From Minisyncoccia bacterium (GTDB taxonomy: Bacteria > Patescibacteriota > Minisyncoccia > Phycocordibacterales > UBA9973), in NCBI GenBank assembly GCA_049303835.1, contig JBAQNN010000002.1, positions 94,492 to 158,491 on the forward strand: a stretch of 64,000 bases of DNA. Direction: 5' to 3'. Position numbers and translations under genes: made by a program. The notes beneath the pieces were generated by a model. The model did no database searches. It had not been told where the DNA came from and saw only the letters and a program-made list of their open reading frames with translations. Positions within the stretch are counted from its first letter, which is position 1. Every line of letters starts with the position of its first letter. Below, in pieces: positions 1 to 64,000 of the stretch.

Positions 1-495
1 AAGCAGAAGTAAATCCGGGTCCTGGATAATAGCTGAAGCGAGAAGCAGTCGTGCTTGTTGCCCTCCGGAAAAAGTTTTGATTATTCTGTCGTGTACTTTG
101 GTATGACCCCTGAGATTTACCACTTCTAAAACATCGTCTATCCGGGGATCAATGTCATACACTTTCGCTGAAGTTTTATTTTGGAAGCATTTTAAAAAGA
201 ATTCTCTTACGGTCAGGTCAAGTTGGTCGCGAGGAATCACTTGTAAGGCTTGGGCGATGCTTATTCCATTCACTATATTTATAATCCCTGATTCCGGAGA
301 GAGTACCCCGGAAATCAAACCAAAGATAGTACTCTTGCCGGCTCCATTTTGACCCATTAAAGTGAATTTTGTACCTCGTCTTATGGTAAAGCTCACTCCG
401 TCCAAGATAGGCATATTAACCCCCCATTCATATGAGACATTATCAAAACGAACTATAGTTTCTTGGGTTTTTGGTGTTTCTTTAACTTCTTTCAT
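1..495 (-). CDS. ABC transporter ATP-binding protein, 5'-partial (continues beyond window start)
   Basis: Minus-strand translation reads MKEVKETPKTQETIVRFDNVSYEWG...GQNGAGKST (Walker A) ...FSGGQQARLLLASAII (ABC signature). The + strand ORF 152..352 is an antisense artefact. Confidence 0.7.
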   Translation of the reverse strand, partial: MKEVKETPKTQETIVRFDNVSYEWGVNMPILDGVSFTIRRGTKFTLMGQNGAGKSTIFGLISGVLSPESGIINIVNGISIAQALQVIPRDQLDLTVREFFLKCFQNKTSAKVYDIDPRIDDVLEVVNLRGHTKVHDRIIKTFSGGQQARLLLASAIIQDPDLLLL

Positions 496-538
496 TGGTG
501 TAGATTAACCTATTTAAGACAAAATAGCGAGTATTTTG

Positions 539-569
539 CTTGACAAATGGTGTATCTTTGTGATATACT
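539..569 (+). promoter_or_regulatory. sigma70-like promoter (TTGACA ... TGaTATACT) with ~75 nt leader upstream of the cold-shock gene
   Basis: TTGACA at 539-544, TATACT at 564-569 preceded by TG; long 5' UTR is typical of csp genes. Confidence 0.4.
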
Positions 570-649
570 TACTACTGTACAAAGTAGGTGCGAAAAGAGT
601 CGATTTTAGAGCTATCTATTTGTAATTTAATAACTTAAATAAAAAATCA

Positions 650-847
650 ATGACTGGTACAATAAAAAGACTCACTGATAAAGGTTTCGGCTTTATAACC
701 GGAGAAGGCCTTGCGAAAGATTTATTCTTTCACAGCAATTCTTTGGTTGGCGTAACCTTTGATGAGCTCAAAGAAGGTGATGCTGTTTCTTTTGAAACTG
801 AAGAATCACCAAAAGGATTGAATGCTGTGAACGTACAACGCGCATAA
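650..847 (+). CDS. cold-shock protein (CspA family, cold-shock DNA-binding domain)
   Basis: 65 aa; MTGTIKRLTDKGFGFITGEG...FFH motif pattern of CSD proteins. Confidence 0.9.
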   Translation: MTGTIKRLTDKGFGFITGEGLAKDLFFHSNSLVGVTFDELKEGDAVSFETEESPKGLNAVNVQRA

Positions 848-860
848 TATTCTCTCTAAT

Positions 861-893
861 AAAAAACCACCCATCTCGGGTGGTTTTTTATTT
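861..893. terminator. rho-independent terminator (A6-CCACCC-loop-GGGTGG-T6), bidirectional between convergent genes
   Basis: aaaaaaccacccatctcgggtggtttttt directly after csp stop and after the stop of the minus-strand thioredoxin-like gene. Confidence 0.8.
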
Positions 894-900
894 TGAGTTT

Positions 901-1164
901 TTATTTATCTTGTGCCCAAGCTTTTAGATTCTCGTAACTATCCTGCCCACAAATCCACTTTTCTGTTTTTGTATTATAAAAAAAAGGCACCCCTCCACAG
1001 AAATCTTTATCAAGGGCAATCAATCGTGCTTCATTCTCTTTATTGTGCCAAACTTCAATGGCTTCCACTTTTATTCCCTCTTCTTTTTCCAGTCGCCCCA
1101 CCAGCTCATGCATAGAAACACAGTGCGGACACTCGGTTCCATAAAATTCAAGTAGGTGTGACAT
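901..1164 (-). CDS. thioredoxin/glutaredoxin-like protein (CxxC)
   Basis: 87 aa with CPHC redox motif (YGTECPHCV), size and spacing typical of the thioredoxin fold. Confidence 0.55.
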   Translation of the reverse strand: MSHLLEFYGTECPHCVSMHELVGRLEKEEGIKVEAIEVWHNKENEARLIALDKDFCGGVPFFYNTKTEKWICGQDSYENLKAWAQDK

Positions 1165-1169
1165 AAAAA

Positions 1170-1421
1170 CTATTTAGTTAATCTTGATAAACGAGACTTT
1201 TTGTTAGCGGCGTTATTCTTCTTGATGACCCCTCTTTTAGCAGCTTTGTCTATCACCTGATAAGCGCCCGAGAGCATTTTTAATGCTTCAGCCTTGTCTG
1301 TCTTGGCAATTTTCTCAATCTTTTTGATTATTTCCTTCATCACCTTTTTTCTTTGGTCATTGAGGGCCTTTTTGCGAAGTGATCCGCGAATAGCTTTTTT
1401 AGCTGATTGTGTTATTGGCAT
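1170..1421 (-). CDS. rpsT: 30S ribosomal protein S20
   Basis: 83 aa, basic, MPITQSAKKAIRGSLRKKALN... matches S20 N-terminus and length. Confidence 0.85.
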   Translation of the reverse strand: MPITQSAKKAIRGSLRKKALNDQRKKVMKEIIKKIEKIAKTDKAEALKMLSGAYQVIDKAAKRGVIKKNNAANKKSRLSRLTK

Positions 1422-1480
1422 ATATGTTAATTTAACAGAAAAACCTTAAAAATGCAACTCGTCCGTCCGTAAATGAAATA

Positions 1481-1489
1481 TGATATAAT
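1481..1489 (+). promoter_or_regulatory. extended -10 (TGaTATAAT) 6 nt upstream of ruvA ATG; leaderless-type promoter
   Basis: tgatataat at 1481-1489, ATG at 1496, no SD. Confidence 0.45.
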
Positions 1490-1495
1490 CAGCTT

Positions 1496-2086
1496 ATGAT
1501 TGGAAGTATCAGAGGGAAAATAGCGCTAAAAACAGAAAAATTTATCCTGGTAGAGACTGGCGGGGTGGGCTATAAAATAAGCATCTCCCCTGACACTTTA
1601 TCCAAGACCTCAAAAATTGGAGATGAAATTTTTCTTTTCATTCACACGCACGTGCGCGAAGACGCATTAGACTTATACGGATTTCTAAACCTTAGAGAAT
1701 TAGAGTTTTTTGAAATGCTCATTAATGTATCCGGCATAGGACCAAAAGGAGCACTCGCCATTTTGGGGATCGCTTCAATTGACACACTAGAGCACGCCAT
1801 AGGCACCGGAGATACGAGCTATCTCACAAAGATTTCCGGTATCGGCAAAAAAACAGCGGAAAAGATAGTAATTGAATTGCGAGACAAACTAGCCGAGAAG
1901 ATAAAAGGTTCTCATGAAGAAGGATCTCTACAAGGAGAGTTGGACGTTTTGGAGGCTCTAAAATCACTTGGCTATTCTCAAAACGAAGCTCGTGATGCCT
2001 TGAAAAAATGTGCCCCGGATACAAATACTAATACAAAAATCCGCGAAGCCTTGAAAATTTTAGGAGGCCATGCCAAAGGCAGGTAA
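1496..2086 (+). CDS. ruvA: Holliday junction branch migration complex subunit RuvA
   Basis: 196 aa; MIGSIRGKI...ETGGVGY..., HhH motifs (GIGPKGALAIL, ISGIGKKTAEKI), C-terminal RuvB-interaction domain. Confidence 0.9.
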   Translation: MIGSIRGKIALKTEKFILVETGGVGYKISISPDTLSKTSKIGDEIFLFIHTHVREDALDLYGFLNLRELEFFEMLINVSGIGPKGALAILGIASIDTLEHAIGTGDTSYLTKISGIGKKTAEKIVIELRDKLAEKIKGSHEEGSLQGELDVLEALKSLGYSQNEARDALKKCAPDTNTNTKIREALKILGGHAKGR

Positions 2087-2096
2087 AAAATAAATT

Positions 2097-2939
2097 ATGC
2101 CAGAATTACCGGAAGTTGAAACTACCAAGAGAGGTCTAGAAAAGACCATTTTGGGGTTGGCAATAAAAGACGTGTGGACTGACTTATCTACAGCAGATAA
2201 ACGCAAAAGCGACACTGTCGCCAATCCAAAATATTTTAAAGTTTTTAAAAAAGAAATTCTAAATAAAAAAGTAACTTCTATAGAAAGAAGGGCAAAAAAT
2301 ATTTTGATAAACCTGTCCGGAGACAAAACCATTCTAGTCCACATGAAGATGACCGGGTATCTTTTTTACGGCAAAGACCCAAAAATTAAATTTGCGCACG
2401 TGATTTTTACTTTAAGTAACGGCTGCTATTTGGTTTTTTCCGACATGCGAAAGTTTGGAAAAATGACTTTACTGAGCCGTCGGCAGGAGGAAGTACTTTC
2501 AGGACTAGGCCCGGAACCATTGGAAAAACAATTCACGATTACAAATTTTAAATTACGAATTAGCAAAAAACCCAACGGTAAAATTAAAACTGTCCTGATG
2601 AATCAAAGTGTCCTCGCCGGTATTGGAAATATTTATTCCGATGAGATACTTTGGCGCGCCGGAGTATGTCCCGAGAGAAAAGTTTATAATCTAAAAGAAA
2701 CAGAAATTAAATTAATTTTTAAAGCCATTAAAGAGACACTCGCTAAGGGCATAGATTTTGGCGGAGATTCAATGTCGGATTATAAAAATATTTATGGCTT
2801 GCCGGGGAAATTTCAACTTCATCATCAGGCCTACAGACGTACGGGAGAAAAATGCCGAAAACCGCACTGTAAAGGCATCATAAAAAGAAAAGTCATAAAC
2901 GGTCGTAGCGCGCACTTTTGCTCAGTACATCAGAAATAA
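2097..2939 (+). CDS. mutM: formamidopyrimidine-DNA glycosylase (Fpg/MutM)
   Basis: N-terminal MPELPEVE (catalytic Pro2/Glu3), H2TH region, C-terminal zinc finger CRKPHC...C. Confidence 0.9.
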   Translation: MPELPEVETTKRGLEKTILGLAIKDVWTDLSTADKRKSDTVANPKYFKVFKKEILNKKVTSIERRAKNILINLSGDKTILVHMKMTGYLFYGKDPKIKFAHVIFTLSNGCYLVFSDMRKFGKMTLLSRRQEEVLSGLGPEPLEKQFTITNFKLRISKKPNGKIKTVLMNQSVLAGIGNIYSDEILWRAGVCPERKVYNLKETEIKLIFKAIKETLAKGIDFGGDSMSDYKNIYGLPGKFQLHHQAYRRTGEKCRKPHCKGIIKRKVINGRSAHFCSVHQK

Positions 2940-2984
2940 AAAAGATAAAATTCCTTAGACTATCATATATGATATACTAAAGAA

Positions 2985-3464
2985 TTAAATTTTTAGCATT
3001 CCAAAGAGTGCCACACCCAAGGCTACCGAGACATTTAGTGATTCCTTTTTTCCACGCATTGGAATCTCAGCAACAATATCGCACTTTTTTAAAATATTCT
3101 TTGGTATACCTGTCACTTCCGCCCCGACAATGAACGCGTTTCTATTTTGTAACTTTACTTTTTTGTAATCAATAGACTTTTTATCTTGTTCTATGCCAAT
3201 AATTAAATATTTTTCTTTCTTTAATTTAGTGAGTAATTGTAAAATATTTTTCTTCTGTTCCCATTTCACAAATTCTTCCGCCCCGAGCGCAGACTTTGCC
3301 AAGTCTCCTCTCTTCCTACCGAAACGATCCAGCGGCGTAGGCGTGTACCCCGTCAAATAAATCTTATCTATCCCCGCCGCATCCGCCGTGCGAAACATCG
3401 CTCCGACATTTTCCACACTTCGTATGTCATTTAATATTAAAATGTTTTTTTGATTCATAATCAT
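2985..3464 (-). CDS. SpoU/TrmH-family RNA 2'-O-methyltransferase
   Basis: 159 aa; SPOUT fold motifs (VENVGAMFRTADAAG, IVGAEVTGIP, ESLNVSVA). Start overlaps uvrC stop (ATGA). Confidence 0.75.
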   Translation of the reverse strand: MIMNQKNILILNDIRSVENVGAMFRTADAAGIDKIYLTGYTPTPLDRFGRKRGDLAKSALGAEEFVKWEQKKNILQLLTKLKKEKYLIIGIEQDKKSIDYKKVKLQNRNAFIVGAEVTGIPKNILKKCDIVAEIPMRGKKESLNVSVALGVALFGMLKI

Positions 3465-4690
3465 TTTAGAAAGTTTCTATTCCTCATATTTTTATGATAA
3501 GCGATAGCAAAGCGGTGAGATTCACTGTTTGCTAATAAAATTTCTTTTTTATATTTCAACCCAAACTCTCTATCCCCCATTATTGCTCTGGCTTTATGAT
3601 GTTCATCTTTTACAACTGAGACTACCGGGATATTTATTTTTAATTTATTTAAAATTTTTCTAGCAATATTTATTTGCGCCATACCGCCATCCACCACTAT
3701 CAAATTCGGGTAAGTCCATTCTGTGTGGGCAAGGCGTCTTTCCAATACTTCTTTCAAGGCTCCAGTATCGTTCGCATCAGTTTGCGTTCTAATTTTAAAT
3801 TTTTTATATTCATTTTTTACCACTTCCCCATCTTCCATCACCACCATGACCCCCACCATATTTTTGCCACCCATATGCGCAATATCATAAGCCTCTATAC
3901 GAGCTCCTGAAACAAGAAAATTTTTATTCGTGTGGGCCCCGCCCGGTACTCCGGGAAGGGAGGAACGAGAAAAATTTTCTTGTTTCAGGAGTGCCACATC
4001 GTTTATGTGCTTCAGTGCAAACATTTGTCTCTTTATTTCCCCCGCTTTCTCAAATTCCTGCTTTTTAGCATACTCTTGCATTTCTTTTTTAAGATTTTTA
4101 AAAATTCTTTTCTTTTTACCCTCAAAAAACAAAATAATATTTTTTATATTTTGTTTATATAATTTTTTATCGTTCAAATCAGGAACCAGGTTTATCTGTT
4201 TATAAAATTCCAAATAGTTCTTGCTTTTCTCGTCCAAAAATGGAAAAATCCTTCGTACTATTTTTAAAGCTTCTCTGAGTTGGGAGCCATTCGGGTAAGG
4301 TCCAAAAACGTTCTTTTCATTTTTTAAATTTTTTCCTCTAACAATAATTACTTTTGGAAGTTGTTCGTCTGTGACACAAACATAATTAAAACTTTTATCC
4401 GATTTTTCTTTAGTATTATACTTCGGCTGATGTTTTTTAATGAGTTTTGCTTCCAGAATAAGCGCTTCCAAGACACTGTCTGTGATCTGCCATTTTATTT
4501 TATCCGCCTTAAAAACCATATCCACTAAGATGGGTCCCCTCGTCTGTATCAAGTCTTTCCCAAAATAACTTCTCACCCTATCTTTAAGCGACGTAGCTTT
4601 GCCAATGTAAATGATTTTCCCTTTTTCTAAGAAAAAATAGACACCGGAATTATCAGGTATTTTAAATTTTTTTAGATTTTTACTATTCAT
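3461..4690 (-). CDS. uvrC: excinuclease ABC subunit C (short form: GIY-YIG + UvrC endonuclease domain, no C-terminal HhH)
   Basis: N-terminal GIY-YIG (GVYFF...IYIGKATSLKDRVRSYF), UvrBC motif region, RNaseH-like C-domain (AYDIAHMGG). Directly downstream of uvrA. Confidence 0.8.
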   Translation of the reverse strand: MNSKNLKKFKIPDNSGVYFFLEKGKIIYIGKATSLKDRVRSYFGKDLIQTRGPILVDMVFKADKIKWQITDSVLEALILEAKLIKKHQPKYNTKEKSDKSFNYVCVTDEQLPKVIIVRGKNLKNEKNVFGPYPNGSQLREALKIVRRIFPFLDEKSKNYLEFYKQINLVPDLNDKKLYKQNIKNIILFFEGKKKRIFKNLKKEMQEYAKKQEFEKAGEIKRQMFALKHINDVALLKQENFSRSSLPGVPGGAHTNKNFLVSGARIEAYDIAHMGGKNMVGVMVVMEDGEVVKNEYKKFKIRTQTDANDTGALKEVLERRLAHTEWTYPNLIVVDGGMAQINIARKILNKLKINIPVVSVVKDEHHKARAIMGDREFGLKYKKEILLANSESHRFAIAYHKNMRNRNFLK

Positions 4691-4691
4691 A

Positions 4692-7358
4692 TTATCTTCT
4701 TAAAACTTTTTTAAGGTATTTACCTGTATGAGATTTGCTATTATTGGCGACTTCTTCCGGAGTTCCTTTGGCTACAATATTTCCTCCTTTCACTCCACCC
4801 TCAGGTCCAATATCTATAATGTAATCTGAGCTTTTAATAATATCAAGGTTGTGTTCTATGAGAACAACGGTATTGCCTTTGGAAACCAGTTTATTTAAAA
4901 CTTCTAAAAGCTTTTGTACGTCATCATAATGAAGCCCGACTGTCGGCTCATCTAAAAGGTAAATAGTTTTTTCTAAATGCGGACGATAAAGTTCGCTTGA
5001 GATTTTTACCCTCTGTGCTTCCCCTCCGGATAGCGTCGTCGCTGGTTGTCCAATCTCAAGATATCCTAGACCCACATCCATCAAAGTCTGTAGCCTGTCA
5101 GAAACTGCTGGAATATCTTTAAAAAATTCCAATCCTTTTTCCACCGTCATACGAAGCACTTCATAAATATTTTTCTTCTTATATTTTACAGTAAGAGTTT
5201 CTTTATCAAAACGCTTTCCTCCACACACATCACAAGTCACATAAACCGTCGGCAAAAAATGCATCTCTACGGCAATTTCTCCATTACCCTCACAAGCTTC
5301 ACAACGTCCGCCCTTCACATTGAAAGAAAAACGGTTTGCTTTCCAGCCTCGCAATCGTGCTTCTTCTGTAGAAGCGAAAAGATCTCGAATATGCGTAAAA
5401 GCACCAGTATAAGTGGCTATATTTGATCTAGGAGTCCTGCCTATTGGTGACTGATCAATCAATATCGCGCGAGAAAGATACTCCGTACCAGAAAATGAAG
5501 AACAGTTAGATACCTGCGCTGTGCGATATTTTCTTTCATAACGCGCCTGTAAATTTTTATAAAGAATTTCATACATAAAAGAACTTTTACCAGAACCAGA
5601 AACTCCAGTGATGGATGTCATCACTCCGAGGGGCACTTCCACATTCATGTTGTTTATATTAAAAATTTTTCCCCCACTTACCCTAAGCGCACCCTTGGCT
5701 TGTCGTCTTTTTTCCGGAACTTCTATTTTTATTTCTTCCCGTAAATAAGCGAGAGTTCTAGAATTATTTACATTCTTTTTGGCAGTTAATAAATCCTCTA
5801 AATAACCGGAAGCTATCACCTCTCCACCGTGCACTCCTGCCTTAGGTCCGATATCCACAATATAATCAGAAGCATAGATAGTGTCTTCATCATGTTCCAC
5901 GATCAAAATTGTATTCCCTAAATCACGAAGATTTTGAAGAGTTTTAATTAATCTATCATTGTCTCGCTGGTGAAGACCTATCGTGGGTTCATCTAATACA
6001 TAAAGCGCACCGACCAACCTAGAACCAAGCTGGGAGGCCAGACGGATGCGTTGCGCTTCTCCCCCAGAGAGCGTGTTGGCCTTACGAGACAGTTGCAGAT
6101 AGTCCAAACCGACATCCAACATAAACTGGAGCCTAGCTTCTATCTCCCTCACCACCGGCACAGATATTTCTTTCTCTTGTGGGGAAAGTTTTAAATTCTT
6201 AAAGAAGTCATGCGCATCTTTAATGGAGAGCGAAGACAATTCCAAGATATTTATTTTTTTGTTTTTATCCGCTTCTAAAAATACATTGAGAGCTTCGGGA
6301 CGCAGTCTGGCACCATGACAAGTATCACACGGCTCATCTCCCATAAAATATTTTGAACCCAAACCATTACATTCCGGACAAGCCCCATAGGGAGAATTAA
6401 AAGAAAACAGCCTCGGCTCAACTTCCGGAAAAGAAAAGCCGTCATTTTTACAAGCAAATTTTGAGGACATAATAAATTCATTATCTCCGATCTTGATAGT
6501 AACCAGTCCGTCGGATTCAATAAGCGTTCGCTCTATCGCCTCGGATAAACGCATCCTACTTGCTTCTTTGTCATCAACAAACTCATGCACCGCAAAACTA
6601 TCTACTAGAATATCTATGTTGTGAGCTTTGTTTTTAGAGAGAGTAATTTGTTCTCGCAGTTTTTTCATCGCGCCATCCAAACGGATTTCGGCAAAACCTT
6701 TGCCAAGTAAATCATAAAGCATTTGGTAATATTCCCCTTTCCTCCCACGAACTACTGGTGAAAAAATACTAATTTCTGTTTCATCAAACTCCACCCCCAT
6801 CACTTTCCTCACATTCTTTTTTGGAGTTCGGGAAGAAGAATTTTGAACGGGAAAGGTTCCAGCCGGAGGCTGGAGTAATCCGGAAAAATTCTTCTTCCCG
6901 AACTCTCCCACTTTTTCCAAAACAAAATTCAAAATTTCTTCATTGGAAAGTTTTTTAATTTCCTCTCCACACAAAGGGCAATGCGGATGTCCGATGCGCG
7001 CATACATCACCCGCAAATAATCATAAATTTCTGTGATAGTAGCCACAGTGGAACGTGGGTTATTTGAACGAGATTTTTGGTCAATAGAAATTGCCGGTGA
7101 AAGACCGGTAATCTCATCCACATCTGGTTTCGGCATTTGATTTAAAAATTGTCGCGCGTAAGAAGACAGGGATTCCACATATCTCCTTTGCCCTTCCGCA
7201 AAGATAGTGTCAAAAGCCAAGGATGATTTTCCAGACCCGGAGACACCGGTAATAACCACCATCTTATTTCGTGGCATCTCCACGTTTATATTCTTTAAGT
7301 TATGGGTCCGCGCCCCCTTAACTACTATTTTATCTATATTTTTCTCTTGTTTTGTCAT
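4692..7358 (-). CDS. uvrA: excinuclease ABC subunit A (UvrA)
   Basis: Two ABC ATPase modules (GVSGSGKSS x2, LSGGEAQR x2) and zinc-finger Cys clusters. The ATG at 7358 ([24 protein letters not shown]) is preferred over the GTG-extended ORF to 7394. Confidence 0.9.
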
Positions 7359-7438
7359 ATTTGTCCGCCCACTAGCGGATAACGCAATGCACACCCCGCT
7401 TTGTTCATAGGGGGTGTCTATCTCAATAATCTAACATA

Positions 7439-9577
7439 CTACTGTTTCTTTTCCAATTTCAACTTGAGTACTCCAATTTCATCCCTCAGTATCGCCGCTG
7501 TTTCAAAATCCAGCTCTTTCACCGCCTTATTCATTTCTTTCTCTTTGATTTTTATTATTTTTTCGTAAATTAGATCACCTATCTCTTCGTCCGAGAGATA
7601 CGATTGCCCTAGGCTAGTGTTTGGTATTCTACTTCTCGATTTTTCCTCTGTTTTTAATCTTTTTGAATAAGCTTTCTTAAAAATTTCCAGATCAAGACCG
7701 AGTTCTGTGTTAACCGTCTTGCCATGTTCGCTTTCCAATTCTTCCGTGATATCTTTTATCTTTTTCAAGATAGTCTTCGGGGTGATGCCATGTTTTTTAT
7801 TATAAGCAAGCTGAATATCTCTACGACGCTTCGTTTCATCAAGAGCGTATTTCATCGCTTTAGTAATGGAGTCGGCATAAAGAATGACTTTTCCTTCGCT
7901 GTTGCGGGCAGCACGACCAATGGTTTGAATCAGAGATGTCTCCGAACGTAAAAACCCTGCCTTGTCTGCATCTAAAATTCCTATTAATGCAACCTCGGGC
8001 AGGTCTAACCCTTCACGGAGAAGATTTACTCCCACCAAAACGTCAAATTCTCCTTTTCTAAATTGAGTCAGGATTTTAATCCTCTCTATGGTTTTTATAT
8101 CACTATGTAAATATTCTGCTTTTATTTTTTTACCCTCCTTGGCGGGTAAATCCTTCAAATAAAGAGAAAGGTCTTCCGCCATCTTTTTGGTAAGTGTCGT
8201 CGCTAAAACCCTGAAACCTTTTTTAATTGTTTTTTCTGTTTCTTCTATAAAATCTTGAATCTGACCTTTGTAGTCTCCTTTTTCATTTACGGGGCGCACT
8301 ACCGTCTCCGGATCTACCAGCCCCGTAGGGCGAATAATCTGCTCCACAATCTGTGTACTTTCTTTTCTCTCCACCTCACTCGGGGTGGCACTAGTGTAAA
8401 TCACCGAACCGATGCGTGCTTGAAATTCTTCATATCTAAGAGGCCTGTTGTCCTTGGCGGAAGGAAGCCGGAAGCCATATTCCACTAGAGTATTTTTACG
8501 AGAAGCATCCCCGGCGTACATACCGTTCAATTGAGGCAGAGTAACGTGCGATTCATCAATGATGGTAAGAAATCCGGTTTTAGGGAAATACGAAAGCAAC
8601 GTCTCCGGAGGCTCCCCTTCTTTCTTGCCGGACAAGTGTCTGGAATAATTTTCTATGCCATTACAATAGCCGACTTCTTTTATCATCGCCAGGTCGTAAT
8701 TTGTTCTTCTTTTGATTCTCTCCGCTTCTAAAAGCTTTTTTTCTTTCTCAAACTTTTTTAACTGGCTATTTAGTTCTTTTTTTATTTCCACTAAAGCTTT
8801 GTTTTTTTTGGTCTCTTCAGTAATAAAGTGTTTCGCGGGGAAAATAAACAAACTATCCTCTTCTTTTAAAATTCGCGAGGAGATTGGATCAACTTTTATT
8901 ATTTTTGAAATTTTTCCATTTTTAAACTCTATTTGATACATCGTGGTCTCGGACACGGGCATAAATTCCACTCGGGGGCCAACAGAACGAAAAGTCCCAG
9001 GGGTCAAATCCGCATTGGTTCGTTCAAAATGAATTTCAATCAATTTTTTCATCAAAACTAATCTGTCTAATTTCATTTCCAACTCTAATTTGAGATTTAC
9101 TTTTTCATATTCTTCTGGAGAACCCAATCCATAAATACAAGAGACCGATGCGACAATAATGACATCCGGCCTGGAGAGGAGAGCTTGCGTAGTAGCATGA
9201 CGCAGACGATCAATTTCTTTATTTATCTGCGCATCTTTTTCAATATACGTGTCCGTTGTCGGCATATAAGCTTCCGGCTGATAGTAGTCGTAATATGAAA
9301 CAAAATAATGCACCGCCGATTCCGGAAAGAATAATCTGAATTCTTGGGCAAGCTGGGCAGCCAGAGTCTTGTTGTGCGCTATTACCAATGTTGGTTTGTT
9401 GTACCCTGCTATGACATTTGCCATAGTAAAAGTCTTGCCCGTACCCGTTGCCCCGAGGAGGGTTTGTTTTTTCATCCCGCTCTCTAGCCCTTTCAATAAA
9501 GCAGAAATAGCCGCAGGTTGATCCCCTGCTGGTTTAAAAGGATTATGTAATTTAAAGACTGCCTTACTTTTCAACAT
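7439..9577 (-). CDS. uvrB: excinuclease ABC subunit B (UvrB)
   Basis: 712 aa; helicase motifs (GATGTGKTF, DESH), C-terminal UvrB/UvrC interaction coiled coil. Confidence 0.9.
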   Translation of the reverse strand: MLKSKAVFKLHNPFKPAGDQPAAISALLKGLESGMKKQTLLGATGTGKTFTMANVIAGYNKPTLVIAHNKTLAAQLAQEFRLFFPESAVHYFVSYYDYYQPEAYMPTTDTYIEKDAQINKEIDRLRHATTQALLSRPDVIIVASVSCIYGLGSPEEYEKVNLKLELEMKLDRLVLMKKLIEIHFERTNADLTPGTFRSVGPRVEFMPVSETTMYQIEFKNGKISKIIKVDPISSRILKEEDSLFIFPAKHFITEETKKNKALVEIKKELNSQLKKFEKEKKLLEAERIKRRTNYDLAMIKEVGYCNGIENYSRHLSGKKEGEPPETLLSYFPKTGFLTIIDESHVTLPQLNGMYAGDASRKNTLVEYGFRLPSAKDNRPLRYEEFQARIGSVIYTSATPSEVERKESTQIVEQIIRPTGLVDPETVVRPVNEKGDYKGQIQDFIEETEKTIKKGFRVLATTLTKKMAEDLSLYLKDLPAKEGKKIKAEYLHSDIKTIERIKILTQFRKGEFDVLVGVNLLREGLDLPEVALIGILDADKAGFLRSETSLIQTIGRAARNSEGKVILYADSITKAMKYALDETKRRRDIQLAYNKKHGITPKTILKKIKDITEELESEHGKTVNTELGLDLEIFKKAYSKRLKTEEKSRSRIPNTSLGQSYLSDEEIGDLIYEKIIKIKEKEMNKAVKELDFETAAILRDEIGVLKLKLEKKQ

Positions 9578-9731
9578 TAATAGAGCTTACCTCATCAAAG
9601 ACATTATTGTAAGCATTGACCACTAAATAAAAAGCCAGACCCGAGCTTATAATAGTAAAAATAAACAAATATAAAAGCGAATGATTCAATTCTTTTATTG
9701 ACGACATAATAGACATTATACCACAAACAAT

Positions 9732-9745
9732 TTTTCTGCTATAAT
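9732..9745 (+). promoter_or_regulatory. TTTTCTGCTATAAT extended -10 promoter, 9 nt upstream of ATG (near-leaderless)
   Basis: Same 14-mer recurs at 20064-20077. Confidence 0.45.
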
Positions 9746-9754
9746 ATTCTGGCC

Positions 9755-10279
9755 ATGGAAAATTTTAAATTTATACTAATTTCAATAATTATTATCGCAG
9801 GCATGGGACTGCTCGGCTATTGGGCAATACGCACACTACCAACAGGAGACGTATATGTCAGCAAACAAAAACAACAAATACTTGAAGAAGAAAACAGAGA
9901 ACTCACAGAAGAAATCAACAGGTTAAAAAAAGAACTAACAGCATTACAACCAAAAGAAGAGGAAAAACCGGAAGTAACTACAACCACTCCAACCAAACCG
10001 ACAACTGTGACTTATAAACATCAAAGTCTGATCAATGATCTACAAAAACTTGTTACTGGTGGAATTTTTATGAAACAAGGATCACAAGGTACCAGAGTGG
10101 GCACTCTACAAACTTTCTTGAATATATATAATAATACTTCAAAAAAAGTGGACAACGACTATGGCGCGGGAATGAAAACAGACGTTATGAATTTCCAAAA
10201 AGCAGAAAAAATAACAGCGGATGGAGAAGCAGGGCCTACCACCTTCCAAAAAATGATAGATTGGCTCAAGAAACAATAG
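9755..10279 (+). CDS. membrane-anchored protein with coiled coil and C-terminal peptidoglycan-binding (PG_binding_1-like) domain
   Basis: N-terminal TM helix, coiled coil (ELTEEINRLKKELTALQ), Thr/Pro linker, C-terminal GTRVGTLQTFLN...DNDYGAGMKTDVMNFQK...DGEAGPTTFQK. Confidence 0.55.
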   Translation: MENFKFILISIIIIAGMGLLGYWAIRTLPTGDVYVSKQKQQILEEENRELTEEINRLKKELTALQPKEEEKPEVTTTTPTKPTTVTYKHQSLINDLQKLVTGGIFMKQGSQGTRVGTLQTFLNIYNNTSKKVDNDYGAGMKTDVMNFQKAEKITADGEAGPTTFQKMIDWLKKQ

Positions 10280-10290
10280 AATTCTATTTG

Positions 10291-10363
10291 TGCGCCCGCT
10301 CGGGATCGAACCGAGGACCTTATCCTTAAAAGGGATCTGCTCTACCAGCTGAGCTACGGGCGC
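10291..10363 (-). tRNA. tRNA-Lys (anticodon TTT), no encoded CCA
   Basis: Cloverleaf by hand: acceptor GCGCCCG/CGGGCGC, D arm GCTC-AGCTGGTA-GAGC, anticodon loop CTTTTAA, T arm CTCGG-TTCGATC-CCGAG. Confidence 0.85.
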
Positions 10364-10404
10364 ATATTTCTTTATGAATGTACAAATCTGATAGTACCAT
10401 ATTT

Positions 10405-11052
10405 CTAGAAAGCTTCAAGTAAAAATTGCTCAAAGGCGGATTCGGCGTCCAGACCTTTTTTTCGGGCCTCGGGCAAAAGGTAGGAAATTTTAGATACATA
10501 ATTTTTCAATTGTTCTTCGGAAAATTTACTAAAATTCTTTTTCAAAAGCATATCTTTAATTTTCCAAAAAAGCACACCGATTAACTCTTCCATTACAACT
10601 CCTTTGTCTACAGCCTGACGAAAATAAATCCAGGTGTTCAACTTGTCTTTGTTGGCAAACGCGTTTGCCAACAAAAAATTATCAAATTTTTCCTTTTTTT
10701 CTTTCGGTAATTCAAAAATATTCAGCTCTGCCCTCGCTTTTTTGAAAGCATCCAGAATCGGTTTGTTCAGTTTACTTTCCAAAAAAACAAAAATATTACC
10801 AGAACTACTCATCAGATCTAATTTTTCTAACACAAAATCACGCGTCTCTTCATGTTCAAATACGCCCAGAAAAATTACCGCCAATTTCGCAGAAAATAGA
10901 CTGGAGCCAGAATACAAACTCTCAACCTGGGCCCGGCTAAAATCATTCCTGTTCACAGAAAAAACTTCTGTACCTTCAGGTATAGATTTTATAAATTTTT
11001 CATAATTTAATATTTTATTTTGTGCATCATCACCCGAAAAGAGGTAAAGCAT
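10405..11052 (-). CDS. holA: DNA polymerase III delta subunit (HolA), short form
   Basis: N-terminal LYLFSGDD... and overall pattern of the delta clamp-loader subunit. 215 aa is shorter than typical, so moderate confidence. Confidence 0.5.
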   Translation of the reverse strand: MLYLFSGDDAQNKILNYEKFIKSIPEGTEVFSVNRNDFSRAQVESLYSGSSLFSAKLAVIFLGVFEHEETRDFVLEKLDLMSSSGNIFVFLESKLNKPILDAFKKARAELNIFELPKEKKEKFDNFLLANAFANKDKLNTWIYFRQAVDKGVVMEELIGVLFWKIKDMLLKKNFSKFSEEQLKNYVSKISYLLPEARKKGLDAESAFEQFLLEAF

Positions 11053-11060
11053 AAAATTAA

Positions 11061-11555
11061 CTATAACTTAACAGATTTTTTATATTCTATATAAGGAGCC
11101 CCATATTTTATAGTCAAAATATCCTCCTCTTTTTTTAAAAAGAAAAATTTGGCTATAAAAAAATTAACAAAAGCAAAAACAACAATAAAAATTGCATTGC
11201 TTACCAAACCGAGCCCTAATGTTAGGAAAAATAATCCTAGGTGGGTAGGAGCGCGAGTAAAACGATATGGCCCATGAGTAAAGGTTTCTTTGTTGATATT
11301 TTCTTTGTTTAGCTTACGAGATGTTTTCTGTGCCCAAACAATCAAAAAAGTGGCAAAAATCAAAAACAAAAAACCTAGTAACACAACACTGTAACTATCA
11401 AAAACCCCTAGGCTGGAATTAAAAAACAAATCCAAGCAAATACTAATTAATAAAAGAAAAAAGAAAAAGAAATACGAGTGTGCTAAAACTTTATGTACAC
11501 TTTGTTTTGGAGGGCTAGTTTTATTGAAATCTTCCATACCCTTATCATACCACAA
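11061..11555 (-). CDS. isoprenylcysteine carboxyl methyltransferase (ICMT/PEMT) family membrane protein
   Basis: Polytopic; motif HGPYRFTRAPTHLG resembles ICMT GPYR.VRHPMYLG with His-to-Ala change. Confidence 0.5.
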   Translation of the reverse strand: MWYDKGMEDFNKTSPPKQSVHKVLAHSYFFFFFLLLISICLDLFFNSSLGVFDSYSVVLLGFLFLIFATFLIVWAQKTSRKLNKENINKETFTHGPYRFTRAPTHLGLFFLTLGLGLVSNAIFIVVFAFVNFFIAKFFFLKKEEDILTIKYGAPYIEYKKSVKL

Positions 11556-11559
11556 AATG

Positions 11560-14016
11560 CTACTTTACTTCTCCCAAATTTTTCCCTGAACCAGAGTGCA
11601 CCAGAAGAGGGACATCTGTTTTAAAATGAAGATATGACCGCAAGAGTACCCCCTCCATGGCTTCTTTGATTATTTTATCGGCTGTATCCAATACACCGTC
11701 TTCGGTCTCATATACTAATTCGTCGTGAATTTGTAAAATCAAATGAACCTTATCCAACATACCGGCGTTTTTTAGATCCTCTTCCGCATACCTTATGGCT
11801 AATTTAATAATATCAGCTGCTGTACCCTGTATCGGTGCGTTTGTGGCCGTTCGCTCAGCCATATTTTTTAAAAAAGGAATTCTGGAGTTAATGTTTGGGA
11901 AATAACGCCTACGACCAAATAGAGTTTCCGTATAAGAATGTTTTTCGGCAAAAACTTTTACTCCATTTAAATAGTCCCTCACTCCCCTAAACTGATGAAA
12001 ATAATTATCGTAAAATTTTTGAGCTTCTTCGCGAGTACCTCCCAGATTTTTACGCAAGGCCGAAACCCCCATGCCATAAATAATACCGAAGTTTATAACT
12101 TTTGCCTTCCGACGCATCTCGCTGTCCACTTTCTCTATCGGAACTCCGAAAACAAATGAAGCGACCCCGGCATGAATATCTTTTTTTTCTTTAAAAACTT
12201 GGGTCATCTTTTCGTCCAAAGAAAGCATCGCTGCGACCCGCAATTCAATCTGGCTATAATCAAAAGCAATAAGTTTGTGCCCTTTTTCTGCGATAAAACC
12301 ATCCCTGATTTTTTTCCCCAATTCTGTTTTTATTGGTAAATTTTGTAGATTTGGATCCTGAGATGAAAATCTGCCGGTGGTAGAGCCATTTTGAATAAAC
12401 TTAGCGTGTAGGCGACCATCATCACCCGCCATTTTAGGGATAACATCAATATAAGTGGAAAGTAATTTCTGTAATTCCCGGTAAGCCATTATTTCTTTTA
12501 TTATTTCATTCTCTTCTTCCAATTCTTCCAATACCGAAATCTTGGTAGAAAAACCTCCACTGGCATTTTTCTTTGCCTTGTTTTTACCTGGAGATTTTAT
12601 TCCTAATTTATTAAAAAGTATTTCTCCCAGTTGTTTGGGAGAATTGATATTGAATTCTGTTCCGGCCTGCTGGTATATTTTTTTTGTTAAAATATCCAAT
12701 TCTCTGTGATATTCTTCTGATAACTTTTCAAAATATTTTTTATCTATCAAGACCCCATGGTCCTCCATTTTTTTTACGATGGGTATAATCGGTTTTTCTA
12801 TTTCTTCATAAACTTTTTCAAGATTTTGTTCTTTTAATTTTTTGAAAATATGCTCATAGGCTGTTTCAAAAGATTCGGTATGCGCATAAAGTAAAATATC
12901 TTCCAGATTTGGATTAGAAATATCAGAATTGATAATCCATAAAGCAATACTAGCTTCTTGTAGTTTTTTTGAGTCCACAGAATCCTGGCGAGAGTGCTCG
13001 GAGGAATCTTCGCTACTGGCAGAAAAACCTTGCTCCTCCAGGACAGATTGCGAATGACGGAGAGCATCTTCGCCAGGATTCTGACTTTCAAAAAAGTTTC
13101 TTAAACGTCCAAGCAAACTTCTGAATTCAAATTGGGCGAAAACTTCTTCAATTTTTTTGAAATCAGCATTTTCCCAAAAAGTCTTCTCTGGCAAAGAGAA
13201 ATTTATTGGCGCATCTGTACGGATGGTCGCCAGTGTTTTTGAAAATAAAGCTTCTTCTTCGTTATTTTTTAATAGCTCAATCATCCTAGGACTAATGCCC
13301 ACTTTTTTAAATTGTAATTCGTAATTTGTACTTCGTAATTGCTTATAAATTTCTTCTATGGTGCCAAAATTTACAATCAAGTTTTCAGCCGTCTTTTCAC
13401 CTATACCTTTGATACCAATAATATTGTCAGATGGATCTCCTCGTAATCCCTTGTAGTCTGGTAAAAGCTTTGGTTTAAAACCAAAACGTTTCACTACCGC
13501 ATCCTCATCATATAAAATAGTATCGTTGATTCCCTTCTTTAGGGTATATATTTGAACTTTCTTATCATCCACCAACTGCATGGTGTCCATATCTCCGGAA
13601 GCAATAACAATATTCAGACTTCTGTCTTTTTTGTATTTCTCAACGATAGTTCCCAACACATCATCCGCCTCAAACCCGGGAGCATCGTAAATAGGAATAC
13701 TGAAAGCCTCAAAAATCTTCCGAGAGTTTTGTAATTGCACAATGAGTGCTTCGTCGGCTTTTACCCGACCGGCCTTATACGCATCATAAGCTTCGTGTCT
13801 AAAGGTCTTTTGTGGCAAATCATAGCAAGCGACGATATAGTCTGGCTTTAGCTCGGTAATTATTTTCATCAACATGCTGGAAAGTCCGTATAGTGCCCCG
13901 GTAGGTTCACCTTTTCCAGACAAAAATTCCGGCAAGGCGTGGTAAGCACGATGAATGATGGCATGAGCATCCAACAGGACCAATTTTTTATTTTTCTGTT
14001 CTTCTGTTTTAGGCAT
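11560..14016 (-). CDS. polA: DNA polymerase I
   Basis: 818 aa; N-terminal 5'-3' exonuclease (LVLLDAHAIIHRAYHA), polymerase motifs A/B/C (DYSQIELR, KAKVINFGIIYGM, QIHDEL). Confidence 0.9.
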   Translation of the reverse strand: MPKTEEQKNKKLVLLDAHAIIHRAYHALPEFLSGKGEPTGALYGLSSMLMKIITELKPDYIVACYDLPQKTFRHEAYDAYKAGRVKADEALIVQLQNSRKIFEAFSIPIYDAPGFEADDVLGTIVEKYKKDRSLNIVIASGDMDTMQLVDDKKVQIYTLKKGINDTILYDEDAVVKRFGFKPKLLPDYKGLRGDPSDNIIGIKGIGEKTAENLIVNFGTIEEIYKQLRSTNYELQFKKVGISPRMIELLKNNEEEALFSKTLATIRTDAPINFSLPEKTFWENADFKKIEEVFAQFEFRSLLGRLRNFFESQNPGEDALRHSQSVLEEQGFSASSEDSSEHSRQDSVDSKKLQEASIALWIINSDISNPNLEDILLYAHTESFETAYEHIFKKLKEQNLEKVYEEIEKPIIPIVKKMEDHGVLIDKKYFEKLSEEYHRELDILTKKIYQQAGTEFNINSPKQLGEILFNKLGIKSPGKNKAKKNASGGFSTKISVLEELEEENEIIKEIMAYRELQKLLSTYIDVIPKMAGDDGRLHAKFIQNGSTTGRFSSQDPNLQNLPIKTELGKKIRDGFIAEKGHKLIAFDYSQIELRVAAMLSLDEKMTQVFKEKKDIHAGVASFVFGVPIEKVDSEMRRKAKVINFGIIYGMGVSALRKNLGGTREEAQKFYDNYFHQFRGVRDYLNGVKVFAEKHSYTETLFGRRRYFPNINSRIPFLKNMAERTATNAPIQGTAADIIKLAIRYAEEDLKNAGMLDKVHLILQIHDELVYETEDGVLDTADKIIKEAMEGVLLRSYLHFKTDVPLLVHSGSGKNLGEVK

Positions 14017-14023
14017 TATCTTA

Positions 14024-14032
14024 ATTATACCA
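14024..14032 (-). promoter_or_regulatory. extended -10 (TGgTATAAT) 7 nt upstream of polA ATG; leaderless
   Basis: Reverse complement of attatacca. Confidence 0.4.
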
Positions 14033-14060
14033 TTTAGAACGAAACCAATCTTTGAGTTAT

Positions 14061-14516
14061 TTATCTGAGTTTAAAATGCTTGTGTTCATTTTTATCCGTT
14101 AAAATATGGATTTTTTTGGCGTGTCCCGGTATTACCCCGGCTACATTTTCTGGCCATTCAATAAAAACCAAGTGCTCTTCGTTATTGATTATATCTTCCC
14201 ATCCCAGGTGTAATAATTCATTTTCATTTTTCAGACGATACGCATCCAGGTGAAACATAAATTTATGTTTTTTGTTTTTAAGAGAATATTTTTTTATTAT
14301 TACAAATGTCGGGCTGTTTACTTTATTTTTTACCCCGAGATGTCGGGCTATAGCCTGAACAAAAGTAGTCTTACCGGCACCCAAGTCCCCCGACAAACCG
14401 ACCACTAACGCTCCTTTTTTATTTCTTTTTTCTCCGAGTATTTTTTCAAGAAACATTTTCGCTATTTCCTTGGTTTCCCTGACGTTTTTTGAAATTTTTG
14501 TGGCATTTTTAGGCAT
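14061..14516 (-). CDS. tsaE: tRNA threonylcarbamoyladenosine biosynthesis protein TsaE
   Basis: 151 aa, P-loop LSGDLGAGKTTFVQAIARHLGV, conserved NSPTF and FHLDAYRL. Confidence 0.8.
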   Translation of the reverse strand: MPKNATKISKNVRETKEIAKMFLEKILGEKRNKKGALVVGLSGDLGAGKTTFVQAIARHLGVKNKVNSPTFVIIKKYSLKNKKHKFMFHLDAYRLKNENELLHLGWEDIINNEEHLVFIEWPENVAGVIPGHAKKIHILTDKNEHKHFKLR

Positions 14517-14537
14517 ATAGGTTATACTTTACCATAA

Positions 14538-16235
14538 ATGGCTTCATTTGATGAAGAAAAACAAAATAAGCAGCTGGCAGAGTTGCACAAACAGGAAGAA
14601 GAGCAGTTGGTGGCTACTTTAGCTGAATCAAAATATGGCATTCCTTATATAAATCTATACCGCCTCGGTGTAGACAACGAAGCTCTGCGAGCAATATCCG
14701 AGCAAGATTCCAGAGAGATGAAGGTGGCCCCTTTTAAACTTTTTGGAAAAAATATTTTTATAGCCGTGCGCGCCCCTTCGGATAATCTTTTTGCCAGACT
14801 AAAAGAAGATATGGAAAGAAAAGGTCTCGTCCCTGTTTTTTATATGGCCTCCCTGGCGAGTCTAAATAAGGTCTGGGATAGATATAAAGAAATTTCCATG
14901 GCTGAGAGTTCTAGAATCGGAGGGTTGGATATCTCCGGAGAAGTTTTAAGGGATACAGCCAAGCAAATTGAAAAAATTCAAGACATAGAAAAAATGGTGG
15001 CAGAATCTCTGGAGGGAAATAAAATACATAAAATTTCTCGTTTGCTTGAAATAATCTTAGCTGGGGCTATAGCCATTAAGGCTTCCGATATCCACATAGA
15101 ACCAGAAAAAGATAGGGGCAGATTGCGACTACGCTTGGACGGAGTGCTTCAAGATGTAAACTTTTTCGGAACGGATGTATATAAACTACTAAACTCTCGC
15201 ATCAAACTCTTGTCTGGGATGAAACTGACCTCCACTGTGGCACAAGATGGGCGTTTTAATATTATAGAGGGAGATGAAGAAATAAGTATTCGTTGTTCCC
15301 TAATTCCAGGCTCTTACGGTGAATCAATAGTGATGCGTATCTTGGATCCAAAATCACTGCAAGTAGAACTAGAAGAACTTGGTATTGAATCTCGTCTTTT
15401 TGGAATTATAAAAGAAGAAATCGTGAAACCAAACGGCTTGATTCTGGTCACAGGTCCTACCGGATCCGGAAAGACGACCACTCTTTATGCTTTTTTGCGA
15501 AGAATATATTCTCCAGATATAAAGATAATAACCATAGAAGATCCAGTAGAATATCATCTTACGGGGGTAACTCAGACCCAAGTAAACATGGAGAGGGGTT
15601 ATACTTTTCCGGAGGGATTACGCTCCACCTTGCGCCAAGACCCGGACGTGATCATGGTCGGAGAAATTCGCGACGGAGACACTGCCTCTATTGCCGTGCA
15701 GTCTGCCTTGACGGGACATATGGTCTTCTCTACTCTCCACACCAACAACGCAGCCGGAGTCATCCCCCGTTTAATTGACCTCGGAGTCAATCCAAAAATT
15801 CTGGTATCTGCTTTATCTATCTCCATAGCCCAACGCTTGGTACGCAAACTTTGTACTTTTTGTAAAAAAGAAAGAGAGCTTACTCCAGCAGAAATAAAAA
15901 CAATGAAAATAATTACCGACGGAATGACTGAAGAGAAAAAACAAATTTCAAATTACAATATAAACCCTGACGGACCTTTCAAAACTTTTGAGGCTGTCGG
16001 TTGCGATAAATGTAACAGTACCGGATTTAAAGGACGCATCGGAATTTTTGAAGCGATAAAAACAGACGAAGAGATAGAAAAAATAATCCCAGAAAATCCG
16101 AGTGAGCGTGAAATCAAAAAAGTAGCCAAGACCCAAGGGATACTCTCTATGAGACAAGATGGATTGATAAAAATATTAAATGGAGTTACTTCTTTCTCGG
16201 AAGTACAAAGCGTCGTGGATCTAAATGAAGAGTAA
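14538..16235 (+). CDS. pilB: type II/IV secretion / type IV pilus assembly ATPase (GspE/PilB family)
   Basis: 565 aa; Walker A VTGPTGSGKTTT, Asp box, His box, C-terminal tetracysteine (CTFC...CDKC). Confidence 0.85.
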   Translation: MASFDEEKQNKQLAELHKQEEEQLVATLAESKYGIPYINLYRLGVDNEALRAISEQDSREMKVAPFKLFGKNIFIAVRAPSDNLFARLKEDMERKGLVPVFYMASLASLNKVWDRYKEISMAESSRIGGLDISGEVLRDTAKQIEKIQDIEKMVAESLEGNKIHKISRLLEIILAGAIAIKASDIHIEPEKDRGRLRLRLDGVLQDVNFFGTDVYKLLNSRIKLLSGMKLTSTVAQDGRFNIIEGDEEISIRCSLIPGSYGESIVMRILDPKSLQVELEELGIESRLFGIIKEEIVKPNGLILVTGPTGSGKTTTLYAFLRRIYSPDIKIITIEDPVEYHLTGVTQTQVNMERGYTFPEGLRSTLRQDPDVIMVGEIRDGDTASIAVQSALTGHMVFSTLHTNNAAGVIPRLIDLGVNPKILVSALSISIAQRLVRKLCTFCKKERELTPAEIKTMKIITDGMTEEKKQISNYNINPDGPFKTFEAVGCDKCNSTGFKGRIGIFEAIKTDEEIEKIIPENPSEREIKKVAKTQGILSMRQDGLIKILNGVTSFSEVQSVVDLNEE

Positions 16236-16245
16236 AATAAAAAAA

Positions 16246-16386
16246 CATTAATCTCTAAACAATCCTTTCAGGGCTGAGCCCCAAAAGTAACAAAGTATTA
16301 TAGGATAGTACCAGCAAACTAATTAAAGCGCCAAAACGTCCTATGCAAATTCGTATAACCTGTGGCTGATTGCTTAGAGATTAATG
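16246..16386. repeat. 141-bp element bounded by 19-bp inverted repeats (cattaatctctaaacaatc / gattgcttagagattaatg); internal GGGCTGAGCCC hairpin
   Basis: 18/19 complementary terminal IRs between pilB stop and ruvB promoter. Confidence 0.5.
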
Positions 16387-16462
16387 TCTTCTTCTCTCAC
16401 CATGGTGGTGACTTCTCTCAAAAAACTCTGAGAGAATTATACTATATGTAAAAGTGCACAAG

Positions 16463-16471
16463 TGCTATAAT
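16463..16471 (+). promoter_or_regulatory. extended -10 TGCTATAAT upstream of ruvB
   Basis: Consensus extended -10. Confidence 0.4.
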
Positions 16472-16539
16472 GTCAATAAGTATGTGTATACCCTGTTGAT
16501 AAATGCACTATGGATACAGTATAGCATACTATAAATGTA

Positions 16540-17550
16540 ATGTCAAGTAAAAAAGGTGAAAAAATAGAAGAGTCTATCTTAGACCAGACCTTGCGTCCTG
16601 GTAGCTGGGAGGAGTATATAGGCCAAAAACACATAAAAGACAATGTTAAAATCCTACTACGGGCAGCCGAAGAACGTGGACACATACCCGAACACATCCT
16701 TTTTTACGGCCCCCCAGGTCTAGGTAAAACCACCCTGGCTCATTTGATTGCCAAAGAAACTGGCAGACAAATGAAAGTGACTTCCGGTCCAGCGATAGAG
16801 AAAGTAGGCGATTTAGCTTCTATCCTGACAAATTTGACTGCTGGCGACATTCTTTTTATAGATGAGATACACAGACTCAATAAAATGGTTGAGGAAATAC
16901 TTTACCCGGCGATGGAATCCGGGGTCCTAGATATCATCATCGGCAAAGGACCTTCGGCGCGGACAATTCAGCTTGATTTACCACCATTTACTTTGATTGC
17001 AGCGACCACTCGCGTGGCCCTCGTTTCCTCCCCTCTTCGTTCTCGTTTCTCAGGTGGAGTCTTTCGTTTGGAATTTTACTCTAACGAAGAAATTGCAAAA
17101 ATTATTGAACGCTCAAGCAAACTTTTAAAAACAAAACTGGAGGTTGAAGCTTTAAAAGAAATTGCCAAGAGAAGCAGATTTACTCCGCGCACTGCCAATT
17201 ACTTTTTGAAACGTTGCCGAGATTTTGCCCAAGTACACAAGAAAGACTTAGATCAAAAGACAGTCCGGGAAGCACTCAACATGCTCGCCATAGATGACAT
17301 TGGACTAAATTCATCCGATAGAAAATTCTTGGAAATATTGATAGAAAAATTCAATGGTGGGCCAGTGGGATTAAAAACAATAGCAGCAGCAATGTCCGAA
17401 GAAGAAGCCACAGTAGAAGAAGTAATAGAGCCATATTTAATACAGCTCGGACTACTTGAACGTTCCCCTCGCGGACGCATCGCCACCCCTAAAGCATACG
17501 AACATTTAGGATTTGATATACCAGAAAATTTACAAAAAAAATTACTTTAA
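16540..17550 (+). CDS. ruvB: Holliday junction DNA helicase RuvB
   Basis: 336 aa; AAA+ Walker A GPPGLGKTTLA, Walker B FIDEIHRL, sensor and winged-helix C-domain. Confidence 0.9.
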   Translation: MSSKKGEKIEESILDQTLRPGSWEEYIGQKHIKDNVKILLRAAEERGHIPEHILFYGPPGLGKTTLAHLIAKETGRQMKVTSGPAIEKVGDLASILTNLTAGDILFIDEIHRLNKMVEEILYPAMESGVLDIIIGKGPSARTIQLDLPPFTLIAATTRVALVSSPLRSRFSGGVFRLEFYSNEEIAKIIERSSKLLKTKLEVEALKEIAKRSRFTPRTANYFLKRCRDFAQVHKKDLDQKTVREALNMLAIDDIGLNSSDRKFLEILIEKFNGGPVGLKTIAAAMSEEEATVEEVIEPYLIQLGLLERSPRGRIATPKAYEHLGFDIPENLQKKLL

Positions 17551-17553
17551 ATT

Positions 17554-18090
17554 ATGTCAGGCCATAACAAATGGGCGCAGATAAAACACAAGAAAGCCAT
17601 CACCGACGCAAAAAAGAGTAAGATCTTCTCCAAGCTTGTGCGTTTCATTTCTGTAGAAGCAAAACTTTCTGGTGGAAAAGAGTCACCCGGGCTTCGCGCG
17701 GCCATTGAAAAGGCCAAGAAAGTGAATATGCCGGCGGACAATATTGAAAGAGCTATTAAGAAAGCGAGTGAGCCTGGGGCACATATGGACGCCATCACTT
17801 ATGAAGCTTATGGCCCGGGTGGAGCAGGAATAATTATTGAAACGTTGACTGATAGTAAAAACAGAACGGCACAAGATATAAAACACATTCTTACAAAAAA
17901 CGGTTTTTCCTTGGGAGGTATCGGCTCTGTCACTTGGGCGTTTAAAAAAGAAAAAAGCCCCGAGGGGCTCATCTGGACACCGACTAGCACTACTTCTCTT
18001 TCAGATACAGACTTGGAACTTTTAGATAAACTCGTGGAGGACTTGGAAGAAAATGATGATGTGCAGGATGTGTACACGAATGCCGAATAG
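17554..18090 (+). CDS. YebC/PmpR-family probable transcriptional regulator (short form)
   Basis: MSGHNKWAQIKHKKA... N-terminus diagnostic of YebC; sits between ruvB and ruvC as in many genomes. Confidence 0.8.
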   Translation: MSGHNKWAQIKHKKAITDAKKSKIFSKLVRFISVEAKLSGGKESPGLRAAIEKAKKVNMPADNIERAIKKASEPGAHMDAITYEAYGPGGAGIIIETLTDSKNRTAQDIKHILTKNGFSLGGIGSVTWAFKKEKSPEGLIWTPTSTTSLSDTDLELLDKLVEDLEENDDVQDVYTNAE

Positions 18091-18108
18091 AAGTGTTAAA
18101 ATAACATT

Positions 18109-18588
18109 ATGCGAATTTTAGGAATAGATCCGGGATATGAAAGACTTGGGGTCGCTATATTAGAAAAAAATAAAAACGGTGATAAGGAAAAAGTACTTTT
18201 TTCCGAATGTTTTAAAACTTCTGTTAAATTAGAATTTGCGGAACGATTAAATTTAATTGGCGAAGAAGTCAGAATGATTATAAAAAAATTCAAGCCGGAA
18301 GTTCTTTCCGTAGAAACTTTATTTCTAAATACCAATCATAAAACAGTCATGCGGGTGGCCGAAGCCCGCGGAGTAATAATTTATGAAGCTTCTCGTGCTC
18401 ATCTTAAAATATTTGAAGCCTCTCCCCCGCAAATAAAAATAGCGACTACCGGTTATGGTAAATCAGACAAGGCACAAATAATTAAAATGGTAAAAATGCT
18501 CGTAAAAATGGACAATTCTAAAACCTCAGATGATGAGTTGGATGCTATTGCTATAGCCATCACCGCTTTCGCACATACAAAAATTTAG
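18109..18588 (+). CDS. ruvC: crossover junction endodeoxyribonuclease RuvC
   Basis: MRILGIDPGYERLGVAIL (catalytic Asp), RNaseH-like fold length 159 aa. Confidence 0.85.
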   Translation: MRILGIDPGYERLGVAILEKNKNGDKEKVLFSECFKTSVKLEFAERLNLIGEEVRMIIKKFKPEVLSVETLFLNTNHKTVMRVAEARGVIIYEASRAHLKIFEASPPQIKIATTGYGKSDKAQIIKMVKMLVKMDNSKTSDDELDAIAIAITAFAHTKI

Positions 18589-18597
18589 TTATCCACA
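18586..18597 (+). promoter_or_regulatory. DnaA-box-like 12-mer TAGTTATCCACA (overlaps ruvC stop codon)
   Basis: Exact TTATCCACA consensus; one of four near-identical 12-mers in the window. Confidence 0.4.
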
Positions 18598-18711
18598 CGA
18601 TATATCTATTTGCTATTGCCAAGCGTTTTTTATTTTGTTACAAAGTAGGAAATTATTAGTAGGTCGCTTTCCCGCGAGAGCGGGGTAAAAATAAAATATT
18701 AAATTTTATAT

Positions 18712-18840
18712 ATGCACGACGAGGACGAAGAAATAGAAGAAGGAGGGTTTAAGGTGGGTGATGACGAAGAACTTGATTTACCTCCAGAAGGGTTAGACGA
18801 CTTTGGGTTGGATGAAGAAGACCCTGATAAAGACAGATAA
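18712..18840 (+). CDS. small highly acidic ORF (43 aa, Asp/Glu-rich), hypothetical
   Basis: MHDEDEEIEEGGFKVGDDEELDLPPEGLDDFGLDEEDPDKDR, immediately followed by a strong terminator. No homology claim. Confidence 0.25.
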   Translation: MHDEDEEIEEGGFKVGDDEELDLPPEGLDDFGLDEEDPDKDR

Positions 18841-18842
18841 AA

Positions 18843-18878
18843 ACTAAAAAACGCCCACTCGGGCGTTTTTTAGTTTTG
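18843..18878. terminator. bidirectional rho-independent terminator (AAAAAACGCCC-actc-GGGCGTTTTTT)
   Basis: Perfect GC stem flanked by A- and T-tracts; serves the + small ORF and the convergent tyrS. Confidence 0.8.
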
Positions 18879-20045
18879 TGTAACTTTCACGAATCTTTTT
18901 TTGCCGATTTTAAGCGTTAAGTTTTCTGAAACTTTTAAATTTACATCTGTAATATTAGTATTATTGCCTAAATCATGGATGGCGTTTTCTAAAACAAGTC
19001 TGCGCCATTCCCCTTTTGAAGACAACACTTTGCTCTTTACTAAAACTTCACTCAACAATTCTCCCGCGCCGGCTTTTATCTCTTCCATTTCATCCGGAAT
19101 TTCTTTTTTCTGAAAAGTTTTTACAAAGTTTTCCTCGGCCTCTTTCGCTTTTTTCTCCCCATGATAGATTTTCACAATTTCAAAAGCCAGACGCATTTTT
19201 GCATCCCGTGGGTTTTCATTTTGAGGGATTTCTAAATCAGAAATATTTGTGCAAAGTTTAAAGTATTTAGGAATAAGCTCATCACGCAAAGCCATAATCT
19301 TACCAAACATATCATTTGGTTCATCGGTTATGTTTACGACATTTCCCCAAGAAGTGGACATTTTTCTTCCGTCCGTTCCCTCCAGCATTGAAACCGTCAA
19401 AATATCCTGTTCCGGCATCCCATAGTGTTTTTGAACTGTTCTACCGGCTTTCAAATTAAACAATTGATCAAAACCCCCTATTTCCACATCTGCTTTTACA
19501 ACAACACTATCATATCCTTGCATTAGCGGATACAAAAACTCACGCAGAGATATTTCTTCTTCTTTGTCAATTCTATCTTTGAAATTACGCCTATTGGACA
19601 TTTGTTGAACAGAAAAACTCTCAGCTAGTTCTGAGATTTCTTTAAATCCTAGTTTTCCCAACCATTTACTATTGTATTTAAATTCCGTTTTCTTTAAGTC
19701 TATAATCATGCCTAGTTGTTTGGCATAATTTTTCATATTTATTTTTATTTGTTTAGCTGTGAGCATCGGACGTTTTTCCAATTTATCTGATGGGTCTCCT
19801 ATCGTGGCCGTAAAATCTCCAACTATTAAAACGACCTTATGCCCCAGGTCTTGAAATTGTTTTAGTTTTTGCAATGGCACCGCTCTTCCTAGGTGAATTT
19901 TGGGTCCGGTTGGGTCAATACCTAGTTTTACCCGAAGAACTTTTCCTGAAAGAAGCTGTTTTTTGAGGTGTTCTTTTACAAAGACATCTTCCACTCCTCG
20001 GTTTAAAATTTCATCTATTTTTTTCTCATCCGTTATCACTTTCAT
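18870..20045 (-). CDS. tyrS: tyrosine--tRNA ligase, archaeal/eukaryotic-type class I core
   Basis: GIDPTGPKIHLG (HIGH region) and KMSTS (KMSKS variant resembling archaeal KMSSS). Block pattern MQGYD...GGFDQ as in archaeal TyrRS. TrpRS cannot be fully excluded. Confidence 0.65.
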   Translation of the reverse strand: MKVITDEKKIDEILNRGVEDVFVKEHLKKQLLSGKVLRVKLGIDPTGPKIHLGRAVPLQKLKQFQDLGHKVVLIVGDFTATIGDPSDKLEKRPMLTAKQIKINMKNYAKQLGMIIDLKKTEFKYNSKWLGKLGFKEISELAESFSVQQMSNRRNFKDRIDKEEEISLREFLYPLMQGYDSVVVKADVEIGGFDQLFNLKAGRTVQKHYGMPEQDILTVSMLEGTDGRKMSTSWGNVVNITDEPNDMFGKIMALRDELIPKYFKLCTNISDLEIPQNENPRDAKMRLAFEIVKIYHGEKKAKEAEENFVKTFQKKEIPDEMEEIKAGAGELLSEVLVKSKVLSSKGEWRRLVLENAIHDLGNNTNITDVNLKVSENLTLKIGKKRFVKVTQN

Positions 20046-20063
20046 AACTCGAATAATACCACA

Positions 20064-20077
20064 TTTTCTGCTATAAT
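20064..20077 (+). promoter_or_regulatory. TTTTCTGCTATAAT extended -10 promoter, 7 nt upstream of PBP1A ATG (leaderless)
   Basis: Identical 14-mer to 9732-9745. Confidence 0.45.
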
Positions 20078-20084
20078 TCTATTA

Positions 20085-22607
20085 ATGCTTAAAATATTTC
20101 AAAACAAAAAATTATTGAAAAATCTGGCCTTATTGTTGGTTAGTCTTTTTGTTTTAATCTCCGGAATAGTGCTTGTTCTACTTTTTTCCTTAAAAATTCC
20201 GGATTTTCATTCTATAGAAGAAAGAAGGGTGGAAAACTCTACCCAGATTTTTGATCGTACTGGAGAAGTTTTGCTTTTTGATATACACCAAGATGTAAAA
20301 AGAACTGCCATCCCATTTGAACAAATGGGTATAAACATTAAGAATGCCACTGTGGCTATTGAAGACTCGGAATTTTATAACCATAGTGGAATACGCATAA
20401 CTTCTATAATCCGTGCAGTTTTTTCAAATATTTTTGGTGTCGGCATTGGTGGAGGCGGATCAACCATAACTCAGCAGTTAGTAAAAAATACCCTGTTGAC
20501 TCAAAGTAGTGGCCTGGGAAGATATGTCAGAAAAATAAAAGAATGGTTTTTGGCGGTAAAAATAGACAGCTCCATCCCGAAAGAAAAAATTTTGGAAGCC
20601 TATTTGAATGAAATTCCTTACGGAGGAAATATTTACGGCATCCAGGCCGCCAGCAAAACCTACTTCAATAAAAATGCAGAGGGTCTCTCTTTGGCAGAGG
20701 CAGCGTATTTGGCAGCTATCCCCCAATCTCCAACCGTTCTTTCTCCATACGGAAAAAACAAAGAAAGATTGGAAACTAGAAAAAATTTAGTACTTTCTAG
20801 AATGTTGGAACTTAAATTTATTTCTGAAGATGAATACAAAAAGGCAAAGAGTGAGGTGGTGGCTTTCATCCCCCAAGCGACGATGGGTATCCGAGCGGCA
20901 CACTTTGTTTTTTATATTAAAGATTACATAGAACAAAAATATGGGCAATTGGCCACCGGGGGTGGACTCAAGGTGACTACGACAATTGATGCAGAACTAC
21001 AGGCAAAAGCGGAAGAATTTGTAAAAGAGGGAGCTCTAAAAAACGAGAGAGATTGGAACGGTAAAAATGCCGGTCTGGTAGCCATAGACCCAAAAACGGG
21101 ACAAATTTTAACGATGGTTGGTTCAAGGGATTATTTTGATAAAGAAATTGACGGTAACTTCAATATAACCACCGCCAACAGACAACCTGGATCCTCTTTT
21201 AAGCCTTTTATTTACGCTACGGCCTTCAATAAAGGCTTTACTCCTGACACCGTGCTGTTTGACTTACCTACGGAATTTCAAACAACCTGTGACGCATCAG
21301 GCAGAGCCTTGCCTGGACGTAGTCAGAGCAACTGCTATATGCCGGACAACTATGATGGAAAGTTTCGTGGTCCAATGAGTCTAAAGGATGCCTTGGCCCA
21401 ATCAATCAACATTCCAGCGGTAAAACTTCTTTATTTATCTGGTTTGTCTGATTCACTCAAAACAGCCGAGAGTATGGGAATAAGTACTTTGGGAGATGTC
21501 GGCCAGTATGGGCTTACTCTCGTCATCGGAGGTGGTGAGGTTTCACTTCTTGATATGACTTCCGCTTATGGAGTTTTTGCCAACGAGGGAATAAAAAATC
21601 AACACACTGGAATTTTAAAAATTGAAGATTTAAAAGGAAATGTTTTAGAAGAGTTTAGGCCAAACGCGCAAGAAGTTCTGCCTAAAAACACAGCCTTAAC
21701 CATTTCCAATATTTTGTCCGACGAAGAAGCTCGTGTGCCCACCTTTGGATCTCATTCCTCTTTATATATTCCAAACAAAAATGTAGCGGTAAAAACAGGA
21801 ACGACAAACAACAACAAGGATGCTTGGATCATCGGATACTCCCCATCTATCGCAGTGGGTGTCTGGGCTGGAAACAATGACAACACGCCAATGAAAAAAG
21901 GAGGAGCTGCAATGGCGGGACCTATTTGGAACAAATTTATGAGTGAAGCATTAAAAAACCTACCAAATGAAAGTTTTGAAGAACCAAACTTAGAAATTGA
22001 TCCAACTCAAGTAAAACCTGTTCTTCGTGGATTTTGGCAAGGAAACGAAAACTTTTTTATAGATAAAATTTCCGGTAAGTTGGCTACGGAAAACACCCCC
22101 AAAGAAACTTTGATAGAAAAAGTTGTTACTAATGTGCACTCAATTTTATATTGGGTGGACAGAGATGACATTTTGGGTCCTCCTCCCCTCGGTAAAGACA
22201 ACCCGGTACAGTTTAACCACTGGGAAACACCCGTACAAAACTGGTGGGCACAAAACAAAAATAAATACCCCACCACAACCTGGAGCGACAAGCCAACCTC
22301 ATCAGACGACATACACACCGATTCTTCAAGTCCTTCAGTTTTAATTACTGAACCAAACAATGTAAAGGTTTATTCTCCTAATCAAAAAATAAATCTTGAA
22401 ATTCTTACTTCTGGCCCGTTTCCTTTACAAAAAATAGATATTTTTATAAATAATATTTATTACGAAACAGTGGAAACTCCTTTCAACTTTTCCTTCCTAC
22501 CTAGAGAGTTGGAAAACCTAGAAAATAACAATGAATTAAAAATAATTTCTTACGACACAGCATTTAATCGTAGTGAGGTAAGTGTAATTTTTAGAGTGGA
22601 TCTGTAA
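20085..22607 (+). CDS. penicillin-binding protein 1A family (bifunctional transglycosylase/transpeptidase) with C-terminal extension
   Basis: GT51 motifs (EDSEFYNHSGI, GGSTITQQ), transpeptidase SxxK (SSFKP), SxN, KTGT. Confidence 0.85.
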   Translation: MLKIFQNKKLLKNLALLLVSLFVLISGIVLVLLFSLKIPDFHSIEERRVENSTQIFDRTGEVLLFDIHQDVKRTAIPFEQMGINIKNATVAIEDSEFYNHSGIRITSIIRAVFSNIFGVGIGGGGSTITQQLVKNTLLTQSSGLGRYVRKIKEWFLAVKIDSSIPKEKILEAYLNEIPYGGNIYGIQAASKTYFNKNAEGLSLAEAAYLAAIPQSPTVLSPYGKNKERLETRKNLVLSRMLELKFISEDEYKKAKSEVVAFIPQATMGIRAAHFVFYIKDYIEQKYGQLATGGGLKVTTTIDAELQAKAEEFVKEGALKNERDWNGKNAGLVAIDPKTGQILTMVGSRDYFDKEIDGNFNITTANRQPGSSFKPFIYATAFNKGFTPDTVLFDLPTEFQTTCDASGRALPGRSQSNCYMPDNYDGKFRGPMSLKDALAQSINIPAVKLLYLSGLSDSLKTAESMGISTLGDVGQYGLTLVIGGGEVSLLDMTSAYGVFANEGIKNQHTGILKIEDLKGNVLEEFRPNAQEVLPKNTALTISNILSDEEARVPTFGSHSSLYIPNKNVAVKTGTTNNNKDAWIIGYSPSIAVGVWAGNNDNTPMKKGGAAMAGPIWNKFMSEALKNLPNESFEEPNLEIDPTQVKPVLRGFWQGNENFFIDKISGKLATENTPKETLIEKVVTNVHSILYWVDRDDILGPPPLGKDNPVQFNHWETPVQNWWAQNKNKYPTTTWSDKPTSSDDIHTDSSSPSVLITEPNNVKVYSPNQKINLEILTSGPFPLQKIDIFINNIYYETVETPFNFSFLPRELENLENNNELKIISYDTAFNRSEVSVIFRVDL

Positions 22608-22610
22608 AAT

Positions 22611-22868
22611 CTACTTTATGTCTCGTGGAGTTTTTTTTCCAAAAGATTCTTCTAGTTTAGATAGAATTAAATTCTGTTTTAAAAAAACTTCATTTTTGTA
22701 GATAGGTTTTATGTTTAAATAAAGTATATTATCTTTTATCTTAATATCTTCAGATGATATACTTATCTTAACAACTTCAGATATAATCTTCTTTATCACT
22801 TCTTTTTTTTCTTCCTCTCTAAAAAGAATTTTATTAAACCTAGCCAGCAAGTCCTTAATTTCAATCAT
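22611..22868 (-). CDS. hypothetical small protein downstream of dnaN, possibly DUF721 (DciA-like)
   Basis: 85 aa; position right after dnaN and an IKIKDNILYLNIKP...EVFLKQ pattern reminiscent of DUF721. Weak. Confidence 0.3.
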   Translation of the reverse strand: MIEIKDLLARFNKILFREEEKKEVIKKIISEVVKISISSEDIKIKDNILYLNIKPIYKNEVFLKQNLILSKLEESFGKKTPRDIK

Positions 22869-22875
22869 ATGAGTT

Positions 22876-23973
22876 TTATCTATTCATTGGCATAATGAGA
22901 TAGGTAAAAGAAGAATCAGAGACCGGGGATACAACCATAGGACTTCCTGTGCCGGAGAGTTTTATAGAAACACTATCAGTGACAATTGACTGAAAACAGT
23001 CCAAAAAGTATTTATAGTTGAAAGAAAGTTCTATGTTTTCACCGTTTATAACGGCATCTAAATAAGTTTTATTTTCTCCCACATCGTTGTTGGAAGATGA
23101 AAACTCTAAAATCTTTTCTTTTGGAATAATCTTTAAATTAACTTGATTAAACTTGTCTGAAAAGATATTAGACAACTTTAAGGCATTCAATAAATCTTGT
23201 TTGAGAACCACTACCTCCGTAGTTGTGTTTTTGGGAATAATTTGACGATAATCTGGAAAAATACCGTCAATTATTCGTGAAGTTAAGTAAATGTTATCAG
23301 AAGAAAGTGAAATTTGATTTTTATTAAAACAAACCTTTAGGACCCCCTGAAATTCCCCAAAAACCTTCAAAATTTCAGCTATGTTTTTATAAGGAACAAG
23401 AATACCTGAAATTTCCTCAACCCCCTTCGCTTTTACCTTTTTTTCGGCCAACCTAAAAGAATCTGTTGAAACAAAAACCAAATTATCTCCGTTGGTATAT
23501 ATAAAAACACTTGAAATTTCTGGCTTTATATCGGAAACAGAGGAGCTATAATAAACTGATTTAATTCCCTCAATAAGTTTTTTTGATTCTATTTCAAAAC
23601 TTGTTCCCGTCACAGTGGGAATGGTTGGAAAATCTTCGTGAGGCTGACATTTTAATCTTATTTGACTTTTTTTTGTTTTAATTAAAAGATTTTCATCCTT
23701 TTTTTCCAACTGAACATTTTCATTTTGAGAAACGTTGGAAAAAATAGCGTTTAGCACCGAACCTGAGATAGCCAAAGTTCCTTCTTTTTCTATTTTAGCT
23801 GAAATTTCAACTTCAATACCCAAGTTTAAGTTGGTGGATCTCATTTTTAATGATTTACCCGAAGCAATCAATAAAATTGAGCTTAAAACGGGAAGGGTTA
23901 GATTTTTGCCGGTAATTCTCTCTACTTGAGATATTCCATTTTTGAGTTTTTCAACCGAACATTCTATTTTCAT
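22876..23973 (-). CDS. dnaN: DNA polymerase III beta sliding clamp
   Basis: 365 aa, three-domain beta clamp pattern, located immediately downstream of dnaA. Confidence 0.85.
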   Translation of the reverse strand: MKIECSVEKLKNGISQVERITGKNLTLPVLSSILLIASGKSLKMRSTNLNLGIEVEISAKIEKEGTLAISGSVLNAIFSNVSQNENVQLEKKDENLLIKTKKSQIRLKCQPHEDFPTIPTVTGTSFEIESKKLIEGIKSVYYSSSVSDIKPEISSVFIYTNGDNLVFVSTDSFRLAEKKVKAKGVEEISGILVPYKNIAEILKVFGEFQGVLKVCFNKNQISLSSDNIYLTSRIIDGIFPDYRQIIPKNTTTEVVVLKQDLLNALKLSNIFSDKFNQVNLKIIPKEKILEFSSSNNDVGENKTYLDAVINGENIELSFNYKYFLDCFQSIVTDSVSIKLSGTGSPMVVSPVSDSSFTYLIMPMNR

Positions 23974-24212
23974 ATATTTGTTTATATCTTATATAAATAA
24001 ATTATTAGTAATATTAGTGTTGTTAATAAGTGGATAATTATTTTTATATTTATTAAATATACTTATTTTTAATTTATAAACTGAACTTAAATCTAATAAC
24101 TTTTTGTCTTATGTTTATGAAAATATTTTTTATTTTTAATTTTTCTTTTTATTCGCGTTAATTAACAGATTTTGTCTGGTTTGTTATATTGTTTTTCCCT
24201 ACTTATAAACAG
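23974..24212. promoter_or_regulatory. candidate oriC part: very AT-rich dnaA-dnaN spacer (DNA unwinding element) with an 8/9 DnaA box at 24030-24038
   Basis: Long runs of TTTTTA/ATTTTT, gtggataat = ATTATCCAC. Confidence 0.5.
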
Positions 24213-25556
24213 CTATTTAAACATAATTCTTATTTGTTCCAACTCTTGCAGCAACGAAGAATCATTTTTTAAGTCAGTTTTTATTTTTAAACAAGAGTGG
24301 ATGACTGTCGTGTGATCCTTTCCCCCCAATTTTTGTCCAATTAGCGGATAAGATACATTAAAGTCTTCTCGGAGTAGATACATGACTACTTGTCTTGCTC
24401 TGACTATTTCCTTTTTTCTTGTTTTCTCATAAATTGAAGATTCTTCCAATTTATAATATTCACTCACTATCTTTACTACATCCTTTATGGCCATGTTTTT
24501 CTTTGGTCTAAGGTTGTTTTTGAGTAGATTTTTTACCTCTACAAGCGTCAATGGTTTGTTTTTTAGTTTATATTGGCAAACAATAAGGTTAAGACTTCCT
24601 TCCAGCTCCCTGATGTTTCCCTGAACTGCCCCCGCCACGTAATCTATCACCTCCTCAGCCAAATCAACATTTAATTCACGGAGTTTAACCTTTAAAATAG
24701 CCAGACGTGACTCATATTCAGGCTCAGATATGTCAACGATCATACCAGCAGCAAAACGAGACTTTAGTCTATCCGCCAGCTCTGGAATGTAGTTTGGGTG
24801 TTTGTCTGAAGAAAAGATAATCTGTTTGTTGTTTTCATAAAAAGTGTTAAATGTGTGAAAAAGTTCTTCTTGAATTTTTTCCATTTTTCCAATGAATTGG
24901 ATATCGTCTATTATTAACAGGTCGTATTTACGATATTTTTCTTTAAAAGAATTTGCTTTGTTGTTTTGGAGTGAATTTACAAAATCTGTGGCAAATTTTT
25001 CCAAGGTCATATAGTGTACCTTTTTATTTGGATATTTTTCTTTTATTGAGTTTCCCACCGCCTGAATCAAGTGTGTTTTTCCTAGTCCAGTACCTCCATA
25101 AATAAAAAATGGGTTATATTTTGTTCCAGGAGAGTCTATTATTGCCTGGGCTGCAGCATAAGCGAGCTCATTGAAAGTTCCGACGATAAACGAATTGAAT
25201 TGATAGCGTGGATTTAGGTTGTCTTCCAGATTTATGTATAAATCTTTTAGGGGTAGTTCTTTTTCTATGGTTATTTCATTTATTGGCGCTGGTTCTTGTT
25301 TTACATTTTCTGTTTTAACAATAGTATATTCTACGGCACGCATATTTTCATAGGCATCGGCAATGGTTTTGGTTATCAATTTGTGATATTTATTGATAAG
25401 CCAGTCGCGGACGAACTCGTTTGGCACCCCAATATAAACAATACCGGTATCTTCTTTTATGATGGATGTGTTTTTAAACCAGGTACTAAAATTTGCTTTT
25501 GATATACCAGATTCTATTTCCATTAGACAACTTTTCCACAACTCTTTTGTATTCAT
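24213..25556 (-). CDS. dnaA: chromosomal replication initiator protein DnaA
   Basis: 447 aa; AAA+ GGTGLGKTHL, DDIQF, C-terminal helix-turn-helix DnaA signature (LIGQKLGGKDHTTVIHS). Confidence 0.95.
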   Translation of the reverse strand: MNTKELWKSCLMEIESGISKANFSTWFKNTSIIKEDTGIVYIGVPNEFVRDWLINKYHKLITKTIADAYENMRAVEYTIVKTENVKQEPAPINEITIEKELPLKDLYINLEDNLNPRYQFNSFIVGTFNELAYAAAQAIIDSPGTKYNPFFIYGGTGLGKTHLIQAVGNSIKEKYPNKKVHYMTLEKFATDFVNSLQNNKANSFKEKYRKYDLLIIDDIQFIGKMEKIQEELFHTFNTFYENNKQIIFSSDKHPNYIPELADRLKSRFAAGMIVDISEPEYESRLAILKVKLRELNVDLAEEVIDYVAGAVQGNIRELEGSLNLIVCQYKLKNKPLTLVEVKNLLKNNLRPKKNMAIKDVVKIVSEYYKLEESSIYEKTRKKEIVRARQVVMYLLREDFNVSYPLIGQKLGGKDHTTVIHSCLKIKTDLKNDSSLLQELEQIRIMFK

Positions 25557-25710
25557 TGTTTTTATCTTACACTATTTATAAAACAGGGGGTATATGTAAT
25601 ATCTTATTAACTATGTTGATAAGCTGTGGATAAGTTTGTTGCCGGCATGATTTGTTTATCACACAAGACTTGGATTTGATAAAAACCGGATGATGTTATA
25701 TACTACCTGT
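25557..25710. promoter_or_regulatory. dnaA upstream region with perfect DnaA box TGTGGATAA (25625-25633) and GATAAG repeats; candidate oriC part / dnaA autoregulation
   Basis: Exact reverse complement of TTATCCACA. Confidence 0.5.
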
Positions 25711-25845
25711 ATGTCACAAACATATCAACCTAAAAAGAGAAAAAGAGCAAAAGCCCATGGATTTTTAGTTAGATCTAAGACCAAAACAGGCCAAAAGGTT
25801 CTTTTAAGAAGAAGAAGAAAAGGACGAGCGAAGCTCTCTGTTTAA
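25711..25845 (+). CDS. rpmH: 50S ribosomal protein L34
   Basis: 44 aa [44 protein letters not shown]. Not in the ORF track (<60 aa). Confidence 0.9.
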
Positions 25846-25868
25846 AACACACTAGAAGCCGAAAAAGT

Positions 25869-26192
25869 ATGCTCAAAAAAATAAATAGGGCTGACAGAAA
25901 GACGGTGGAGAACATCTTCAAGAAAGGAAAATTCCTCAATTCTTTAAATTTGACCTTTAAATTTTTAAAAATTACCCAAGAAGACAAAAAAATCTCTATT
26001 TTAGTTCCTAAAAGTGTAGCAAAGTCGGCAGTAAAAAGAAATTTATTGAGGCGTTTAGGGTATAGAGCCATGGAAAAACAAATAAAGAGCTCCCCTTCTG
26101 GAATTATAGGGGTTTTTATATTTAAGAAGTATCAGGAGGATGTTTTGGTATTAGAAAATGAAATTAAAGACATTTTTTCTAAAATTAATTGA
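25869..26192 (+). CDS. rnpA: ribonuclease P protein component
   Basis: 107 aa basic protein after rpmH; conserved RNR-like motif (AVKRNLLRRLGY). Confidence 0.8.
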   Translation: MLKKINRADRKTVENIFKKGKFLNSLNLTFKFLKITQEDKKISILVPKSVAKSAVKRNLLRRLGYRAMEKQIKSSPSGIIGVFIFKKYQEDVLVLENEIKDIFSKIN

Positions 26193-26373
26193 TTTTTATC
26201 AAAAAAAGGTTTCAATTTTTAAAAAACCGAGTTGTGTTTTTTATCCGACTTGTTCCGAGTACACAAAACAAGCTATAGAAAAATATGGACTCCCTAAAGG
26301 AGTTCGTTTAGGATTTTTGCGTATTTTACGATGTCACCCCTGGCAAAAAAATCATATTGATCCACTACTTTGA
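26158..26373 (+). CDS. yidD: membrane protein insertion efficiency factor YidD
   Basis: 71 aa; CVFYPTCSEY...LRCHPW motif. Confidence 0.8.
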   Translation: MKLKTFFLKLIDFYQKKVSIFKKPSCVFYPTCSEYTKQAIEKYGLPKGVRLGFLRILRCHPWQKNHIDPLL

Positions 26374-26403
26374 TTTTTTTGTGTTTTCATATAGAATGAA
26401 TTA

Positions 26404-27138
26404 ATGCTTAGTAATATTTGGAATGTTGTTTTATATCAACCACTACTAAACGCCCTAGCTTTTCTCGTTTCCATTATCCCTGGTGGGGATGTGGGGATAG
26501 CTGTTATTCTCCTTACTATTCTTGTAAAAGTTATTCTTTTTCCTCTTTCTCAAAAATCCATAGAAAGTCAGGCTCAAATGAGCGTTTTAACCCCAGAACT
26601 CAATAAAATCAAAGCGAGCGGGGCAAGCAAAGAAGAACAAGCCAGGCAGACCTTTGAGCTCTATAAACAACACAAAACCAACCCTTTCTCTGGGTGTCTT
26701 TTGGTTTTAATTCAAATTCCCATTATTTTTGCCCTATACTATGTATTTTTGAAGGGAATAAATTTTGAAGGTGGGCACCTGTACTCCTTCATTCATATAC
26801 CAGAGCATAGTAATATGCTTTTCTTGGGTCTCCTAGACATTACTCAAAAAAGTCTGATTTTGGCTGTTTTGGCGGGCCTTTCCCAATACTTACAAGCACA
26901 TTTTGTACCAAAACCACCTGTTCCTTCTGTTGTAAGTGGTACTTCCCCCTCTTTCTCCGATAGTTTTGCCAAAAGTATGAACATGCAGATGAAGTACATC
27001 TTTCCTTTCATTGTCGCCTTTATCGCTTATAGTATTTCTGGCGCGGTTGCATTGTATTGGATTACGAGTAACCTATTTATGGTAGGACAACAGATTTATG
27101 TAAAAAAGAAGGAGTTTACAACATTAGTTATAAAGTAG
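26404..27138 (+). CDS. yidC: membrane protein insertase YidC (short form)
   Basis: 244 aa, 5 TM core with conserved helices (LLTILVKVILFPL, QIPIIFALY). Confidence 0.8.
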   Translation: MLSNIWNVVLYQPLLNALAFLVSIIPGGDVGIAVILLTILVKVILFPLSQKSIESQAQMSVLTPELNKIKASGASKEEQARQTFELYKQHKTNPFSGCLLVLIQIPIIFALYYVFLKGINFEGGHLYSFIHIPEHSNMLFLGLLDITQKSLILAVLAGLSQYLQAHFVPKPPVPSVVSGTSPSFSDSFAKSMNMQMKYIFPFIVAFIAYSISGAVALYWITSNLFMVGQQIYVKKKEFTTLVIK

Positions 27139-27164
27139 AAAGTCATAAAGTTTATAAAGAATAG

Positions 27165-27650
27165 ATGGATAAAAACGAGATACAAAAATTAATAACAGAA
27201 TTGATTGAAAAAACTACAGTGAAATTAAATGATGTTTCTGTGGTAGAAGACGGGCCCAAAAACATCTGGGTTGCAGTAGAGGTGAGTGAACCACACTTCT
27301 TTATTTCACACGACGGTGAAGGTTTGCAAGCCCTAAACCATATTGTTCATAGAATTATTGAAGCTAAAAACCCTTCCCCCGCACCTGGTTTAGGAGAAAA
27401 AGCAGGGCTGGGAATCCTGGTGGATGTAAATGGTTTTCAAAAAAAGCACGTGGAGAATGTCCGAGCCATAGCTCATATGATGTCTGAGAGAGCGAGATAT
27501 TTTAAATCAAACATAGAAGTTGATCCGATGTCAGCCTTTGAGCGTAGAATTGTACACGAATTTTTATCCGATGCGCCTGATCTCAAAACCGAATCCATGG
27601 GTATGGGGCGTGATCGCCGAGTAGTTATCAAATATATCGGCTCTATTTAA
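27165..27650 (+). CDS. jag: Jag/KhpB-like RNA-binding protein (KH + R3H domains)
   Basis: C-terminal R3H (ERRIVHEFLSD); canonical position after yidC. Confidence 0.7.
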   Translation: MDKNEIQKLITELIEKTTVKLNDVSVVEDGPKNIWVAVEVSEPHFFISHDGEGLQALNHIVHRIIEAKNPSPAPGLGEKAGLGILVDVNGFQKKHVENVRAIAHMMSERARYFKSNIEVDPMSAFERRIVHEFLSDAPDLKTESMGMGRDRRVVIKYIGSI

Positions 27651-29007
27651 GTTCCAATTCCCAAAGGAAAGAGTCTTTTTTGTTTACAAAAAATAGATAA
27701 TTTTCCTCTGTATCAAGCGCGAGTTTTATGCTATCTGTCTCCTCTCCTCCTTCCACAGTGGTTGGGTCTAAAAGAAGAGTCGCATTTCCGGTAGTTAAAT
27801 CTATTTTCCAGAATTGATCTCCGAAAGATACTTCTCCACGATACCAAATATCCGGATATCCCGCTCCGGTAATTACTTTAGGAACTCCACAGTAGATGAC
27901 ATCGCTCACACTTCCCCAGACACATTTTTCCGGTAAAGTCCTTACCCCAAGAACTTCTGATGTCTTTGTGTCTGTATGGTAGATACCGAGAGCTAGGTTG
28001 TTGTTTCCATAAAGAATAGATTTTCCATCTGGACTAGTGAGGGTGGTCAATCCATTTATATTGCCGAAAATTTGGTGCAAGTTTTTATTATTTATTGGGT
28101 CCACGCCATATACAAATCCGGGGACAGAAGCGGCAGGTTTTGTGGTTAAAGTCATGAGTTTGTTGTTTGGCCACTCGGGCAACCACTCGGTGAATGGTGA
28201 ATCAAAGATTTGAGATTTTTTGTTGGTGGTCAGGTTTAAAGTTGTACCCACAATATTTTCTCCGACCTCAAACAGATAAAGAATACTTCCTTTGTCTCCC
28301 GACAGGCTCACATCCCTTATGTCTTCTGGCAAGAATGTTCCAGTTATTTCATTTTCTCCTGTAGTGTCTCCCCCCAAGACTTCTTTTGGCAAATTACCGA
28401 CAAAAGTAATGATGATGTTTCCATCTTCTTTTAAATATCTCATTATCACAGACTCTCCTTTGTTGCCAAAGAATGCTTCATATACTTTAGGAATCATTGT
28501 TCCGGAAAACTTCCTTTCTTCTATTTTATCCGCGAAAGTCTGATAGATGTTTCCTGTAGCTCTATCCACATACCTTAGAGCCGACACGAATTCTGTCGCC
28601 GGTGGGGTTGGTTTTGTGGTGGTCGTTGTTTTTGGAGTTGTTTCTTCCGGGGTGGTGGTATTTTCAGCAGGAGGAGTTGTCGGCGCTACCACAGGAGGAA
28701 TTTCTACTAGTCTTTCTTTAGTATAAACAGTAAAACCAGCCACGGGCATACTGGAGACCTTTTTAAGTTTTACTTCTTCCTGCTCGGGTCCTGGCTCGTA
28801 ACCGGAGACATCAGTAGGAGTGTCTCCTTTGGGCGTCGTCGGTGATTTGCCTCCCGTTCCAAATGGATTGAATTGTGAGATAAAGTTTGTCCCCTCTCCT
28901 TCTTCTCCTAGTGTCCCCGTGCCTTGTTGTAAATATAAAAATCCAAACACTACCAGGATAGTGATGATCAGAATTATTATTAAAAGTATAAAATTTCTTT
29001 TTGACAT
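27643..29007 (-). CDS. hypothetical membrane-anchored extracellular protein (Thr/Pro-rich linker, beta-rich C-domain)
   Basis: N-terminal TM, TTPPAENTTTPEETTPKTTTTTKPTPPA linker; no recognisable family. Confidence 0.45.
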   Translation of the reverse strand: MSKRNFILLIIILIITILVVFGFLYLQQGTGTLGEEGEGTNFISQFNPFGTGGKSPTTPKGDTPTDVSGYEPGPEQEEVKLKKVSSMPVAGFTVYTKERLVEIPPVVAPTTPPAENTTTPEETTPKTTTTTKPTPPATEFVSALRYVDRATGNIYQTFADKIEERKFSGTMIPKVYEAFFGNKGESVIMRYLKEDGNIIITFVGNLPKEVLGGDTTGENEITGTFLPEDIRDVSLSGDKGSILYLFEVGENIVGTTLNLTTNKKSQIFDSPFTEWLPEWPNNKLMTLTTKPAASVPGFVYGVDPINNKNLHQIFGNINGLTTLTSPDGKSILYGNNNLALGIYHTDTKTSEVLGVRTLPEKCVWGSVSDVIYCGVPKVITGAGYPDIWYRGEVSFGDQFWKIDLTTGNATLLLDPTTVEGGEETDSIKLALDTEENYLFFVNKKDSFLWELELK

Positions 29008-29016
29008 ATGTTTTTA

Positions 29017-29994
29017 TTATCTGCCATCCACTGACCAATGCCAAGGTTCGGATGGTAAGTTAGAAAGACCGTATTTACCGGCATTTGCTTGTAGCCACAC
29101 AAAGCACTTATTATCGCGGGTTTGAATAAATTTTCCATCACACTGTAGATCAAATGCCTTGCCATGGTTGTGATTTGATTGACCTGGAAGAGCTGTGGGT
29201 GGATTACATTTTGCACTTGCGTTTTCGTAGTCTCCATTACAATATTTTATTCTTAATTGTTTCTGTTGTTCTGTAGATCTATATCCCCCACCTGTTATGT
29301 TTAATCCGGCACTTTTTGATGCAACTAGCATGGCGTTAATGTTTGAAACAATATCTTTACATGCAAACATGCTAATTTGGGTTTTTACCACTCCGGCGCT
29401 ACATCCAGATGTAACTCCTGGGGGGTTCCCAGAATCGCTTGCTATTGCGTCTGCTAGTGTTACCTCTACTGTTATTTTTTCTAAACTACTCAGATCAGTC
29501 TTTAGAATATCTGGATTTATTTGGTTTAAGATTGTCCAAGCGCCCAAAGCGAGCACAAGTCCAAAAATAGCGCCAGTGATTCTATGTTTACCGTTTTCTT
29601 TATTAGATATCAGTTCACTAGTCATATACTCCAAACCACCCACCACTATCATTATCACAGCCAACACAGCGCATATACCGATGAAAATACGTATCATTAT
29701 GTTCAAATACTCACCTATTTTGGAATTTTCTCCCTCTGCGCTTGTCGGGTCAAAGGTTTTTAGTTGTCCATCTTCACACCCAGGAGTACCTTTTTCACAA
29801 GGCAGAGGGGCTAAAAAATTATATTTCAAATCATTTTCTTGTGTAGCATTTACGCAGGACACCCCATCAGGAGCAAGTATTTTATCTCCTGTGCATTCAA
29901 CTGCCAAAACAGAGTTGGTGGAGACAAAAAAACTAAAGATTAAAAAAACCAATTGTAATGAGACTATTATCTTTTTAAGCATATCTTTTTTCAT
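29017..29994 (-). CDS. VirB2/TrbC-like pilin region fused to M15 (VanY/LAS) D-Ala-D-Ala peptidase domain
   Basis: Signal peptide, Cys-rich segment, two TM helices with Gly-rich turn (IVVGGLEYM...GAIFGLVLALGAW) as in T4SS pilins. C-terminal zinc-peptidase motif SNHNHGKAFDL plus GGGYRS. Confidence 0.45.
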   Translation of the reverse strand: MKKDMLKKIIVSLQLVFLIFSFFVSTNSVLAVECTGDKILAPDGVSCVNATQENDLKYNFLAPLPCEKGTPGCEDGQLKTFDPTSAEGENSKIGEYLNIMIRIFIGICAVLAVIMIVVGGLEYMTSELISNKENGKHRITGAIFGLVLALGAWTILNQINPDILKTDLSSLEKITVEVTLADAIASDSGNPPGVTSGCSAGVVKTQISMFACKDIVSNINAMLVASKSAGLNITGGGYRSTEQQKQLRIKYCNGDYENASAKCNPPTALPGQSNHNHGKAFDLQCDGKFIQTRDNKCFVWLQANAGKYGLSNLPSEPWHWSVDGR

Positions 29995-30980
29995 TAAAAT
30001 TCTACTCTTATTTCTTTACTTGTACCACCGAAAATTTTAAAGGTATCCTCAATCTCCAATTTTATTATAGATGTTCCCGACTGGCCCGACTGGACTGCGA
30101 GGGGCATAATATTCTTTTTATAAGCTGGCACAGCGACTTGATAATCGTTGATAAACCAATTAAATACGAGAGTCGGTATTCGTATTTCTTTAGGTGAGAT
30201 AAAATAAGGTACAGCCTCTATAATTTCATTTCCTTGTATCTTGTGTCCATCAGACAGAATCGTCTCCCAGACAGTTCCCGTAGTCGGGTTCTTTCTGTAA
30301 AATAGAATTTTTGGTTCTACTGTCCCCACAGTAATATTTGCAGCAGAAGAATATTTTTGATCTGTGGTGGAGGCCGTCACTCCTATAGTGCTAGTATCTT
30401 CCAGGTAATCATCTACATAGCTAAAAGAGTTTTTGCCATAACCGGAGGCATCTTGTTTGTTTGTATAGTCTCTCTTCCAAGCATAAACGAGGTTTTTAGA
30501 ATTTACTGTTTGGGTTCCATTTCTAATTTCTGGCATGGCCACTATTTTTATCTCGCTTCCGGTCGTCGGCATAGCCTTGCCACGATAAAAAGGTGGCACA
30601 TGAGAATCGTTTGCTTGCCAAAGGAGAGTCATAATGGATGGGCGGATCGTTATTCTCTTGTCTATAGTTCCGTCCGGTAGAGAGATAGAAGCTACGATGC
30701 TGGTCTCTTTTCCTGCCTCCGGAGCTGTAAGAGAAAAAGACTTTTTACCGATTCCAGACAAAACATTTTTCCCGTCCACAGACCATACGATGAGGACACT
30801 ATCCAGATTGCTGACATAGCTATTCAAGTTGATATTTACATTTTCATTTGGGCCAGGATTTTCCGGAGAGATGTCCACCAAGATACTACTTGAAGAAACA
30901 GCGGTTACTTCGGAAGGGAGAAAAATCCCTGTCAATAAAAGTGTTACTATTAAATATGAAAGTAAAAATCTTAATTGCAT
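29994..30980 (-). CDS. hypothetical secreted protein (signal peptide, repeated beta-rich domains)
   Basis: N-terminal signal MQLRFLLSYLIVTLLLTGIFLPSEVTA; no family recognised. Confidence 0.45.
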   Translation of the reverse strand: MQLRFLLSYLIVTLLLTGIFLPSEVTAVSSSSILVDISPENPGPNENVNINLNSYVSNLDSVLIVWSVDGKNVLSGIGKKSFSLTAPEAGKETSIVASISLPDGTIDKRITIRPSIMTLLWQANDSHVPPFYRGKAMPTTGSEIKIVAMPEIRNGTQTVNSKNLVYAWKRDYTNKQDASGYGKNSFSYVDDYLEDTSTIGVTASTTDQKYSSAANITVGTVEPKILFYRKNPTTGTVWETILSDGHKIQGNEIIEAVPYFISPKEIRIPTLVFNWFINDYQVAVPAYKKNIMPLAVQSGQSGTSIIKLEIEDTFKIFGGTSKEIRVEF

Positions 30981-31045
30981 AACTCAGCCTAATTATATCA
31001 TATCTGCTTTACAACTTTATAACTTTCAACTTTTGAACTTTATAA

Positions 31046-32893
31046 CTATTGTTTACCCTCAGTTTCCGCTCTCTCCTGCTCCTCCTTGGCTTTTCTGTTT
31101 GAAAGTATTTGGGAAGGGTCGGAAGTGATTATCTGGTCTTCAGTATAAGAAGAAATGACTTTTATGGCTACATGCTTTAGGCCGGCAAAGAATATTCCCT
31201 CCCCGAGGCCTGACTCCAAAAGCAGATATTTTTCTTCATCCGTCAGGTTGAAGGTTTTTTGTAAAATATCTATAGTGGTCGGTGATTGTTTAAGGAGAAG
31301 TTGAATAGAAGAGTTTGTAATGATGGGGACACCATAAGGAGATTTCATAAAGTCGGCGGCGTCTTGGGTGATGGTGGAAAGACCGAGATAATATTTTCTA
31401 CCTCTTTTGGCGATAGAGTATAAGAATGAAGCGGTGTCTTCAGATTTCATCATCCACCAAGCCTCATCTACTACCAAGAGGCGCTTTTTCAAATTTTTTC
31501 GTACGGTATTCCAGATATAATGCATGATGATATACATGGCGACGGGTTTTAACTCGTCTTCCATGTCGCGGACGGAAAATACTACGAATTTTTTATTGAT
31601 ATCCACATTGGACGGTCTGTTTAAGAATGTCGCCCAAGAACCCCTCGTATATTTGGCTAGTCTGGTGACGATTGAATCACTTCCATCCATCCCTCCGAGC
31701 ACCATTTCAAAATCTGACAGAAGAGGAGGTTCAATGTTTGAGAAATCAGATTCAGGAGTGATATCTTTCATCGCATAAGTTTCGGAAATAGCTCGGTCTA
31801 CCATTGAATCTTCTTCAGGGGTGAGTCCGCCTAGCATCAATCTGAAAAGCCCTACCAAGTTTATGATATTTGAACGGAGGACATCTTCGGCTGTTTCGCC
31901 TTCGTGAGGAATAGGTAAATCAAAAGGATTGATGTGGTGATCGGAAGAAAGAGAAATATTGAAATATCTTCCACCGACCGCCTCTGACAAGAACTCGTAT
32001 TCCCTTTCCGGATCTATCACTATGACATCAACATCAAACATTAAAGATCTCAAAATTTCTAGCTTAGTGGCATACGATTTTCCGGAGCCGGACTTGGCAA
32101 AGGTCACGGAGTTGTAATTCTCTAGTGAAAATCTATCAAAGATGACTAGGCTGGAATTGTGCCTGTTGATGCCGTAAAGTATTCCTTTGTTGGAAGTCAG
32201 GTCAAAAGAAATAAATGGGAATACACTACTAAGTGGTTCAGAATTCAACTTCTGATGAATACCAAGTATGTCTGTATTTATGGGTATGACGCTCTTAAAA
32301 CCGTCTTCTTGTTGGAAGAGAGCCGGTTTGATATAGATGAGTTTTGATTCAAGGATTGATTTTATCTCATTTTCTATTTTGAAAAGTTCCAACTCGTTGT
32401 CGGCATAAATGGTGATGTAAATACCCACATCAAACATTTTTTCTTGCGCTTGGATCAGATTATTGCGCAGGCCCTCTAGGTCTTGGTAGGCAGTATCAAG
32501 CATAGGGTCGCGCACCATACCCTTACTCTCTCGTACACTTATCTGACTCTGCACCTCGGCGACTTTTTTCTGAAATTGTCTCAAGACCAGAGAAGTGTCT
32601 ATCGGATGAATAAAAATTGAAATATCAAAAACTTTATCCAGATTGATTATAGGAGAGAACCAATTGTCTGTCAGAAATCTAGGATAGGAAATGATGAAAA
32701 AAGTACGAGCGATTTTATCTCCCAAGCTTATGGATTTAGACGATATTTTCAGAGCTGAAGGAGCGATGACATCTTGGAGCTCCAGGGTGGCGGATTGGTA
32801 GATTTCTTCCGGCATCACTGCCAAGACGGAAGCTCTCACTTCCTTTTCCTCCCCTCCTTTTTGTCCACCTAATAATTTTTTTAAAAAGTCCAT
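31046..32893 (-). CDS. virB4: VirB4/TraC-family type IV secretion ATPase (C-terminal 615-aa portion)
   Basis: Walker A TFAKSGSGKSY, Walker B LLVVDEAWWMM, VirB4-type N-flank ...LGDKIARTFFIISYP... Confidence 0.8.
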   Translation of the reverse strand: MDFLKKLLGGQKGGEEKEVRASVLAVMPEEIYQSATLELQDVIAPSALKISSKSISLGDKIARTFFIISYPRFLTDNWFSPIINLDKVFDISIFIHPIDTSLVLRQFQKKVAEVQSQISVRESKGMVRDPMLDTAYQDLEGLRNNLIQAQEKMFDVGIYITIYADNELELFKIENEIKSILESKLIYIKPALFQQEDGFKSVIPINTDILGIHQKLNSEPLSSVFPFISFDLTSNKGILYGINRHNSSLVIFDRFSLENYNSVTFAKSGSGKSYATKLEILRSLMFDVDVIVIDPEREYEFLSEAVGGRYFNISLSSDHHINPFDLPIPHEGETAEDVLRSNIINLVGLFRLMLGGLTPEEDSMVDRAISETYAMKDITPESDFSNIEPPLLSDFEMVLGGMDGSDSIVTRLAKYTRGSWATFLNRPSNVDINKKFVVFSVRDMEDELKPVAMYIIMHYIWNTVRKNLKKRLLVVDEAWWMMKSEDTASFLYSIAKRGRKYYLGLSTITQDAADFMKSPYGVPIITNSSIQLLLKQSPTTIDILQKTFNLTDEEKYLLLESGLGEGIFFAGLKHVAIKVISSYTEDQIITSDPSQILSNRKAKEEQERAETEGKQ

Positions 32894-32975
32894 AATTGTA
32901 TTTAGGCTTTAGCTTTTAGGCTCTAGGCTCTAGCTTTTGAGTTTGCTAATGCCTAAGGCCTAGTTGCCTAGCGCC
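32894..32975. repeat. heptamer-repeat palindromic element A ([T/C][T/C]TAGGC arrays inverted against GCCTA[A/G] arrays)
   Basis: tttaggctttagcttttaggctctaggctctagc...gcctaaggcctagttgcctagcgcc; separates the two VirB4 ORFs. Confidence 0.7.
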
Positions 32976-33614
32976 CTACTCTATTTTAATCTTACCCTCC
33001 AATTCTCCGGGGTTGAAAACTTTATAAAATACTTCCACTACTTCTTCGGTATTCAGCTGGGCCGAATTTATTCCACAACGAGACAATCCTTGCTGGATGA
33101 CAGCTACCCTCTCTTCTAGTTGAGATCTCTTCTCTTCAAAATCTATCTGTTTTGCGGCTCGCACTTCTTCTGAATTCTTTTTGGAAAATAGCTTTCCCAA
33201 TATCCCGGAATCTGATTTTAAAGTTGTACGTGAATATGGTATTACAATAAAGAAGTTTTTTGTCATGATACTGACAGATTCAGTAAAGCTTCTTATAAAC
33301 TCTATATATTCCCTAGTTTGCAACTTGATCAACGGCTCATTTTGCACTTTTACTCTGTTTTCTAAAAGGAGTAAATAAGGTCTGATGTCCAGCCTTCTGG
33401 ATTGGACTGATATCTGTACCGGAAAATCCAAGGTGTTTAAAAAATTTTGAAATTGAAGAATGGTCGCATGTTGTTCATCGGAAGATTTCAAGGATAGGTT
33501 GACCGAGTTTGCGAGTACGATGGCTCGGAGCTCACCTTCTTTTAGCACGATGATGCCATCGCGTATCTCTTTGATTGGTATAAATTCTTGTGTTGCTTTT
33601 GCTTTTAATGCCAT
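32976..33614 (-). CDS. probable VirB4 N-terminal domain encoded as a separate 212-aa ORF
   Basis: N-terminus TQEFIPIKEIRDGIIVLKEGELRAIV...SSDEQ resembles the start of Gram-positive PrgJ/TcpF-type VirB4. 212+615 aa approximates full-length VirB4. Confidence 0.45.
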   Translation of the reverse strand: MALKAKATQEFIPIKEIRDGIIVLKEGELRAIVLANSVNLSLKSSDEQHATILQFQNFLNTLDFPVQISVQSRRLDIRPYLLLLENRVKVQNEPLIKLQTREYIEFIRSFTESVSIMTKNFFIVIPYSRTTLKSDSGILGKLFSKKNSEEVRAAKQIDFEEKRSQLEERVAVIQQGLSRCGINSAQLNTEEVVEVFYKVFNPGELEGKIKIE

Positions 33615-33701
33615 AAATTTTTTCTAGGGCTTTAGGCTCTAGGCGTTAGGCTTTAGCTTTTGTTTCGCTAGAGCCTAGTGCCTAAGGCCTAGCTGCCTGC
33701 A
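33615..33701. repeat. heptamer-repeat palindromic element B (long imperfect hairpin, ~26 bp stem with G-T wobble positions)
   Basis: ctagggctttaggctctaggcgttaggctttagc-ttttgtttc-gctagagcctagtgcctaaggcctagctgcctgca; right arm overlaps last codons of the upstream gene. Confidence 0.7.
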
Positions 33702-34141
33702 TTTTTCTTTTTACTCAAATCAAGCACGTCCAAGCTCCAGGCCAAATCTCGCAACCTACTTCCATCCAATTTTGAACTGACATTTGGCAGTACTTCATTT
33801 TTATTTTCATCCATGTTTGTAGTTTGCGATTTATTATTTGCTACCCTACCGGTCTTCTTCTTCCAAATATAAAGTTTGTTTTGAGAAAAATATTTAAACC
33901 CTGCTTCAATCATGTTTATAAAAGGCTTATTGTTTGGTTTATAGAAAGTAAGAGCTAAAGAAAACCCGGCGATAATCAAAATAGGGATGGCGCTAAAGAC
34001 GAGCCCTAATAATTTATAAAGCACAAAACACAAACCTGCTCCGCCGGCCAAATAAGCAAACTCCCTAAAAGTAAAAGGGCCGAATATTTTATCTTCTATT
34101 TCTAAAAATTGTGGAACCTTGAATTGCATAAATACAGGCAC
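33689..34141 (-). CDS. VirB3/PrgI-like small T4SS membrane protein
   Basis: 150 aa; N-terminal EDKIFGPFTFREFAYLAGGAG followed by two TM helices, adjacent to VirB4. GTG start with an ATG 4 codons in. Confidence 0.45.
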   Translation of the reverse strand: MPVFMQFKVPQFLEIEDKIFGPFTFREFAYLAGGAGLCFVLYKLLGLVFSAIPILIIAGFSLALTFYKPNNKPFINMIEAGFKYFSQNKLYIWKKKTGRVANNKSQTTNMDENKNEVLPNVSSKLDGSRLRDLAWSLDVLDLSKKKNAGS

Positions 34142-34166
34142 TAGGCTTTAGGCGCTAGGCTCTAGC
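34141..34166. repeat. heptamer-repeat element C (CTAGGCT TTAGGCG CTAGGCT CTAGC), single-orientation copy
   Basis: Overlaps the stop region of the four-helix-bundle gene (encodes its C-terminal ...QLEPSA) and the start of the VirB3-like gene. Confidence 0.65.
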
Positions 34167-34507
34167 TGAGAAATTAGTTTATTCAACATTTTCATAATTT
34201 CTTCTAATAAAGAACCCACTTTATTATAATCTAATTTTGCAGTTTTGGGTAATTTTTTAGATATTATTAGCTGAGTTTCTAGCTCCGCACCAGAAGCAAA
34301 GGCAATAAGTAAGAATCTTTTGAATTCTGGAATTCCTCCTCGCATTTTCCCTTCTGCAATATTAGAAGGTATGGATACTGCCGCCCTACGAATTTGTGAG
34401 GTTAAACCATAAATTTCTTCCTTCGAAAATTTGTCTGTGAGTTCATAAACTGCTATTACAAGCTCTATCGATTTTTGCCACACGACTAAATCTCTATATG
34501 TTTTCAT
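34148..34507 (-). CDS. four-helix-bundle protein (23S rRNA intervening-sequence protein / Avd-like family, PF05635-type)
   Basis: 119 aa; YRDLVVWQKSIELVIAVYELT...FSKEEIYGLTSQIRRAAVSIPSNIAEG is the signature N-terminal block of this family. Confidence 0.7.
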   Translation of the reverse strand: MKTYRDLVVWQKSIELVIAVYELTDKFSKEEIYGLTSQIRRAAVSIPSNIAEGKMRGGIPEFKRFLLIAFASGAELETQLIISKKLPKTAKLDYNKVGSLLEEIMKMLNKLISQLEPSA

Positions 34508-34517
34508 GTGTTTTTTA

Positions 34518-34542
34518 CTAGCGCCTAATGCCTAGAGCCTAG
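34518..34542. repeat. heptamer-repeat element D (CTAGCGCCTAATGCCTAGAGCCTAG), inverted relative to element C
   Basis: Reverse complement CTAGGCTCTAGGCATTAGGCGCTAG pairs with element C across the 119-aa gene. Confidence 0.65.
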
Positions 34543-34548
34543 AAAATA

Positions 34549-35100
34549 TTACTCCGGTATCTCCCTATACGGATCAATTTTAGGAACATCTGCTCTATTT
34601 CCACTGGTCTTTTCTTCTTTAGTAATATTTTCTATTGAGTGGTCCGTCTCTACAACAGGATTTTTTACAAGGCCGGATAGTTTTTGGGCCAAAATGGGAT
34701 GTGGAGAATCTATCTCCAGTTTTTCCGGCACAATCTCAATCCCAGCGGATTTTAGTATCTCTGTGTCGTTCTCCTCTTCTTTTATCTTTGATGAATCTAT
34801 TAATTTTTCTCGGATTTCCTTCAATATTTTTTCATTAACGTCATTTACTATGGTGTGGATTTTTTCCTCCGGCAGTTTTAGACTGTTTCTGACCGACTCT
34901 TCAAATTTATCCGGATGAGTAAACCCAAACATCACCATGTGTGTCTCAAGTGACAATTGACCCATCTGTTCTACGTTTAGATTTTCTTTTTGACCTATTT
35001 CTATAATGTTATCGTCCACATTGGCCGCCATGATTGACCATTTTAGGTCTTCCGGCAAGCTCTCAAATTTTTTTTGTATTTCTTCTAATGATATTTCCAT
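34549..35100 (-). CDS. hypothetical acidic protein (183 aa)
   Basis: No recognisable family; part of the T4SS-like operon. Confidence 0.4.
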   Translation of the reverse strand: MEISLEEIQKKFESLPEDLKWSIMAANVDDNIIEIGQKENLNVEQMGQLSLETHMVMFGFTHPDKFEESVRNSLKLPEEKIHTIVNDVNEKILKEIREKLIDSSKIKEEENDTEILKSAGIEIVPEKLEIDSPHPILAQKLSGLVKNPVVETDHSIENITKEEKTSGNRADVPKIDPYREIPE

Positions 35101-35127
35101 AATATTTTTTATTAGAGCTGATAATTA

Positions 35128-38127
35128 CTAGTGTCCTCCGTGTCCCGCATCGTGTCCAGCATCATGTCCCCCACCAGAAGGCGCTTCCGGAGGATGTTCG
35201 TGTTTTGGTTCGGCAGATGCCTTTGGTGTGGCGTGTCCTCCGCCTCCCTTTCCTTCTTTCTTGTGGCCACCTTCTTTGTCGTGCTCTTCCTTATGGAACA
35301 CATCTTTATCTTTTCCTAGATCATATTTTTCTTTTTCAAGTCTCCTCATTTGATCTGGTGCGGTTTTTAGCCTATTTAATTGACCCAGTTCTGTTGTGGC
35401 TTTAAACGCAGCATTCTTTATTGCAGTCATTCTAGGATCGTTATCAGGAACGTTCTGCTTGACAAGCTCTTGAAGTTTTAAATCTTCCCTCTTCATAGTA
35501 AACGTGAGTTGGGCTATTCTCTTTTCTACCCCTTTCAGATTGACTTCATCTTTACCGTTTTTATTTTTTTCAACCAGTTTAGTGATTTCTCCCGAAATGT
35601 CGTCTTTTACCTCCATATTTTTTCCTTCTTCCATTATTGTAGTTAAATTTTCTAACGCCACAGTATTCTCTGTCAACCTGTCTTCTATCTTTTGTAGTTT
35701 TTTATGCCCTTTTTCAATATCAGTGGCGAATGATCCCTGGGCCGCTTCTCCCGTGCCTTTTACTCCCGTAGCTTCCTTGAATTTTCTGGTCACTCCAAAC
35801 GCTGCTGCTCCGGCTGTTGTGACCTTTGCCGCCGTAGCTATACCCGCTATACCCGCGATACCACCGATTCCAGCAAGTGCTGCTGCCACCCCAGCTTTCA
35901 TTACAACCTTCTGGGTTCTTCCTTTGTTTATATCGTCTATTGTGGGTTCTTTGTGTGCTTCTTTAAACATTCTCTCAAATCTTTCTTTGTCGAATCCACT
36001 TCCTTCTCTTGTTTGTGCTTCTTTTTCTGCATCCTTTTTTTCTTCAGCCCAGTTCTTATATTCTTTTGAATCTTTGTAATTGTTTTGGTCAACCATTCCA
36101 CCACTTGCTTTCAACAAAGAACGCGCGAGAGAAGCCGTTAATCCATTTTGTCCGAAGTTATTTATAAATTCTTTCATTCTGTCGTGATTGAGTTCATCCG
36201 CCGATTTGTATCCCTTTGGTCGCTCACCGTTTTTCTTCTTAAATTCTTCCTCACTAATTCCATTCTTCTTTGCTATCGCAAGATTACTGTCGTATTCATC
36301 TTGTTTTTTCTTTGACCATGCTTTTACTTCGTCACCACTCATACTTGTTTTATAGAGCTTTGATTCTTCTTCTAATTTCTTCTTTTGCTTTTCTTTTCGT
36401 CCTTGGTATCCTCCCTCATTTGCAGAACCCAAATTTATGCCGGTTCCGCTTACAAATTTCTTTCCAAGACCAGTGGCCCGAATATCGAAGGATGCCTTTG
36501 ATCCATAATCTGCTGTTTTTAGCATCTTTCTTGCTGCCCAACCAGTGAACCCCCTTTCTTTATTGTTTGCGGCGGTTTTTAGACCCTCACTGCTTGCAAC
36601 TTTACTCGATATCGCGCCTATTGCTTGTGTTGCCATAAGCGATGTACCTCCTGTAGCAGCACCCAAGGCGAGTCCCCCAATTAGTTTTGCACCAGTCATC
36701 AATTTTTCTCCCAAGGCGCCGGAACCCTTTTTGGCATATTCTGTAGCTTTGAGTAAGAGAATTAGAATTACTAAGGCAGGAATTATGATGAGCAAGATAG
36801 TTTCTATGAAGCTCGCGTTTGATTTAGAAATAATTTGGTCAAATATCTTTGCTTGAATCAGCATAAATATAAAATACATAAAGAACATGAAAATCGGCGC
36901 CATAAAAGCGGTTTTAAGCAAACGTTTGAACCAAGCATCCCAACCCAAATATTCAACACTACTTAAAATTGGAATGGTTGAAGACATAAAAGCAAAAGGA
37001 GAGAATATAATTAGAACAAAAAGTTCAATCATACGGCCCACAAAGCTGATGCCGGCAACAAAAAAACAATATGCGGCAAAAAACATGAGCACTCCAGCGA
37101 TGATTGTGATTCCAATCAACATACCCCCAGAAACTTCAGTTGAAGCTTTAACTCCTCCTATTTCTTGGGTTTTAAGTTTTGCAAAAAAATCTGGGGTTAA
37201 TAAACTAGTTGGATTGAATGCGTTTACCATACCACCAGCGACATCCTTTTCTCCATTTGCCGTGTTTTGATATTCCCGTACTTTACCATCTGCGTTTACT
37301 GTGTTGACTTCCATTTTATTGTAAAAAACCAAAGCCAAAACATTAGAAGTATCAATAATTACTTGAGTAAAGAACATAGAAAAGTTTATCAAGAGAGCAA
37401 TAACGATGACTTTCACTATCATTTTTTTTGCATCGTGTCCCGCTAAATCTAAAATTATTTTTATAGCGATAAAAAGGAGAATGAGTATAAAGAAAATATT
37501 TGAAAGATCTCGAACTACACCCCAAGCAGTAGGGATGAATGTAGAATTAGCAAACAATTTGCCACTAAGTGTGATGAATATTAAAACATTAAAAAAATAA
37601 GCTGATAACCACAACAAGAAAGAAGGAATAACATAAAAAAGACCATAAGATGCCTGCACAAAACATCCGGGATAAAAGGAAGAGTCACTTCCTCCTAGCC
37701 CGGTTACTCCAAATCCGCAAATATTTTTTCCAATTTCATTCTCAAATGCAGTTTTTGGGCTATTTGTATTTTGTACATCTGTTCCATCTGCCGCTGCATC
37801 AGATGCTTTTGGTCTCCACTGCCCCCCTCCAGCTTCACAAACACTTTTTGTCTTTTCAGTTACTACACTATTTGTGGTACAAATTCCGGTTACTTCGTCT
37901 TTATTGTCTGGAACCCATCTTTTAGTAAAACCCTCAAGTAGTTCAAGATCCGTACATTTTTGTTGTGTTTCAAACTTTTCTCTTCGTATTATATCGCCAT
38001 TCCTATTTGAAACTTCACAGGTTCCTGTTCCTGTTTGTGCCTCTACTTTCTCAGCCATCCCAAATACCCCGCCCAGTACGATGAGTATCAATAAATATGG
38101 TATTATTTTTTTTACTCTATTTTTCAT
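35128..38127 (-). CDS. VirB6/TrbL-like polytopic membrane protein with Cys-rich N-terminal ectodomain and long C-terminal coiled-coil/low-complexity tail ending in Gly/His repeats
   Basis: Signal/TM, then 6-7 TM helices in the middle, charged coiled-coil C-half, tail GGGGHATPK...GHDAGHDAGHGGH. Architecture of Gram-positive VirB6 analogues. Confidence 0.45.
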   Translation of the reverse strand: MKNRVKKIIPYLLILIVLGGVFGMAEKVEAQTGTGTCEVSNRNGDIIRREKFETQQKCTDLELLEGFTKRWVPDNKDEVTGICTTNSVVTEKTKSVCEAGGGQWRPKASDAAADGTDVQNTNSPKTAFENEIGKNICGFGVTGLGGSDSSFYPGCFVQASYGLFYVIPSFLLWLSAYFFNVLIFITLSGKLFANSTFIPTAWGVVRDLSNIFFILILLFIAIKIILDLAGHDAKKMIVKVIVIALLINFSMFFTQVIIDTSNVLALVFYNKMEVNTVNADGKVREYQNTANGEKDVAGGMVNAFNPTSLLTPDFFAKLKTQEIGGVKASTEVSGGMLIGITIIAGVLMFFAAYCFFVAGISFVGRMIELFVLIIFSPFAFMSSTIPILSSVEYLGWDAWFKRLLKTAFMAPIFMFFMYFIFMLIQAKIFDQIISKSNASFIETILLIIIPALVILILLLKATEYAKKGSGALGEKLMTGAKLIGGLALGAATGGTSLMATQAIGAISSKVASSEGLKTAANNKERGFTGWAARKMLKTADYGSKASFDIRATGLGKKFVSGTGINLGSANEGGYQGRKEKQKKKLEEESKLYKTSMSGDEVKAWSKKKQDEYDSNLAIAKKNGISEEEFKKKNGERPKGYKSADELNHDRMKEFINNFGQNGLTASLARSLLKASGGMVDQNNYKDSKEYKNWAEEKKDAEKEAQTREGSGFDKERFERMFKEAHKEPTIDDINKGRTQKVVMKAGVAAALAGIGGIAGIAGIATAAKVTTAGAAAFGVTRKFKEATGVKGTGEAAQGSFATDIEKGHKKLQKIEDRLTENTVALENLTTIMEEGKNMEVKDDISGEITKLVEKNKNGKDEVNLKGVEKRIAQLTFTMKREDLKLQELVKQNVPDNDPRMTAIKNAAFKATTELGQLNRLKTAPDQMRRLEKEKYDLGKDKDVFHKEEHDKEGGHKKEGKGGGGHATPKASAEPKHEHPPEAPSGGGHDAGHDAGHGGH

Positions 38128-38176
38128 CTCTTTTACTATTCCAGCAACCTCTTAACTTAAAAAACCTTAAACATAT

Positions 38177-40564
38177 TTAAAACGTATCCTCTCCCGCATG
38201 TGTATAGTCCGTCTTATTAGATCTAAAGACAGAGTTGCAATCTATGTCTGCACTGATTCTTTTATCTGTTTCACCTCCACCCAACCAGCTACAAATTCCA
38301 GTACAGGTAATATCTCCGTAAATATTTTTTGCATTGACTATAGGAAGATCTTTGTAGCCTTCTTCTCCCTCGTCATTGTTTTCGTTTCTGAAGGTGAAAG
38401 ATTGCCCTTGGTTAGAGGAATCTGATCTTATTATCTCTCCATGGCTATATCCAGAAACTATCGGAATGCTACAGAACTTTGCAAGTTCCGTCATTTGTCC
38501 ATGTTGTTTGCTTTCTCTTCCTCCAATTTTGTCCCAGTCAGCATTTTCTCTCTGTCCTTCACATTCTGTAGCCATATTCTTTATACTATTCCTTTTGTCG
38601 TTTAGTGAGTCCACATCTGATCTAGCGTTTTCTATTGTTATAGAAGATGAAACTGAAGATTTTATTGAATTATATTGTTTCTTTAACAGAACCATAGTTT
38701 TTTCCTGGGCAGAACCAGCTTCTGGTTGTGTCGCTATCGCCGCTAAGCCTGTTTTTTGTGCCGCTTTTTCGTTTCCTGCTATCGCCTTTAACCTTGCAAG
38801 CGCCTGAGCTTTTTCTCTTTTTATTCTTATAGCTTCGTCCATTTTTTCTGGAAAACCATCCATATTACTTATCTCCTCTAAATACAATATTGAGTTAGGA
38901 AGTTCATTTATCATTCTCATTATCACCCAATCCTTAAAGGAATCTACTGCAAACTTTAATTCTCTAACAGCATCAGTCGCTGCTTTTATTTTTAGATCAT
39001 CATCCCCAGCCTGATCTTTTTGTAGTTTATTTACAATTCTTCCCTGTTCTTCTTTTAATCTTTTTTCCCAGTTTTTGTCTGGTCCAGGAATACACTGGTC
39101 TAGTTTTTCAGCAAGTTGAGAGATCCCAAGACTTTCTGGATTAATATTATTTATTAGTTTCGGTATTATTTCTAGAAGAATTATTTCAGTTTCTGTGTTT
39201 GCTATGTCCCCAGGTATATAGGTACCATTACCAGTATTTCCTATTTCCTCGATCGTTTCTTCAGCACCTGTTTCTGGATTGATTTTTGTAACAATAGTTT
39301 TTCCATGCAATTGTTTTTTAAATTTATCTAATATGATTTCTTCGTCAGGCCCGGAGTCCCAGGACGAGTTAGCTCCTCCCTCATCAGGGCTTCCAAGAGT
39401 TAGCCCATTATAGCTCCAATCGTCCACTACAGGCTCAGGGTTTTTCTTGCTTGCTAGGCTATTTAGCCCGTCTCCTATGAATTTATTTAATAAAGCATCA
39501 AAAATGGTTGAAAGACTATTCCCCATAGCTGCTCCGAGTTCACTTTGGCGAAAGTTTGATCCTAGGGCATTTGTTATCTGGCTTGATACGACAGCGCCAG
39601 GAGTTGTACTTACTAATCCTCCTGGACAAGTATTTTCTTCTTGCCAATCTTGTTTTTCAGTTGCAACCCCATTTTGATAATCCATGTTGTAATTATCACA
39701 CCGCGTCTTTTCTTCTGGTGTTGGTTGTCCGTCGATGTTAAACTGACAAAAACTCTCATCATATTTTTGTGATGGCTTGAAGCTCGGTCTCTGAAATTCG
39801 TTCACTCCATTATTGTAGGATGGATTTGATGGACAAGTTTGTGGAGACAAGAACCCCATTCCCTGTTGTAGGGTTGTTTGTACCTTCTGTGCAGCTGTTT
39901 GAGTGGTTCCTTGTACTCGTCTAGCGAGTTCTTCTGTAGCGAGCATTTGGAAGCCTAGATAATTGTTTTGTGGATATTGAGTGTTTATGAGGAAAGCATC
40001 CCAGCCCCCTACATTGAAATTATTTTGATAGTTGCGAAGTTGTACTGGGTCAGTCATGACCTTACTCAAAGAATATGCTGCGTTATCACTGAGTTGTCTT
40101 TTATATGCGTTTATTGTGTTTAAAGCAAAATCTTTACCAAAAGGATATTTTAGATTGTCATAACCGAATGTGTCTACTAAATTTTTTACTTCTGATTTAG
40201 CGATGTCTTCAAAAAATGATTGTGGGTTTTCTAAAAAGAGAGGGCTTCCATGAAAACCCGAATTTATCCAGTTTACAGTACTTTTTGTTATCTCTTGTAG
40301 GGCTTTTCGGGCTACGGCTTGCAAAACTTGCTTCAAGATTTCTTGATACCATGTTTGTACAGCCTTTGAGGCAGTTATAGCGTTGGAGGCATTTCCTTGT
40401 ATTCCCAACGCAACCTTTATTCCACTCCATATCCCCCCCAAGATATCCATTACAGTAACTGCCTCAGCCTTCCTTGGTTCAATAAATAAAAAAGAGGGGA
40501 CAAGAATCATAATTAGCAGGAAAAGAGAGATTAACTTTTGAATTTTTGGGTTCTTAAAAATCAT
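38177..40564 (-). CDS. hypothetical large membrane-anchored surface protein (795 aa)
   Basis: N-terminal TM/signal (LISLFLLIMILVPSFLF), Gln/Asn-rich and Cys-containing ectodomain with coiled-coil segments. Confidence 0.4.
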   Translation of the reverse strand: MIFKNPKIQKLISLFLLIMILVPSFLFIEPRKAEAVTVMDILGGIWSGIKVALGIQGNASNAITASKAVQTWYQEILKQVLQAVARKALQEITKSTVNWINSGFHGSPLFLENPQSFFEDIAKSEVKNLVDTFGYDNLKYPFGKDFALNTINAYKRQLSDNAAYSLSKVMTDPVQLRNYQNNFNVGGWDAFLINTQYPQNNYLGFQMLATEELARRVQGTTQTAAQKVQTTLQQGMGFLSPQTCPSNPSYNNGVNEFQRPSFKPSQKYDESFCQFNIDGQPTPEEKTRCDNYNMDYQNGVATEKQDWQEENTCPGGLVSTTPGAVVSSQITNALGSNFRQSELGAAMGNSLSTIFDALLNKFIGDGLNSLASKKNPEPVVDDWSYNGLTLGSPDEGGANSSWDSGPDEEIILDKFKKQLHGKTIVTKINPETGAEETIEEIGNTGNGTYIPGDIANTETEIILLEIIPKLINNINPESLGISQLAEKLDQCIPGPDKNWEKRLKEEQGRIVNKLQKDQAGDDDLKIKAATDAVRELKFAVDSFKDWVIMRMINELPNSILYLEEISNMDGFPEKMDEAIRIKREKAQALARLKAIAGNEKAAQKTGLAAIATQPEAGSAQEKTMVLLKKQYNSIKSSVSSSITIENARSDVDSLNDKRNSIKNMATECEGQRENADWDKIGGRESKQHGQMTELAKFCSIPIVSGYSHGEIIRSDSSNQGQSFTFRNENNDEGEEGYKDLPIVNAKNIYGDITCTGICSWLGGGETDKRISADIDCNSVFRSNKTDYTHAGEDTF

Positions 40565-40594
40565 TTGAAGTATTTTAATTATATAATTTTTTAC

Positions 40595-41476
40595 TTAATC
40601 ATTCAATTTATTATACACTTCCTCACTCAGATTCTTGATTGTTTCCTCTAAAGAAACGCTATTTTTTTCGTACTGACTTATTCCTATAAGCGAAACGATT
40701 GCATCCGTGTCATACATCTTGATGTCTTCTATGTTTTCTGCAATTCTTTCCATCCCGTTTATAAAACTCAAATGAAGTGGAACCAAAGATTTTGGTACTC
40801 CTATTTTTAATATTTCGTCTATCAAACTTCTCGTTTGTTTTATTATTGGGTCTAAGTCTTTTAAAACACTTGTGTCCACATTATTTTCATCTATTACAAA
40901 TTTACCCAGCACCTCGATAACGCTTCCCTTTATGGGGTTTTTGGCATAAGCACTGTTTAGCTCATCGTTGTATGTCCTTATTGTTGCGTATTGATTTTCG
41001 TCCAGGATTTTTATATCCGCTTGGGTAAACACCTTTCTAGGTAAGATATTTTGCATTTTTTCGGAAAGAGAGGTAGTTATGCTGTCCACTGTCTTTTCAT
41101 CTACATTTCCTTGCTGATTAAGAGTTGCTACTGTTGAGAACAGTTCCCTTGAAAATTTCTCTGTCTCTGTGAGATTTTCAGTGTAATCTGGGCTGTCTTC
41201 AGTTGTAATGTTTGTGTCAAAACCTTGTTCAGCTTTCAATTTTTTTATTACCGAACTATCTGGGGCTCCGGGAGTAGTTTCTTTTGTTGTCGGGTCTAGA
41301 CCCCACAATGGCTCCTCCCAATCCAAAATTCCATCCCCATCTGTATCTTTATTTACTAGGTCTCCTATCGCCACAGTGTCATAAGTCAGTCCATCTTGTC
41401 CGCCCTTAACAAAATCTACAGTATTTTGAAACACAGAAGTGTTTTTCGCCAAAAAAAGGATGACGAGAAAAACCAC
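40595..41476 (-). CDS. hypothetical membrane-anchored protein with EF-hand/dockerin-like Ca-binding loop
   Basis: N-terminal TM; DTDGDGILDWEE matches the canonical 12-residue EF-hand/dockerin loop. Confidence 0.4.
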   Translation of the reverse strand: MVFLVILFLAKNTSVFQNTVDFVKGGQDGLTYDTVAIGDLVNKDTDGDGILDWEEPLWGLDPTTKETTPGAPDSSVIKKLKAEQGFDTNITTEDSPDYTENLTETEKFSRELFSTVATLNQQGNVDEKTVDSITTSLSEKMQNILPRKVFTQADIKILDENQYATIRTYNDELNSAYAKNPIKGSVIEVLGKFVIDENNVDTSVLKDLDPIIKQTRSLIDEILKIGVPKSLVPLHLSFINGMERIAENIEDIKMYDTDAIVSLIGISQYEKNSVSLEETIKNLSEEVYNKLND

Positions 41477-41562
41477 TGCCGAGCAGATTAAAATTACTCT
41501 TTTGTGTTTTGACCAAAATTCTTTAATTATGCTTTTATTGTACCACTTCTTTTGGAAGTAAA

Positions 41563-42417
41563 CTAGTTTTTAGCAAGCATTGACCAGTCTGATAGTGACA
41601 AATCTTCCGCTCTTTTATCTCCCAAGTTTGCCGAAGACAATTTTTCGGTAGAAATCAACCCTTTTAGGTTTGAAGAAAGCTTTTTGCGCTTGTGGGCAAA
41701 GCCATTTTTCACTATTTCCCAAAATTTTTCTTCATTTATTTTATTTTTATAAAAAAATTGACGAGAAATATTTTTTATCTCAATGATTGCCGAATCAACC
41801 TTGGGCTCGGGAGAAAAATACCTCTTATTTACCTTCATAACCATTTTCGGTTCCCCATATGCCTTCACGGAGATAGAAAGGATACTCTCCTTCCCGTCTC
41901 TGGCGACTATTCTAGACGCCACCTCGTGCTGAACCATGAGCACCATACGCTCTGGCTGATTTTCTGCTGTCAAAAATTTTTTTAAAATAGCGCCAGTGAT
42001 GTTGTAAGGAATGTTGGCAATTAGCTTATAGCTACACAAAATATTCTCGGACTCACCACGCATATTCACCTGCTGGTGAATTGCTTTTCTCGCGCCGTCG
42101 CGCTGCGAAGAGGTTCGCTCTAGAACATTTTGTTTCAGGTTAAAGTTCAAAATATCTTCATTTATTAACACAAAAGCACCTAACTGAATTTGTGTGGCAA
42201 ATTTGGTTTTTAAAAACTCAAAAAGTTCTCTATCTTTTTCTACTGCTACTACAGTGGCTCCGGTCTGTAGAAGTTTTTCTGTTAGCGCTCCCTTGCCCGG
42301 ACCAATCTCTAGGACAACATCACCAGGTTTTATTTCTCCCGCCTCGATAATCTTCTTGAGAGCTAGCTCAGATTTCAAAAAATTCTGTCCAAGTGATTTT
42401 TTTGCTTTGTGTATCAT
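41563..42417 (-). CDS. rsmA: 16S rRNA (adenine1518/1519-N6)-dimethyltransferase RsmA/KsgA
   Basis: KSLGQNFL N-terminal motif, SAM motif VLEIGPGKGALT. Confidence 0.85.
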   Translation of the reverse strand: MIHKAKKSLGQNFLKSELALKKIIEAGEIKPGDVVLEIGPGKGALTEKLLQTGATVVAVEKDRELFEFLKTKFATQIQLGAFVLINEDILNFNLKQNVLERTSSQRDGARKAIHQQVNMRGESENILCSYKLIANIPYNITGAILKKFLTAENQPERMVLMVQHEVASRIVARDGKESILSISVKAYGEPKMVMKVNKRYFSPEPKVDSAIIEIKNISRQFFYKNKINEEKFWEIVKNGFAHKRKKLSSNLKGLISTEKLSSANLGDKRAEDLSLSDWSMLAKN

Positions 42418-43955
42418 ATTGAAAGAATATTTTTAAGTTCATACAAATTTTTTGGGAAGTAACTTTTTATGGTTGGATCCATTAATTTTTCTACTGGAGA
42501 AAAATTATCTGTTAGAATTATATGATTTTCCTCTTTTAAAGATTGGGTAGAAATTATTTTGTCTGATAAAAAGTTATTTTCTCCCGACAACAATTTTTGT
42601 CTGAGCTCTGTTTCATTTATCGGAAGTTTTCCGTTTATACCAACCAACACTATGTTTTGTGGAAGTTCTCTCTCTGCACCAAAAGCGAATATGTAAAAAT
42701 TTGGGAAACTAGTTTTAAAAGTATTTAGTACACTATGAGTAAAAATAGATTTTTCTCCCGAGATTGAGCCGATAAAATTTATTGCATAGATTCCACCCTC
42801 ATTTAGTCTTTCTTTTACCTTACTATTCCATTCTTTTGTTAATAAATACCAAGGTACAGATATAAATGAATTATATGCATCACCAAATATTACATCATAT
42901 TTTTCTGTGTTTTTATTTATGACATTTTTTGCATCTCCTACGATTGTTTTTATATTGTATTTTTTTAGATCAAAAAAAGCATTGCCGATATTGATCATTT
43001 CTGGGTCTATTTCAACAACCGAAACACTCGCATCTTTATAATAATTCTCAAAATGTTTTGGCATTGTATATGCCCCAGCACCAATGACGAGAATATTCTT
43101 TATTTTTTCTTTTAAGCTAGCAAAGACAGGATATATTTCCGGGTAATATTCAATTTTTTTTTGGGGTTCAATGCTGTGAAAATCAAAATCCAAAACTAAA
43201 ATCCTAGAATCCCCATATGAAGAAAAATTGGTATCAACGACTTTTGCATCGTAATAGTTTGTTTCTTTTTCAAATACTATCTTAGGGTTTGATGTCTCCC
43301 GCTGTGTGAAATATAAAATTGTTGGCACTAGAATTATTGTCAAAATAAAAATCAAAAGCACTTTTCTATTTTTAAAGGCAAAAATTCCTCCTACCAAAAA
43401 TAATATGATAGACATCAACCAAATTGCTTCCTTGCTTCCGATATGAGAGATAAAGAAAAATCCGGTCAAAAATACACCGAGGATGCCACCGAATGACCAA
43501 GCAAAGGATAATGTGCCGTACTCGCTGCCGATTTTTGAAAAGTCGTTGGCGAATCTTTTTAAAATTATCGGCTGGATGAGTCCTATCGCCAGTGTCGGAA
43601 GCAGGAAGAGATATATAGATAAATATAAATTTAATTTTAAGATAGAATCCGAAGAATTTGTGATAAAATCTGTATTTTTTGCCAATAGTGGAATTATAGA
43701 AACTAGTATTGCCGAAGCGAGGAATGCCAAAGGAAGTGATTTGTCCCCGTCTGTTTTGTCTGCTATCTGCCCGCCGACATAACTACCAAAGGCTAGGCCA
43801 AGTAGAGTTATACCTATAACCGATGTCCAAGTAAATACCGAGGAACCGATGATAGGGGCGACTATTCTGCTTGAAATTAATTCAACTACCATCACCGAAA
43901 ATCCAGCAAGAAAAGAACTTAGTACGTAGAGTGATTGTTTGTTGAGAATTTGCAT
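42414..43955 (-). CDS. fused MFS-like membrane domain / spermidine synthase-like (aminopropyltransferase fold) protein
   Basis: About 6 N-terminal TM helices, then ILVIGAGAYTMPKHF...GDAKNV...YDVIFGDAY typical of the SpeE fold. Confidence 0.65.
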   Translation of the reverse strand: MQILNKQSLYVLSSFLAGFSVMVVELISSRIVAPIIGSSVFTWTSVIGITLLGLAFGSYVGGQIADKTDGDKSLPLAFLASAILVSIIPLLAKNTDFITNSSDSILKLNLYLSIYLFLLPTLAIGLIQPIILKRFANDFSKIGSEYGTLSFAWSFGGILGVFLTGFFFISHIGSKEAIWLMSIILFLVGGIFAFKNRKVLLIFILTIILVPTILYFTQRETSNPKIVFEKETNYYDAKVVDTNFSSYGDSRILVLDFDFHSIEPQKKIEYYPEIYPVFASLKEKIKNILVIGAGAYTMPKHFENYYKDASVSVVEIDPEMINIGNAFFDLKKYNIKTIVGDAKNVINKNTEKYDVIFGDAYNSFISVPWYLLTKEWNSKVKERLNEGGIYAINFIGSISGEKSIFTHSVLNTFKTSFPNFYIFAFGAERELPQNIVLVGINGKLPINETELRQKLLSGENNFLSDKIISTQSLKEENHIILTDNFSPVEKLMDPTIKSYFPKNLYELKNILSI

Positions 43956-43962
43956 ACATTCA

Positions 43963-45990
43963 TTATAAGTAAATCGTTTTTATTCCGCTAGTTTCGCCTT
44001 CTTTTTCTAATAAATCTGCTGGGATGTCGGAAATAAATTCCGAAGGAGCGTTTATTTGGCGTGAGCCGAAAATGGTGCGGAAATTTGCAAAGGATAAAAA
44101 TAATTTTTCTTTCGCGCGAGTAAGGGCTACATAAAATAGTCGGCGTTCCTCTTCTCTATCCTCGCCTGTTTGTCTCTCGTTCTGTCTTTCGTGCGGAAAG
44201 AGTCCGTCTTCCAGCCCTGTGACAAAAACGTATTTAAACTCAAGGCCCTTTGAAGCATGGACAGTCATGAGTTTGACGGCATTTATCGTTTCTTTTTTTT
44301 CTGTTTGGATCATTAACGAATCTTGGTCACTCGCCAGAGCTCCATCTTCTAAAAGCTTTTCTATGCCTGCACCGTTTTCTAAATTATCGTATTTCAAAGC
44401 CAAGGTAGCAAGCTCTTTGATGTTTTCCAGTCTTTCTATGTCCTCCTCTCCCCCACCCAAAAGCTCTTGTTCAATGCCGGATTTTTTGACCACAAACTTT
44501 ATCACTTCACTCGCTTTGGCGGTTTTTATTTTTTCTTTTATTTCTTCCAGAATTTGATAAAAATTGTTTATTTTCACTCTGACTTTTATTGGTAGCCCCC
44601 CGATTTCATTAGCAAAAATTTTTACTAAAGTGACCTTACCTATTCCTCGCGCCGGGAAATTGATAATTCTTTTTATATCCGAGAGGCTGTCAGGGTTTAA
44701 GGCGGCACGTAAATATGCGAGGGTGTCTTTGATTTCTTTTCTTTCAAAAAACTTTACTCCGAGGACCTGATAAGGAATATTGTAGCGGAGCATCGCTTCT
44801 TCCAGTGCGCGGGATTGAAAGTTTGCGCGATACAAGACCGCAATCTCTGAGTGTGAGCCTAGAGAAGAATGTTGATCCATAATTTCTAAAATTTTTGTCG
44901 CCACAAACTCTGCTTCGTCGGTTTCATCCAACGCTTCGTAGAGTCCTATTTTATCGCCCACTACATTTTCAGTAAATAAATTTTTATCCGGGCGGTATTT
45001 GTTTTTTTTGATTATCTCATTGGCCGCTTCCAAAATATTCTTTGTAGAACGATAATTTTGTTCTAGTAAGATTATTTTTGCATTCGGATAATCTTTTTCA
45101 AAACTCAAAATATTTTTTAAATTTGCTCCGCGCCAGGAATAAATATTCTGATCCGCATCTCCCACTACGCAGATATTTTTGTTGTTTTCGGAAAGCAGTT
45201 TGGACATCAAATATTGCACTTCGTTGGTGTCTTGATATTCGTCTACATGGATGAAGTCCCATTTTTCTTGATAAATTTTCCTAATTTCTGCATTTTCTTT
45301 TAATAATTTTGTCGCTTTCAAAAGCAAGTCGTCAAAATCAAGCGAATTTTCCTTCATCTTTTGTTTTTCATACAAATTCCACACCTGGGCCACTATTTTC
45401 CCTAGAGTGTCACTAGCCCCTTCCGCATAATCGGATAAGTGCACGAATTTCCCCTTTTCGCGCGAGATTATATTTTTTATTTTTTTTGGATCGTATTGTT
45501 TCGGATCTATGCCAAGCTCTTTTAAGATATTTTTTATCAAAGTCGTCGCATCGCCCTCATCTAAAATTGTGAAATATTTTGTGAGTCCGAGCAATTTAGC
45601 ATTTTGTTTTATTATATAAACTCCGAGTGAGTGAAATGTAGAAACGAAAGGCGCAGAAAATACTTCTCGCCTGGGGTCGCTGTCTCCACGTGCTCGTGGA
45701 GCGCTCCCTCTCGGCTCGTCAGCCTGCGAGAGACCCCACTCAAGAAGATTTTCTGCGCCCAGGGCAGACATGATTCTCTCCCGCATTTCTTTCGCTGCTT
45801 TGTTTGTGAAAGTCACAGCCAAAATCTTCTCCGGAGCGATTCCATTTTTTATCAAATTTACGATTCTGTGGGTGATAGTCTTGGTTTTTCCTGCTCCTGC
45901 TCCGGCGACGACAAGAAGCGGACCGTCCATATGAAGCGCCGCCTCTTTTTGTTCGTTATTTAGCCCCGCCAAGTGCTCCAAATTAGTCAC
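43963..45990 (-). CDS. UvrD/PcrA-family ATP-dependent DNA helicase with a GC-rich ~28-aa insertion
   Basis: GAGAGKTKT (motif I), TFTNKAAKEM (Ia), DEYQDTN (II), VGDADQNIY, C-terminal helicase motifs; insertion ...SQADEPRGSAPRARGDSDPRREVF... before TFHS. Confidence 0.85.
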   Translation of the reverse strand: MTNLEHLAGLNNEQKEAALHMDGPLLVVAGAGAGKTKTITHRIVNLIKNGIAPEKILAVTFTNKAAKEMRERIMSALGAENLLEWGLSQADEPRGSAPRARGDSDPRREVFSAPFVSTFHSLGVYIIKQNAKLLGLTKYFTILDEGDATTLIKNILKELGIDPKQYDPKKIKNIISREKGKFVHLSDYAEGASDTLGKIVAQVWNLYEKQKMKENSLDFDDLLLKATKLLKENAEIRKIYQEKWDFIHVDEYQDTNEVQYLMSKLLSENNKNICVVGDADQNIYSWRGANLKNILSFEKDYPNAKIILLEQNYRSTKNILEAANEIIKKNKYRPDKNLFTENVVGDKIGLYEALDETDEAEFVATKILEIMDQHSSLGSHSEIAVLYRANFQSRALEEAMLRYNIPYQVLGVKFFERKEIKDTLAYLRAALNPDSLSDIKRIINFPARGIGKVTLVKIFANEIGGLPIKVRVKINNFYQILEEIKEKIKTAKASEVIKFVVKKSGIEQELLGGGEEDIERLENIKELATLALKYDNLENGAGIEKLLEDGALASDQDSLMIQTEKKETINAVKLMTVHASKGLEFKYVFVTGLEDGLFPHERQNERQTGEDREEERRLFYVALTRAKEKLFLSFANFRTIFGSRQINAPSEFISDIPADLLEKEGETSGIKTIYL

Positions 45991-46010
45991 TTATCAAATA
46001 TAACACAGAT

Positions 46011-46316
46011 TTAGTTTCCTATTTGATTCATTATTCCGGAAGCTTTATCTTTAAATTTTAAAGCCTCTTCTTCTATTATTTTTTCAAAGTCTTTTACTTT
46101 TTCTTTTAAAAACATAAAAATATCTTCCGGCCCCGCATTTCTGTCTAGAAGTTTTTCAAATTCATCTTGATCTTCTTCTTTCATCACTTCCATCACGCGC
46201 ATTAGAACGTTTTGATAAATCAAAGCCCCGACACGAAGGATAATTTCTTGACGTTCTTCTGGCGGAAGATTCTCTAGTTCAAGCACACTGCTGATATTTT
46301 TTTGAATTGGGTTCAT
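46011..46316 (-). CDS. hypothetical protein (101 aa, acidic, helical)
   Basis: Co-oriented 25 nt downstream of the 775-aa hypothetical; no family recognised. Confidence 0.35.
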   Translation of the reverse strand: MNPIQKNISSVLELENLPPEERQEIILRVGALIYQNVLMRVMEVMKEEDQDEFEKLLDRNAGPEDIFMFLKEKVKDFEKIIEEEALKFKDKASGIMNQIGN

Positions 46317-46341
46317 AATTTTTTGTTATTAGTGATAAAAA

Positions 46342-48669
46342 CTACTCTTTAATTTTTAATTGGTCTAATTTTCCAATCTCCGCTGCTTTTTGTAATGCCC
46401 GCGCCATATACTCTCCGTTTGTTTCAGCCCTGAGGTGGAGAGAGGCCAAACCTCTTGGTTTGATGCCCGTGATTGTGGCGAGTTTATTAAGATAAATTAA
46501 TTTAGGATCGGAATCTTCACCTATCTTACCAAAATGAACCCAGTTTTTAGCCTTTAAATTACTGAAGCTTTCCCATTCGTCTCTGTCTTTAAATATATGT
46601 TCTACGTTGTGTCCGTGAACTTTCAAAGCCCGAACCAAAGTTTCTCCATCTAGATGAAAAGGGTTGTTTGCAAACTCTGGATGATGATTCAAAAAGTCAT
46701 TCTCGTCTGGAGAAAGTCCTGGGAAGTAGTACTGTGGGCCACCCATATTCATACCAGGGAATCTAGAATCATAATAATAATTTGTTCCACCTGGTCCGCG
46801 TCCTGGTTCTACCGCTCCTCCGACGCCTATCCTTGTGCCTGTCCTGATTGTGTTGTTTGGTGTGCTCATTTTTTCTAGTACTTTTGCCCTGGTGGCTTCA
46901 ACGTCAGTATGCGTATCTACACGAGATACTTCTACTTTTTCTGGAAAATTTTCCGTTTCAAATTTGTGTACTGGAGGGTAGGCTTTGTCTCCCAAGTGAA
47001 AAGATTCTGGCGTTTCAGAGTATGGGTTTCCTTTAATATTAAAAGGTGAACTTGTGGTCTCGGGATGAGAAGCTGAAGCTACTGTCTCAACTGTGGGTGA
47101 CTTCGGATGTTTATATTCGTATTTTTCTGTGTCTTCCTCAAATTGTGACCCAGAACCATGTTCTTCTACCAGTCCACTTCCGACTTTTAGTTCATCAACT
47201 TTTAATTCTCCATTTTCTAATTTAAGCTGATATGCCACTTCATTTGCCGGCCTTACCCATATCTCTTCACCCGTAACCTTATCTACGTAACCATGTTCTA
47301 AGGCGACTCTGTGCGCTGCTCCACCAGAAAATTCGTACAAAGCTTTTGTGTCATTCACATCTCCTTTAAAACCTAGGCTCTTTGCGAGCTCTGTATTTTC
47401 CACTATTTGTCTTCTAAACGCGTGTTCTATTCCTTCCCCTTTTTGTATAATTGCTGTCTCGTCTGGTTTGATAGTTTCTGTTGCGCCAGTCGTGGCGGAT
47501 TCAGTCTTTATGCTTTCCGGTGTTTCGGTGTCAATTTCTGTTTTTAGATGTCCGGGCTTTGTTTCAGGAGTATCCAAGTGACCAGCGGAGGGATGTAATA
47601 TTTGACCCATTCCATAACCTGTTCCTATTGATGCCGCTCCGCCGACTACCATACTAGCCATAGCTTTTCCTATTAATCTGTTTCTTTTGCTTTTTTGTTC
47701 CTTCTCTAATATGTCAGCGTAAGTTTTTTTAACTTCAGATAAATTTCCTTCTCCAAAGAACTCTGCCAGCTTTTGTTTTGCGAGTTCTCTTTCTTCTTCT
47801 GATTTGTCTTTAAAAATTAAATCATAAAGTTTTGCTGTTCCTTGTCCGGCACCTAGCCCGACGAACGTACGTGTTGTTTTTATACCTAAATAAGCAAGAC
47901 TTCCTCCAGCTGCGGCTACTGAGCTAGGTAAAACTGTAAAAGCAAATCCCGCTGATAATGCGAAAGACATAGCAATTTTTGTGGGTCTTTTTTGCACCAT
48001 ATACCAATCCAAAAGTTTTTTTGCTAGATTTTTTTCTTTTGGTGGCAGATTTTCTGCTTTTAAAGCATTTAGTTTTGTTTGCTCATCAATTATAACTTTA
48101 GTGAAAATTTCATTTTTTGTCTTTTTTGCTGAGAACATTGCGTTTCCGTATTCTACTGTAGCTTTTTCGTATTCTTTTTCTAACTCTTTTAACTCCGGAG
48201 GAATTTCAGAGTCTTCTATTTTCGCTCCGAAAATAAATCTTTTAGCACGAGTAAATTTTTCAGCTCCGGCCAAAAACTTCTTGTATTCTTCCGCATATTT
48301 TGCTCTAGCATCATCTAGTCTTTTTTCTACATCTAATATTGGGGTGGGTGCTACTTCTGTTGGGGTAATTTTTAAACCTTCTTTTTTCTCCCGGATTGTA
48401 TCTTTTAAGACGCTTATTTTATTATCAACAGTTTCTTTTGCGGAGGAGAAAACTTCAGTTAGATCAGAAAAAGACTCAAATTTTGATGATTGGACGTTCA
48501 TTTCTTCCACTATTTTTTTTACCTCTTCCGTACCGGCACCTCTGGTCAAAGCCTCATTCATTTGATCTAAAACATATAGGTAGTGTCTCGTTACGTCATC
48601 AAACTCAATCAGCCTTTTAATAAGTAAGTCCTTATCTTCCCCGACCCCCGCACTTGTTTCTTGTTTCAT
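46342..48669 (-). CDS. hypothetical 775-aa protein with central TM hairpin(s)
   Basis: Coiled-coil N-half, two Gly/Ala-rich TM segments (MSFALSAGFAFTV..., ASMVVGGAASIGTGYGMG), long acidic C-half. No family recognised. Confidence 0.4.
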   Translation of the reverse strand: MKQETSAGVGEDKDLLIKRLIEFDDVTRHYLYVLDQMNEALTRGAGTEEVKKIVEEMNVQSSKFESFSDLTEVFSSAKETVDNKISVLKDTIREKKEGLKITPTEVAPTPILDVEKRLDDARAKYAEEYKKFLAGAEKFTRAKRFIFGAKIEDSEIPPELKELEKEYEKATVEYGNAMFSAKKTKNEIFTKVIIDEQTKLNALKAENLPPKEKNLAKKLLDWYMVQKRPTKIAMSFALSAGFAFTVLPSSVAAAGGSLAYLGIKTTRTFVGLGAGQGTAKLYDLIFKDKSEEERELAKQKLAEFFGEGNLSEVKKTYADILEKEQKSKRNRLIGKAMASMVVGGAASIGTGYGMGQILHPSAGHLDTPETKPGHLKTEIDTETPESIKTESATTGATETIKPDETAIIQKGEGIEHAFRRQIVENTELAKSLGFKGDVNDTKALYEFSGGAAHRVALEHGYVDKVTGEEIWVRPANEVAYQLKLENGELKVDELKVGSGLVEEHGSGSQFEEDTEKYEYKHPKSPTVETVASASHPETTSSPFNIKGNPYSETPESFHLGDKAYPPVHKFETENFPEKVEVSRVDTHTDVEATRAKVLEKMSTPNNTIRTGTRIGVGGAVEPGRGPGGTNYYYDSRFPGMNMGGPQYYFPGLSPDENDFLNHHPEFANNPFHLDGETLVRALKVHGHNVEHIFKDRDEWESFSNLKAKNWVHFGKIGEDSDPKLIYLNKLATITGIKPRGLASLHLRAETNGEYMARALQKAAEIGKLDQLKIKE

Positions 48670-48776
48670 ATGTCTTCATATTATATGACTTTTAATTTTT
48701 TTAGACCAATTTTTACTCAAAAAGCTACCAAAATTATTCAGTTTAGTAGCTTTTTTGTCAAATTTTAACCCCCAAA

Positions 48777-48788
48777 TAGTTATCCACA
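48777..48788 (+). promoter_or_regulatory. DnaA-box-like 12-mer TAGTTATCCACA in divergent intergenic region
   Basis: Exact copy of the 18586 and 53001 12-mers. Confidence 0.4.
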
Positions 48789-49043
48789 GACCCCCCTTGT
48801 CGGATTGACTTTTGACCCTTTTTGAGCTATTCTATATCTCGTAGTCCTGGAGAGAAGTTGGGCGCGAACTGGCTGTAAGACAGAAGAGATTGTAACCATC
48901 GTGAGAACCTTTGTTTACAGAACCTATTGGTCGTCCTGTAATTCTACCCTTATTCTAAAAGGCTAGAAAAGGAAATCTCGCGAAATTTAGTTTGTTTTAT
49001 AAAACCTACAAAAAAAACAGTTAGTAAAATATTAAGGTCTATC

Positions 49044-50159
49044 TTGACGTCCTCCCTGCTATTTGGGGCCCTTTTTGTGCCTACTCGGGGGGTAGAGGCT
49101 GGAATCCTTTCCTCCCTCTCTTCTATGTTTGTGGGGGATCCAGTGTATGCACAATCTGATCCAAATATAATAAAGCCACCCCAGCCAGGCAGTAATTCTC
49201 AGAATATTGCTCTCTTGCAAGCCAACGTCTCTTCTGCCTCTGTTTTGGAAGATAAAAGTATTAATAAAGATGAGGTTTTAGATATGATAACAATAGACAC
49301 CACAAACAGTATTATTTCTGATAATGCTCTTTTGCCATCTCTGGCCGGCTTTGTCGGGGCTGATGGCATGGATGCAAATACAGATGTTTCTTTTGAAGAT
49401 ATCAGTGTTTATGTAGTAAGAAAGGGTGATTCCTTGTCCCAAATAGCTGATATGTTTGAAGTTTCTGTAAATACCATACTTTGGGCCAATGATATGAAAA
49501 AAGGCGATAAATTAGTAGAGGGAGACACACTTTTTATATTACCCGTCTCTGGACTAAAACATGTTGTAACTAAAGGACAAACCCTGAAGAGTATCGCCCA
49601 GAAATACAATGCGGATATTGGGGATATAGTCAGTTTCAATGGAATTACAGAGGATACTAAATTGGTAATTGGAGATGAATTGATCATTCCAGGCGGAGAA
49701 ATGTCTGTGGATGGGCCAGTCAAAACGACCACCGCGAAAGGTGTTGTGGCTACTGCCAAGACTTCACTGAAGAGTATTGCAGGGTACTTTATAAATCCGG
49801 TTCTAGGGGCCATCAAAACCCAAGGACTACACGGCAAAAATGCTGTTGACCTGGCTGCTCCGATAGGTACGCCGATACGTGCGGCAGCTTCCGGGACAGT
49901 TCTTCTTGCTCGTATGGGATGGAATGGAGCTTACGGAAACATGGTCATCATTCAACACCCAAATGGTACTAAAACTCTTTACAGTCATTTATCCAAGATT
50001 GCAAGCACGACAGGACAAAGTGTTTCTCAGGGAGACACTATCGGCTATGTCGGGAATTCAGGAAGAGTCAGAGCGGCCAAAGGAGGAAATGGTGCGCACT
50101 TGCACTTTGAAGTTTATAACGCCAAAAATCCCGGGGCTGATCGCTCCTGGAAGCAATAA
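49044..50159 (+). CDS. secreted peptidoglycan hydrolase: 2x LysM + M23 (LytM) peptidase domain
   Basis: LysM (VVRKGDSLSQIADMF...; VVTKGQTLKSIAQKY...), M23 motifs (HGKNAVDLAAPIGTPIRAAASG, GNSG...HLHFEV). TTG start at 49044 gives a signal-like N-terminus; the in-frame ATG at 49125 is the alternative. Confidence 0.8.
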   Translation: MTSSLLFGALFVPTRGVEAGILSSLSSMFVGDPVYAQSDPNIIKPPQPGSNSQNIALLQANVSSASVLEDKSINKDEVLDMITIDTTNSIISDNALLPSLAGFVGADGMDANTDVSFEDISVYVVRKGDSLSQIADMFEVSVNTILWANDMKKGDKLVEGDTLFILPVSGLKHVVTKGQTLKSIAQKYNADIGDIVSFNGITEDTKLVIGDELIIPGGEMSVDGPVKTTTAKGVVATAKTSLKSIAGYFINPVLGAIKTQGLHGKNAVDLAAPIGTPIRAAASGTVLLARMGWNGAYGNMVIIQHPNGTKTLYSHLSKIASTTGQSVSQGDTIGYVGNSGRVRAAKGGNGAHLHFEVYNAKNPGADRSWKQ

Positions 50160-50166
50160 AAGATTT

Positions 50167-50919
50167 TTATTCTAAATACAAAAGCGCAGTCATTGCGAGA
50201 ACTCCGATGATGACAGCTACTATCTGCAAAGCTGAATGCTCTGCTTTTTTTGTTTTATGAAGTTCTGGAATCAAATCTGCCACAGCTACATAGATAAATC
50301 CACCGGCGGCAATTGGCAGAATCCACAAACTGAAAGCCTCTCCTGCTTCTCCTAAAACAAAAGCCAAAATCATTCCCAAGATGGCGCAAAGTCCAGAAAG
50401 AAAATTAAGAAAGAGTGCACGTGATTTGGTGTAGCCAGAATGAAGCAACACAGCAAAGTCCCCTATCTCTTGCGGAATCTCGTGCAAGATCACTGCAATG
50501 GTAGTAGCTATACCCACTGGTACGCTTACAAGGAAACTAATTCCAATGATGATGCCGTCTATAAAATTGTGAACCCCGTCAGAAAAAAGAATGAGCTTTC
50601 CTACCGGATGAATTTCTTCCGTATCTTCGCCGTGGTGGTGCCAGTGGAGAAATTTTTCCAAGATAAAAAATATTAAGACCCCGACGATTACGAGGATACT
50701 CACGTGGGTGGCGTTGGCGATATGTTCAAAGGCTTCCGGAATGAGATGAATAAAAGCATCTCCTAGAAGTGCGCCGACGGCCAGGGAAATAAAAACAAAA
50801 ATATATTTTCGCAAGAGATCTTCTCTGATTGAAAGTGCAAAAACTCCAATCAAGGAAATTAAGCTCACTATCACCACACTGACAAAAGAATAAATGTATG
50901 TGCTTATCATGCTATTCAT
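50167..50919 (-). CDS. zupT: ZIP-family divalent metal transporter (ZupT-like)
   Basis: 8 TM; HEIPQEIGDFAVLLHSG and HNFIDG ZIP signature helices. Confidence 0.8.
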   Translation of the reverse strand: MNSMISTYIYSFVSVVIVSLISLIGVFALSIREDLLRKYIFVFISLAVGALLGDAFIHLIPEAFEHIANATHVSILVIVGVLIFFILEKFLHWHHHGEDTEEIHPVGKLILFSDGVHNFIDGIIIGISFLVSVPVGIATTIAVILHEIPQEIGDFAVLLHSGYTKSRALFLNFLSGLCAILGMILAFVLGEAGEAFSLWILPIAAGGFIYVAVADLIPELHKTKKAEHSALQIVAVIIGVLAMTALLYLE

Positions 50920-50940
50920 CGTATATTAAATAAAAATAGT

Positions 50941-51002
50941 TTGCAAAAAAATTAAGAGAAATTAGAAAGGGGCGGGGTGTCGATTTCTCGACTCCCCGCC
51001 CC
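50941..51002 (-). terminator. GC-rich rho-independent terminator (GGGGCGGGG ... CCCCGCCCC followed by T-rich tract on the minus strand)
   Basis: 9-bp G/C stem with 16-nt loop directly after the small high-GC ORF stop. Confidence 0.6.
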
Positions 51003-51026
51003 GATGGGTGGCTGTGGCGTGTCAGA

Positions 51027-51188
51027 TCAGAAGAGCTTCTTGACGATCTCCCTGAAGCTCTCCAGGTTGGAGAGCGCGAGAAGGGTCGCGACGACGATGG
51101 TGAGCACCCCGAGCGAGATGCCCAGCATGGTCTTGGTGGGGTTTCGCTTCGGTGAAGGGTTGTCTTCATCCAGTCCGAGCATGGTCAT
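51027..51188 (-). CDS. small hydrophobic peptide (53 aa) in a high-GC cassette; type I toxin-like / foreign-origin ORF
   Basis: MTMLGLDEDNPSPKRNPTKTMLGISLGVLTIVVATLLALSNLESFREIVKKLF; about 59% GC by hand count against a roughly 35% background. Perfect AAGGAG SD 6 nt upstream, TTGACA -35, own terminator. Not in the ORF track (<60 aa). Confidence 0.35.
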   Translation of the reverse strand: MTMLGLDEDNPSPKRNPTKTMLGISLGVLTIVVATLLALSNLESFREIVKKLF

Positions 51189-51252
51189 GTTTTTCTCCTT
51201 TCCGAATTTGATACTACAATAAAGACGCCTTTTGTCAAGGATAGATTTTTTG

Positions 51253-51323
51253 TGCGGGATGGGAGAATCGAACTCCCAACCTCAGTTTGGAAAACTGACG
51301 TTTTACCATTAAACTAATCCCGC
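51253..51323 (-). tRNA. tRNA-Gly (anticodon TCC), no encoded CCA
   Basis: Acceptor GCGGGAT/ATCCCGC, D arm GTTT-AATGGTA-AAAC, anticodon loop TTTCCAA, T arm GGGAG-TTCGATT-CTCCC. Confidence 0.85.
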
Positions 51324-51377
51324 ATCTGTCTTCTAACTATATCTTTTATTTTATATTTTTTCAACCAAACTTCAGTA

Positions 51378-52307
51378 TTATTTATTTACTATAAATTCCA
51401 CCAGAACGAAAATCAGCCAGAAAATAAATAGTAGATATCCTTCTTTTTTTGAAATGGTACGGCCCGAGCGCATAAACCGAAACAAAATAAAAGAAGCTAC
51501 CACCATAAATATTCCGGTTACATAAATTATTTTTTGAGGAAAGAAAAATGGTCTTACCAATGCGAGGATTCCGACGACGATAGTCGCGTCCGCCAATACT
51601 GTTCCTAGCAAGTCCCCGACTGCCAGAGAATCATCATTTTTACGTAGAGACTTTAAAGAAAAGAAAAATTCCGGCATAGTGGTTCCCAGTCCTACGATAA
51701 ACATTCCTACTAGTATCGGACTTATTCCCAAATAATAAGCGAGAGAGGATGCCGAAGATACTGTAAAATGAGAACCAATCAACAAGATAGACATGCTAAA
51801 TATTAGCATTAATGAATTTTTACGGTAATTATTTGTTTTGTCTGAAGGAGTCTCTCCGTCAATTCCATTTTTTAAAGCTAAATAGTAAAATATTCCTCCA
51901 GTAATGATGAGCGTCAGGCCCTCAATGCGGGAAAAATATCCGTCTAAACCCAATATGAGTGGCAACAAAAGTAAAAATGGATAGACATTGTAATTTTTGA
52001 GAATTTTACTTTCAATTTTTAATCCCCTTCCGGTTAGTAAAATTAATAGAGCAAAAATCAAAGTTAGGTCCGCCACATTTGAACCAAAAAGTACGCCGAG
52101 ACCGAAAGACGGTATTCCTTCTAGTGCAGAATTTATGGCTATAAAAGTCTCAGGTAGAATTGAGATGATAGCGATGATGATAAACCCTACCGTGTATTTA
52201 GAGAGTCTAAAACTCTCTGCTAATTGTGCAGCGTACCTGGTAGCCATAGTCGCACCTTTTATAACCATAAAAAGGGCTACCGTGAAAATAAAGATATTGT
52301 TAAGCAT
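51378..52307 (-). CDS. CaCA-family Na+/Ca2+ antiporter (YrbG-like)
   Basis: Two alpha-repeat motifs (GSNVADLTLI..., GDLLGTVLADATIV). Start set at internal ATG 52307 because the longer ORF would overlap tRNA-Pro. Confidence 0.7.
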   Translation of the reverse strand: MLNNIFIFTVALFMVIKGATMATRYAAQLAESFRLSKYTVGFIIIAIISILPETFIAINSALEGIPSFGLGVLFGSNVADLTLIFALLILLTGRGLKIESKILKNYNVYPFLLLLPLILGLDGYFSRIEGLTLIITGGIFYYLALKNGIDGETPSDKTNNYRKNSLMLIFSMSILLIGSHFTVSSASSLAYYLGISPILVGMFIVGLGTTMPEFFFSLKSLRKNDDSLAVGDLLGTVLADATIVVGILALVRPFFFPQKIIYVTGIFMVVASFILFRFMRSGRTISKKEGYLLFIFWLIFVLVEFIVNK

Positions 52308-52336
52308 AAAATTGTGCGTATTGATCCTCTCTTCGT

Positions 52337-52407
52337 TCGGGCCGCTGGGAATTGAACCCAGTCTAAATGCTCCCAAAGCACTTGTACTACCGGTATACTA
52401 CGGCCCG
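52337..52407 (-). tRNA. tRNA-Pro (anticodon TGG), no encoded CCA
   Basis: Acceptor CGGGCCG/CGGCCCG, D arm GTAT-ACCGGTA-GTAC, anticodon loop TTTGGGA, T arm CTGGG-TTCAATT-CCCAG. Confidence 0.8.
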
Positions 52408-52433
52408 GATTACTTAAAAACTAAATGAGTATA

Positions 52434-52862
52434 TCATAAAATGATGTCGCTGACCACCTTTACTCTGGCTTTTTTATTTTTTAAATCCAGATATACAACC
52501 AGGAGATCCACTTGCCACTCTTTACCTTCGGAGATTTTTTCGGACAAAAGATATGTTTGAATTGTCCGTGACATTCGTTTTAGTTTCCAGGGATGCATAT
52601 TATCTTCTGGTCTGTAGTTGTTGTCTGTTGTTACATGTGAAACATTGTCTAGCGTTACACGGGAAACACTCTTTACTTCTATAAAATACAGCCTGTTATT
52701 TTTTTCAGCTATTATGTCTATCTCCCCCCATTTTTTAGTATAATTTCTTTCCAATATTGAAAAACCGTGTTTCACGAGAAACTTTTCAGCTATGTTTTCC
52801 CCAATTTCTCCTATCTTTTGGGTTTCTGATGTAAATTTTTTAGGCATTTTAATAAGTTTCAT
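52434..52862 (-). CDS. yraN: YraN-family (UPF0102) endonuclease-like protein
   Basis: GEIGENIAEKFLVKHGFSILERNYTKKWGEIDIIA...YFIEVKS matches UPF0102. GTG at 52871 or ATG at 52862 as start. Confidence 0.7.
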   Translation of the reverse strand: MKLIKMPKKFTSETQKIGEIGENIAEKFLVKHGFSILERNYTKKWGEIDIIAEKNNRLYFIEVKSVSRVTLDNVSHVTTDNNYRPEDNMHPWKLKRMSRTIQTYLLSEKISEGKEWQVDLLVVYLDLKNKKARVKVVSDIIL

Positions 52863-53000
52863 GTGTAACACGTTTCACGTGAAACACTTTACTAAATTTT
52901 AGTGTCTTTTATCATAAAACCCTTACTTTTCAACGTATTTTTGATAAAAATGATCCCAAAAGACAGTTTTGAAATGTGTCCTTTATAAACATTACTAACA

Positions 53001-53012
53001 TAGTTATCCACA
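53001..53012 (+). promoter_or_regulatory. DnaA-box-like 12-mer TAGTTATCCACA between yraN promoter region and tRNA-Gly
   Basis: Exact 12-mer. Confidence 0.4.
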
Positions 53013-53075
53013 TTTCGCAGTCTTTTTGAGTAATATCCTTTATCTGATGAGGTTTTTGATAAAGGACAAAATTTG

Positions 53076-53146
53076 TGCGGCCAGAGAGAATCGAACTCTC
53101 GTCTCATCCTTGGCAAGGACGTGTTCTACCACTAAACCATGACCGC
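53076..53146 (-). tRNA. tRNA-Gly (anticodon GCC), no encoded CCA
   Basis: Acceptor GCGGTCA/TGGCCGC (one G-U), D arm GTTT-AGTGGTA-GAAC, anticodon loop TTGCCAA, T arm GAGAG-TTCGATT-CTCTC. Confidence 0.85.
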
Positions 53147-53302
53147 TCTTTGTTTGTGAACAAGAACCAGGGATTAAAAATACTGTTTGATTATAATATT
53201 TTATTGATACTAAAGCAATTACAAAAATAGCTTGAAAAATAAGCACTATTTGCCAATATTTTCTGAATAGTGTAAAATAACAGTGTATTATTAGATAATT
53301 CT

Positions 53303-53374
53303 GCACCCGTAGTGAAATGGATATCACAACAGTCTTCGGAACTGTCGTTGGGGGTTCGAGTCCCTCCGGGTGCA
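53303..53374 (+). tRNA. tRNA-Arg (anticodon TCG), no encoded CCA
   Basis: Acceptor GCACCCG/CGGGTGC, D arm GTGA-AATGGATA-TCAC, anticodon stem ACAGT/ACTGT with loop CTTCGGA, T arm GGGGG-TTCGAGT-CCCTC. Confidence 0.75.
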
Positions 53375-53450
53375 CAAAGTGCGGGGTACTTTGTGCAAGG
53401 CGGAGCGCGACGGCGCGAGCCAGGGTCGTGCAAATTTTCAGTAGAAAATT

Positions 53451-55079
53451 ATGCCTGACCACAATAATGTTATGGAACAAGATCTAAAAAATTTAATACA
53501 AAAAATACCCAAGGAGGTTTCACATGTAACAAGTACACTAGAAGAAGCTGGTTTTGAAGTGTACCTAGTCGGCGGCTGTGTTCGCGATTTACTGATGAGC
53601 AGAGAGCCCAAAGATTGGGATGTCACTACCAATGCCAAACCGGATCAGATTATTGGTCTTTTTGAGAAAACTATTTACGAAAACACCTTTGGAACCGTAG
53701 GAGTAGTTGTTCCACGCCTGTCCGCCAAAGCCTTGGCGTCGGAGGATGAAACAACAGAAAAAGAGGTTTCACATGAAACTATGATTATTGAGGTCACTCC
53801 ATACAGAATTGAGGCAAAATATAGTGATTTTAGGCATCCAGATGAAGTAAAATTTAGTCAAAAACTAGAAGATGATCTAAAAAGACGCGATTTTGGTGTT
53901 AACGCGATGGCCCTAAGTCCTAAAGGACATCTGGTTGATTTGTTTGATGGTCTAAAGGACATCAAAGATAAGATACTTAAGGCTGTCGGAAACCCAGATG
54001 ACCGATTTGAAGAGGATGCTCTCAGAATGTTGAGAGCTGTCCGTTTTGCTTGTCAACTTGATTTTTCTGTGTCGTATGAAACAACGGAAAGTATTTTGAA
54101 AAATGCGGAATTAATAAAAAAAATTTCTGCCGAAAGAATTCGTGATGAGTTTGTAAAAATGGTTATGTCGCCGAATTCTGCGAGTGGAATGGTGATGTTG
54201 CAAAAATTTAATTTGTTAAAAAATATAATTCCGGAATTAGAAGAGGGGATAGGGTGCGAACAATCGGGCGAACACATATACGATGTTTGGAATCATTTAC
54301 TGGCCGCCCTTCAGCATGCTTCAGACAAGAATTGGCCTTTAGAAATAAGGCTTTCTGCACTTTTTCATGATATCGGGAAACCTCGTTCTAGACGAAGCAT
54401 AACTTCACCTGATGCTTTTGCTCAGTCGCTCGGTCCCTCGTTTCACTCAGCCACTCCTTCACAAAAGCATACAGGTTCAGTTTCTAAATCTAAGAAAAAA
54501 TTTACTTTTTATGGTCATGAAGTTGTCGGCGCACGGATGACAAAAAAAATAATGGAACGGTTAAAATTTTCAAACAAAGAAATTGAAGCTGTGGAAAAAC
54601 TCGTACGCAACCACATGTTCTTCTCGGACACGGAATTGATCACCCTCTCGGCGGTGCGAAGAATCATCACCAAGGTTGGGAAAGAAAACATCTGGTCTCT
54701 AATGGACGTCCGTGAGTGTGACAGGGTCGGGATGAAGAAAAAAGAAGCGCCATATCGCCTGCGGAAGTACTTTGCGATGATAGAAGAGGCACTGAGGGAC
54801 CCAATATCTGTAAGCCAATTAAAGATAAACGGCGAATTTATGCAAAAAGAGCTCGGAATTGTTCCTGGTCCCAGAATGGGGTGGATTTTGAGTGCTCTTC
54901 TAGAGGAAGTCTTAGACGCTCCGGAGAAAAATACTGTGGAACATCTCTCGGAATTAGTGAAATCTCTGAATATGCTAGGAGATGCTGAACTCAAAACTCT
55001 TGGTCTTCGTGGAAAAGAAAAAAAAGAAGAGCTTGAAGAAGAAGAAGTTGCCAAACTTCATAAAAAACACGGAGTCTAA
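53451..55079 (+). CDS. cca: CCA-adding tRNA nucleotidyltransferase with C-terminal HD domain (contains ~35-aa insertion and Lys/Glu-rich tail)
   Basis: Pol-beta-like NTase head (VYLVGGCVRDLLM...DWDV), RDF motif, HD domain (LFHDIGKP...GHEVVGA). Confidence 0.8.
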   Translation: MPDHNNVMEQDLKNLIQKIPKEVSHVTSTLEEAGFEVYLVGGCVRDLLMSREPKDWDVTTNAKPDQIIGLFEKTIYENTFGTVGVVVPRLSAKALASEDETTEKEVSHETMIIEVTPYRIEAKYSDFRHPDEVKFSQKLEDDLKRRDFGVNAMALSPKGHLVDLFDGLKDIKDKILKAVGNPDDRFEEDALRMLRAVRFACQLDFSVSYETTESILKNAELIKKISAERIRDEFVKMVMSPNSASGMVMLQKFNLLKNIIPELEEGIGCEQSGEHIYDVWNHLLAALQHASDKNWPLEIRLSALFHDIGKPRSRRSITSPDAFAQSLGPSFHSATPSQKHTGSVSKSKKKFTFYGHEVVGARMTKKIMERLKFSNKEIEAVEKLVRNHMFFSDTELITLSAVRRIITKVGKENIWSLMDVRECDRVGMKKKEAPYRLRKYFAMIEEALRDPISVSQLKINGEFMQKELGIVPGPRMGWILSALLEEVLDAPEKNTVEHLSELVKSLNMLGDAELKTLGLRGKEKKEELEEEEVAKLHKKHGV

Positions 55080-55089
55080 GTTATCCACA
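55078..55089 (+). promoter_or_regulatory. DnaA-box-like motif AAGTTATCCACA overlapping cca stop codon
   Basis: 11/12 identity to the other three copies, perfect TTATCCACA core. Confidence 0.35.
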
Positions 55090-55150
55090 TTCCTATCCTT
55101 AGGATAGAGATGGGCTTTTTAATTTTTTGTTTCTATTGTAGTATTTAGAT

Positions 55151-55696
55151 ATGAAACATCACACTATGCCAACCGAGATGCCGGAGATTGTTCTTCGTCT
55201 TGAGCACTACAATGATATATTTTCTGATTTTGACATCCGGCCGTACTCCAAAAGAGCTCTTTCTATAGATTTCTTAGATGAAATAAAACGGGCTACTTCT
55301 GACAAAGAAAATGGGGCAGTAGAGCTCATCTTTCATGTGCCCGAAAAAGATAGAGACGAATCAAGAGAAATAACAATAAGGGAACGTCTAATTGAGCATT
55401 TCAGACGTCACCACCATCTATTGGAAGTAGAAAAAAAACGAATTATGAAGCTCGGAACATGGATGGTTATTATGGGAATTATTTGTATGGTCGCTGCGAC
55501 CTTTGTGATTTTTGAAGATCCTTCACAGAATCTACTTTTATCTTTTTTGGTGGTGTTTTTGGAACCGGCTGCTTGGTTTTTGCTCTGGGAGGGAATGGAC
55601 CAAATTATTTTTAACTCAAAAAGTTTGAATTCTGAACTAAATTTTTACCGTAAAATGTCTAGTCCACACGGAAATATACATTTTAAATCATATTAA
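55151..55696 (+). CDS. hypothetical membrane protein (181 aa, His-rich segment, 2 TM)
   Basis: No family recognised. Confidence 0.4.
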   Translation: MKHHTMPTEMPEIVLRLEHYNDIFSDFDIRPYSKRALSIDFLDEIKRATSDKENGAVELIFHVPEKDRDESREITIRERLIEHFRRHHHLLEVEKKRIMKLGTWMVIMGIICMVAATFVIFEDPSQNLLLSFLVVFLEPAAWFLLWEGMDQIIFNSKSLNSELNFYRKMSSPHGNIHFKSY

Positions 55697-55698
55697 AA

Positions 55699-56505
55699 AT
55701 GAAAATTGGTATTTTTGATTCCGGACTGGGAGGGCTGATCATCGCGAAAGCTGTGAAAAAAGTGCTGCCAGAGTATGACTACGTATATTTGGGCGACACC
55801 AAGAGGGTGCCGTACGGCAATCGTTCTTATGATGCTGTCTTTGAATTTACCCGAGAGTGTGTGGACTATCTTTTTCACAAAGAAAATTGTGCAATTGTTA
55901 TAATTGCCTGTAATACTGCTTCGGCGCGTGCGTTGCGAAAAATTCAACAAGAATATTTACCTCAAAATTTCCCCAAAAATAAATTTCAGCGAAAAGTTCT
56001 AGGTGTTTTGATTCCCGCGGCAGAAGAATGCACAAAATTTGAAAAAATTGGAGTACTGGGGACGAGGGGAACTGTGGATTCAAATACCTTTCCAGTAGAG
56101 ATACGAAAATTTAACAGACGGGCAAGCATTTTTCAGAATTCGGCGCCGATGCTCGTGCCTTTGGCCGAAGAAGGGGAGACAAAAAATGTCTTGCCGTTTA
56201 TTAAAAAATATTTACAACCTTTCAGAAACAAAAAATTGGATGCTTTGGTTCTCGGTTGTACCCATTACCCAATATTTAAAAGCCAAATTAGGAAGTTGTT
56301 GCCCAGGGGTGTAAAAGTGATTTCTCAAGATGAGATTATCCCAAAAAAATTGAAAAATTATCTAAAAAGACACCAAGAAATCACCCAAAAACTTTCCAGA
56401 AATCACACAGCCAAAATCTTGGTGACTGATATGACAAAAAGTGTAGAAAAATTAACTCAAAAGTGGTTTGGAAAAGATATCAAACCAAAACTAATCAATC
56501 TCTAA
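55699..56505 (+). CDS. murI: glutamate racemase
   Basis: IGIFDSGLGGL, ACNTASA catalytic Cys motif, second GCTHYP Cys motif. Confidence 0.85.
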   Translation: MKIGIFDSGLGGLIIAKAVKKVLPEYDYVYLGDTKRVPYGNRSYDAVFEFTRECVDYLFHKENCAIVIIACNTASARALRKIQQEYLPQNFPKNKFQRKVLGVLIPAAEECTKFEKIGVLGTRGTVDSNTFPVEIRKFNRRASIFQNSAPMLVPLAEEGETKNVLPFIKKYLQPFRNKKLDALVLGCTHYPIFKSQIRKLLPRGVKVISQDEIIPKKLKNYLKRHQEITQKLSRNHTAKILVTDMTKSVEKLTQKWFGKDIKPKLINL

Positions 56506-57290
56506 ACCAAAGTAATCCAAAGTGGGCAATGGTCTGAGCCATAATAGTCGTTTAGCATTCCCGAGTCTTTGATTTTTGGCAGGATTTTTTTGTCGGCGAA
56601 AAAATAATCAATTCTCCAGCCGACGTTCCTGTCTCGTGCGCGGGTTTTCTGGTCCCAGTAGGTGTAGACATCTTTTTTGCCTGGGTTTAAATTTCTCCAA
56701 ACATCTATAAAATTATTTTTTACTACTTTATCCAGCCAAGCGCGTTCTATCGGCAAGAATCCCGTATTTTCTTCATTTTCTTTTGGCCGAGCCAGGTCTA
56801 TCGCTTCGTGGGCAGTGTTTACATCTCCGCAGAAGATTACATTTTCGCCATTTTTGCGGAGTTTTGAAATAAATTTTAAAAAAGCATCATAAAATTCAAG
56901 TTTGTATTTTAATCTTTCCGGGCCTTGTCCACCGTTCGGGAAATAGCAGGTTATTATTGTATAATTTTTTAATTTTATACCAATTAGTCTACCCTCATCA
57001 TCTAATTTTTCCACACCCATGCCGTAGAAAACCTTCGTGGGCTTTTCTTTGGTGTAAATAGCGACTCCGCTGTAACCCTTTTTAGTTTTGGGATGCGAAA
57101 AATAAGAAAAATATCCGGGAACGTTCCGTACATCTTCCGGTAATTGTTCTGGTTCTGCTTTTGTTTCCTGTAGGCACAAAACATCTGGACTTTTATCAAA
57201 AAGGGGAGTAAAAAATCCTTGCTTTGCTGTCGCCCGGAGTCCATTTGTGTTCCAAGAAATTATTTTTACCTGTTCTTTGGTATGGTTCAT
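56502..57290 (-). CDS. xth: exodeoxyribonuclease III (Xth family AP endonuclease)
   Basis: IISWNTNGLRA, LCLQETK, C-terminal SDHCPL. ATG at 57290 preferred over the GTG-extended ORF to 57329, which would overlap xerD. Confidence 0.85.
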   Translation of the reverse strand: MNHTKEQVKIISWNTNGLRATAKQGFFTPLFDKSPDVLCLQETKAEPEQLPEDVRNVPGYFSYFSHPKTKKGYSGVAIYTKEKPTKVFYGMGVEKLDDEGRLIGIKLKNYTIITCYFPNGGQGPERLKYKLEFYDAFLKFISKLRKNGENVIFCGDVNTAHEAIDLARPKENEENTGFLPIERAWLDKVVKNNFIDVWRNLNPGKKDVYTYWDQKTRARDRNVGWRIDYFFADKKILPKIKDSGMLNDYYGSDHCPLWITLV

Positions 57291-57294
57291 ATTT

Positions 57295-58212
57295 TTATTT
57301 TTGATTATGAAATTTTTTATGGATCTCACGGAGATGTTTGTCGGTCACGTGAGTATATATCTGAGTGGTGCCTATGTTCGCATGACCCAACATCACTTGG
57401 ACCGACCTTATGTCCGCGCCGTTGTTTAATAAATCAGTGGCAAAAGAATGTCTGATGACGTGAGGGGTGACTTTTTTGGTGATGCCGGCCTTGATAGCGT
57501 GTTGCTTTACGATTCTTTCAACAGATCTGCGAGTAAGGGGCGCTCCTGTGCCAGGTGTAGGGGAATCTCCGACTTGGATAAATAATGCGTCGCTCATATC
57601 TTTGCGCACGTCCAAATATTTTTTTACCGCTTTTTTTGCTTCATCGGATATAAAGACTACTCGTACCTTGCCTCCTTTTCCTCGGATGGATATCTCATCT
57701 CTTTTAAAATCAAAATCATTGGTGAGGGAACAGAGTTCGGATACGCGCAAGCCGGTGGAAAATAATAATTCAAGGATGGCTTTGTCTCGCAAATCTTTCA
57801 AGGTGTTTCCACTTGGGGAATTTAGAAGCCTCACTAGTTCGTCTGGAGAGATGAGGTCAAGCGATCGTTCGGGAGTTTTGGCCAATTCTATCTGATCTCT
57901 TGGCATGGATTTTATCTCTCTCTTGGTTAAGTATTTCAAAAAAACCCGGAGAGCGATCAGATAATAATTTTGAGTTTTTTTGGAAACAGTATTTCCATTT
58001 TGTCTGTTGTTGCCGGTACTTTGTCTGTTTAACCAGAGGCGAAATTCTCGTACGGAGGCATCATTGATATCGCTCGGACTTTTTATTTTAGCAAATTCAA
58101 AAAAACAAGTGAGATAATGCTCGTAGTTTTCTACTGTCCTTATCGCCCGGCCTTTTTCTATTTCCAAATATTCCAAGAATTCACGTTTGAGTTTGTCTAT
58201 CTCTGTCGCCAT
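57295..58212 (-). CDS. tyrosine site-specific recombinase XerC/XerD-like
   Basis: Catalytic RHRY pattern: GLRVSEL (Arg), HVIRHSFAT (His-x-x-Arg), LGHANIGTTQIYTHV (His, Tyr). Confidence 0.85.
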   Translation of the reverse strand: MATEIDKLKREFLEYLEIEKGRAIRTVENYEHYLTCFFEFAKIKSPSDINDASVREFRLWLNRQSTGNNRQNGNTVSKKTQNYYLIALRVFLKYLTKREIKSMPRDQIELAKTPERSLDLISPDELVRLLNSPSGNTLKDLRDKAILELLFSTGLRVSELCSLTNDFDFKRDEISIRGKGGKVRVVFISDEAKKAVKKYLDVRKDMSDALFIQVGDSPTPGTGAPLTRRSVERIVKQHAIKAGITKKVTPHVIRHSFATDLLNNGADIRSVQVMLGHANIGTTQIYTHVTDKHLREIHKKFHNQK

Positions 58213-58217
58213 GACCC

Positions 58218-58262
58218 AATTTTAACATAATTTACGAAAATATTGTGCGACACCCAATGGGT
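58218..58262 (-). promoter_or_regulatory. candidate dif-like site adjacent to the xerD-like gene (XerD-arm-like TTATGTTAAAA)
   Basis: Minus-strand reading ...CGCACAATATTTTCGTAAATTATGTTAAAATTG contains a 10/11 match to the E. coli dif XerD arm TTATGTTAAAT; the left arm is poorly conserved. Confidence 0.25.
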
Positions 58263-58290
58263 TGCATTTTTACGCAGTTTATGCTAATAT
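58262..58290 (+). promoter_or_regulatory. sigma70 promoter TTGCAT-N17-TAATAT, 7 nt upstream of rpsO ATG (leaderless)
   Basis: Spacing and hexamers close to consensus. Confidence 0.45.
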
Positions 58291-58297
58291 ATTGAAC

Positions 58298-58561
58298 ATG
58301 TTAGCTACAAAGAAAAAACAAGCAGTTATAAAAAAGCACCAGATTCATGATAAAGACACAGGCTCTCCGGAGGTGCAGGTGGCCGTTTTGTCTACGCAGA
58401 TTGACGCCTTGGCAAAACACTTAAAGAAACATAAAAAAGATAATCACTCTCGTAGAGGTCTGATAAAGATGGTTGCCGACAGACGCACTCATTTGAAATA
58501 TTTGGAACGCAAAGACAAGTCTCGCTACGCTGCTCTGGTAAAGAAAATGGAACTCGCCTAG
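58298..58561 (+). CDS. rpsO: 30S ribosomal protein S15
   Basis: ...[18 protein letters not shown]...[18 protein letters not shown] matches S15; ATG at 58298 preferred over the TTG-extended ORF. Confidence 0.85.
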
Positions 58562-58608
58562 TTTGTCTCTAAAATAGCCAAACTTTTTTACAGTGCTATA
58601 CTATATAT

Positions 58609-59118
58609 ATGACAGTTATAAAACATAAAGAACAAAGAGTCGGGGTTTTTATTGATACTCAAAATTTATATCACTCAGCTCGCAATTTGTATCAAGCGCG
58701 AGTAAATTTCGGTGCGGTTTTGAAAGATGCAGTCGCCGGCAGAAAGCTCGTGCGTGCTGTCGCTTATGTCATCACGACAGAGGCAGGAGATGAAAAGAAT
58801 TTTTTTGAAGCTTTGTCCAAACTCGGCATTGAAACGAAGACGAAAGATTTGCAAATATTTGCCGGTGGCGCCAAGAAAGCGGATTGGGATGTGGGGTTAG
58901 CAGTGGATGCCATCAAGATGTCTCCTCGTCTGGACTCGGTGGTCATAATCTCCGGGGACGGAGATTTTATTCCCCTTGTGGAATATTTACAGACTATCGG
59001 AGTGCAAGTAGAAGTAGTTTCGTTTGGTAAATCAACTTCAGGGAAACTGCGTGAAGCAGTGGACGACTTCGTGGACCTTTCCCTCAACCCTAGAAAATAT
59101 TTAATGAGTTCAAATTAA
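58609..59118 (+). CDS. NYN-domain (LabA/YacP-like) protein
   Basis: VGVFIDTQNLYHSA...DWDVGLAVDA...ISGDGDF, the NYN/PIN-like acidic motif set. Inserted between rpsO and pnp. Confidence 0.65.
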   Translation: MTVIKHKEQRVGVFIDTQNLYHSARNLYQARVNFGAVLKDAVAGRKLVRAVAYVITTEAGDEKNFFEALSKLGIETKTKDLQIFAGGAKKADWDVGLAVDAIKMSPRLDSVVIISGDGDFIPLVEYLQTIGVQVEVVSFGKSTSGKLREAVDDFVDLSLNPRKYLMSSN

Positions 59119-59302
59119 TTTTGAAAACTTTTTGCTTTTTTGTCCCAAAATGCTAAGATAAATCCGAAGTCGTGAGTCTTTTAAAAAGTTTATCAGTTAA
59201 CTAACAAGTTCGTCTTTAGATAGAGATAGTGTCTCACTTTTTTGTGAAACAGTACTTTATTCTGAAGATGAGCCCTGCTCGCTTAGGCGGGTAAACCCAT
59301 AA

Positions 59303-61438
59303 ATGGGGCAAAATATGCAAAAAAAAGAATATAGTGTGGAGATTGGGGGTAAGACGATGACCGCTATTTTTAGTGATTTGGCGGAACAAGCGCATGGTTC
59401 GGTAATATTAAAATATGGAGAGACTATCGTCCTAGCTACCGCTTGTATGTCCAAAGACAGTCAGGCAGGGTTGGGATTTTTTAATTTGACGGTTGACTAT
59501 GTAGAAAAATTTTATGCGGCCGGAAAAATTTTAGGTTCGCGTTTTGTCAGGAGAGAAGGCAAACCTTCGGAAGAAGCGGTCTTGGGAAGTAGGGTGATAG
59601 ATCGTACCTTGCGTCCTTTGTTTGATCAGTCAGTGCGCCATGCCGTGCAAGTGATAGTGACGGTCTTGTCGGTAGATGAAAATGACCCGACGATTTTGGC
59701 TATCAATGCGGCCTCTCTCGCCCTCCTTGTATCGGATATTCCTTGGAACGGACCCGTTGGTTGCGTGCGTATCGGGAAATACGATAGTGAAGATTTGAAA
59801 ATTAATCCCGCACAATCTCTCCGAGTGAATGAAGAAACACAATACAAATTTGATATGACTGTCTGTGGGAAGAATGGGCACATCAATATGATTGAAGCTT
59901 CCGCTCGTCAAGCGAAAGAAGCGGAACTGGAAGAAGCACTCCAAGTCGCGAGTGCGGAGATAGTCAAGTTGGAAGATTTTCAGAAAAAAATAGCGTCGGA
60001 AATCGGTAAAGAAAAGAGAGTGATAGAAAAAGGAACAATCTCTCCGGAAGCGGTTGCCTTGTTTAACGAAAATATTTTACCGAAAATGGAGGATGCTATA
60101 TTTGAAGGTCCGGGCAAAACAAAGATTGATGCCCTCCATACTACTTGGAATAATTTGGTGAAAGAAAAGTTTCCTGATAGAGAAGATTTTAGTTTGGAAG
60201 ATAATTTGTTTGATGATACAGAAAATGAAATTCTGCACAAAAAAGCGATAGACGAAGACAAGCGCGCCGACGGCAGGAAAATGGATGAGCTTCGTGACTT
60301 ATATGCGCAAGCAGGAGGGCTCTCTAGTCAGCTTCACGGGTCCGGAATTTTTTATCGCGGAGGGACTCACGTGCTCTCAGTGTTGACACTTGGTGGTCCG
60401 GAAGAAAGAAATTTAGTGGATGGTTTACAATTGAAAGTAGAAAAAAGATTTATGCATCACTATAACTTTCCACCGTATTCATCAGGAGAAGTGGGAAGAT
60501 TTGGCACGACCAATCGCCGAGAAGTGGGGCACGGAGCACTCGCCGAAAAAGCACTTGCGATGGTATTGCCTTCGGTTTCGGAATTTCCTTACACGATGAG
60601 AATCGTCTCCGAATCAATGGCGTCCAATGGTTCCACTTCTCAGGCTTCTATTTGCGCCGGTGTGCTTGCGCTCATGGATGGAGGAGTTCCCATCAAAGCT
60701 CCAGTCGGTGGTATCGCCATGGGGCTGATGTATGAGGATGACAAAAAATATAAAATACTTACTGACATTCAGGGTCCGGAAGATCATCATGGTGATATGG
60801 ATTTCAAAATTGCAGGAACTAGAGAGGGAGTCACTGCTATCCAATTGGACGTAAAGGTAGAAGGAGTGCCGATAAAGATATTGGGTGAAGCGATGATTCA
60901 ATCAAAAAAAGCCAGGGTCACCATCATAGACAGAATTGAAAAAGAAATTGCCAAACCTAGGGAAAATATTTCTATTAATGCTCCAAAAATATTGATCATT
61001 AAAATCAATCCGGAGAAAATAGGATTGGTCATCGGCGGAGGAGGAAAGACCATCAAAGAAATAAAAGAAAAATCTGGCGCGGAGATAACCATAGAAGATG
61101 ACGGTACAGTATATCTGACAGGGAAGGATGGTTCTGCGGAGAAGGCCAAAATGATAATAGAAGAAATGACCCACGAATTTAAAGTGGGAGAAATGCTGAA
61201 GGGTGAGATTGTAAAGATAGCTGATTTTGGAGCTTTTGTGAGACTAAATGATTTCTCTGACGGCATGGTGCATATCTCTGAGATTGCCCCATTTCGTGTG
61301 GAGCGTGTTTCGGATATAATAAAGGAAGGAATGATAGTCCCTGTCAAAGTCATAAATATTGATCCTGAACGTGGACGTATCGGGCTCTCAATCAAAGAAG
61401 CGGATAAAGACTTTTTCAAAAACAATGGATCCCGTTAG
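59303..61438 (+). CDS. pnp: polyribonucleotide nucleotidyltransferase (PNPase)
   Basis: 711 aa; two RNase PH domains, KH (GGGGKTIKEI) and S1 (GEIVKIADFGAFV) domains. Confidence 0.9.
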   Translation: MGQNMQKKEYSVEIGGKTMTAIFSDLAEQAHGSVILKYGETIVLATACMSKDSQAGLGFFNLTVDYVEKFYAAGKILGSRFVRREGKPSEEAVLGSRVIDRTLRPLFDQSVRHAVQVIVTVLSVDENDPTILAINAASLALLVSDIPWNGPVGCVRIGKYDSEDLKINPAQSLRVNEETQYKFDMTVCGKNGHINMIEASARQAKEAELEEALQVASAEIVKLEDFQKKIASEIGKEKRVIEKGTISPEAVALFNENILPKMEDAIFEGPGKTKIDALHTTWNNLVKEKFPDREDFSLEDNLFDDTENEILHKKAIDEDKRADGRKMDELRDLYAQAGGLSSQLHGSGIFYRGGTHVLSVLTLGGPEERNLVDGLQLKVEKRFMHHYNFPPYSSGEVGRFGTTNRREVGHGALAEKALAMVLPSVSEFPYTMRIVSESMASNGSTSQASICAGVLALMDGGVPIKAPVGGIAMGLMYEDDKKYKILTDIQGPEDHHGDMDFKIAGTREGVTAIQLDVKVEGVPIKILGEAMIQSKKARVTIIDRIEKEIAKPRENISINAPKILIIKINPEKIGLVIGGGGKTIKEIKEKSGAEITIEDDGTVYLTGKDGSAEKAKMIIEEMTHEFKVGEMLKGEIVKIADFGAFVRLNDFSDGMVHISEIAPFRVERVSDIIKEGMIVPVKVINIDPERGRIGLSIKEADKDFFKNNGSR

Positions 61439-61458
61439 AAATTTAACTGACGGGAGTA

Positions 61459-62385
61459 GTGGTAAAAATTAGCATATTAATTTCTAACGGGATGGAGGAA
61501 AATAAAACACAATCCACCGCAAATGAAGAAAGTAATAAACTGGTAAAGACCTATGCCGAAGATATGGCGAGGGTTCTTGAAAATGATAAAGAAGGTTTAG
61601 TAAAAAAGATAATTCATGGAGACGAACAACACGAACAAGAGAAGAAAAATCTATCTCCTGAGTCAAAAAAGAATAAACTCTTTATGCTTATCGGCCTTAT
61701 CCTCATCTTCCTAGCTTTGTTAATTTTGTCGTATTTTCTTTTAAAGAAAAAGGAGATCAATACAGCCGCGGTACAAGAACAATTTATTCCCATCATTTTC
61801 AATGACAAGAGCACCTTTGTGGAAGTCGGAACTTTCAACAAAGAAGAGATAGTGCAGACCATCCTAAGTCATGTAAATAACACCGAAGTAAAAATCGGAG
61901 GTATAGAGGGAATTTATCTTACGGAGAACAAAAAGATTGTCGGGTTGCGGAGATTTATTTCCCTTATTAAGGGAAATTTGATCCCTGTTGAAAACAAGCT
62001 TCTGGTAGATGATAATTTTTTAATGGGTTCAATGCTGACAGGACTCAGATCTTCCTCGCCTACAGGCGGAGACTTTTTTATCTTGCTCAAGACTCGTTCT
62101 CTCTCGGATATTTTTGATTCTATGCGCGCTTGGGAAGAAAAAATGCTTACCGATTTGCACAAATTTATGGGAATCAGTTTGTCAGCAGAGACAAACTATC
62201 TTTTCACAAAAGATTTTGAAGACGGCATAGTAGAAAACAAAAACGCGCGCATCCTTCGCAATAAAGAAGGGGGGATAGTGTTGATGTATGTTTTTGCAGA
62301 TGAAAATTCTGTCATCATCACTAGTTCGGAACCCGTCACTCACGAAATAATCCTCCGCCTAGCCTCTGCCGGGAAGAAGCAGTAA
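61459..62385 (+). CDS. hypothetical membrane-anchored protein (308 aa, single TM)
   Basis: TM at LFMLIGLILIFLALLILSYFLL; no family recognised. Confidence 0.4.
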   Translation: MVKISILISNGMEENKTQSTANEESNKLVKTYAEDMARVLENDKEGLVKKIIHGDEQHEQEKKNLSPESKKNKLFMLIGLILIFLALLILSYFLLKKKEINTAAVQEQFIPIIFNDKSTFVEVGTFNKEEIVQTILSHVNNTEVKIGGIEGIYLTENKKIVGLRRFISLIKGNLIPVENKLLVDDNFLMGSMLTGLRSSSPTGGDFFILLKTRSLSDIFDSMRAWEEKMLTDLHKFMGISLSAETNYLFTKDFEDGIVENKNARILRNKEGGIVLMYVFADENSVIITSSEPVTHEIILRLASAGKKQ

Positions 62386-62393
62386 AAAATAAA

Positions 62394-63068
62394 ATGCCAG
62401 AAAAATTTAACATAAATCAACAAGAATATTGGGACAGGCAACACAAAAAAAGAGAAGCGGAATCTTTAGAGTTAATAAATGTACCAAACGAATTTGCCAA
62501 GAATTGTTTGAAATATATAAAACCAGAAGGAAAAGTTTTAGAAATTGGTATTGCTAATGGAAGAGATTCTAGATATTTTGTTAAGCAAAATAAAAATAAA
62601 ATAGTTGGGGTTGATATTTCAACAGAAGCGATTAGACAACTCATTGATGCTGCTATTTCTGATGGTACAATAAGTAGTATATTACCAGTTGTTGCTGAGG
62701 CTAGTGAAATTCCAGAATTATTAGAAGATCAAGAATTTTATGATGCCTTTTATTCTCGTTCAGCATTGCACTTAGACGATAAAAAAATTATTTTATTTTT
62801 TGAATATGTGGTATCTCATTTAAATAAAGATGGTATATTAATGGTTGAGGGAAAGCCAAAAGAAGATCAAAAAATAGAGAGGTCTATAGAAGTTGATAAA
62901 AATTGTTTTGAAGATATTGATGGTCATATTCGTCGTGTTTGGTCAGAAGATAATATAAAATCTTTATGTGATTCTTTTAATCTTGAAATAGTTGAGATAG
63001 GAAGAACTACAGAAGTTTGGCAAGGGAAAGAAACTAAATTTATTCATTTTATCGCAAAGAAAAAATAA
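62394..63068 (+). CDS. class I SAM-dependent methyltransferase
   Basis: Motif I VLEIGIANGRDS, motif II region; Rossmann MTase spacing. Confidence 0.55.
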   Translation: MPEKFNINQQEYWDRQHKKREAESLELINVPNEFAKNCLKYIKPEGKVLEIGIANGRDSRYFVKQNKNKIVGVDISTEAIRQLIDAAISDGTISSILPVVAEASEIPELLEDQEFYDAFYSRSALHLDDKKIILFFEYVVSHLNKDGILMVEGKPKEDQKIERSIEVDKNCFEDIDGHIRRVWSEDNIKSLCDSFNLEIVEIGRTTEVWQGKETKFIHFIAKKK

Positions 63069-63069
63069 T

Positions 63070-63588
63070 ATGATAAACGAACAACCAAGAGCAATAATTT
63101 CTGCAATTCTTTTAAAAAATCAAGGTAATGAAAAAAAGATTTTTCTTCAAACTAGATGGAAGCCAAAAACAAGTCCGACTTATTCTGGAATGCTGGAAAT
63201 CCCTGCTGGTGGTATCGATTCTTATGAAAATGTTTACAATTCCTTAAGGAGAGAAGTAAAAGAAGAAACTAACTTAGATATAGTTAAAATTTTAAATGAT
63301 TATCAAGGAGAAATTTTTGAACCCAGGAAGAATGACAAAGCTTTTATTTTTAGGCCTTTTATCTGCCAGCAAGCCCTTGAAACAAACAATGGTTTACCAT
63401 GGATTGGTTTTGTTTTTTTGTGTGAAGTTACTGGTGAATTAAAAATCAACGAAGGTGAAGCAAAAGATCCAATTTGGGTTTCGATTAAAGAGTTAGAAAA
63501 TATTGTAAACAATAAACCAGAAAGTGTTTTTCCATTACAATTACCCGTGCTTAAATATTTTGTTGAAAATTTTTATAACTTTATATGA
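63070..63588 (+). CDS. NUDIX hydrolase
   Basis: Nudix box GGIDSYENVYNSLRREVKEETNL (GX5EX7REUXEEXGU pattern). Confidence 0.7.
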   Translation: MINEQPRAIISAILLKNQGNEKKIFLQTRWKPKTSPTYSGMLEIPAGGIDSYENVYNSLRREVKEETNLDIVKILNDYQGEIFEPRKNDKAFIFRPFICQQALETNNGLPWIGFVFLCEVTGELKINEGEAKDPIWVSIKELENIVNNKPESVFPLQLPVLKYFVENFYNFI

Positions 63589-64000
63589 AATCAGAAATAG
63601 AAGTAAAAGCGAAAGTAAAAAATAAAGATGTTTTAGTATCCAAACTTAGAGAAATTGGATGTGTCTTGAATGAACCGGTTGTCCAGGATGACTGCATTTA
63701 TAATAAAAAGGGAATTGATTTATCAAGTCATAGTCATGGCACCCCAGTTTTGCGTATTAGAGAACAAAAGGGGCGAATAGTTTTTACTCTGAAAAAGAAT
63801 AGGAGTAATGATCTTGATTGTATAGAAAAAGAAATTGAGATAACTGATAAAAATACCTTGGAAGAAATTATAGAGTTACTCGATTATGAAAAAACAGTGG
63901 AAGTCCATAAAAAAAGACAAAGAGGAAAGTATAGTGATTATGAAATCTGTCTTGATGAAGTAGAGGGGCTCGGTTTTTTTATAGAAGTGGAAAAAATGTC
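63585..64000 (+). CDS. CYTH-domain protein (class IV adenylate cyclase / triphosphate tunnel metalloenzyme-like), 3'-partial
   Basis: N-terminal EIEVKAKV (ExExK motif) and later ...GFFIEVE, typical of the CYTH tunnel. Overlaps NUDIX stop (ATGA). Confidence 0.5.
   Translation, partial: MKSEIEVKAKVKNKDVLVSKLREIGCVLNEPVVQDDCIYNKKGIDLSSHSHGTPVLRIREQKGRIVFTLKKNRSNDLDCIEKEIEITDKNTLEEIIELLDYEKTVEVHKKRQRGKYSDYEICLDEVEGLGFFIEVEKM

What the first reader, a model, noticed from the sequence alone, without database searches (positions are those of the whole stretch)
32894..34542. Family of heptamer-array palindromic elements in every intergenic gap of a T4SS sub-operon
Four elements (A 32894-32975, B 33615-33701, C 34141-34166, D 34518-34542) are built from degenerate 7-mers (T/C)(T/C)TAGGC on one arm and GCCTA(A/G) on the other.
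- A and B are long imperfect palindromes. B forms an approximately 26-bp stem whose mismatches are largely G-T pairs, which are wobbles only in a + strand transcript.
- C and D are single arms in inverted orientation about 350 bp apart.
- Copies overlap the last codons of the VirB3-like gene and of the four-helix-bundle gene.

I found no copies elsewhere in the 64 kb. Possible roles are RNase III-type processing or stability hairpins that segment the polycistronic mRNA, transcriptional attenuators, cruciform-forming DNA sites, or a miniature mobile repeat family.
Basis: seen in the sequence. Interest (0 to 1): 0.75.

Follow-up and report, generated by a model that had tools for sequence, protein, structure and literature searches.

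The report
Heptamer-armed selfish gene cassette and relics
The four repeats are the two arms of a small selfish cassette (a 23S-IVS-type four-helix-bundle protein gene bracketed by inverted arrays of 7-base repeats) plus two gene-less relics of it, wedged between type IV secretion genes. The same protein-plus-heptamer-array design recurs across bacterial phyla and ties several puzzling repeat families to one kind of element.

Summary
14 of 15 matches to the heptamer-pair pattern in 64 kb lie in 32.9-34.5 kb (about 3 expected by chance). All genes here are on the minus strand. C and D are not separate elements. They are the 3' and 5' arms of one cassette whose loop is the 119-aa PF05635 gene (four-helix-bundle or 23S rRNA-IVS protein, FHB). 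This is the layout of ORF-bearing 23S rRNA intervening sequences, but it sits between protein genes. A and B are gene-less derivatives that keep the arms, an A-rich leader and the last FHB codons in frame. Orthologous CPR T4SS operons show presence/absence at all three junctions, and the same junctions have been colonised independently. Inner arms of B are identical in four genomes although neighbouring synonymous sites are saturated, and FHB has dN/dS of about 0.09. Of 20 FHB genes chosen by homology alone (Cyanobacteria, Bacteroidota, Proteobacteria, viral contigs), 13 have inverted and 2 direct flanking ~7-nt arrays, against 1 of 58 control genes. The heptamer type follows the FHB clade. 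The best reading is an IVS-like selfish element family with MITE-like relics. RNase III processing and recognition of the arrays by FHB are inferred, not shown.

The parts
34136..34543 (-). Complete cassette: 5' arm (D), 10-nt A-rich leader, FHB gene, 3' arm (C)
   Evidence: The arms are complementary (I3/I4). The RNA fold of 34125-34560 (-) pairs D with C around the ORF. The same layout is found at the same site in L258, L268, L300 and L306.
34518..34543 (-). D, the 5' arm of the cassette (sense: CTAGGC-TC-TAGGC-AT-TAGGC-GC-TAG)
34148..34507 (-). 119-aa four-helix-bundle / 23S rRNA-IVS protein gene (PF05635, TIGR02436)
   Evidence: Pfam E=6e-36 and NCBIfam TIGR02436 E=2e-34. PDB 2GSC (XCC0516) E=4e-22. 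dN/dS is 0.08-0.10 against orthologues.
34136..34166 (-). C, the 3' arm of the cassette; it encodes the FHB C-terminus ...QLEPSA and the stop codon
33615..33701 (-). B, a gene-less palindrome between PrgI/VirB3-like and the TraC-like gene. Layout: 5' arm, A-rich loop, 3' arm that keeps the in-frame KLKPNA* remnant. The PrgI stop TAG lies in its first heptamer.
   Evidence: Orthologous copies occur in L011, L014 and L268; the site is empty in L258, L300 and L307.
32894..32975 (-). A, a gene-less palindrome of a second subfamily between the TraC-like gene and VirB4. It keeps the KLEPRA* remnant and begins immediately after the TraC-like gene's TAG stop codon (32976-32978), which reads as the first, degenerate unit of the 5' array.
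   Evidence: Its 5' arm equals that of an element at an unrelated locus (L008:3902). The site is empty in L258, L014 and L303 and holds a different subfamily in L011.
33689..34129 (-). Host gene: PrgI/VirB3-like protein
   Evidence: PF12666 E=1e-8. The ATG at 34129 is chosen by comparison with relatives.
32976..33614 (-). Host gene: 212-aa TrsD/TraC-like protein (equivalent to the N-terminal domain of VirB4, as a separate gene)
   Evidence: NCBIfam TrsD E=3e-6 and matches to VirB4 N-termini. PF26593 in orthologues.
31046..32893 (-). Host gene: VirB4-like ATPase (CD1110 family)
   Evidence: NF045971 E=1e-108
34549..35100 (-). Host gene upstream of the cassette (183 aa, no family)
31007..31047 (-). 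Solo array of a second repeat family ((N)NAAAGTT, 7-8-nt period, 5 units) directly after the VirB4 stop codon
   Evidence: The same core forms a full palindrome at the PrgI|TraC junction of L306.

Best explanation
The region holds one complete and two truncated copies of an IVS-like selfish element.

Anatomy:
- The complete copy (34136-34543, minus strand) is a PF05635 four-helix-bundle (FHB, 'S23p' or 23S rRNA-IVS protein) gene. It is bracketed by about 30-nt inverted arrays of 4-5 YYTAGGC heptamers.
- A and B are gene-less internal-deletion derivatives (MITE-like). They keep both arms, the A-rich leader and the last five or six FHB codons.

Where the elements sit:
- Members of this family insert, or are copied, into the very short stop-to-start junctions of co-transcribed genes.
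- Each arm carries TAG or TAA every 7 nt. Translation coming from upstream is therefore stopped in any frame.

Inferred behaviour:
- In the operon mRNA the arms pair. This brings the upstream stop codon and the downstream start codon together at the base of a stem, so the insertion is tolerated.
- By analogy with S23p-bearing 23S rRNA IVSs, the stem is probably an RNase III substrate.
- The arms are kept by sequence-specific constraint, most likely because a protein reads the repeated 5-nt cores. The pentameric FHB itself is the obvious candidate.

Shown here: the anatomy, the derivation of A and B, gain/loss and recurrent colonisation, conservation above the neutral expectation, purifying selection on FHB, and the pan-bacterial FHB-heptamer association.

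Inferred only: co-transcription, RNA pairing in vivo, RNase III cleavage, the copying mechanism, and FHB binding.
For: Architecture:
- C and D bracket the FHB gene and pair in the predicted RNA fold. FHB identity rests.
- The same cassette sits at the same site for all four close FHB homologues looked up, at 80-91% identity.

Derivation of A and B:
- FHB genes of this clade end L(E/K/A)P(S/N/K)A*, encoded by the 3' arm.
- Thirteen gene-less copies keep xL(K/E)P(N/S/R/K)A* in the same frame. An ATG sits exactly at the junction in L009, L011 (two copies) and L268, giving MLKPNA*.
- Loops resemble the FHB leader.

Dynamics:
- The cassette is absent, arms included, from L011, although its sister L268 and the outgroup L258 have it.
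- B is absent from L258, L300 and L307. A is absent from L258, L014 and L303.
- Window A and L011 A belong to different subfamilies.
- L306 carries a palindrome of another heptamer family at the B site, while L307 has an empty site. L306 and L307 are 100% identical over the FHB gene and the upstream gene compared (1047 of 1047 nt).

Constraint:
- B copies are 94-98% identical and their inner arms are identical. The adjacent gene has about 50% third-position identity and dS of at least 2.
- FHB has dN/dS of 0.08-0.10.

Generality:
- 13 of 20 homology-selected FHB genes have inverted flanking arrays (18-24 of 24, above all shuffles) and 2 have direct arrays. Only 1 of 58 control genes reaches 18 of 24.
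- Lag-7 periodicity is specific to FHB flanks.
- Different FHB paralogues in one Nostoc strain carry different heptamers, while orthologues share them.
- Xanthomonas FHB XCC0516 abuts a GGGAATC array.

Literature:
- The Coxiella S23p IVS has 3-4 tandem heptamers in its 5' arm, a 28-bp stem and an RNase III cut at the first repeat (PMC4990558).
- The homologue Avd is a pentamer that contacts RNA (10.1101/2023.10.23.563531).
Against: - No transposase, target-site duplication or other mobility signature was found, so how copies arise is unknown.
- This FHB clade is stably resident at one site of the T4SS operon. Vertical inheritance, deletion and gene conversion could therefore explain part of the pattern without true transposition.
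- In the operon mRNA the stems carry conserved C.A and A.C mismatches. They are weaker than on the antisense strand, in about 13 of 13 low-GC copies with a clear host orientation. Spacer pairing in FHB-bearing copies is poor. Both points argue against a perfect dsRNA being the selected feature.
- Some FHB genes have direct rather than inverted arrays (L042, L280, L299), or an array on one side only.
- Most TAGGC arrays in the metagenome and viral samples have no FHB gene nearby.
- There are no expression or cleavage data for this organism.
Confidence: 0.7

Rival explanations
1. These are purpose-built cis-regulatory RNA hairpins of the T4SS operon (processing, stability or attenuation sites that segment the polycistronic mRNA). 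On this view they evolved in place, and the FHB gene is an unrelated neighbour.
For: The hairpins fold better than shuffles. They sit exactly at cistron junctions. B is highly conserved among orthologues.
Against: The same arm sequences occur at unrelated junctions (rpsG|fusA, rplN|rplX, rpsM|rpsK, secD|secF, phage head genes) in other lineages. Close relatives lack A, B or both and have 2-4-nt junctions instead. A and B retain FHB coding remnants. No terminator-like sites were found. The mRNA-sense strand forms the weaker helix.
Confidence: 0.08
2. They are REP/REPIN-like or IS200/IS605-type single-strand-DNA hairpin elements, mobilised in trans by a tyrosine (Y1/RAYT) transposase encoded elsewhere. 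The FHB gene is only a frequent passenger or landing site.
For: They are intergenic imperfect palindromes inside operons. There is a strong strand asymmetry: G.T-tolerant pairing lies on one DNA strand, with consistent orientation relative to genes and to the presumed replication direction. The cores in high-GC relatives read GTAGGC, reminiscent of the REP GTAG head.
Against: No transposase-like gene was seen next to any examined copy. The heptamer type co-varies with the FHB clade rather than with the host. Gene-less copies carry FHB coding remnants. The arms are tandem heptamers, not a single REP hairpin.
Confidence: 0.1
3. They are a domesticated regulator system. FHB is a trans-acting ring protein that binds tandem heptamers on RNA or ssDNA (as TRAP does). 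The gene-less arrays are its operator sites, giving the host post-transcriptional control of the flanked genes. This overlaps with the best explanation and differs on who benefits.
For: FHB is under strong purifying selection and is stably kept in the operon. Arm sequence, not arm pairing, is conserved. The modal arm length is 4 units, mostly 3-5, and homologous FHB proteins (XCC0516, Avd) are homopentamers in the literature. Avd contacts RNA. In Geobacter, similar paired arrays were proposed to be global-regulator sites (PMC2700814).
Against: The flanked genes have no common function (T4SS, ribosomal proteins, CRISPR-Cas, nrd, phage heads). Close relatives do without the sites. No binding data exist. 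L011 keeps A and B although the local FHB gene is gone.
Confidence: 0.1
4. They are plain simple-sequence repeats produced by replication slippage, with no function or mobility.
For: Heptamer SSRs are over-represented in many bacteria (PMC4692102, PMC4679880). The Coxiella IVS heptamer number varies among strains.
Against: The units are not identical, and their order is conserved between orthologous and dispersed copies. Arrays come as inverted pairs far more often than on the control side (76 against 16 of 203). Arm length is tightly distributed. Conservation far exceeds that of neutral sites.
Confidence: 0.02

Closest known systems
ORF-bearing 23S rRNA intervening sequences (IVS with S23p ORF; Leptospira, Coxiella burnetii)
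   Same: A PF05635 ORF lies in the loop of a stem of about 25-30 bp formed by terminal inverted repeats. There are tandem heptamers in the 5' arm (GACAGAT x3-4 in Coxiella). These IVSs are regarded as selfish and horizontally acquired, and RNase III cuts in the stem (PMC4990558).
   Different: The element here sits between protein-coding genes of an mRNA operon, not in helix 9/25/45 of 23S rRNA. Both arms are heptamer arrays. The FHB here is under strong purifying selection, whereas the Coxiella ORF is decaying. Gene-less derivatives populate the neighbouring junctions.
MITEs that form hairpins in mRNA (e.g. Neisseria Correia elements) and REP/REPIN elements
   Same: They are short, non-autonomous palindromic derivatives dispersed in intergenic spacers inside operons, co-transcribed, and potential RNase III or stability sites. 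(What is known of Correia and REP is from my own knowledge. REPINs: PMC3116915, listed.)
   Different: The full-length partner encodes no recognisable transposase or RAYT, only a 119-aa helical bundle protein. No clear target-site duplication was found. The arms are tandem heptamers.
Bacterial heptameric repeat families: cyanobacterial STRR, Xanthomonas GGGAATC and Nostoc GGGGAYT repeats, and Geobacter metallireducens paired 7-8-mer 'global regulator sites'
   Same: These are intergenic arrays of about 4 units of 7 nt, often as convergent pairs on opposite strands, close to the end of the upstream ORF and sometimes between genes of one operon (PMC4692102, PMC2700814). Xanthomonas repeat #15 abuts the FHB gene XCC0516. 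Nostoc FHB genes are flanked by STRR-like arrays.
   Different: Those reports interpret the arrays as G-quadruplexes, regulator sites or typing markers, and do not link them to PF05635 genes. The heptamer here is YYTAGGC.
Avd accessory protein of diversity-generating retroelements
   Same: It is a homologous four-helix-bundle pentamer (PF22296 bAvd hits on close FHB homologues). It is positively charged and contacts RNA.
   Different: No reverse transcriptase and no template/variable repeat pair lie near the window gene. The NCBIfam Avd model scores far below its cutoff (16 against 80 bits).
Integron attC sites
   Same: They are imperfect palindromes between co-oriented genes, and their functional hairpin is formed by the strand complementary to the mRNA.
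   Different: There are no R''/R' core sites (GTTRRRY), no integrase and no cassette array. The flanked genes are a conserved T4SS operon.

Membership tests
S23p-type 23S rRNA intervening sequence | The ORF belongs to the S23p / 23S_rRNA_IVP family (PF05635) | tested here: met
   Pfam E=6e-36, TIGR02436 E=2e-34, PDB 2GSC E=4e-22
S23p-type 23S rRNA intervening sequence | The ORF is enclosed by terminal inverted repeats that form a stem of 20 bp or more | tested here: met
   Arms of 25 nt at 84% (or 23 nt at 91%) complementary. The predicted fold pairs them around the ORF.
S23p-type 23S rRNA intervening sequence | Inserted in a 23S rRNA helix (9, 25 or 45) | tested here: not met
   No rRNA in the window (Rfam). 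The element lies between a 183-aa gene and PrgI.
S23p-type 23S rRNA intervening sequence | Excised from the precursor RNA by RNase III | not testable with these tools
   Supported only by analogy to Coxiella. The sense-strand stem has periodic C.A mismatches.
MITE (non-autonomous derivative of an autonomous element) | Shares terminal inverted repeats and internal remnants with a longer, gene-bearing element | tested here: met
   A and B share arms, leader-like loop and in-frame C-terminal codons with the FHB cassette.
MITE (non-autonomous derivative of an autonomous element) | The autonomous partner encodes a transposase; target-site duplication is present | tested here: not met
   The partner encodes only FHB. 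Comparison of empty and filled sites shows no clear duplication. The host stop becomes the TAG of the first heptamer in most filled sites.
REP / REPIN-RAYT | A single 20-40-nt imperfect palindrome with a GTAG head, and a cognate RAYT gene in the genome | tested here: inconclusive
   The arms are 4-5 tandem heptamers with CTAG/TTAG, not GTAG. No transposase-like gene was found among the ORFs scanned around the operon (22.9-29.0, 30.0-46.0 and 46.3-48.7 kb). The rest of the window's ORFs and the genome outside the 64 kb were not examined.
Heptameric simple-sequence repeat (slippage SSR / STRR) | Head-to-tail near-identical 7-nt units whose number varies by slippage | tested here: not met
   The units differ at 2 of 7 positions. 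Their order is identical in orthologous copies from four genomes. The 7-nt periodicity itself is met.
Intrinsic terminator / attenuator | A G+C-rich hairpin followed by a U run on the transcribed strand | tested here: not met
   No terminator-like site at A-D on either strand
Diversity-generating retroelement (Avd component) | An adjacent reverse transcriptase and a TR/VR repeat pair; the protein reaches the Avd model cutoff | tested here: not met
   The neighbours are T4SS genes. The Avd model scores 16.4 bits against a cutoff of 80.
Integron attC | R''/L''...L'/R' architecture with GTTRRRY core sites; an integron integrase nearby | tested here: not met
   Read directly from the sequence: the boundaries are TAGGC and GCCTA units. 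No integrase among the neighbours.
Any curated RNA family (Rfam 15) | Match at or near the gathering score | tested here: not met
   Only chance-level hits (E of at least 0.7, about 40 bits or more below the gathering scores) in 32700-34700

The most novel reading that the evidence does not exclude
PF05635 four-helix-bundle proteins and ~7-nt tandem arrays form one pan-bacterial class of mobile or selfish element with no recognisable transposase. The pentameric FHB ring would read 4-5 tandem heptamers on single-stranded RNA or DNA, one unit per subunit (as TRAP reads its triplets). This recognition would drive copying, retention or processing of both gene-bearing cassettes and the far more numerous gene-less arrays. 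If so, it would unify 23S rRNA IVSs, cyanobacterial STRR, Xanthomonas 'G4' repeats and Geobacter 'global regulator sites', and it would assign a function to one of the commonest uncharacterised small protein families.
Probability: 0.3. Interest if true: 0.85.

Novelty: new variant of a known kind. Interest (0 to 1): 0.7.

Why it matters
PF05635 'four helix bundle protein' genes are very common: the search here was capped at 8000 candidates, of which 7996 scored E <= 0.001. Their function is unknown. Heptamer repeat families have been described several times with unrelated interpretations: typing markers, G-quadruplexes and regulator sites. This locus, with its relatives, shows that the protein gene and the arrays form one unit. 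It shows that the unit spawns gene-less palindromes and that these repeatedly colonise stop-start junctions of operons in CPR bacteria, cyanobacteria, Bacteroidota, Proteobacteria and phage-like contigs.

Three consequences follow:
- The 23S rRNA IVS becomes a special case of a general element.
- It suggests why 'IVS protein' domains appear as apparent CRISPR-associated genes: cyanobacterial FHB genes sit wedged at cas10|cmr3 and cas6|cas4 junctions.
- The open question of what S23p/FHB proteins do becomes directly testable, through binding of their own flanking heptamers and RNase III processing.

It also warns annotators that such hairpins inside operons are probably parasitic insertions rather than operon-specific regulators.

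Tried and rejected
- Exact look-up of the window FHB protein found no record, although a 100% identical NCBI protein exists (P0001).
- A profile of 9 diverse FHBs was too divergent for the search for related loci. A 5-sequence profile gave only 8 viral loci.
- My locally built FHB HMM stayed narrow. 'No FHB nearby' for most metagenomic TAGGC arrays is therefore a weak negative.
- RNA duplex energy between gene flanks did not separate FHB genes from controls, because GC-rich flanks and shared intergenic arrays confound it. I replaced it with ungapped complementarity against shuffles plus an independent control set.
- Rfam (gathering and E-value modes) and the terminator and promoter scans gave nothing at A-D.
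- Literature searches by sequence strings and by family names found no paper linking PF05635 genes in general to heptamer arrays. Only the single Coxiella observation turned up.
- I tried to separate orientation relative to transcription from orientation relative to replication. The window has dnaA/dnaN at 23-25.5 kb, but the cumulative GC-skew minimum and the gene-strand switch are near 49-53 kb, so the operon is probably co-directional with the fork and the two remain confounded.
- The similarity of TTTAGGC/TTAGGC to eukaryotic telomere repeats was considered and set aside as coincidence.
- The integron attC, DGR, terminator and slippage-SSR readings were rejected for the reasons given in the membership table.
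Full report
**1. The observation**

The region was read directly. All genes here are on the minus strand. In transcription order they are:
- a 999-aa VirB6-like protein;
- a 183-aa protein;
- [D];
- a 119-aa protein;
- [C];
- PrgI/VirB3-like (PF12666);
- [B];
- a 212-aa TrsD/TraC-like protein that corresponds to the N-terminal part of VirB4;
- [A];
- a 615-aa VirB4 ATPase.

The heptamer pattern is strongly localised. 14 of 15 matches to YYTAGGCKYTAGGC (up to 2 mismatches) in 64 kb lie in A-D, against 2.96 expected. Tandem Repeats Finder reports period 7 at each element. The repeat finder aligns the left arms of A, B and C and the right arms of A, B and D, and finds C complementary to D.

A and B fold on both strands. 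B reaches -44.2 kcal/mol on + and -34.8 on -. A is marginal.

**2. What C and D are**

The 119-aa protein between D and C is a PF05635 / TIGR02436 'four helix bundle' or '23S rRNA intervening sequence protein' (FHB). Support: E=6e-36 and PDB 2GSC XCC0516 at E=4e-22.

In the gene's sense the layout is as follows:
- 5' arm (CTAGGC-TC-TAGGC-AT-TAGGC-GC-TAG);
- a 10-nt A-rich leader;
- ATG...ORF;
- 3' arm (CTA-GA-GCCTA-GC-GCCTA-AA-GCCTA-GT-GCC).

The 3' arm encodes the last residues ...LEPSA and the stop codon. The predicted RNA fold of 34125-34560 (-) pairs the two arms around the ORF.

This is the architecture of ORF-bearing 23S rRNA intervening sequences. In Coxiella burnetii a 28-bp terminal stem encloses an S23p ORF. 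The 5' arm there carries three or four tandem heptamers (GACAGAT), and RNase III cuts at the first repeat (PMC4990558). Here there is no rRNA. The cassette sits between two protein genes.

**3. What A and B are**

I oriented thirteen gene-less CPR copies so that the loop is A-rich, which is also the host sense. They then share three features:
- a 5' arm TAGGC-CT-TAGGC-AC-TAGGC-xC-TAGC;
- an A-rich loop;
- a 3' arm GCTA-AA-GCCTA-AC-GCCTA-GA-GCCTA.

Read in the frame that FHB genes use in their 3' arm, they encode xL(K/E)P(N/S/R/K)A*, which is the FHB C-terminus. In L009, both L011 copies and L268 the codon in front is ATG, giving MLKPNA*. In window A and B it is AAG. The loop of L268-B (TAGC-AAAACAAATG-CTAAAGCC) matches the leader plus start codon of the FHB cassette 0.5 kb upstream (TAGC-AAAACCAATG-AAAAC).

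A and B are therefore best read as FHB cassettes that have lost almost the whole ORF. The relation is the one a MITE has to its parent element.

**4. Gain, loss and recurrent colonisation**

All four close FHB homologues I looked up (P0005, P0039, P0060 and P0101, 80-91% identity) lie at the same site of the same operon.

Protein identities make L258 the outgroup and L011 and L268 sisters. The character states are:
- The cassette is present in L258, the window and L268. It is absent, arms included, from L011, which has an 18-nt spacer. This implies a clean loss.
- B is present in the window, L011, L268 and L014. It is absent in L258 (TAA AT ATG), L300 and L307.
- A is present in the window and L011. 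It is absent in L258 (TAA TATT ATG), L014 and L303 (TAA TT ATG), and may be a remnant in L268.

Window A is a different subfamily from L011 A. Its 5' arm is identical over 25 nt to an element at an unrelated locus of a Nomurabacteria MAG (L008).

L306 and L307 are 100% identical over the FHB gene and the upstream gene compared (1047 of 1047 nt). Yet L307 has an empty PrgI|TraC junction, and L306 carries there a palindrome built from a different repeat (AAAGT/ACTTT, 7-8-nt period). The same core forms the solo array right after the VirB4 stop codon in the window (31007-31047).

These stop-start junctions are thus colonised repeatedly, by at least two array families.

**5. Constraint**

The four orthologous B copies are 94-98% identical. 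Their inner three heptamers on each arm are identical. All differences lie in the loop and the outermost units.

The adjacent TraC-like gene has about 50% identity at third codon positions and dS of at least 2. The arms, including their non-Watson-Crick positions, are therefore either under sequence-level selection or continually re-templated from a conserved source.

FHB has dN/dS of 0.08-0.10. Its dS (0.7 for window against L268) is lower than that of its neighbour (2.9). It is a working protein, and the cassette may be younger than, or homogenised relative to, its surroundings.

**6. Strand asymmetry**

In about 13 of 13 low-GC copies with a clear host orientation, the more stable RNA hairpin is on the strand antisense to the host genes. 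The host mRNA has C.A or A.C at the spacer positions where the antisense strand has G.U.

Over all palindromes, the spacer positions break down as follows:

| Spacer pairing | Observed | Shuffles |
|---|---|---|
| Watson-Crick | 54% | 39% |
| Transition-type mismatch | 31% | 19% |
| Other | 15% | 42% |

The asymmetry is inherited with the family consensus, not acquired copy by copy. It could mean that only the orientation with the weaker mRNA hairpin is tolerated. It could also mean that the relevant hairpin forms on the template DNA strand. The operon is probably co-directional with replication, so these two readings cannot be separated here.

**7. Distribution**

- One exact 24-mer from B occurs in 17 loci of the species-representative genome set. 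Most are CPR lineages, but Acidobacteriales, Bacteroidaceae and Planctomycetales also appear.
- Contexts are operon junctions: rpsG|fusA, rplN|rplX, rpsM|rpsK, secD|secF, and downstream of groEL.
- 76 of 203 such arrays have a convergent inverted partner, against 16 of 203 on the control side. Loops are mostly 12-110 nt, with a second cluster at 374-450 nt.
- In that second cluster, gaps of 374-385 nt hold FHB genes. The two loci with gaps of 439-450 nt (L145, L228) are separate palindromes on either side of a phage head-completion gene.
- Arms have a modal length of 4 units, mostly 3-5.

**8. Generality of the FHB-array link**

I selected FHB genes by protein homology alone: 14 from plasmids and 6 from viral contigs.
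- 13 of 20 have inverted flanking arrays scoring 18-24 of 24, above every shuffle.
- 2 have direct arrays scoring 22 of 24.
- Most of the rest have an array on one side.
- Only 1 of 58 control genes reaches 18 of 24.
- Lag-7 periodicity, but no other lag, is raised in FHB flanks.

The heptamers differ from locus to locus:

| Locus | Host | Flanking repeat |
|---|---|---|
| L282 | Riemerella | GGTTYAA |
| L281 | Azospirillum | GGACRGA |
| L283 | Picosynechococcus | GGAGATAA |
| L292 | Nostoc | GGGAGTA |
| L293, L295, L296 | Nostoc | CAGGAGT |
| L294 | Nostoc | GGGAACA |
| L297 | Nostoc | GGGAAAA |
| L298 | Anabaena | GGTGACA |

Orthologous FHBs share a heptamer. Two paralogues in one strain (Nostoc sp. 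ATCC 53789) have different ones. The array type therefore follows the FHB clade, not the host.

The insertions are again between genes of operons: cas10|cmr3, cas6|cas4 (twice), nrdA|nrdB and conjugation genes.

In Xanthomonas campestris, repeat #15 of the published GGGAATC list lies between bccP and XCC0516, the crystallised FHB, and overlaps the XCC0516 start.

**9. Relation to the literature**

Heptamer arrays have been reported as:
- STRR in cyanobacteria;
- G-quadruplex-forming GGGAATC/GGGGAYT repeats, with 70-75 convergent pairs per Xanthomonas genome and a modal length of four units (PMC4692102);
- TAACTGA repeats (PMC4679880);
- paired 7-8-mer 'global regulator binding sites' between genes such as proB|proA in Geobacter metallireducens (PMC2700814).

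IVSs with S23p ORFs are known as selfish elements of unknown mobility. Within the searchable library I found no paper that connects PF05635 genes in general with flanking heptamer arrays or with gene-less derivatives. The Coxiella paper notes the heptamers in that single IVS. I cannot exclude a report in journals outside the library.

**10. Mechanism, with shown and inferred steps marked**

Shown:
- The cassette and its relics occupy the junctions.
- Each arm carries TAG or TAA every 7 nt, so all three frames are closed within three units, in either orientation (read from the sequence).
- In most filled sites the host stop codon is the TAG of the outermost heptamer, whereas empty sites use TAA followed by 2-4 nt and ATG.
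- The downstream ATG follows the last unit by 3-9 nt.
- No promoter-like or terminator-like site lies in or beside the arms on the gene strand.

Inferred:
- The elements are co-transcribed with the operon.
- The arms pair and bring stop and start together, so coupling survives the insertion.
- The stem is an RNase III substrate, as in rRNA IVSs.
- The conserved 5-nt cores spaced by 2 variable nt are read by a protein. The basic, pentameric FHB is the prime candidate, since its homologue Avd contacts RNA.

How new copies are made is unknown.

**11. Verdict**

The finding is real and more interesting than a set of operon hairpins. It is an IVS-like FHB cassette with MITE-like relics, and a member of a widespread but apparently un-unified class.

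Confidence by claim:
- Identity of the parts and their relationship: high.
- 'Selfish/mobile' rather than 'domesticated regulator': moderate.
- RNase III processing and FHB-heptamer recognition: low to moderate.

Noticed in passing
window 31007-31047 (minus strand, gap between VirB4 and the 328-aa gene): Directly after the VirB4 stop there is a direct array of five 7-8-nt units (TTATAAAG TTCAAAAG TTGAAAG TTATAAAG TTGTAAAG), followed by TATGATATAAT (a -10-like hexamer). The same AAAGT core forms a full inverted palindrome at the PrgI|TraC junction of relative L306, so this looks like a solo arm of a second array family.
   Followed up: partly
window 32976-33614 and 31046-32893: VirB4 is split into a 212-aa TrsD/TraC-like N-terminal protein and a 615-aa ATPase in different frames. 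The split is conserved in all relatives, including those with a 2-4-nt junction, so it is natural and was not caused by element A.
   Followed up: yes
L283 (Picosynechococcus plasmid), L298 (Anabaena sp. 90), L299 (Pseudanabaena): FHB cassettes are wedged between cas10 and cmr3 and, twice, between cas6 and cas4. This parasitic insertion may explain why '23S rRNA IVP' appears among CRISPR-linked domains in a large-scale survey (PMC10910872).
   Followed up: partly
L300-L303, about 1180-1790: In some orthologous CPR T4SS operons a BrnT/CopG-type toxin-antitoxin pair is inserted two genes upstream of the FHB cassette. It is another selfish module in the same operon.
   Followed up: no
window 22876-25556 and about 48-55 kb: dnaN and dnaA lie at 22.9-25.6 kb, with DnaA-box-like repeats at 25614-25633. 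But the cumulative GC-skew minimum, the switch of gene strand, several perfect DnaA boxes (48780, 53004, 55081) and a tRNA cluster lie at 49-55 kb. The replication origin may not be next to dnaA.
   Followed up: partly
L012 5945-6042 (Saccharibacteria): A TAGGC palindrome whose loop contains a second, perfect G+C-rich hairpin (AAGGGAACGGCCACGC...GCGTGGCCGTTCCCTT). This is a nested structure inside the element.
   Followed up: no
L306 about 4050-4093: The TraC|VirB4 junction holds a short, perfect 18-bp hairpin built from one TAGGC unit (AGCTAGGCAAGACCTAAC ATG TTAGGTCTTGCCTAGCT). It may be a minimal or decayed member of the family.
   Followed up: no
L042 about 690-1140; L280; L299: Some FHB genes are flanked by arrays in direct rather than inverted orientation (for example 14 x GCTAAAA upstream and 10 x GCCAAAA downstream in Pseudanabaena). 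A stem is therefore not obligatory for the FHB-array association.
   Followed up: partly
window 29017-29994: The 325-aa protein downstream of the operon combines a T4SS pilin domain (PF18895) with a VanY D-Ala-D-Ala carboxypeptidase domain. This is a possible wall-remodelling pilin fusion.
   Followed up: no
L306 vs L307, from PrgI 3' end onward: The two contigs are 100% identical over the FHB gene and the upstream gene compared (1047 of 1047 nt), 96% over PrgI, and only 92% over the first 460 nt of the TraC-like gene. This suggests a recombination breakpoint at or near the array-bearing PrgI|TraC junction.
   Followed up: no

What the first reader, a model, noticed from the sequence alone, without database searches (positions are those of the whole stretch)
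34141..34542. Avd / 23S-rRNA-intervening-sequence-type four-helix-bundle gene sitting in the loop of an inverted-repeat pair inside a secretion operon
The 119-aa ORF (34148..34507) carries the signature N-terminal block of the four-helix-bundle family. That family is best known from ORFs inside 23S rRNA intervening sequences and from DGR accessory (Avd) proteins.

Here the gene is bracketed by inverted copies of the local heptamer-repeat element (C and D). Elements A and B look like the same hairpin without a cargo gene. That arrangement mimics an rRNA intervening sequence, which is a long stem with the ORF in the loop, excised by RNase III.

This suggests a cassette that moved into a pre-existing processing hairpin, or a conserved association between this protein family and such hairpins. 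No reverse transcriptase or template/variable repeat pair was seen in this window, so a diversity-generating retroelement is not supported.
Basis: partly seen in the sequence, partly recalled or inferred. Interest (0 to 1): 0.75.

Follow-up and report, generated by a model that had tools for sequence, protein, structure and literature searches.

The report
Hairpin-flanked four-helix-bundle gene cassette

Summary
The ORF at 34148..34507 (minus strand) is a bona fide PF05635/TIGR02436 four-helix-bundle protein.

About 40 of 59 related operons have a 0-40 nt junction at this site with no hairpin. Eleven carry four-helix-bundle cassettes of at least three unrelated sequence types, each with its own heptamer. 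Two carry a GIY-YIG cassette.

In 64-69 homologues from many phyla the ORF is flanked by inverted heptamer arrays:
- flank duplex median -40.6 versus -22.0 kcal/mol for other ORFs;
- lag-7 identity 0.42 versus 0.29;
- TAG-phased arrays upstream and CTA-phased arrays downstream;
- co-oriented insertion between operon partners such as rpsB|tsf and split transketolase.

The protein is under purifying selection (dN/dS 0.05-0.10).

Best reading: an rRNA-IVS-type selfish cassette living in mRNA operons. Its stem loops it out of the transcript, and ORF-less derivatives spread nearby. The RNA-level steps and the mobility mechanism are inferred, not shown.

The parts
34518..34543 (-). On the sense strand it reads TCTAGGCTCTAGGCATTAGGCGCTAG, which places TAG every 7 nt and so in all three reading frames. 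It starts 5 nt after the stop codon of the upstream gene (34549-34551).
   Evidence: The same position and polarity are seen in relatives. TAG-phased arrays lie upstream of 37 of 64 family members against 7 of 343 control ORFs.
34508..34517 (-). A-rich spacer (sense TAAAAAACAC) between the 5' arm and the ATG. It contains no Shine-Dalgarno-like or promoter-like site.
   Evidence: Relatives have equivalent A-rich spacers.
34148..34507 (-). Four-helix-bundle protein gene (119 aa; PF05635 / TIGR02436). The last six codons plus the stop (QLEPSA*) are encoded by the 3' arm.
   Evidence: dN/dS is 0.05-0.10 against orthologues.
34136..34166 (-). On the sense strand it reads GCTAGAGCCTAGCGCCTAAAGCCTAGTGCCT. 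It ends 6 nt before the PrgI ATG (34129).
   Evidence: CTA-phased arrays lie downstream of 36 of 64 family members against 10 of 343 controls.
33625..33695 (-). ORF-less ('solo') heptamer hairpin A/B. It fills the PrgI | TraC-like junction, and the PrgI stop codon (33689-33691) lies in its arm. It belongs to solo family S1.
   Evidence: Orthologous copies occur in L012, L110, L113 and L126. The hairpin is absent from L001, L014, L092 and others.
32903..32975 (-). Second solo heptamer hairpin (H0). It fills the 82-nt junction between the TraC-like N-terminal gene and the VirB4 ATPase gene. It belongs to solo family S2.
   Evidence: Copies occur in L015, L095 and L169, and at both junctions in L033. 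In L071 a full four-helix-bundle cassette sits at this same junction.
34549..35100 (-). Upstream host gene (183 aa, no family match). Its conserved C-terminus ...DPYRE.PE* marks the left edge of the insertion site.
33689..34129 (-). Downstream host gene, PrgI family (T4SS-like operon). Its conserved start ATGCAATTCAA marks the right edge of the insertion site.
31046..33614 (-). Host genes: the TraC-like N-terminal part (32976..33614) and the VirB4/TraG-type P-loop ATPase (31046..32893) of the T4SS-like operon.

Best explanation
The feature is a small selfish gene cassette of the kind known from 23S rRNA intervening sequences, here resident in a protein-coding operon.

Layout of the unit (shown):
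- a 5' array of TAG-phased heptamers;
- a spacer of about 10 nt;
- the four-helix-bundle ORF (PF05635);
- a complementary 3' array that overlaps the end of the ORF.

The cassette lies co-directionally in the few bases between the stop codon of the upstream gene and the start codon of PrgI. It has no promoter or terminator of its own.

Shown:
- The cassette is absent from most related operons, including three of the four closest.
- The same junction holds unrelated cassette types in other relatives.
- The same cassette lineage sits in unrelated operons elsewhere.
- The architecture and its polarity are family-wide.
- The protein is under purifying selection.
- ORF-less hairpins of the same repeat occupy neighbouring junctions and are duplicated between junctions in relatives.

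Inferred mechanism:
- The cassette is transcribed by read-through as part of the operon.
- The two arms pair into a stem of about 23-25 bp that loops the ORF out of the transcript. This brings the upstream stop and the downstream start back to the roughly 11-nt spacing seen in empty sites.
- The stem offers an RNase III substrate, as demonstrated for the Coxiella IVS.
- Period 7 puts a stop codon in every frame of the 5' arm. Incoming ribosomes therefore terminate whatever the insertion phase; in L110 and L011 the host gene actually uses the first heptamer's TAG as its stop.
- The ORF ends inside the 3' arm, a few bases before the next start, so ribosomes are handed on.
- Together these properties would make the insertion nearly harmless to the host.
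- The solo hairpins are non-autonomous derivatives, comparable to MITEs.

How the element moves, and what the protein does for it, remain unknown.
For: Identity:
- The HMM matches are above the curated cut-offs. The model superposes on 2GSC at TM 0.85.

Presence/absence:
- A metagenome sample chosen only by the neighbouring TraC-like gene gave 59 loci with both flanking genes. About 40 have spacers of 40 nt or less, 11 carry a four-helix-bundle ORF, and 2 carry a GIY-YIG ORF.
- Three of the four closest relatives (L091-L093; TraC-like 89-90%, VirB4 94-98%) lack the gene; the fourth (L094) carries a different cassette type.
- Empty sites read ...DPYRE.PE* + 3-15 nt + ATGCAATTCAA. Occupied sites have the cassette exactly in that spacer.

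Independent cassette types at the same junction:
- TAGGCNN type (window, L110 at 91%, L118 at 86%).
- TAGCTWA type (L137, 59%).
- ATAAAGT type (L117/L168, 35-38%).
- AATTACG type (L097/L123/L139).
- In L071 a cassette sits at another junction of the same operon.

Mobility between contexts:
- L019 and L020 are 81% identical in protein with unrelated flanks. L065 and L069 are 89% identical with unrelated flanks. L027 and L028 come from one MAG and lie in different contexts.
- Cassettes lie between operon partners: split transketolase subunits, rubrerythrin|desulfoferrodoxin, rpsB|tsf, NuoD-like|4Fe-4S, and two ABC exporter genes.

Family-wide architecture:
- Flank duplex median is -40.6 kcal/mol for 69 family genes against -22.0 for 466 other ORFs (p=5e-18). 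Lag-7 identity is 0.424 against 0.291.
- Polarity: TAG at exact 7-nt spacing upstream in 37/64 against 7/343 controls; CTA downstream in 36/64 against 10/343; the reverse polarity in only 3/64 and 6/64.
- Both neighbours are co-oriented in 50 of 53 loci. The median spacers are 42 and 33 nt.
- None of the 80 homologous loci showed more than one of eight rRNA signature motifs: one lone hit, 1.7 kb from the ORF.

Selection:
- dN/dS is 0.05-0.10. The cassette's dS is 0.7-2.1 while the flanking genes' dS is above 2.9 or saturated.

Solo hairpins:
- The same solo family occurs at two junctions in L033 and L011, and at orthologous sites in loci without a cassette.
- Solo arrays of the cassette's own heptamer type lie near cassettes in other phyla.

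No promoter-like or terminator-like site lies in the arms.

Precedent: the Coxiella 23S IVS has the S23p ORF in the loop, a stem of inverted repeats with tandem GACAGAT heptamers upstream of the ATG, and mapped RNase III cleavage at the first repeat (PMC4990558).
Against: - No transcript data exist, so stem formation, RNase III cleavage and translational hand-over are all inferred. No rnc gene lies in the window.
- Sense and antisense stems are equally stable (mean difference -1.2 kcal/mol, p=0.25; G.U pairs 185 against 155). Nothing therefore shows that the RNA rather than the DNA is the selected structure.
- Within the TAGGC type the variable heptamer positions do not co-vary between the two arms of one element (own pairs -41.9, cross pairs -41.4 kcal/mol, p=0.29).
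- Some heptamer types (GCAGCNN, GGGGAAA, AATTACG) contain no stop codon, so the "stop in every frame" rationale is not universal.
- About a fifth of homologues, mostly Bacteroidota and Anaerolineae, have weak or no arms. One (L070) has direct rather than inverted arrays.
- No target-site duplication or transposase was found.
- The low dS of the cassette could reflect synonymous constraint rather than recent transfer.
- The cassette is stably inherited at this site in at least 20 related assemblies, so a benefit to the host cannot be excluded.
Confidence: 0.7

Rival explanations
1. The four-helix-bundle protein is a genuine accessory subunit or regulator of the T4SS-like machine. It was recruited into the operon, and the repeats tune its expression.
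For: The gene has the same position (p183 | 4HB | PrgI | TraC-like | VirB4) in 20 assemblies with 78-84% identical proteins, plus L110 (91%) and L118 (86%). The protein is as conserved as the ATPase and is under purifying selection. Other four-helix-bundle genes also occur in T4SS-like loci (L035, L059, L071).
Against: - The gene is absent from about 80% of related operons, including three of the four closest relatives.
- At the same junction it is replaced by proteins only 35-59% identical, or by a GIY-YIG ORF.
- Close homologues sit between transketolase subunit genes, between rpsB and tsf, in nuo-like genes and elsewhere.
- PADLOC gave no match, and the only PHROGs match was a weak one to DGR Avd (E=1.4e-4), so no functional link appeared.
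Confidence: 0.07
2. The heptamer hairpins are host-owned intergenic processing or stabilising elements of this operon. The gene is cargo that landed in the loop of one of them.
For: Three junctions of one operon carry the same repeat, and only one holds a gene. Solo hairpins exist in loci that have no cassette nearby (L095, L109, L113, L126).
Against: - Empty p183|PrgI junctions are 0-40 nt and have no hairpin.
- Each cassette type brings its own heptamer.
- The arm-ORF-arm unit is conserved across phyla with fixed polarity, and the ORF ends inside the 3' arm.
- Solo hairpins are themselves variable in presence and are duplicated between junctions.
- In 64 kb the repeat occurs only within these 1.6 kb, apart from one weak 2-mismatch match at 47373.
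Confidence: 0.08
3. The arms act at the DNA level. They are terminal inverted repeats or hairpin-forming ends recognised by a transposase or recombinase encoded elsewhere (as with REP/RAYT or IS200/IS605-type hairpin recognition). The RNA stem is only a by-product.
For: The distribution is patchy and lineages occur in multiple contexts. MITE-like solos duplicate between junctions. Stem stability shows no strand bias, as expected for DNA.
Against: - No transposase lies nearby, and no target-site duplication was seen.
- Nearly all cassettes are co-oriented with transcription (50 of 53). The TAG/CTA polarity relative to the ORF points to constraints from transcription and translation that a pure DNA signal would not impose.
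- This rival is not exclusive of the best explanation, which leaves the mobility mechanism open.
Confidence: 0.12
4. It is a remnant of a diversity-generating retroelement, with an orphan Avd gene.
For: The fold resembles Avd (TM about 0.75 to 8UB7 and 4DWL). There are weak hits to Avd models (PHROG E=1.4e-4; NF033474 E=0.008).
Against: The Avd model scores far below its cut-off (16 against 80 bits), with only 10-12% identity to Avd structures against 44% to XCC0516. The window contains no TR/VR-like direct repeat. Across the family the cassettes sit between ordinary operon genes.
Confidence: 0.02

Closest known systems
ORF-containing 23S rRNA intervening sequences (Coxiella burnetii IVS with S23p; Leptospira IVS)
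   Same: - The protein family is the same (PF05635).
- The ORF lies in the loop of a long stem made of inverted repeats.
- Tandem heptamers lie just upstream of the ATG (GACAGAT x3-4 in Coxiella).
- The ORF is co-oriented with the host transcript.
- The Shine-Dalgarno site is weak or absent.
- The element is regarded as selfish and possibly mobile (PMC4990558).
   Different: - The host transcript here is a protein-coding operon, not rRNA. None of the 80 homologous loci showed more than one of eight rRNA signature motifs.
- The element sits between a stop codon and a start codon.
- Its 5' arm supplies stop codons in all frames.
- The ORF is under strong purifying selection, whereas the Coxiella ORF is decaying.
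- RNase III cleavage has not been demonstrated here.
DGR accessory protein Avd (bAvd, PF22296 / NF033474)
   Same: It is a four-helix bundle of about 120 aa. Avd, XCC0516 and BT_0352 all crystallise as five-chain assemblies. Avd binds RNA and the reverse transcriptase in the DGR ribonucleoprotein (entry titles 8UB7-8UBE).
   Different: The Avd model is not met, and identity to Avd is only 10-12%. There is no reverse transcriptase and no TR/VR pair.
MITEs and REP-type intergenic palindromes
   Same: The solo hairpins are short, intergenic, inverted-repeat elements. They are variable between relatives and are duplicated between sites. They share their ends with a longer ORF-bearing element.
   Different: The arms are tandem heptamer arrays rather than unique terminal inverted repeats. 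No target-site duplication was seen. The ORF-bearing partner encodes a 119-aa helical bundle, not a recognisable transposase or RAYT.
Over-represented heptameric simple repeats of bacteria (cyanobacterial STRR; Xanthomonas GGGAATC with 70-75 convergent pairs per genome; Beggiatoa TAACTGA)
   Same: They are intergenic tandem heptamers, usually 3-5 units, often as convergent (inverted) pairs close to the end of the upstream ORF (PMC4692102; PMC4679880). Xanthomonas, one of the genera concerned, encodes PF05635 proteins: XCC0516 is the closest solved structure.
   Different: Those papers do not connect the repeats with PF05635 genes; they discuss G-quadruplexes or regulation. Whether those repeats are ORF-less relatives of cassettes like this one was not tested here.
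Free-standing homing-endonuclease-type genes inserted between operon genes (small GIY-YIG ORFs)
   Same: They are small selfish ORFs occupying intergenic junctions. An 84-aa GIY-YIG-like ORF with 15-nt perfect inverted repeats occupies the very same p183|PrgI junction in L146 and L170.
   Different: The four-helix-bundle protein has no nuclease motif. Its flanks are heptamer arrays.

Membership tests
PF05635 / TIGR02436 four-helix-bundle ('23S rRNA IVS protein', S23p) family | Profile score above the curated threshold over the full length | tested here: met
   PF05635 scores 123.3 bits against 33.8, covering model positions 1-106 of 106. TIGR02436 scores 118.2 against 24, and NF008911 scores 139.3 against 137.
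PF05635 / TIGR02436 four-helix-bundle ('23S rRNA IVS protein', S23p) family | Four-helix-bundle fold like XCC0516 (2GSC) and BT_0352 (2RLD) | tested here: met
   The AF2 model has pLDDT 91 and four helices. Foldseek gives TM 0.85 and rmsd 1.5 A to 2GSC, and TM 0.8 to 2RLD. phmmer against 2GSC gives E=4e-22.
PF05635 / TIGR02436 four-helix-bundle ('23S rRNA IVS protein', S23p) family | Conserved motif R-x3-S-x3-N-x2-E(G) (described in PMC3936711) | tested here: met
   The sequence contains ...QIRRAAVSIPSNIAEG.... Residues R41, S45, N49, E52 and G53 are invariant among 26 homologues.
rRNA intervening sequence (IVS) | Located inside a helix of a 23S (or 16S) rRNA gene | tested here: not met
   The window has no rRNA gene. 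The element lies between two protein-coding genes. None of the 80 homologous loci showed more than one of eight rRNA signature motifs: one lone hit, 1.7 kb from the ORF.
rRNA intervening sequence (IVS) | Long stem of inverted repeats with the ORF (if any) in the loop, sense to the host transcript | tested here: met
rRNA intervening sequence (IVS) | Excised from the host transcript by RNase III | not testable with these tools
   No transcript data are available and no rnc gene lies in the window. The stem is 23-25 bp, an adequate length for an RNase III substrate (established knowledge).
Diversity-generating retroelement (Avd component) | Adjacent reverse transcriptase and a template/variable repeat pair; match to the Avd equivalog model | tested here: not met
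   NF033474 scores 16.4 bits against a cut-off of 80. The window has no direct repeat of 40 nt or more, apart from one low-complexity pair. The neighbours are T4SS-like genes.
MITE / IS-type transposable element | Terminal inverted repeats | tested here: met
MITE / IS-type transposable element | Target-site duplication and a recognisable transposase (in cis or for the autonomous partner) | tested here: not met
   Comparison of occupied and empty sites shows no consistent duplication. The only ORF is the 119-aa helical bundle.
MITE / IS-type transposable element | Presence/absence polymorphism and copies in unrelated sites | tested here: met
Core or accessory component of the T4SS-like operon | Present in orthologous operons of close relatives | tested here: not met
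   The gene is absent from about 46 of 59 related operons, including three of the four closest.

The most novel reading that the evidence does not exclude
PF05635 genes with their polar inverted heptamer arrays form a widespread, so far unnamed class of operon-invading mobile elements. The rRNA intervening sequences are only their best-known habitat.

In this reading the four-helix-bundle protein is the element's own trans-acting factor. It would bind the heptamer stem (RNA or DNA) and promote spread or retention, possibly through an RNA intermediate, as its structural relative Avd works with a reverse transcriptase.

The puzzling excess of intergenic heptameric repeats and hairpins in bacterial genomes (STRR, GGGAATC pairs and others) would then be the ORF-less progeny of these elements.
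Probability: 0.3. Interest if true: 0.85.

Novelty: new variant of a known kind. Interest (0 to 1): 0.68.

Why it matters
The "23S rRNA IVS protein" family is large and has had no known function for thirty years. The family's genes turn up in cas operons, rRNA genes and many other places, where they are often read as functional partners of their neighbours.

This locus and its relatives show that the gene comes as a fixed module:
- TAG-phased heptamers;
- the ORF;
- complementary heptamers.

The module inserts co-directionally between operon genes and comes and goes between close relatives. That has four consequences:
- It warns against guilt-by-association annotation for this family.
- It extends the IVS concept from rRNA to mRNA.
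- It gives a concrete, testable design principle for a harmless insertion: self-looping stem, frame-independent stop, and ribosome hand-over.
- It offers a candidate origin for the over-represented heptameric repeats of bacterial genomes.

The library searches run here found no paper that states this general link. The held library lacks most subscription journals, so prior description cannot be excluded.

Tried and rejected
- Exact look-up of the window protein and of its 100%-identical database entry found no recorded contig. Relatives had to be used instead.
- Locus-specific co-variation of the two arms within the TAGGC type was tested. Own and foreign arm pairs are equally stable (p=0.29). 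Support for selection on pairing therefore comes only from the different heptamer types each having complementary arms.
- A strand test (G.U against A.C, sense against antisense energy) was not significant. The RNA strand and the DNA cannot be told apart.
- The loops of the solo hairpins were compared with the cassette's 5' spacer and ORF end, to look for derivation by internal deletion. Both are A-rich and compatible, but this is not diagnostic.
- No consistent target-site duplication was found.
- A scan of the 80 homologous loci for eight rRNA signature motifs gave only one lone hit, in L043, 1.7 kb from the ORF. That hit was not confirmed with Rfam.
- PADLOC gave no hit, and PHROGs gave only a weak Avd hit.
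- The promoter/terminator scan found nothing in the arms.
- A search for an RNase III signature in the window found nothing.
- A first regular expression for solo hairpins was too strict and was replaced.
- Literature searches for a published link between PF05635 and heptamer arrays returned only the Coxiella IVS paper and papers on heptamer repeats that do not mention the protein.
Full report
**1. What is in the window**

All genes around the finding lie on the minus strand and form a T4SS-like operon. In transcription order they are:
- a 999-aa membrane protein;
- a 183-aa protein ("p183", 34549..35100);
- the 119-aa ORF of the finding (34148..34507);
- a PrgI-family gene (33689..34129);
- a TraC-like N-terminal VirB4 fragment (32976..33614);
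- the VirB4/TraG-type ATPase (31046..32893).

The 119-aa ORF is a full-length member of PF05635 (E=6e-36) and TIGR02436 (E=2e-34). The DGR Avd model is far below its threshold. Its closest solved relative is XCC0516 of Xanthomonas (2GSC, E=4e-22). An AlphaFold model (pLDDT 91) has four helices and superposes on 2GSC with TM 0.85. Avd structures follow at 10-12% identity.

**2. The repeats**

The ORF is bracketed by inverted arrays of the heptamer CTAGGCN. They are 84-91% complementary in two registers 7 nt apart and close the minimum-free-energy fold of the transcript.

The pattern is 10-fold over-represented in the window, and all but one weak match lie in 32916-34542. There are two ORF-less hairpins of the same repeat:
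- A/B (33625-33695), between PrgI and the TraC-like gene;
- H0 (32903-32975), between the TraC-like gene and the ATPase gene.

Three details matter for the interpretation:
- The 5' arm starts 5 nt after the p183 stop codon.
- The last six codons and the stop of the four-helix-bundle ORF are encoded by the 3' arm, which ends 6 nt before the PrgI ATG.
- The PrgI stop codon lies inside arm B.

Neither a promoter-like nor a terminator-like site lies in the arms.

**3. Relatives: orthologues, empty sites and other occupants**

The protein is 100% identical to one from a Minisyncoccia (Patescibacteria) MAG and has thousands of homologues. Homologues at 78-84% identity (L001-L019, L033), plus L110 (91%) and L118 (86%), occupy the same position in the same operon. 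They carry the same kind of arms.

To avoid selecting on the gene itself, I sampled metagenomes with the neighbouring TraC-like protein. Fifty-nine loci contain both p183 and PrgI:
- About 40 have a p183|PrgI spacer of 40 nt or less.
- Eleven carry a four-helix-bundle ORF.
- Two carry an 84-aa GIY-YIG-like ORF.

Three of the four closest operons lack the gene (L091-L093; TraC-like 89-90%, ATPase 94-98% identical). The fourth (L094) carries a different cassette type.

Empty sites read ...DPYRE.PE-stop, then 3-15 nt, then ATGCAATTCAA. Occupied sites have the whole arm-ORF-arm unit in that short spacer. In L110 and L011 the host gene now terminates at the TAG of the first heptamer.

The eleven occupants fall into at least three unrelated sequence types, each with its own heptamer:
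- TAGGCNN, as in the window;
- TAGCTWA (59% identical protein);
- ATAAAGT (35-38%);
- AATTACG.

In L071 a cassette sits at the TraC-like|ATPase junction, the site of the solo hairpin H0 in the window.

These data exclude insertion into a pre-existing hairpin. They also exclude a dedicated T4SS role. They show a hot-spot junction that has been occupied repeatedly by small selfish cassettes.

**4. The architecture is a property of the whole protein family**

Eighty loci from named genomes were found by protein similarity alone, at 37-84% identity. They come from Patescibacteria, Nitrospirae, Acidobacteriota, Clostridia, Planctomycetota, Omnitrophota and others. In most of them the ORF is flanked by complementary arrays of tandem heptamers. 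The sequence of the heptamer differs by lineage: TAGGCNN, TAGGTGA, TAGCCAC, TAGTTKG, TTAGGKK, CAGTGRT, GCAGCNN, GGGGAAA and others.

Against other ORFs of the same loci the signal is strong:

| Measure | Four-helix-bundle genes | Other ORFs |
|---|---|---|
| Flank duplex energy, median | -40.6 kcal/mol (n=69) | -22.0 kcal/mol (n=466), p=5e-18 |
| Lag-7 identity in flanks | 0.424 | 0.291 |
| At least three TAG at exact 7-nt spacing upstream | 37/64 | 7/343 |
| At least three CTA at exact 7-nt spacing downstream | 36/64 | 10/343 |
| Opposite polarity (CTA upstream / TAG downstream) | 3/64 and 6/64 | 8/343 and 15/343 |

Both neighbours are co-oriented with the ORF in 50 of 53 cases. The median spacers are 42 nt upstream and 33 nt downstream.

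A scan for eight rRNA signature motifs gave only one lone hit, 1.7 kb from the ORF, so none of these 80 loci looks like an rRNA gene. Instead the cassettes lie between operon partners:
- the two transketolase subunit genes;
- rubrerythrin|desulfoferrodoxin;
- rpsB|tsf;
- NuoD-like|4Fe-4S;
- two ABC exporter genes.

The same cassette lineage occurs in unrelated contexts:
- L019 and L020 are 81% identical in protein.
- L065 and L069 are 89% identical.
- L027 and L028 come from one MAG and lie in different contexts.

There are exceptions. About a fifth of homologues, mostly Bacteroidota and Anaerolineae, have weak or no arms. L070 has direct rather than inverted arrays.

**5. Selection and age**

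Against its orthologues the window gene has dN/dS of 0.05-0.10, so the protein is functional. Its synonymous divergence (dS 0.7-2.1) is lower than that of the flanking TraC-like and ATPase genes, whose dS exceeds 2.9 or is saturated. This fits transfer between operons after they diverged. Synonymous constraint is an alternative explanation.

**6. The solo hairpins**

The solo hairpins fall into sequence families with characteristic loops:
- The PrgI|TraC-like hairpin of the window has orthologues in L012, L110, L113 and L126.
- The H0 type recurs in L015, L095 and L169.
- One family occupies two different junctions within L033, and another does so within L011, with identical loops.

Many relatives have 2-7 nt junctions instead. 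The solos are therefore gained, lost and duplicated. They also occur in loci without a cassette.

L091, one of the closest relatives without the gene, keeps decayed TAGGC arm remnants at the p183|PrgI junction. Arrays of the cassette's own heptamer type lie near cassettes in other phyla too.

I read the solos as ORF-less derivatives of the cassettes. Direct evidence for derivation by internal deletion is weak.

**7. How it most likely works**

Shown:
- The module structure, its polarity and its co-orientation.
- The precise placement between a stop codon and a start codon.
- The presence/absence polymorphism and the purifying selection.

Inferred:
- The cassette is transcribed by read-through.
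- Its arms pair and loop the ORF out. This restores the short stop-to-start distance of the empty site and creates an RNase III substrate.
- Period 7 is not a multiple of 3, so a TAG-bearing array stops ribosomes in all three frames. This explains why the TAG strand is upstream.
- The ORF ends in the 3' arm next to the following start codon, which allows hand-over of ribosomes.

The precedent is the Coxiella 23S IVS. It has the same protein family in the loop, inverted-repeat stems, tandem GACAGAT heptamers before the ATG, and RNase III cleavage mapped at the first repeat (PMC4990558).

Not supported by my tests:
- RNA-strand specificity of the stem.
- Locus-specific co-variation of the arms.

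The mechanism of movement and the role of the protein remain unknown. The fold's kinship to Avd, which binds RNA and a reverse transcriptase, is only a lead.

**8. Comparison with what is known**

The feature works like an ORF-containing rRNA IVS but fails the defining feature of lying in rRNA. It is a PF05635 member, not an Avd or DGR component. It behaves like an IS/MITE pair but has no transposase and no target-site duplication.

The literature held here covers the following:
- IVS elements in rRNA.
- PF05635 genes inside cas operons, interpreted there as functional association (PMC3936711).
- PF05635 genes in CPR rRNA insertions.
- Over-represented heptameric repeats, often as convergent pairs, in Xanthomonas and cyanobacteria, with no link to this protein (PMC4692102; PMC4679880).

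I found no statement of the general module described here. The library is incomplete, so prior description cannot be excluded.

**9. Verdict**

- The finding is real.
- The family assignment and the IVS analogy are right.
- The "pre-existing hairpin" idea is wrong.

I rate it a new variant of a known kind: an IVS-type cassette in mRNA operons, with a defined polar heptamer architecture and MITE-like derivatives. Interest is 0.68.

Noticed in passing
L146:3119-3446 and L170:3165-3458 (remnant in L165 just upstream of the PrgI ATG): An 84-aa GIY-YIG-like ORF (MFYYTYILKSKKDGKIYTGYT...) occupies the same p183|PrgI junction in these relatives. It is flanked by a 15-nt perfect inverted repeat, CCCGTTAGAGATC...GATCTCTAACGGG, and its 3' end overlaps the right repeat. 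L146 also keeps a fragment of an AATTACG heptamer arm. The junction therefore attracts several kinds of small cassette.
   Followed up: partly
window 33689-34129 (PrgI gene) against its orthologues: The PrgI-family gene gives dN/dS above 1 (0.95-1.8) with unusually low dS (0.18-0.37). Nucleotide identity (66-76%) is higher than amino-acid identity (36-50%). This could reflect diversifying selection, an overlapping constraint at the nucleotide level, or an alignment artefact.
   Followed up: no
window 31046-33614: VirB4 is encoded as two genes: a 212-aa TraC-like N-terminal part and a 615-aa P-loop ATPase. The split is conserved in all relatives, including those whose junction is only 4-7 nt, so the hairpin did not cause it.
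   Followed up: partly
window 13308-13340: A run of 4.6 copies of the heptamer AATTCGT lies inside the DNA polymerase I ORF (11560..14016, minus strand), with no inverted partner. It is the same heptamer as the arms of the AATTACG-type cassettes in L097, L123 and L139. This may be coincidence.
   Followed up: partly
L091:3400-3470 (also L095, L108 and L109 at the same junction): Relatives without the gene carry decayed TAGGC-type arm fragments around a conserved A/T-rich loop containing a TATTATAAT (-10-like) motif. This may be a scar of a lost cassette that now provides an internal promoter.
   Followed up: no
L070:3900-4460 (Verrucomicrobiae MAG): Here the heptamer arrays (CCACTNN) on the two sides of the four-helix-bundle ORF are in direct, not inverted, orientation (duplex only -13.5 kcal/mol). 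A further 8-unit array lies 2 kb upstream. This is an exception to the family rule.
   Followed up: no
window 52856-52887: A tandem pair of a 16-nt self-complementary unit (GTTTCACGTGAAACAC) lies in the tRNA-rich region between tRNA-Pro and tRNA-Gly.
   Followed up: no
window 35139-35170: A 12-nt tandem repeat encodes a His/Gly/Asp-rich C-terminal tail (...GHDAGHDAGHGGH) of the 999-aa membrane protein of the operon.
   Followed up: no

What the first reader, a model, noticed from the sequence alone, without database searches (positions are those of the whole stretch)
50941..51240. High-GC mini-cassette (promoter + strong SD + 53-aa hydrophobic peptide + GC terminator) abutting tRNA-Gly
A roughly 280-bp stretch is conspicuously GC-rich. 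The 162-nt ORF is about 59% GC by hand count, while the surroundings are roughly 35%.

On the minus strand it is a self-contained unit:
- A perfect TTGACA -35 (complement 51233-51238) and TAGTAT -10.
- An ideal AAGGAG SD 6 nt from the ATG, unlike most native genes here, which are leaderless.
- A 53-aa peptide with one TM helix and a charged tail (MTMLGL...MLGISLGVLTIVVATLLALSNLESFREIVKKLF), reminiscent of type I toxin or small membrane toxin peptides.
- A GGGGCGGGG/CCCCGCCCC hairpin terminator.

It lies immediately downstream of the 3' end of tRNA-Gly(TCC), a classic landing site for foreign DNA. The six-frame track lists only overlapping out-of-frame ORFs here, so the gene would be missed.
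Basis: seen in the sequence. Interest (0 to 1): 0.7.

Follow-up and report, generated by a model that had tools for sequence, protein, structure and literature searches.

The report
GC-rich small membrane-peptide gene cassette
A tiny, separately switched-on gene for a 53-residue membrane peptide sits in front of a metal-transporter gene in an uncultured ultra-small bacterium; it is not freshly imported DNA, because related bacteria carry it at the same spot, where its protein sequence changes fast while its oddly high G+C content is kept.

Summary
Window 50969-51188 is the most GC-rich stretch of the window. The 53-aa ORF (51188..51027, minus strand) has GC3 0.85, against 0.35 for native genes. 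It has a perfect -35/-10 promoter, an AAGGAG SD and a -31 kcal/mol hairpin.

The "foreign DNA landed at a tRNA" reading is not supported.
- The window is a Minisyncoccia (CPR) MAG, and NCBI already annotates the ORF.
- Independent assemblies of relatives carry the same promoter, hairpin and downstream ZIP promoter at the same locus.
- Between those signals lie 1-3 small single-TM ORFs that are hypervariable or unalignable, and all are GC3-rich.
- For the small ORF, dN/dS is about 0.7; for ZIP it is about 0.05.
- Of 19 polarised third-position changes, 16 are G<->C, so GC is maintained rather than decaying.
- No relatives turned up in GC-rich taxa, phages or plasmids.
- Native genes here are leaderless, -10-only and lack an SD (1 of 48 has an SD-like motif), so the cassette uses a different set of expression signals.

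Best reading: a resident, lineage-specific, autonomously expressed and fast-evolving membrane-peptide gene whose GC-rich transcript is under selection. Its biological role is unknown. A type I toxin role and a ZIP-accessory role remain possible but fail several defining tests.

The parts
51336..51364 (-). Promoter-like site of tRNA-Gly (TTGAAA, 17-nt spacer, TATAGT). Read-through from here would also enter the cassette.
51252..51323 (-). tRNA-Gly(TCC). Its 3' end lies 13 nt upstream of the cassette -35 box.
51211..51238 (-). Cassette promoter: perfect -35 TTGACA (51238-51233), 16-nt spacer, -10 TAGTAT (51216-51211). It is homologous in L001, L002, L003, L083, L087 and L089, and recognisable in L004 and L011.
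   Evidence: Native promoters lack a -35 box.
51195..51200 (-). Shine-Dalgarno AAGGAG, 6 nt before the ATG, within a leader of about 16 nt.
   Evidence: Read. Every ORF of every allele, including internal ORFs of the arrays, has a purine-rich SD. Only 1 of 48 native genes has an SD-like motif.
51027..51188 (-). 53-aa ORF MTMLGLDEDNPSPKRNPTKTMLGISLGVLTIVVATLLALSNLESFREIVKKLF. It has a disordered acidic/proline N-tail (residues 1-16/20), a hydrophobic TM segment at about residues 21-42 (inside the AlphaFold2 helix 17-52) and a short amphipathic C-tail. GC3 is 0.85.
51003..51026 (-). GC-rich 3' UTR (62% GC by hand count), ending in CCATCG, which is conserved just before the hairpin in most alleles (W, L001, L083, L003; variants in L002 and L089).
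50969..51002 (-). Intrinsic-terminator hairpin GGGGCGGGGaGUCGA-gaaa-UCGACaCCCCGCCCC, -31.1 kcal/mol. Structure is kept in all alleles with two compensatory pairs.
50954..50968 (-). U-rich tract after the hairpin (UUUCUAAUUUCUCUU).
50918..50946 (-). Separate promoter of the ZIP gene: TTGCAA (50946-50941), 17-nt spacer, TACGAT (50923-50918), ending 7 nt before the ZIP ATG, which gives a leaderless mRNA. It is nearly invariant in all close relatives.
50167..50910 (-). ZIP-family metal transporter gene, the constant downstream neighbour of the cassette. The true start is the ATG at 50910, as in the orthologues.

Best explanation
The element is a resident, lineage-specific, independently expressed gene for a small single-pass membrane peptide. 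It is not a recent foreign insertion.

How it works:
- Shown from sequence: a canonical -35/-10 promoter gives an mRNA with a leader of about 16 nt carrying a strong SD. A 53-codon ORF encodes a disordered N-tail followed by one long hydrophobic helix. A -31 kcal/mol hairpin plus U-tract sits between the ORF and the separately promoted, leaderless ZIP gene downstream.
- Inferred: the hairpin ends the transcript, so the cassette and ZIP are transcribed separately.
- Shown by comparison: in a Nomurabacteria-like clade of Minisyncoccia this slot always lies immediately upstream of the ZIP gene. It keeps its promoter and terminator. Its content is a hypervariable array of one to three such peptide genes.
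- Shown by comparison: the peptide evolves almost neutrally in sequence (dN/dS about 0.7). It keeps its architecture: N-tail with an M-x-(M/Y)-LGL-(D/N)-(D/E)...P motif, a TM helix and a short tail.
- Shown by comparison: the GC-richness of the translated part and of the 3' UTR is actively maintained.
- Inferred: the GC-rich, hairpin-capped, SD-loaded transcript is selected as a stable, structured mRNA that gives high peptide output in an organism whose ordinary mRNAs are AU-rich and leaderless. The SD is needed because such an mRNA cannot use the native initiation mode.
- Inferred, weakest step: the fast-evolving peptide acts at the cell envelope, in interaction or antagonism with host, phage or neighbours, rather than in housekeeping.
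For: Real gene on this strand:
- GC1/2/3 periodicity is 0.52/0.37/0.85.
- There is an SD before every ORF in every allele, including internal ORFs that sit in different frames. The antisense frames are interrupted in the multi-ORF arrays.
- HMMER finds homologues P0002 (E = 6e-11) and P0004 (E = 1e-4).
- AlphaFold2 predicts a helix over residues 17-52.

Resident and conserved locus:
- L001, L002, L003, L083/L088, L087 and L089 come from separate projects (Logan, ENA, GTDB, JGI). They share the promoter, the hairpin and the ZIP promoter.
- L004 and L011, with ZIP 78% and 70% identical, have the same layout with unrelated GC3-rich TM ORFs.

Hypervariable content:
- The slot holds one, two or three ORFs.
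- L002 and L003 have close ZIP genes (dS 0.53) but unalignable peptides.

Rates:
- Small ORF: dN 0.25-0.50, dS 0.34-0.81.
- ZIP: dN 0.02-0.08, dS 0.5-1.4.

GC is maintained:
- All 11 small ORFs have GC3 0.56-0.87 in 35-47% GC loci.
- Polarised changes give S>W 13 against W>S 16. At third positions there are 16 G<->C, 2 S>W and 1 W>S.
- The 3' UTRs are also GC-rich (sequences).

Structure:
- Hairpins of -26 to -33 kcal/mol occur in five alleles, with compensatory pairs.
- ORF folding is stronger than that of synonymous-codon shuffles in 10 of 11 ORFs, with mean z about -1.3.

Different expression signals from native genes:
- Native genes have a -10 box only, no -35, no SD, and are leaderless.

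Second gene family with the same signature in relatives:
- It encodes secreted proteins of 254-419 aa with GC3 0.77-0.85, and all seven homologues lie in this clade.
Against: - There are no expression, proteomic or phenotypic data, so transcription, translation and membrane insertion are inferred from signals only.
- The mRNA-stability rationale rests on a modest folding excess. The alleles are not independent, and native mRNAs in general tend to fold slightly better than shuffles.
- The abundant-protein gene groEL in the window has ordinary GC3 (0.36). High expression alone therefore does not demand GC-rich codons here.
- GC-biased gene conversion at a recombination hot spot could maintain GC without any selection on the RNA.
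- The strict adjacency to ZIP is unexplained by an envelope-interaction role.
- The polarised substitution counts are small (53 codons, three taxa, parsimony).
Confidence: 0.55

Rival explanations
1. Type I toxin-antitoxin-like module. The peptide is a membrane-depolarising toxin, and its synthesis is held in check by an antisense or trans-acting small RNA.
For: - The peptide is 53 aa with a single hydrophobic helix and charged tails.
- The locus is intergenic and close to tRNA genes.
- Alleles are variable in sequence and copy number among close relatives, as is typical of type I loci.
- The mRNA is strongly structured, with z = -4.6 including the terminator.
Against: - No promoter-like site is found on the plus strand between 50700 and 51500. 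The only -10-like sequences there are the reverse complements of the ZIP and cassette promoters.
- The leader is about 16 nt with an exposed consensus SD and a consensus promoter. That would mean constitutive high toxin synthesis.
- The peptides give no significant match (nothing at or near a curated cut-off) in Pfam, NCBIfam, PADLOC or PHROGs, and the region matches no Rfam antitoxin RNA.
- Up to three different peptide genes are co-transcribed. Type I toxin genes described so far are single ORFs (my knowledge of the field).
Confidence: 0.13
2. Accessory or regulatory small subunit of the neighbouring ZIP metal transporter, in the manner of KdpF, MgtS, MgtR or MntS.
For: - The cassette sits directly upstream of the ZIP gene wherever the downstream sequence is available (the L087 contig ends before it), even where the tRNA neighbourhood has been rearranged (L003, L087, L089).
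- More distant relatives (L004, L011) have other small TM ORFs in the same position.
- From established knowledge, several cation transporters have small single-TM partner proteins encoded next to them.
Against: - A strong terminator and a separate, highly conserved ZIP promoter lie between the two genes.
- ZIP is under strong purifying selection (dN/dS 0.03-0.06), while the peptide is nearly unconstrained and is replaced by unalignable sequences between close relatives.
- 71 ZIP loci from other relatives lack any consistent upstream small TM ORF. Many have the tRNA or a Fur/Zur-like gene abutting ZIP instead.
- The W-family peptides and most others contain no His or Cys that would suggest metal binding; isolated His or Cys residues occur in a few alleles (L001, L003, L083b, L087a, L089b, L011).
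Confidence: 0.12
3. The gene is as described in the best explanation, but its GC-richness is a by-product of GC-biased gene conversion at a recombination hot spot. Alleles are swapped through the conserved flanks. There is no selection on the transcript.
For: - Conserved flanks surround non-homologous inserts between close relatives, which implies allele exchange by flanking homology.
- The region is a rearrangement hot spot: an IS in L003 and L084, an HTH ORF with an inverted tRNA in L087, and a different tRNA arrangement in L089.
- GC enrichment also covers the untranslated 3' UTR.
- W>S changes are at least as frequent as S>W changes.
Against: - The GC step is very sharp at the start codon.
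- It is far larger than the few-percent GC3 differences I recall being reported for bacterial biased gene conversion (my knowledge; not checked here): GC3 0.85 against 0.35.
- Third-position changes are mostly G<->C transversions. Conversion bias does not favour these, but a constraint to stay G or C does.
- A second gene family at another position shows the same step exactly at its ATG.
Confidence: 0.12
4. Recently acquired foreign DNA. It would be a fragment from a high-GC donor or a phage moron integrated next to tRNA-Gly, or an assembly chimera.
For: - Composition, codon usage, SD and -35 promoter are all atypical for this genome.
- The position is next to a tRNA.
- The promoter-ORF-terminator layout is that of a moron.
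Against: - The same unit is present in at least six independent assemblies of related organisms, so it is not a chimera.
- The flanking expression signals are homologous across organisms whose ZIP genes have saturated synonymous sites (dS 1.0-1.4). The locus is therefore old.
- There is no amelioration signal.
- No integrase lies in W's locus (the rve transposase seen in L003/L084 is an IS insertion), and no direct repeat of the tRNA end flanks the cassette.
- No relatives occur outside the clade, in plasmids, in phages or in viral contigs.
- The neighbours are housekeeping genes.
Confidence: 0.04
5. A non-coding structured RNA, with the ORF being incidental to GC-rich sequence.
For: - The transcript folds better than shuffles, with z = -4.6.
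- GC-rich islands in AT-rich genomes are usually RNA genes.
- Long stop-free frames occur on both strands.
Against: - There is no Rfam match, even at E up to 10.
- Strong three-base periodicity is in phase with an SD plus ATG in every allele.
- The nucleotide sequence is not conserved, but the peptide architecture is.
- Most of the folding signal comes from the terminator.
Confidence: 0.03

Closest known systems
Type I toxins (Hok, Ldr, Ibs, TisB, Fst, TxpA, AapA and similar)
   Same: - Peptides under 60 aa with a single TM helix.
- Encoded in intergenic DNA.
- Vary in sequence and copy number between strains.
- Structured mRNAs ending in strong hairpins.
   Different: - No antisense RNA gene was detected.
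- The leader is short, with an exposed SD and a consensus promoter.
- Up to three different peptide genes sit in one transcript.
- GC-rich codon usage is kept against the genome's bias.
- No sequence match to any known family.
Phage morons (independent promoter-ORF-terminator units with deviant base composition, often encoding membrane proteins)
   Same: - An autonomous transcription unit bounded by a sigma-70-type promoter and an intrinsic terminator.
- Composition unlike its neighbours.
- A small membrane-protein product.
   Different: - It is not in a prophage. The neighbours are a tRNA, a ZIP transporter, an M23 peptidase and a Ca/Na antiporter.
- It is vertically retained at one chromosomal slot across a clade.
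- Its composition is maintained rather than ameliorating.
- It has no phage relatives.
Small single-TM partners of cation transporters (KdpF, MgtS, MgtR, MgtU, MntS)
   Same: A peptide of 30-60 aa, mostly with a single TM helix, encoded right next to a metal-ion transporter gene.
   Different: - It is separated from the transporter gene by a terminator and a second promoter.
- It is hypervariable, whereas the transporter is highly conserved.
- It is absent from most ZIP loci of relatives.
Tandem small-peptide operons such as staphylococcal psm-alpha and psm-beta
   Same: - Arrays of one to several very short ORFs, each with its own SD.
- Expressed from one strong promoter.
- Lineage-restricted.
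   Different: - PSMs are amphipathic, secreted helices without a hydrophilic N-tail plus TM layout.
- No Pmt-like exporter lies nearby.
- PSM genes, as far as I know, have no compositional anomaly.

Membership tests
Type I toxin-antitoxin system | Small (under about 60 aa) hydrophobic peptide with one TM helix | tested here: met
   53 aa; hydrophobic stretch 21-42; AlphaFold2 helix 17-52.
Type I toxin-antitoxin system | Antisense or divergent small-RNA antitoxin gene with its own promoter, complementary to the toxin mRNA | tested here: not met
   No plus-strand promoter-like site in 50700-51500. No Rfam hit. No second complementary copy in the window. A consensus scan is not proof of absence.
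Type I toxin-antitoxin system | Toxin mRNA kept translationally inert, by a long structured 5' UTR or a sequestered SD | tested here: not met
   The leader is about 16 nt. The SD pairs only with sequence beyond the terminator in the MFE fold, and only partly in the centroid.
Type I toxin-antitoxin system | Homology to a described toxin family | tested here: not met
   Pfam, NCBIfam, PADLOC and PHROGs give no significant match (nothing at or near a curated cut-off).
Type I toxin-antitoxin system | Toxicity on overexpression | not testable with these tools
   Needs an expression experiment.
tRNA-linked genomic islet / recent horizontal transfer | Deviant base composition and codon usage | tested here: met
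   GC3 0.85 against 0.35 +/- 0.06 for native genes.
tRNA-linked genomic islet / recent horizontal transfer | Integrase or mobility gene, and a direct repeat of the tRNA 3' end at the far border | tested here: not met
   No such repeat within 50700-51500. No integrase lies between the tRNA and ZIP. The IS found in L003 and L084 is an insertion upstream of the cassette, not part of it.
tRNA-linked genomic islet / recent horizontal transfer | Homologues in a donor lineage of matching composition | tested here: not met
   The only homologues are P0002 and P0004, in syntenic CPR contigs. Nothing in plasmids, phages or viral contigs.
tRNA-linked genomic islet / recent horizontal transfer | Presence or absence among close relatives, and amelioration toward host composition | tested here: not met
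   Present in all closest relatives with conserved flanks. S>W 13 against W>S 16, and third positions 16 G<->C of 19.
Phage moron | Own promoter and own terminator flanking a single short gene of deviant GC | tested here: met
Phage moron | Located inside a prophage or phage genome | tested here: not met
   Neighbours are a tRNA, ZIP, an M23 peptidase and an antiporter. No hit passing a curated or significance threshold in phage or viral collections; only weak PHROG matches (E 0.007-0.3) for the L083 peptides.
Transporter-associated small subunit (KdpF / MgtS type) | Encoded adjacent to the transporter gene | tested here: met
   Directly upstream of ZIP wherever the downstream sequence is available (L087 ends before it).
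Transporter-associated small subunit (KdpF / MgtS type) | Co-transcribed or co-regulated with the transporter | tested here: not met
   A -31 kcal/mol terminator and a separate conserved leaderless ZIP promoter lie between them. This is inferred from sequence, not from RNA data.
Transporter-associated small subunit (KdpF / MgtS type) | Co-conserved with the transporter across lineages | tested here: not met
   Absent from the other ZIP loci examined. The peptide's dN/dS is 0.7 against 0.05 for ZIP.
Diversity-generating retroelement target | A template repeat copy and a reverse transcriptase nearby | tested here: not met
   No second copy of the segment anywhere in the 64-kb window. Only the window was searched.
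Integron gene cassette | attC recombination site (RYYYAAC ... GTTRRRY) after each ORF, and an integrase nearby | tested here: not met
   The hairpin lacks the core sites. ORFs within the arrays are separated only by an SD spacer. No integrase is present (sequences).

The most novel reading that the evidence does not exclude
The cassette, together with the larger secreted-protein family that shares its signature in relatives, forms a separate class of genes. Their signals are a -35-dependent consensus promoter, a canonical SD, GC-ending codons and a GC hairpin terminator. These are the signals of a typical GC-rich, SD-using bacterium, not of the leaderless AT-rich symbiont that carries them, and selection keeps them that way. 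The most radical reading that the data do not exclude is that these genes are tuned for expression in another cell, the symbiont's host, after transfer of nucleic acid, in the way T-DNA genes carry plant signals. A milder version is that the symbiont runs two expression modes, with the GC-rich SD-led mode reserved for fast-evolving envelope proteins.
Probability: 0.04. Interest if true: 0.95.

Novelty: new variant of a known kind. Interest (0 to 1): 0.55.

Why it matters
Deviant base composition next to a tRNA is routinely read as recent horizontal transfer. Here that reading fails. The anomaly is old, fixed to one locus and actively maintained, while the encoded peptide turns over.

If selection on the transcript keeps a small set of envelope-protein genes GC-rich and SD-led, CPR bacteria would use two distinct modes of gene expression in a genome that is otherwise AU-rich, SD-less and leaderless. 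Composition-based island detection would then mislabel these genes.

The locus also offers a compact test case of about 280 bp with natural allelic series. It could be used to ask how mRNA composition controls expression in organisms with few ribosomes, and what hypervariable micro-peptides do at the envelope of episymbiotic bacteria.

Tried and rejected
- Rfam at gathering threshold over the whole window, and at E up to 10 over 50900-51350: only the tRNA matched.
- Pfam, NCBIfam, PHROGs and PADLOC on ten peptides: nothing significant; the few weak matches (E 0.007-0.3) lie far below any curated cut-off.
- Exact-sequence contig look-up of the 53-aa protein: not on record.
- blastn of the segment against plasmids gave only chance 23-38-nt matches. 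Against phages there was no match.
- The promoter pattern and the peptide and secreted-protein profiles against viral contigs: no relatives. The eight-peptide alignment was too divergent to be used as a query.
- DGR hypothesis: no template copy in the window.
- GC islands downstream of ZIP in relatives looked like further cassettes. They are the Gly/Ala/Pro-rich M23 peptidase domain, with high GC1 and GC2 but not GC3.
- The antisense 81-aa ORF (50977-51222, plus strand) was considered as the real gene. It was rejected because it starts inside the hairpin and has no promoter or SD. In the L089 three-ORF array the antisense frames are broken by stops (less clearly so in L083), while each sense ORF has its own SD.
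- A Zur- or Fur-box-like operator in the two promoters was looked for by eye and is not convincing.
- Two literature searches for GC-rich small ORFs in CPR bacteria or AT-rich genomes, and one on SD and leaderless usage in CPR, found no description of this phenomenon.
- The GC-rich stretch upstream of ZIP in L012 was tested against Rfam: no match.
Full report
**1. The observation**

The window has 38% GC. Its highest 200-bp GC value, 0.61, starts at 50971 (mean 0.38, sd 0.055).

On the minus strand the region reads in this order:
- tRNA-Gly(TCC), 51323-51252;
- a TTGACA, 16-nt spacer, TAGTAT promoter, 51238-51211;
- AAGGAG, 6 nt before an ATG;
- a 53-codon ORF, 51188-51027;
- a 24-nt GC-rich 3' UTR;
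- a 15+15-nt hairpin, 51002-50969, of -31.1 kcal/mol with z = -6.3;
- a U-rich tract.

The ORF has 58% GC, with GC1/2/3 of 0.52/0.37/0.85. The 48 native genes of at least 150 aa have mean GC3 0.35, sd 0.056 and maximum 0.45. None of 16,077 in-frame 54-codon windows of those genes reaches 0.85; the maximum is 0.72.

**2. Source organism and existing annotation**

The peptide is identical to NCBI "hypothetical protein WA060_01255 [Minisyncoccia bacterium]", on a 232-kb MAG contig. The gene is therefore not missed by standard annotation.

**3. The cassette uses different expression signals from the rest of the genome**

- Only 1 of 48 native genes has even a 4-mer SD-like motif in the right place, and none has a 5-mer.
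- 28 of 48 have a TANNNT box within the 15 nt before the start codon. In the 23 such genes inspected, the box ends 6-11 nt before the start codon, usually preceded by TG, and there is no recognisable -35 hexamer.
- Native genes thus look like leaderless mRNAs made from extended -10 promoters.
- The cassette instead has a perfect -35 box, a leader of about 16 nt and a consensus SD.

**4. Relatives**

A full HMMER search of 1.8 billion representative proteins found two homologues, P0002 (62 aa, E = 6e-11) and P0004 (54 aa, E = 1e-4). Both lie on short metagenome contigs, L001 and L002. Their order is the same: tRNA-Gly(TCC), the same promoter, an SD, a GC-rich small ORF, a GC hairpin and a ZIP transporter gene.

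Eighty loci were fetched from GTDB genomes using the ZIP protein as query. None contains this peptide family.
- L003, whose ZIP is 92% identical, has the same promoter, hairpin position and ZIP promoter. They surround an unalignable 55-aa GC3-rich TM ORF.
- L004 and L011, which are more distant, have a recognisably related promoter, other GC3-rich small TM ORFs and GC hairpins in the same slot.

Searching JGI metagenomes for the promoter sequence gave six more loci.
- L083 and L088 have two ORFs, of 31 and 57 aa.
- L087 has two ORFs, the second cut off by the contig end.
- L084 to L086 are of the L003 type.

L089, found through another gene, has three ORFs of 31, 31 and 55 aa, each with its own SD.

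A DNA alignment shows near-invariant flanks around a hypervariable, indel-rich coding core. The peptides share only an architecture and a loose N-terminal motif, M-x-(M/Y)-LGL-(D/N)-(D/E)...P.

In many other relatives the tRNA abuts the ZIP start codon directly, or a Fur/Zur-like gene precedes ZIP. No consistent small TM ORF is found upstream of ZIP outside the close clade.

The constant neighbour is the ZIP gene, not the tRNA 3' end.
- L003 and L084 have an IS with an rve transposase between the tRNA and the cassette.
- L087 has an HTH-protein gene and an inverted tRNA.
- In L089 the tRNAs are on the other strand.

**5. Evolutionary rates and composition**

| Comparison | dS | dN | dN/dS |
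|---|---|---|---|
| ZIP, window against L001, L002, L003 | 1.0-1.4 | 0.03-0.08 | 0.03-0.06 |
| Small ORF, pairwise among window, L001 and L002 | 0.34-0.81 | 0.25-0.50 | 0.6-0.7 |

The peptide is thus nearly free to change, while its silent sites change less than those of a housekeeping gene.

Changes were polarised on the three-taxon tree.
- Over all positions there are 13 strong-to-weak and 16 weak-to-strong changes.
- At third positions there are 16 G<->C changes, 2 strong-to-weak and 1 weak-to-strong.
- Random replacement at G/C sites would give one G<->C change for every two changes to A or T.

The composition is therefore at equilibrium and G/C is retained. This is the opposite of a decaying import.

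All 11 small ORFs examined have GC3 of 0.56-0.87, in loci of 35-47% GC. The 3' UTRs are GC-rich as well (sequences). The pressure therefore acts on the nucleic acid and not only on codon choice.

Ten of the 11 ORFs fold more stably than versions with shuffled synonymous codons, with mean z about -1.3. This is suggestive only.

The hairpin is kept in every allele, at -26 to -33 kcal/mol. It has two compensatory pairs, and 90% of cells are paired against 44-61% for slid controls.

**6. The coding strand**

- The periodicity is in phase with an SD and start codon in every allele.
- In the multi-ORF arrays the sense ORFs lie in different frames, each with its own SD. In L089 the antisense frames are interrupted by stops; in L083 this is less clear.
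- AlphaFold2 gives a disordered tail over residues 1-16 and one helix over 17-52, with pLDDT about 82 over the hydrophobic part.
- There is no Rfam match.

**7. A second gene family with the same signature**

Relatives carry an orphan secreted protein of 254-419 aa near the M23 peptidase gene (for example L085 3934-4734).
- It has a -35 promoter and an SD, and GC3 of 0.77-0.85.
- GC rises exactly at the ATG and falls after a GC hairpin.
- Its only seven homologues are in Nomurabacteria-like contigs.
- It has no Pfam, PHROG or phage match.

The window itself holds no second gene of this kind.

**8. Interpretation**

The cassette is a resident, clade-specific, self-contained gene for a small bitopic membrane peptide. 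It occupies a slot whose expression signals are conserved, whose content turns over, and whose GC-richness is maintained.

I infer that the GC-rich, hairpin-capped, SD-loaded transcript is selected for as a stable mRNA giving high output, and that the SD is a consequence of this. I also infer that the peptide acts at the envelope. These last steps are inference, not shown.

The rivals are these:
- a type I toxin, which fits in size and variability but lacks an antitoxin, lacks SD sequestration and is co-transcribed in arrays;
- a ZIP accessory subunit, which fits in adjacency but fails on co-transcription and co-conservation;
- GC-biased gene conversion as the cause of the composition;
- recent transfer or an assembly chimera, which is largely refuted by independent assemblies, the age of the locus, the lack of donors and the lack of amelioration;
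- a non-coding RNA, which is contradicted by the periodicity and the SD pattern.

**9. Novelty**

No match to a described family or system was found, and three literature searches found no account of GC-maintained, SD-led small ORFs in CPR genomes.

I rate it a new variant of a known kind. It is a stand-alone small membrane-peptide gene, moron-like in layout, with an unusual compositional and translational signature that is actively maintained. Interest is moderate.

Noticed in passing
L014 2929-3003; L016 2200-2281; L013 2928-3003 (relatives fetched): The ZIP start codon follows the 3' end of tRNA-Gly(TCC) by 0-2 nt, with no promoter or SD between. This suggests a tRNA-mRNA co-transcript whose leaderless 5' end is made by tRNA 3' processing, like mitochondrial tRNA punctuation.
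   Followed up: partly
window, start regions of 48 genes (for example 1496, 9755, 14016, 20085, 43955): The genome appears to run almost entirely on leaderless mRNAs. A TATAAT-like box, often preceded by TG, ends 6-11 nt (mostly 6-7) before the ATG in the leaderless-type genes inspected (28 of 48 genes have such a box within 15 nt of the start). There is no -35 hexamer. Only 1 of 48 genes has an SD-like motif.
   Followed up: partly
L085 3800-4830; L089 3822-4631; L019 2080-3447; L090 1651-2910; L091; L092: An orphan family of secreted proteins, 254-419 aa and rich in Ala, Thr and Pro, with GC3 of 0.77-0.85 in 39-45% GC genomes. It has a -35 promoter and an SD, and GC rises exactly at the ATG. 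It is fast evolving (31-73% identity) and has only seven homologues, all in this clade. It is absent from the window.
   Followed up: partly
L003 217-1174 and L084; L087 378-1073: The gap between tRNA-Gly and the cassette is an insertion hot spot. L003 and L084 have an IS with an rve-type transposase there. L087 has a 231-aa HTH-domain ORF and an inverted tRNA-Gly.
   Followed up: partly
L001 295-312; L089 1402-1418; L004 163-176: The string AGGAGGTGA(G/T)GCC occurs just before the terminator hairpin in L001 and L089, where no ORF follows it. In L004 it is the SD region of the small ORF. It may be the remnant of a lost downstream ORF in the array.
   Followed up: no
L012 2650-2950: A GC-rich stretch of about 300 nt (54-61% GC) with several inverted repeats lies upstream of ZIP in a Nomurabacteria MAG. 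It has no convincing ORF and no Rfam match at E up to 0.01.
   Followed up: partly
window 62394-63588 and 22500-24300: Two unusually AT-rich stretches. The genes at 62394-63068 and 63070-63588 have GC3 of 0.15-0.20, and bins around 22501-22800 and 24001-24300 have 20-25% GC. These are compositional outliers in the opposite direction.
   Followed up: no
window 51121-51135 and 51175-51189: A 15-nt direct repeat within the ORF encodes (K/M)TMLG twice, at the N-terminus and again at the start of the TM segment. It hints at an internal duplication or an alternative start at Met21.
   Followed up: no
L019 (GTDB record labelled Chitinophagaceae) and several loci labelled Bdellovibrionales or Gammaproteobacteria: Contigs with CPR-type ZIP, M23 and tRNA synteny are filed under non-CPR taxa. 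This probably reflects mis-binning or mislabelling of MAG contigs.
   Followed up: no
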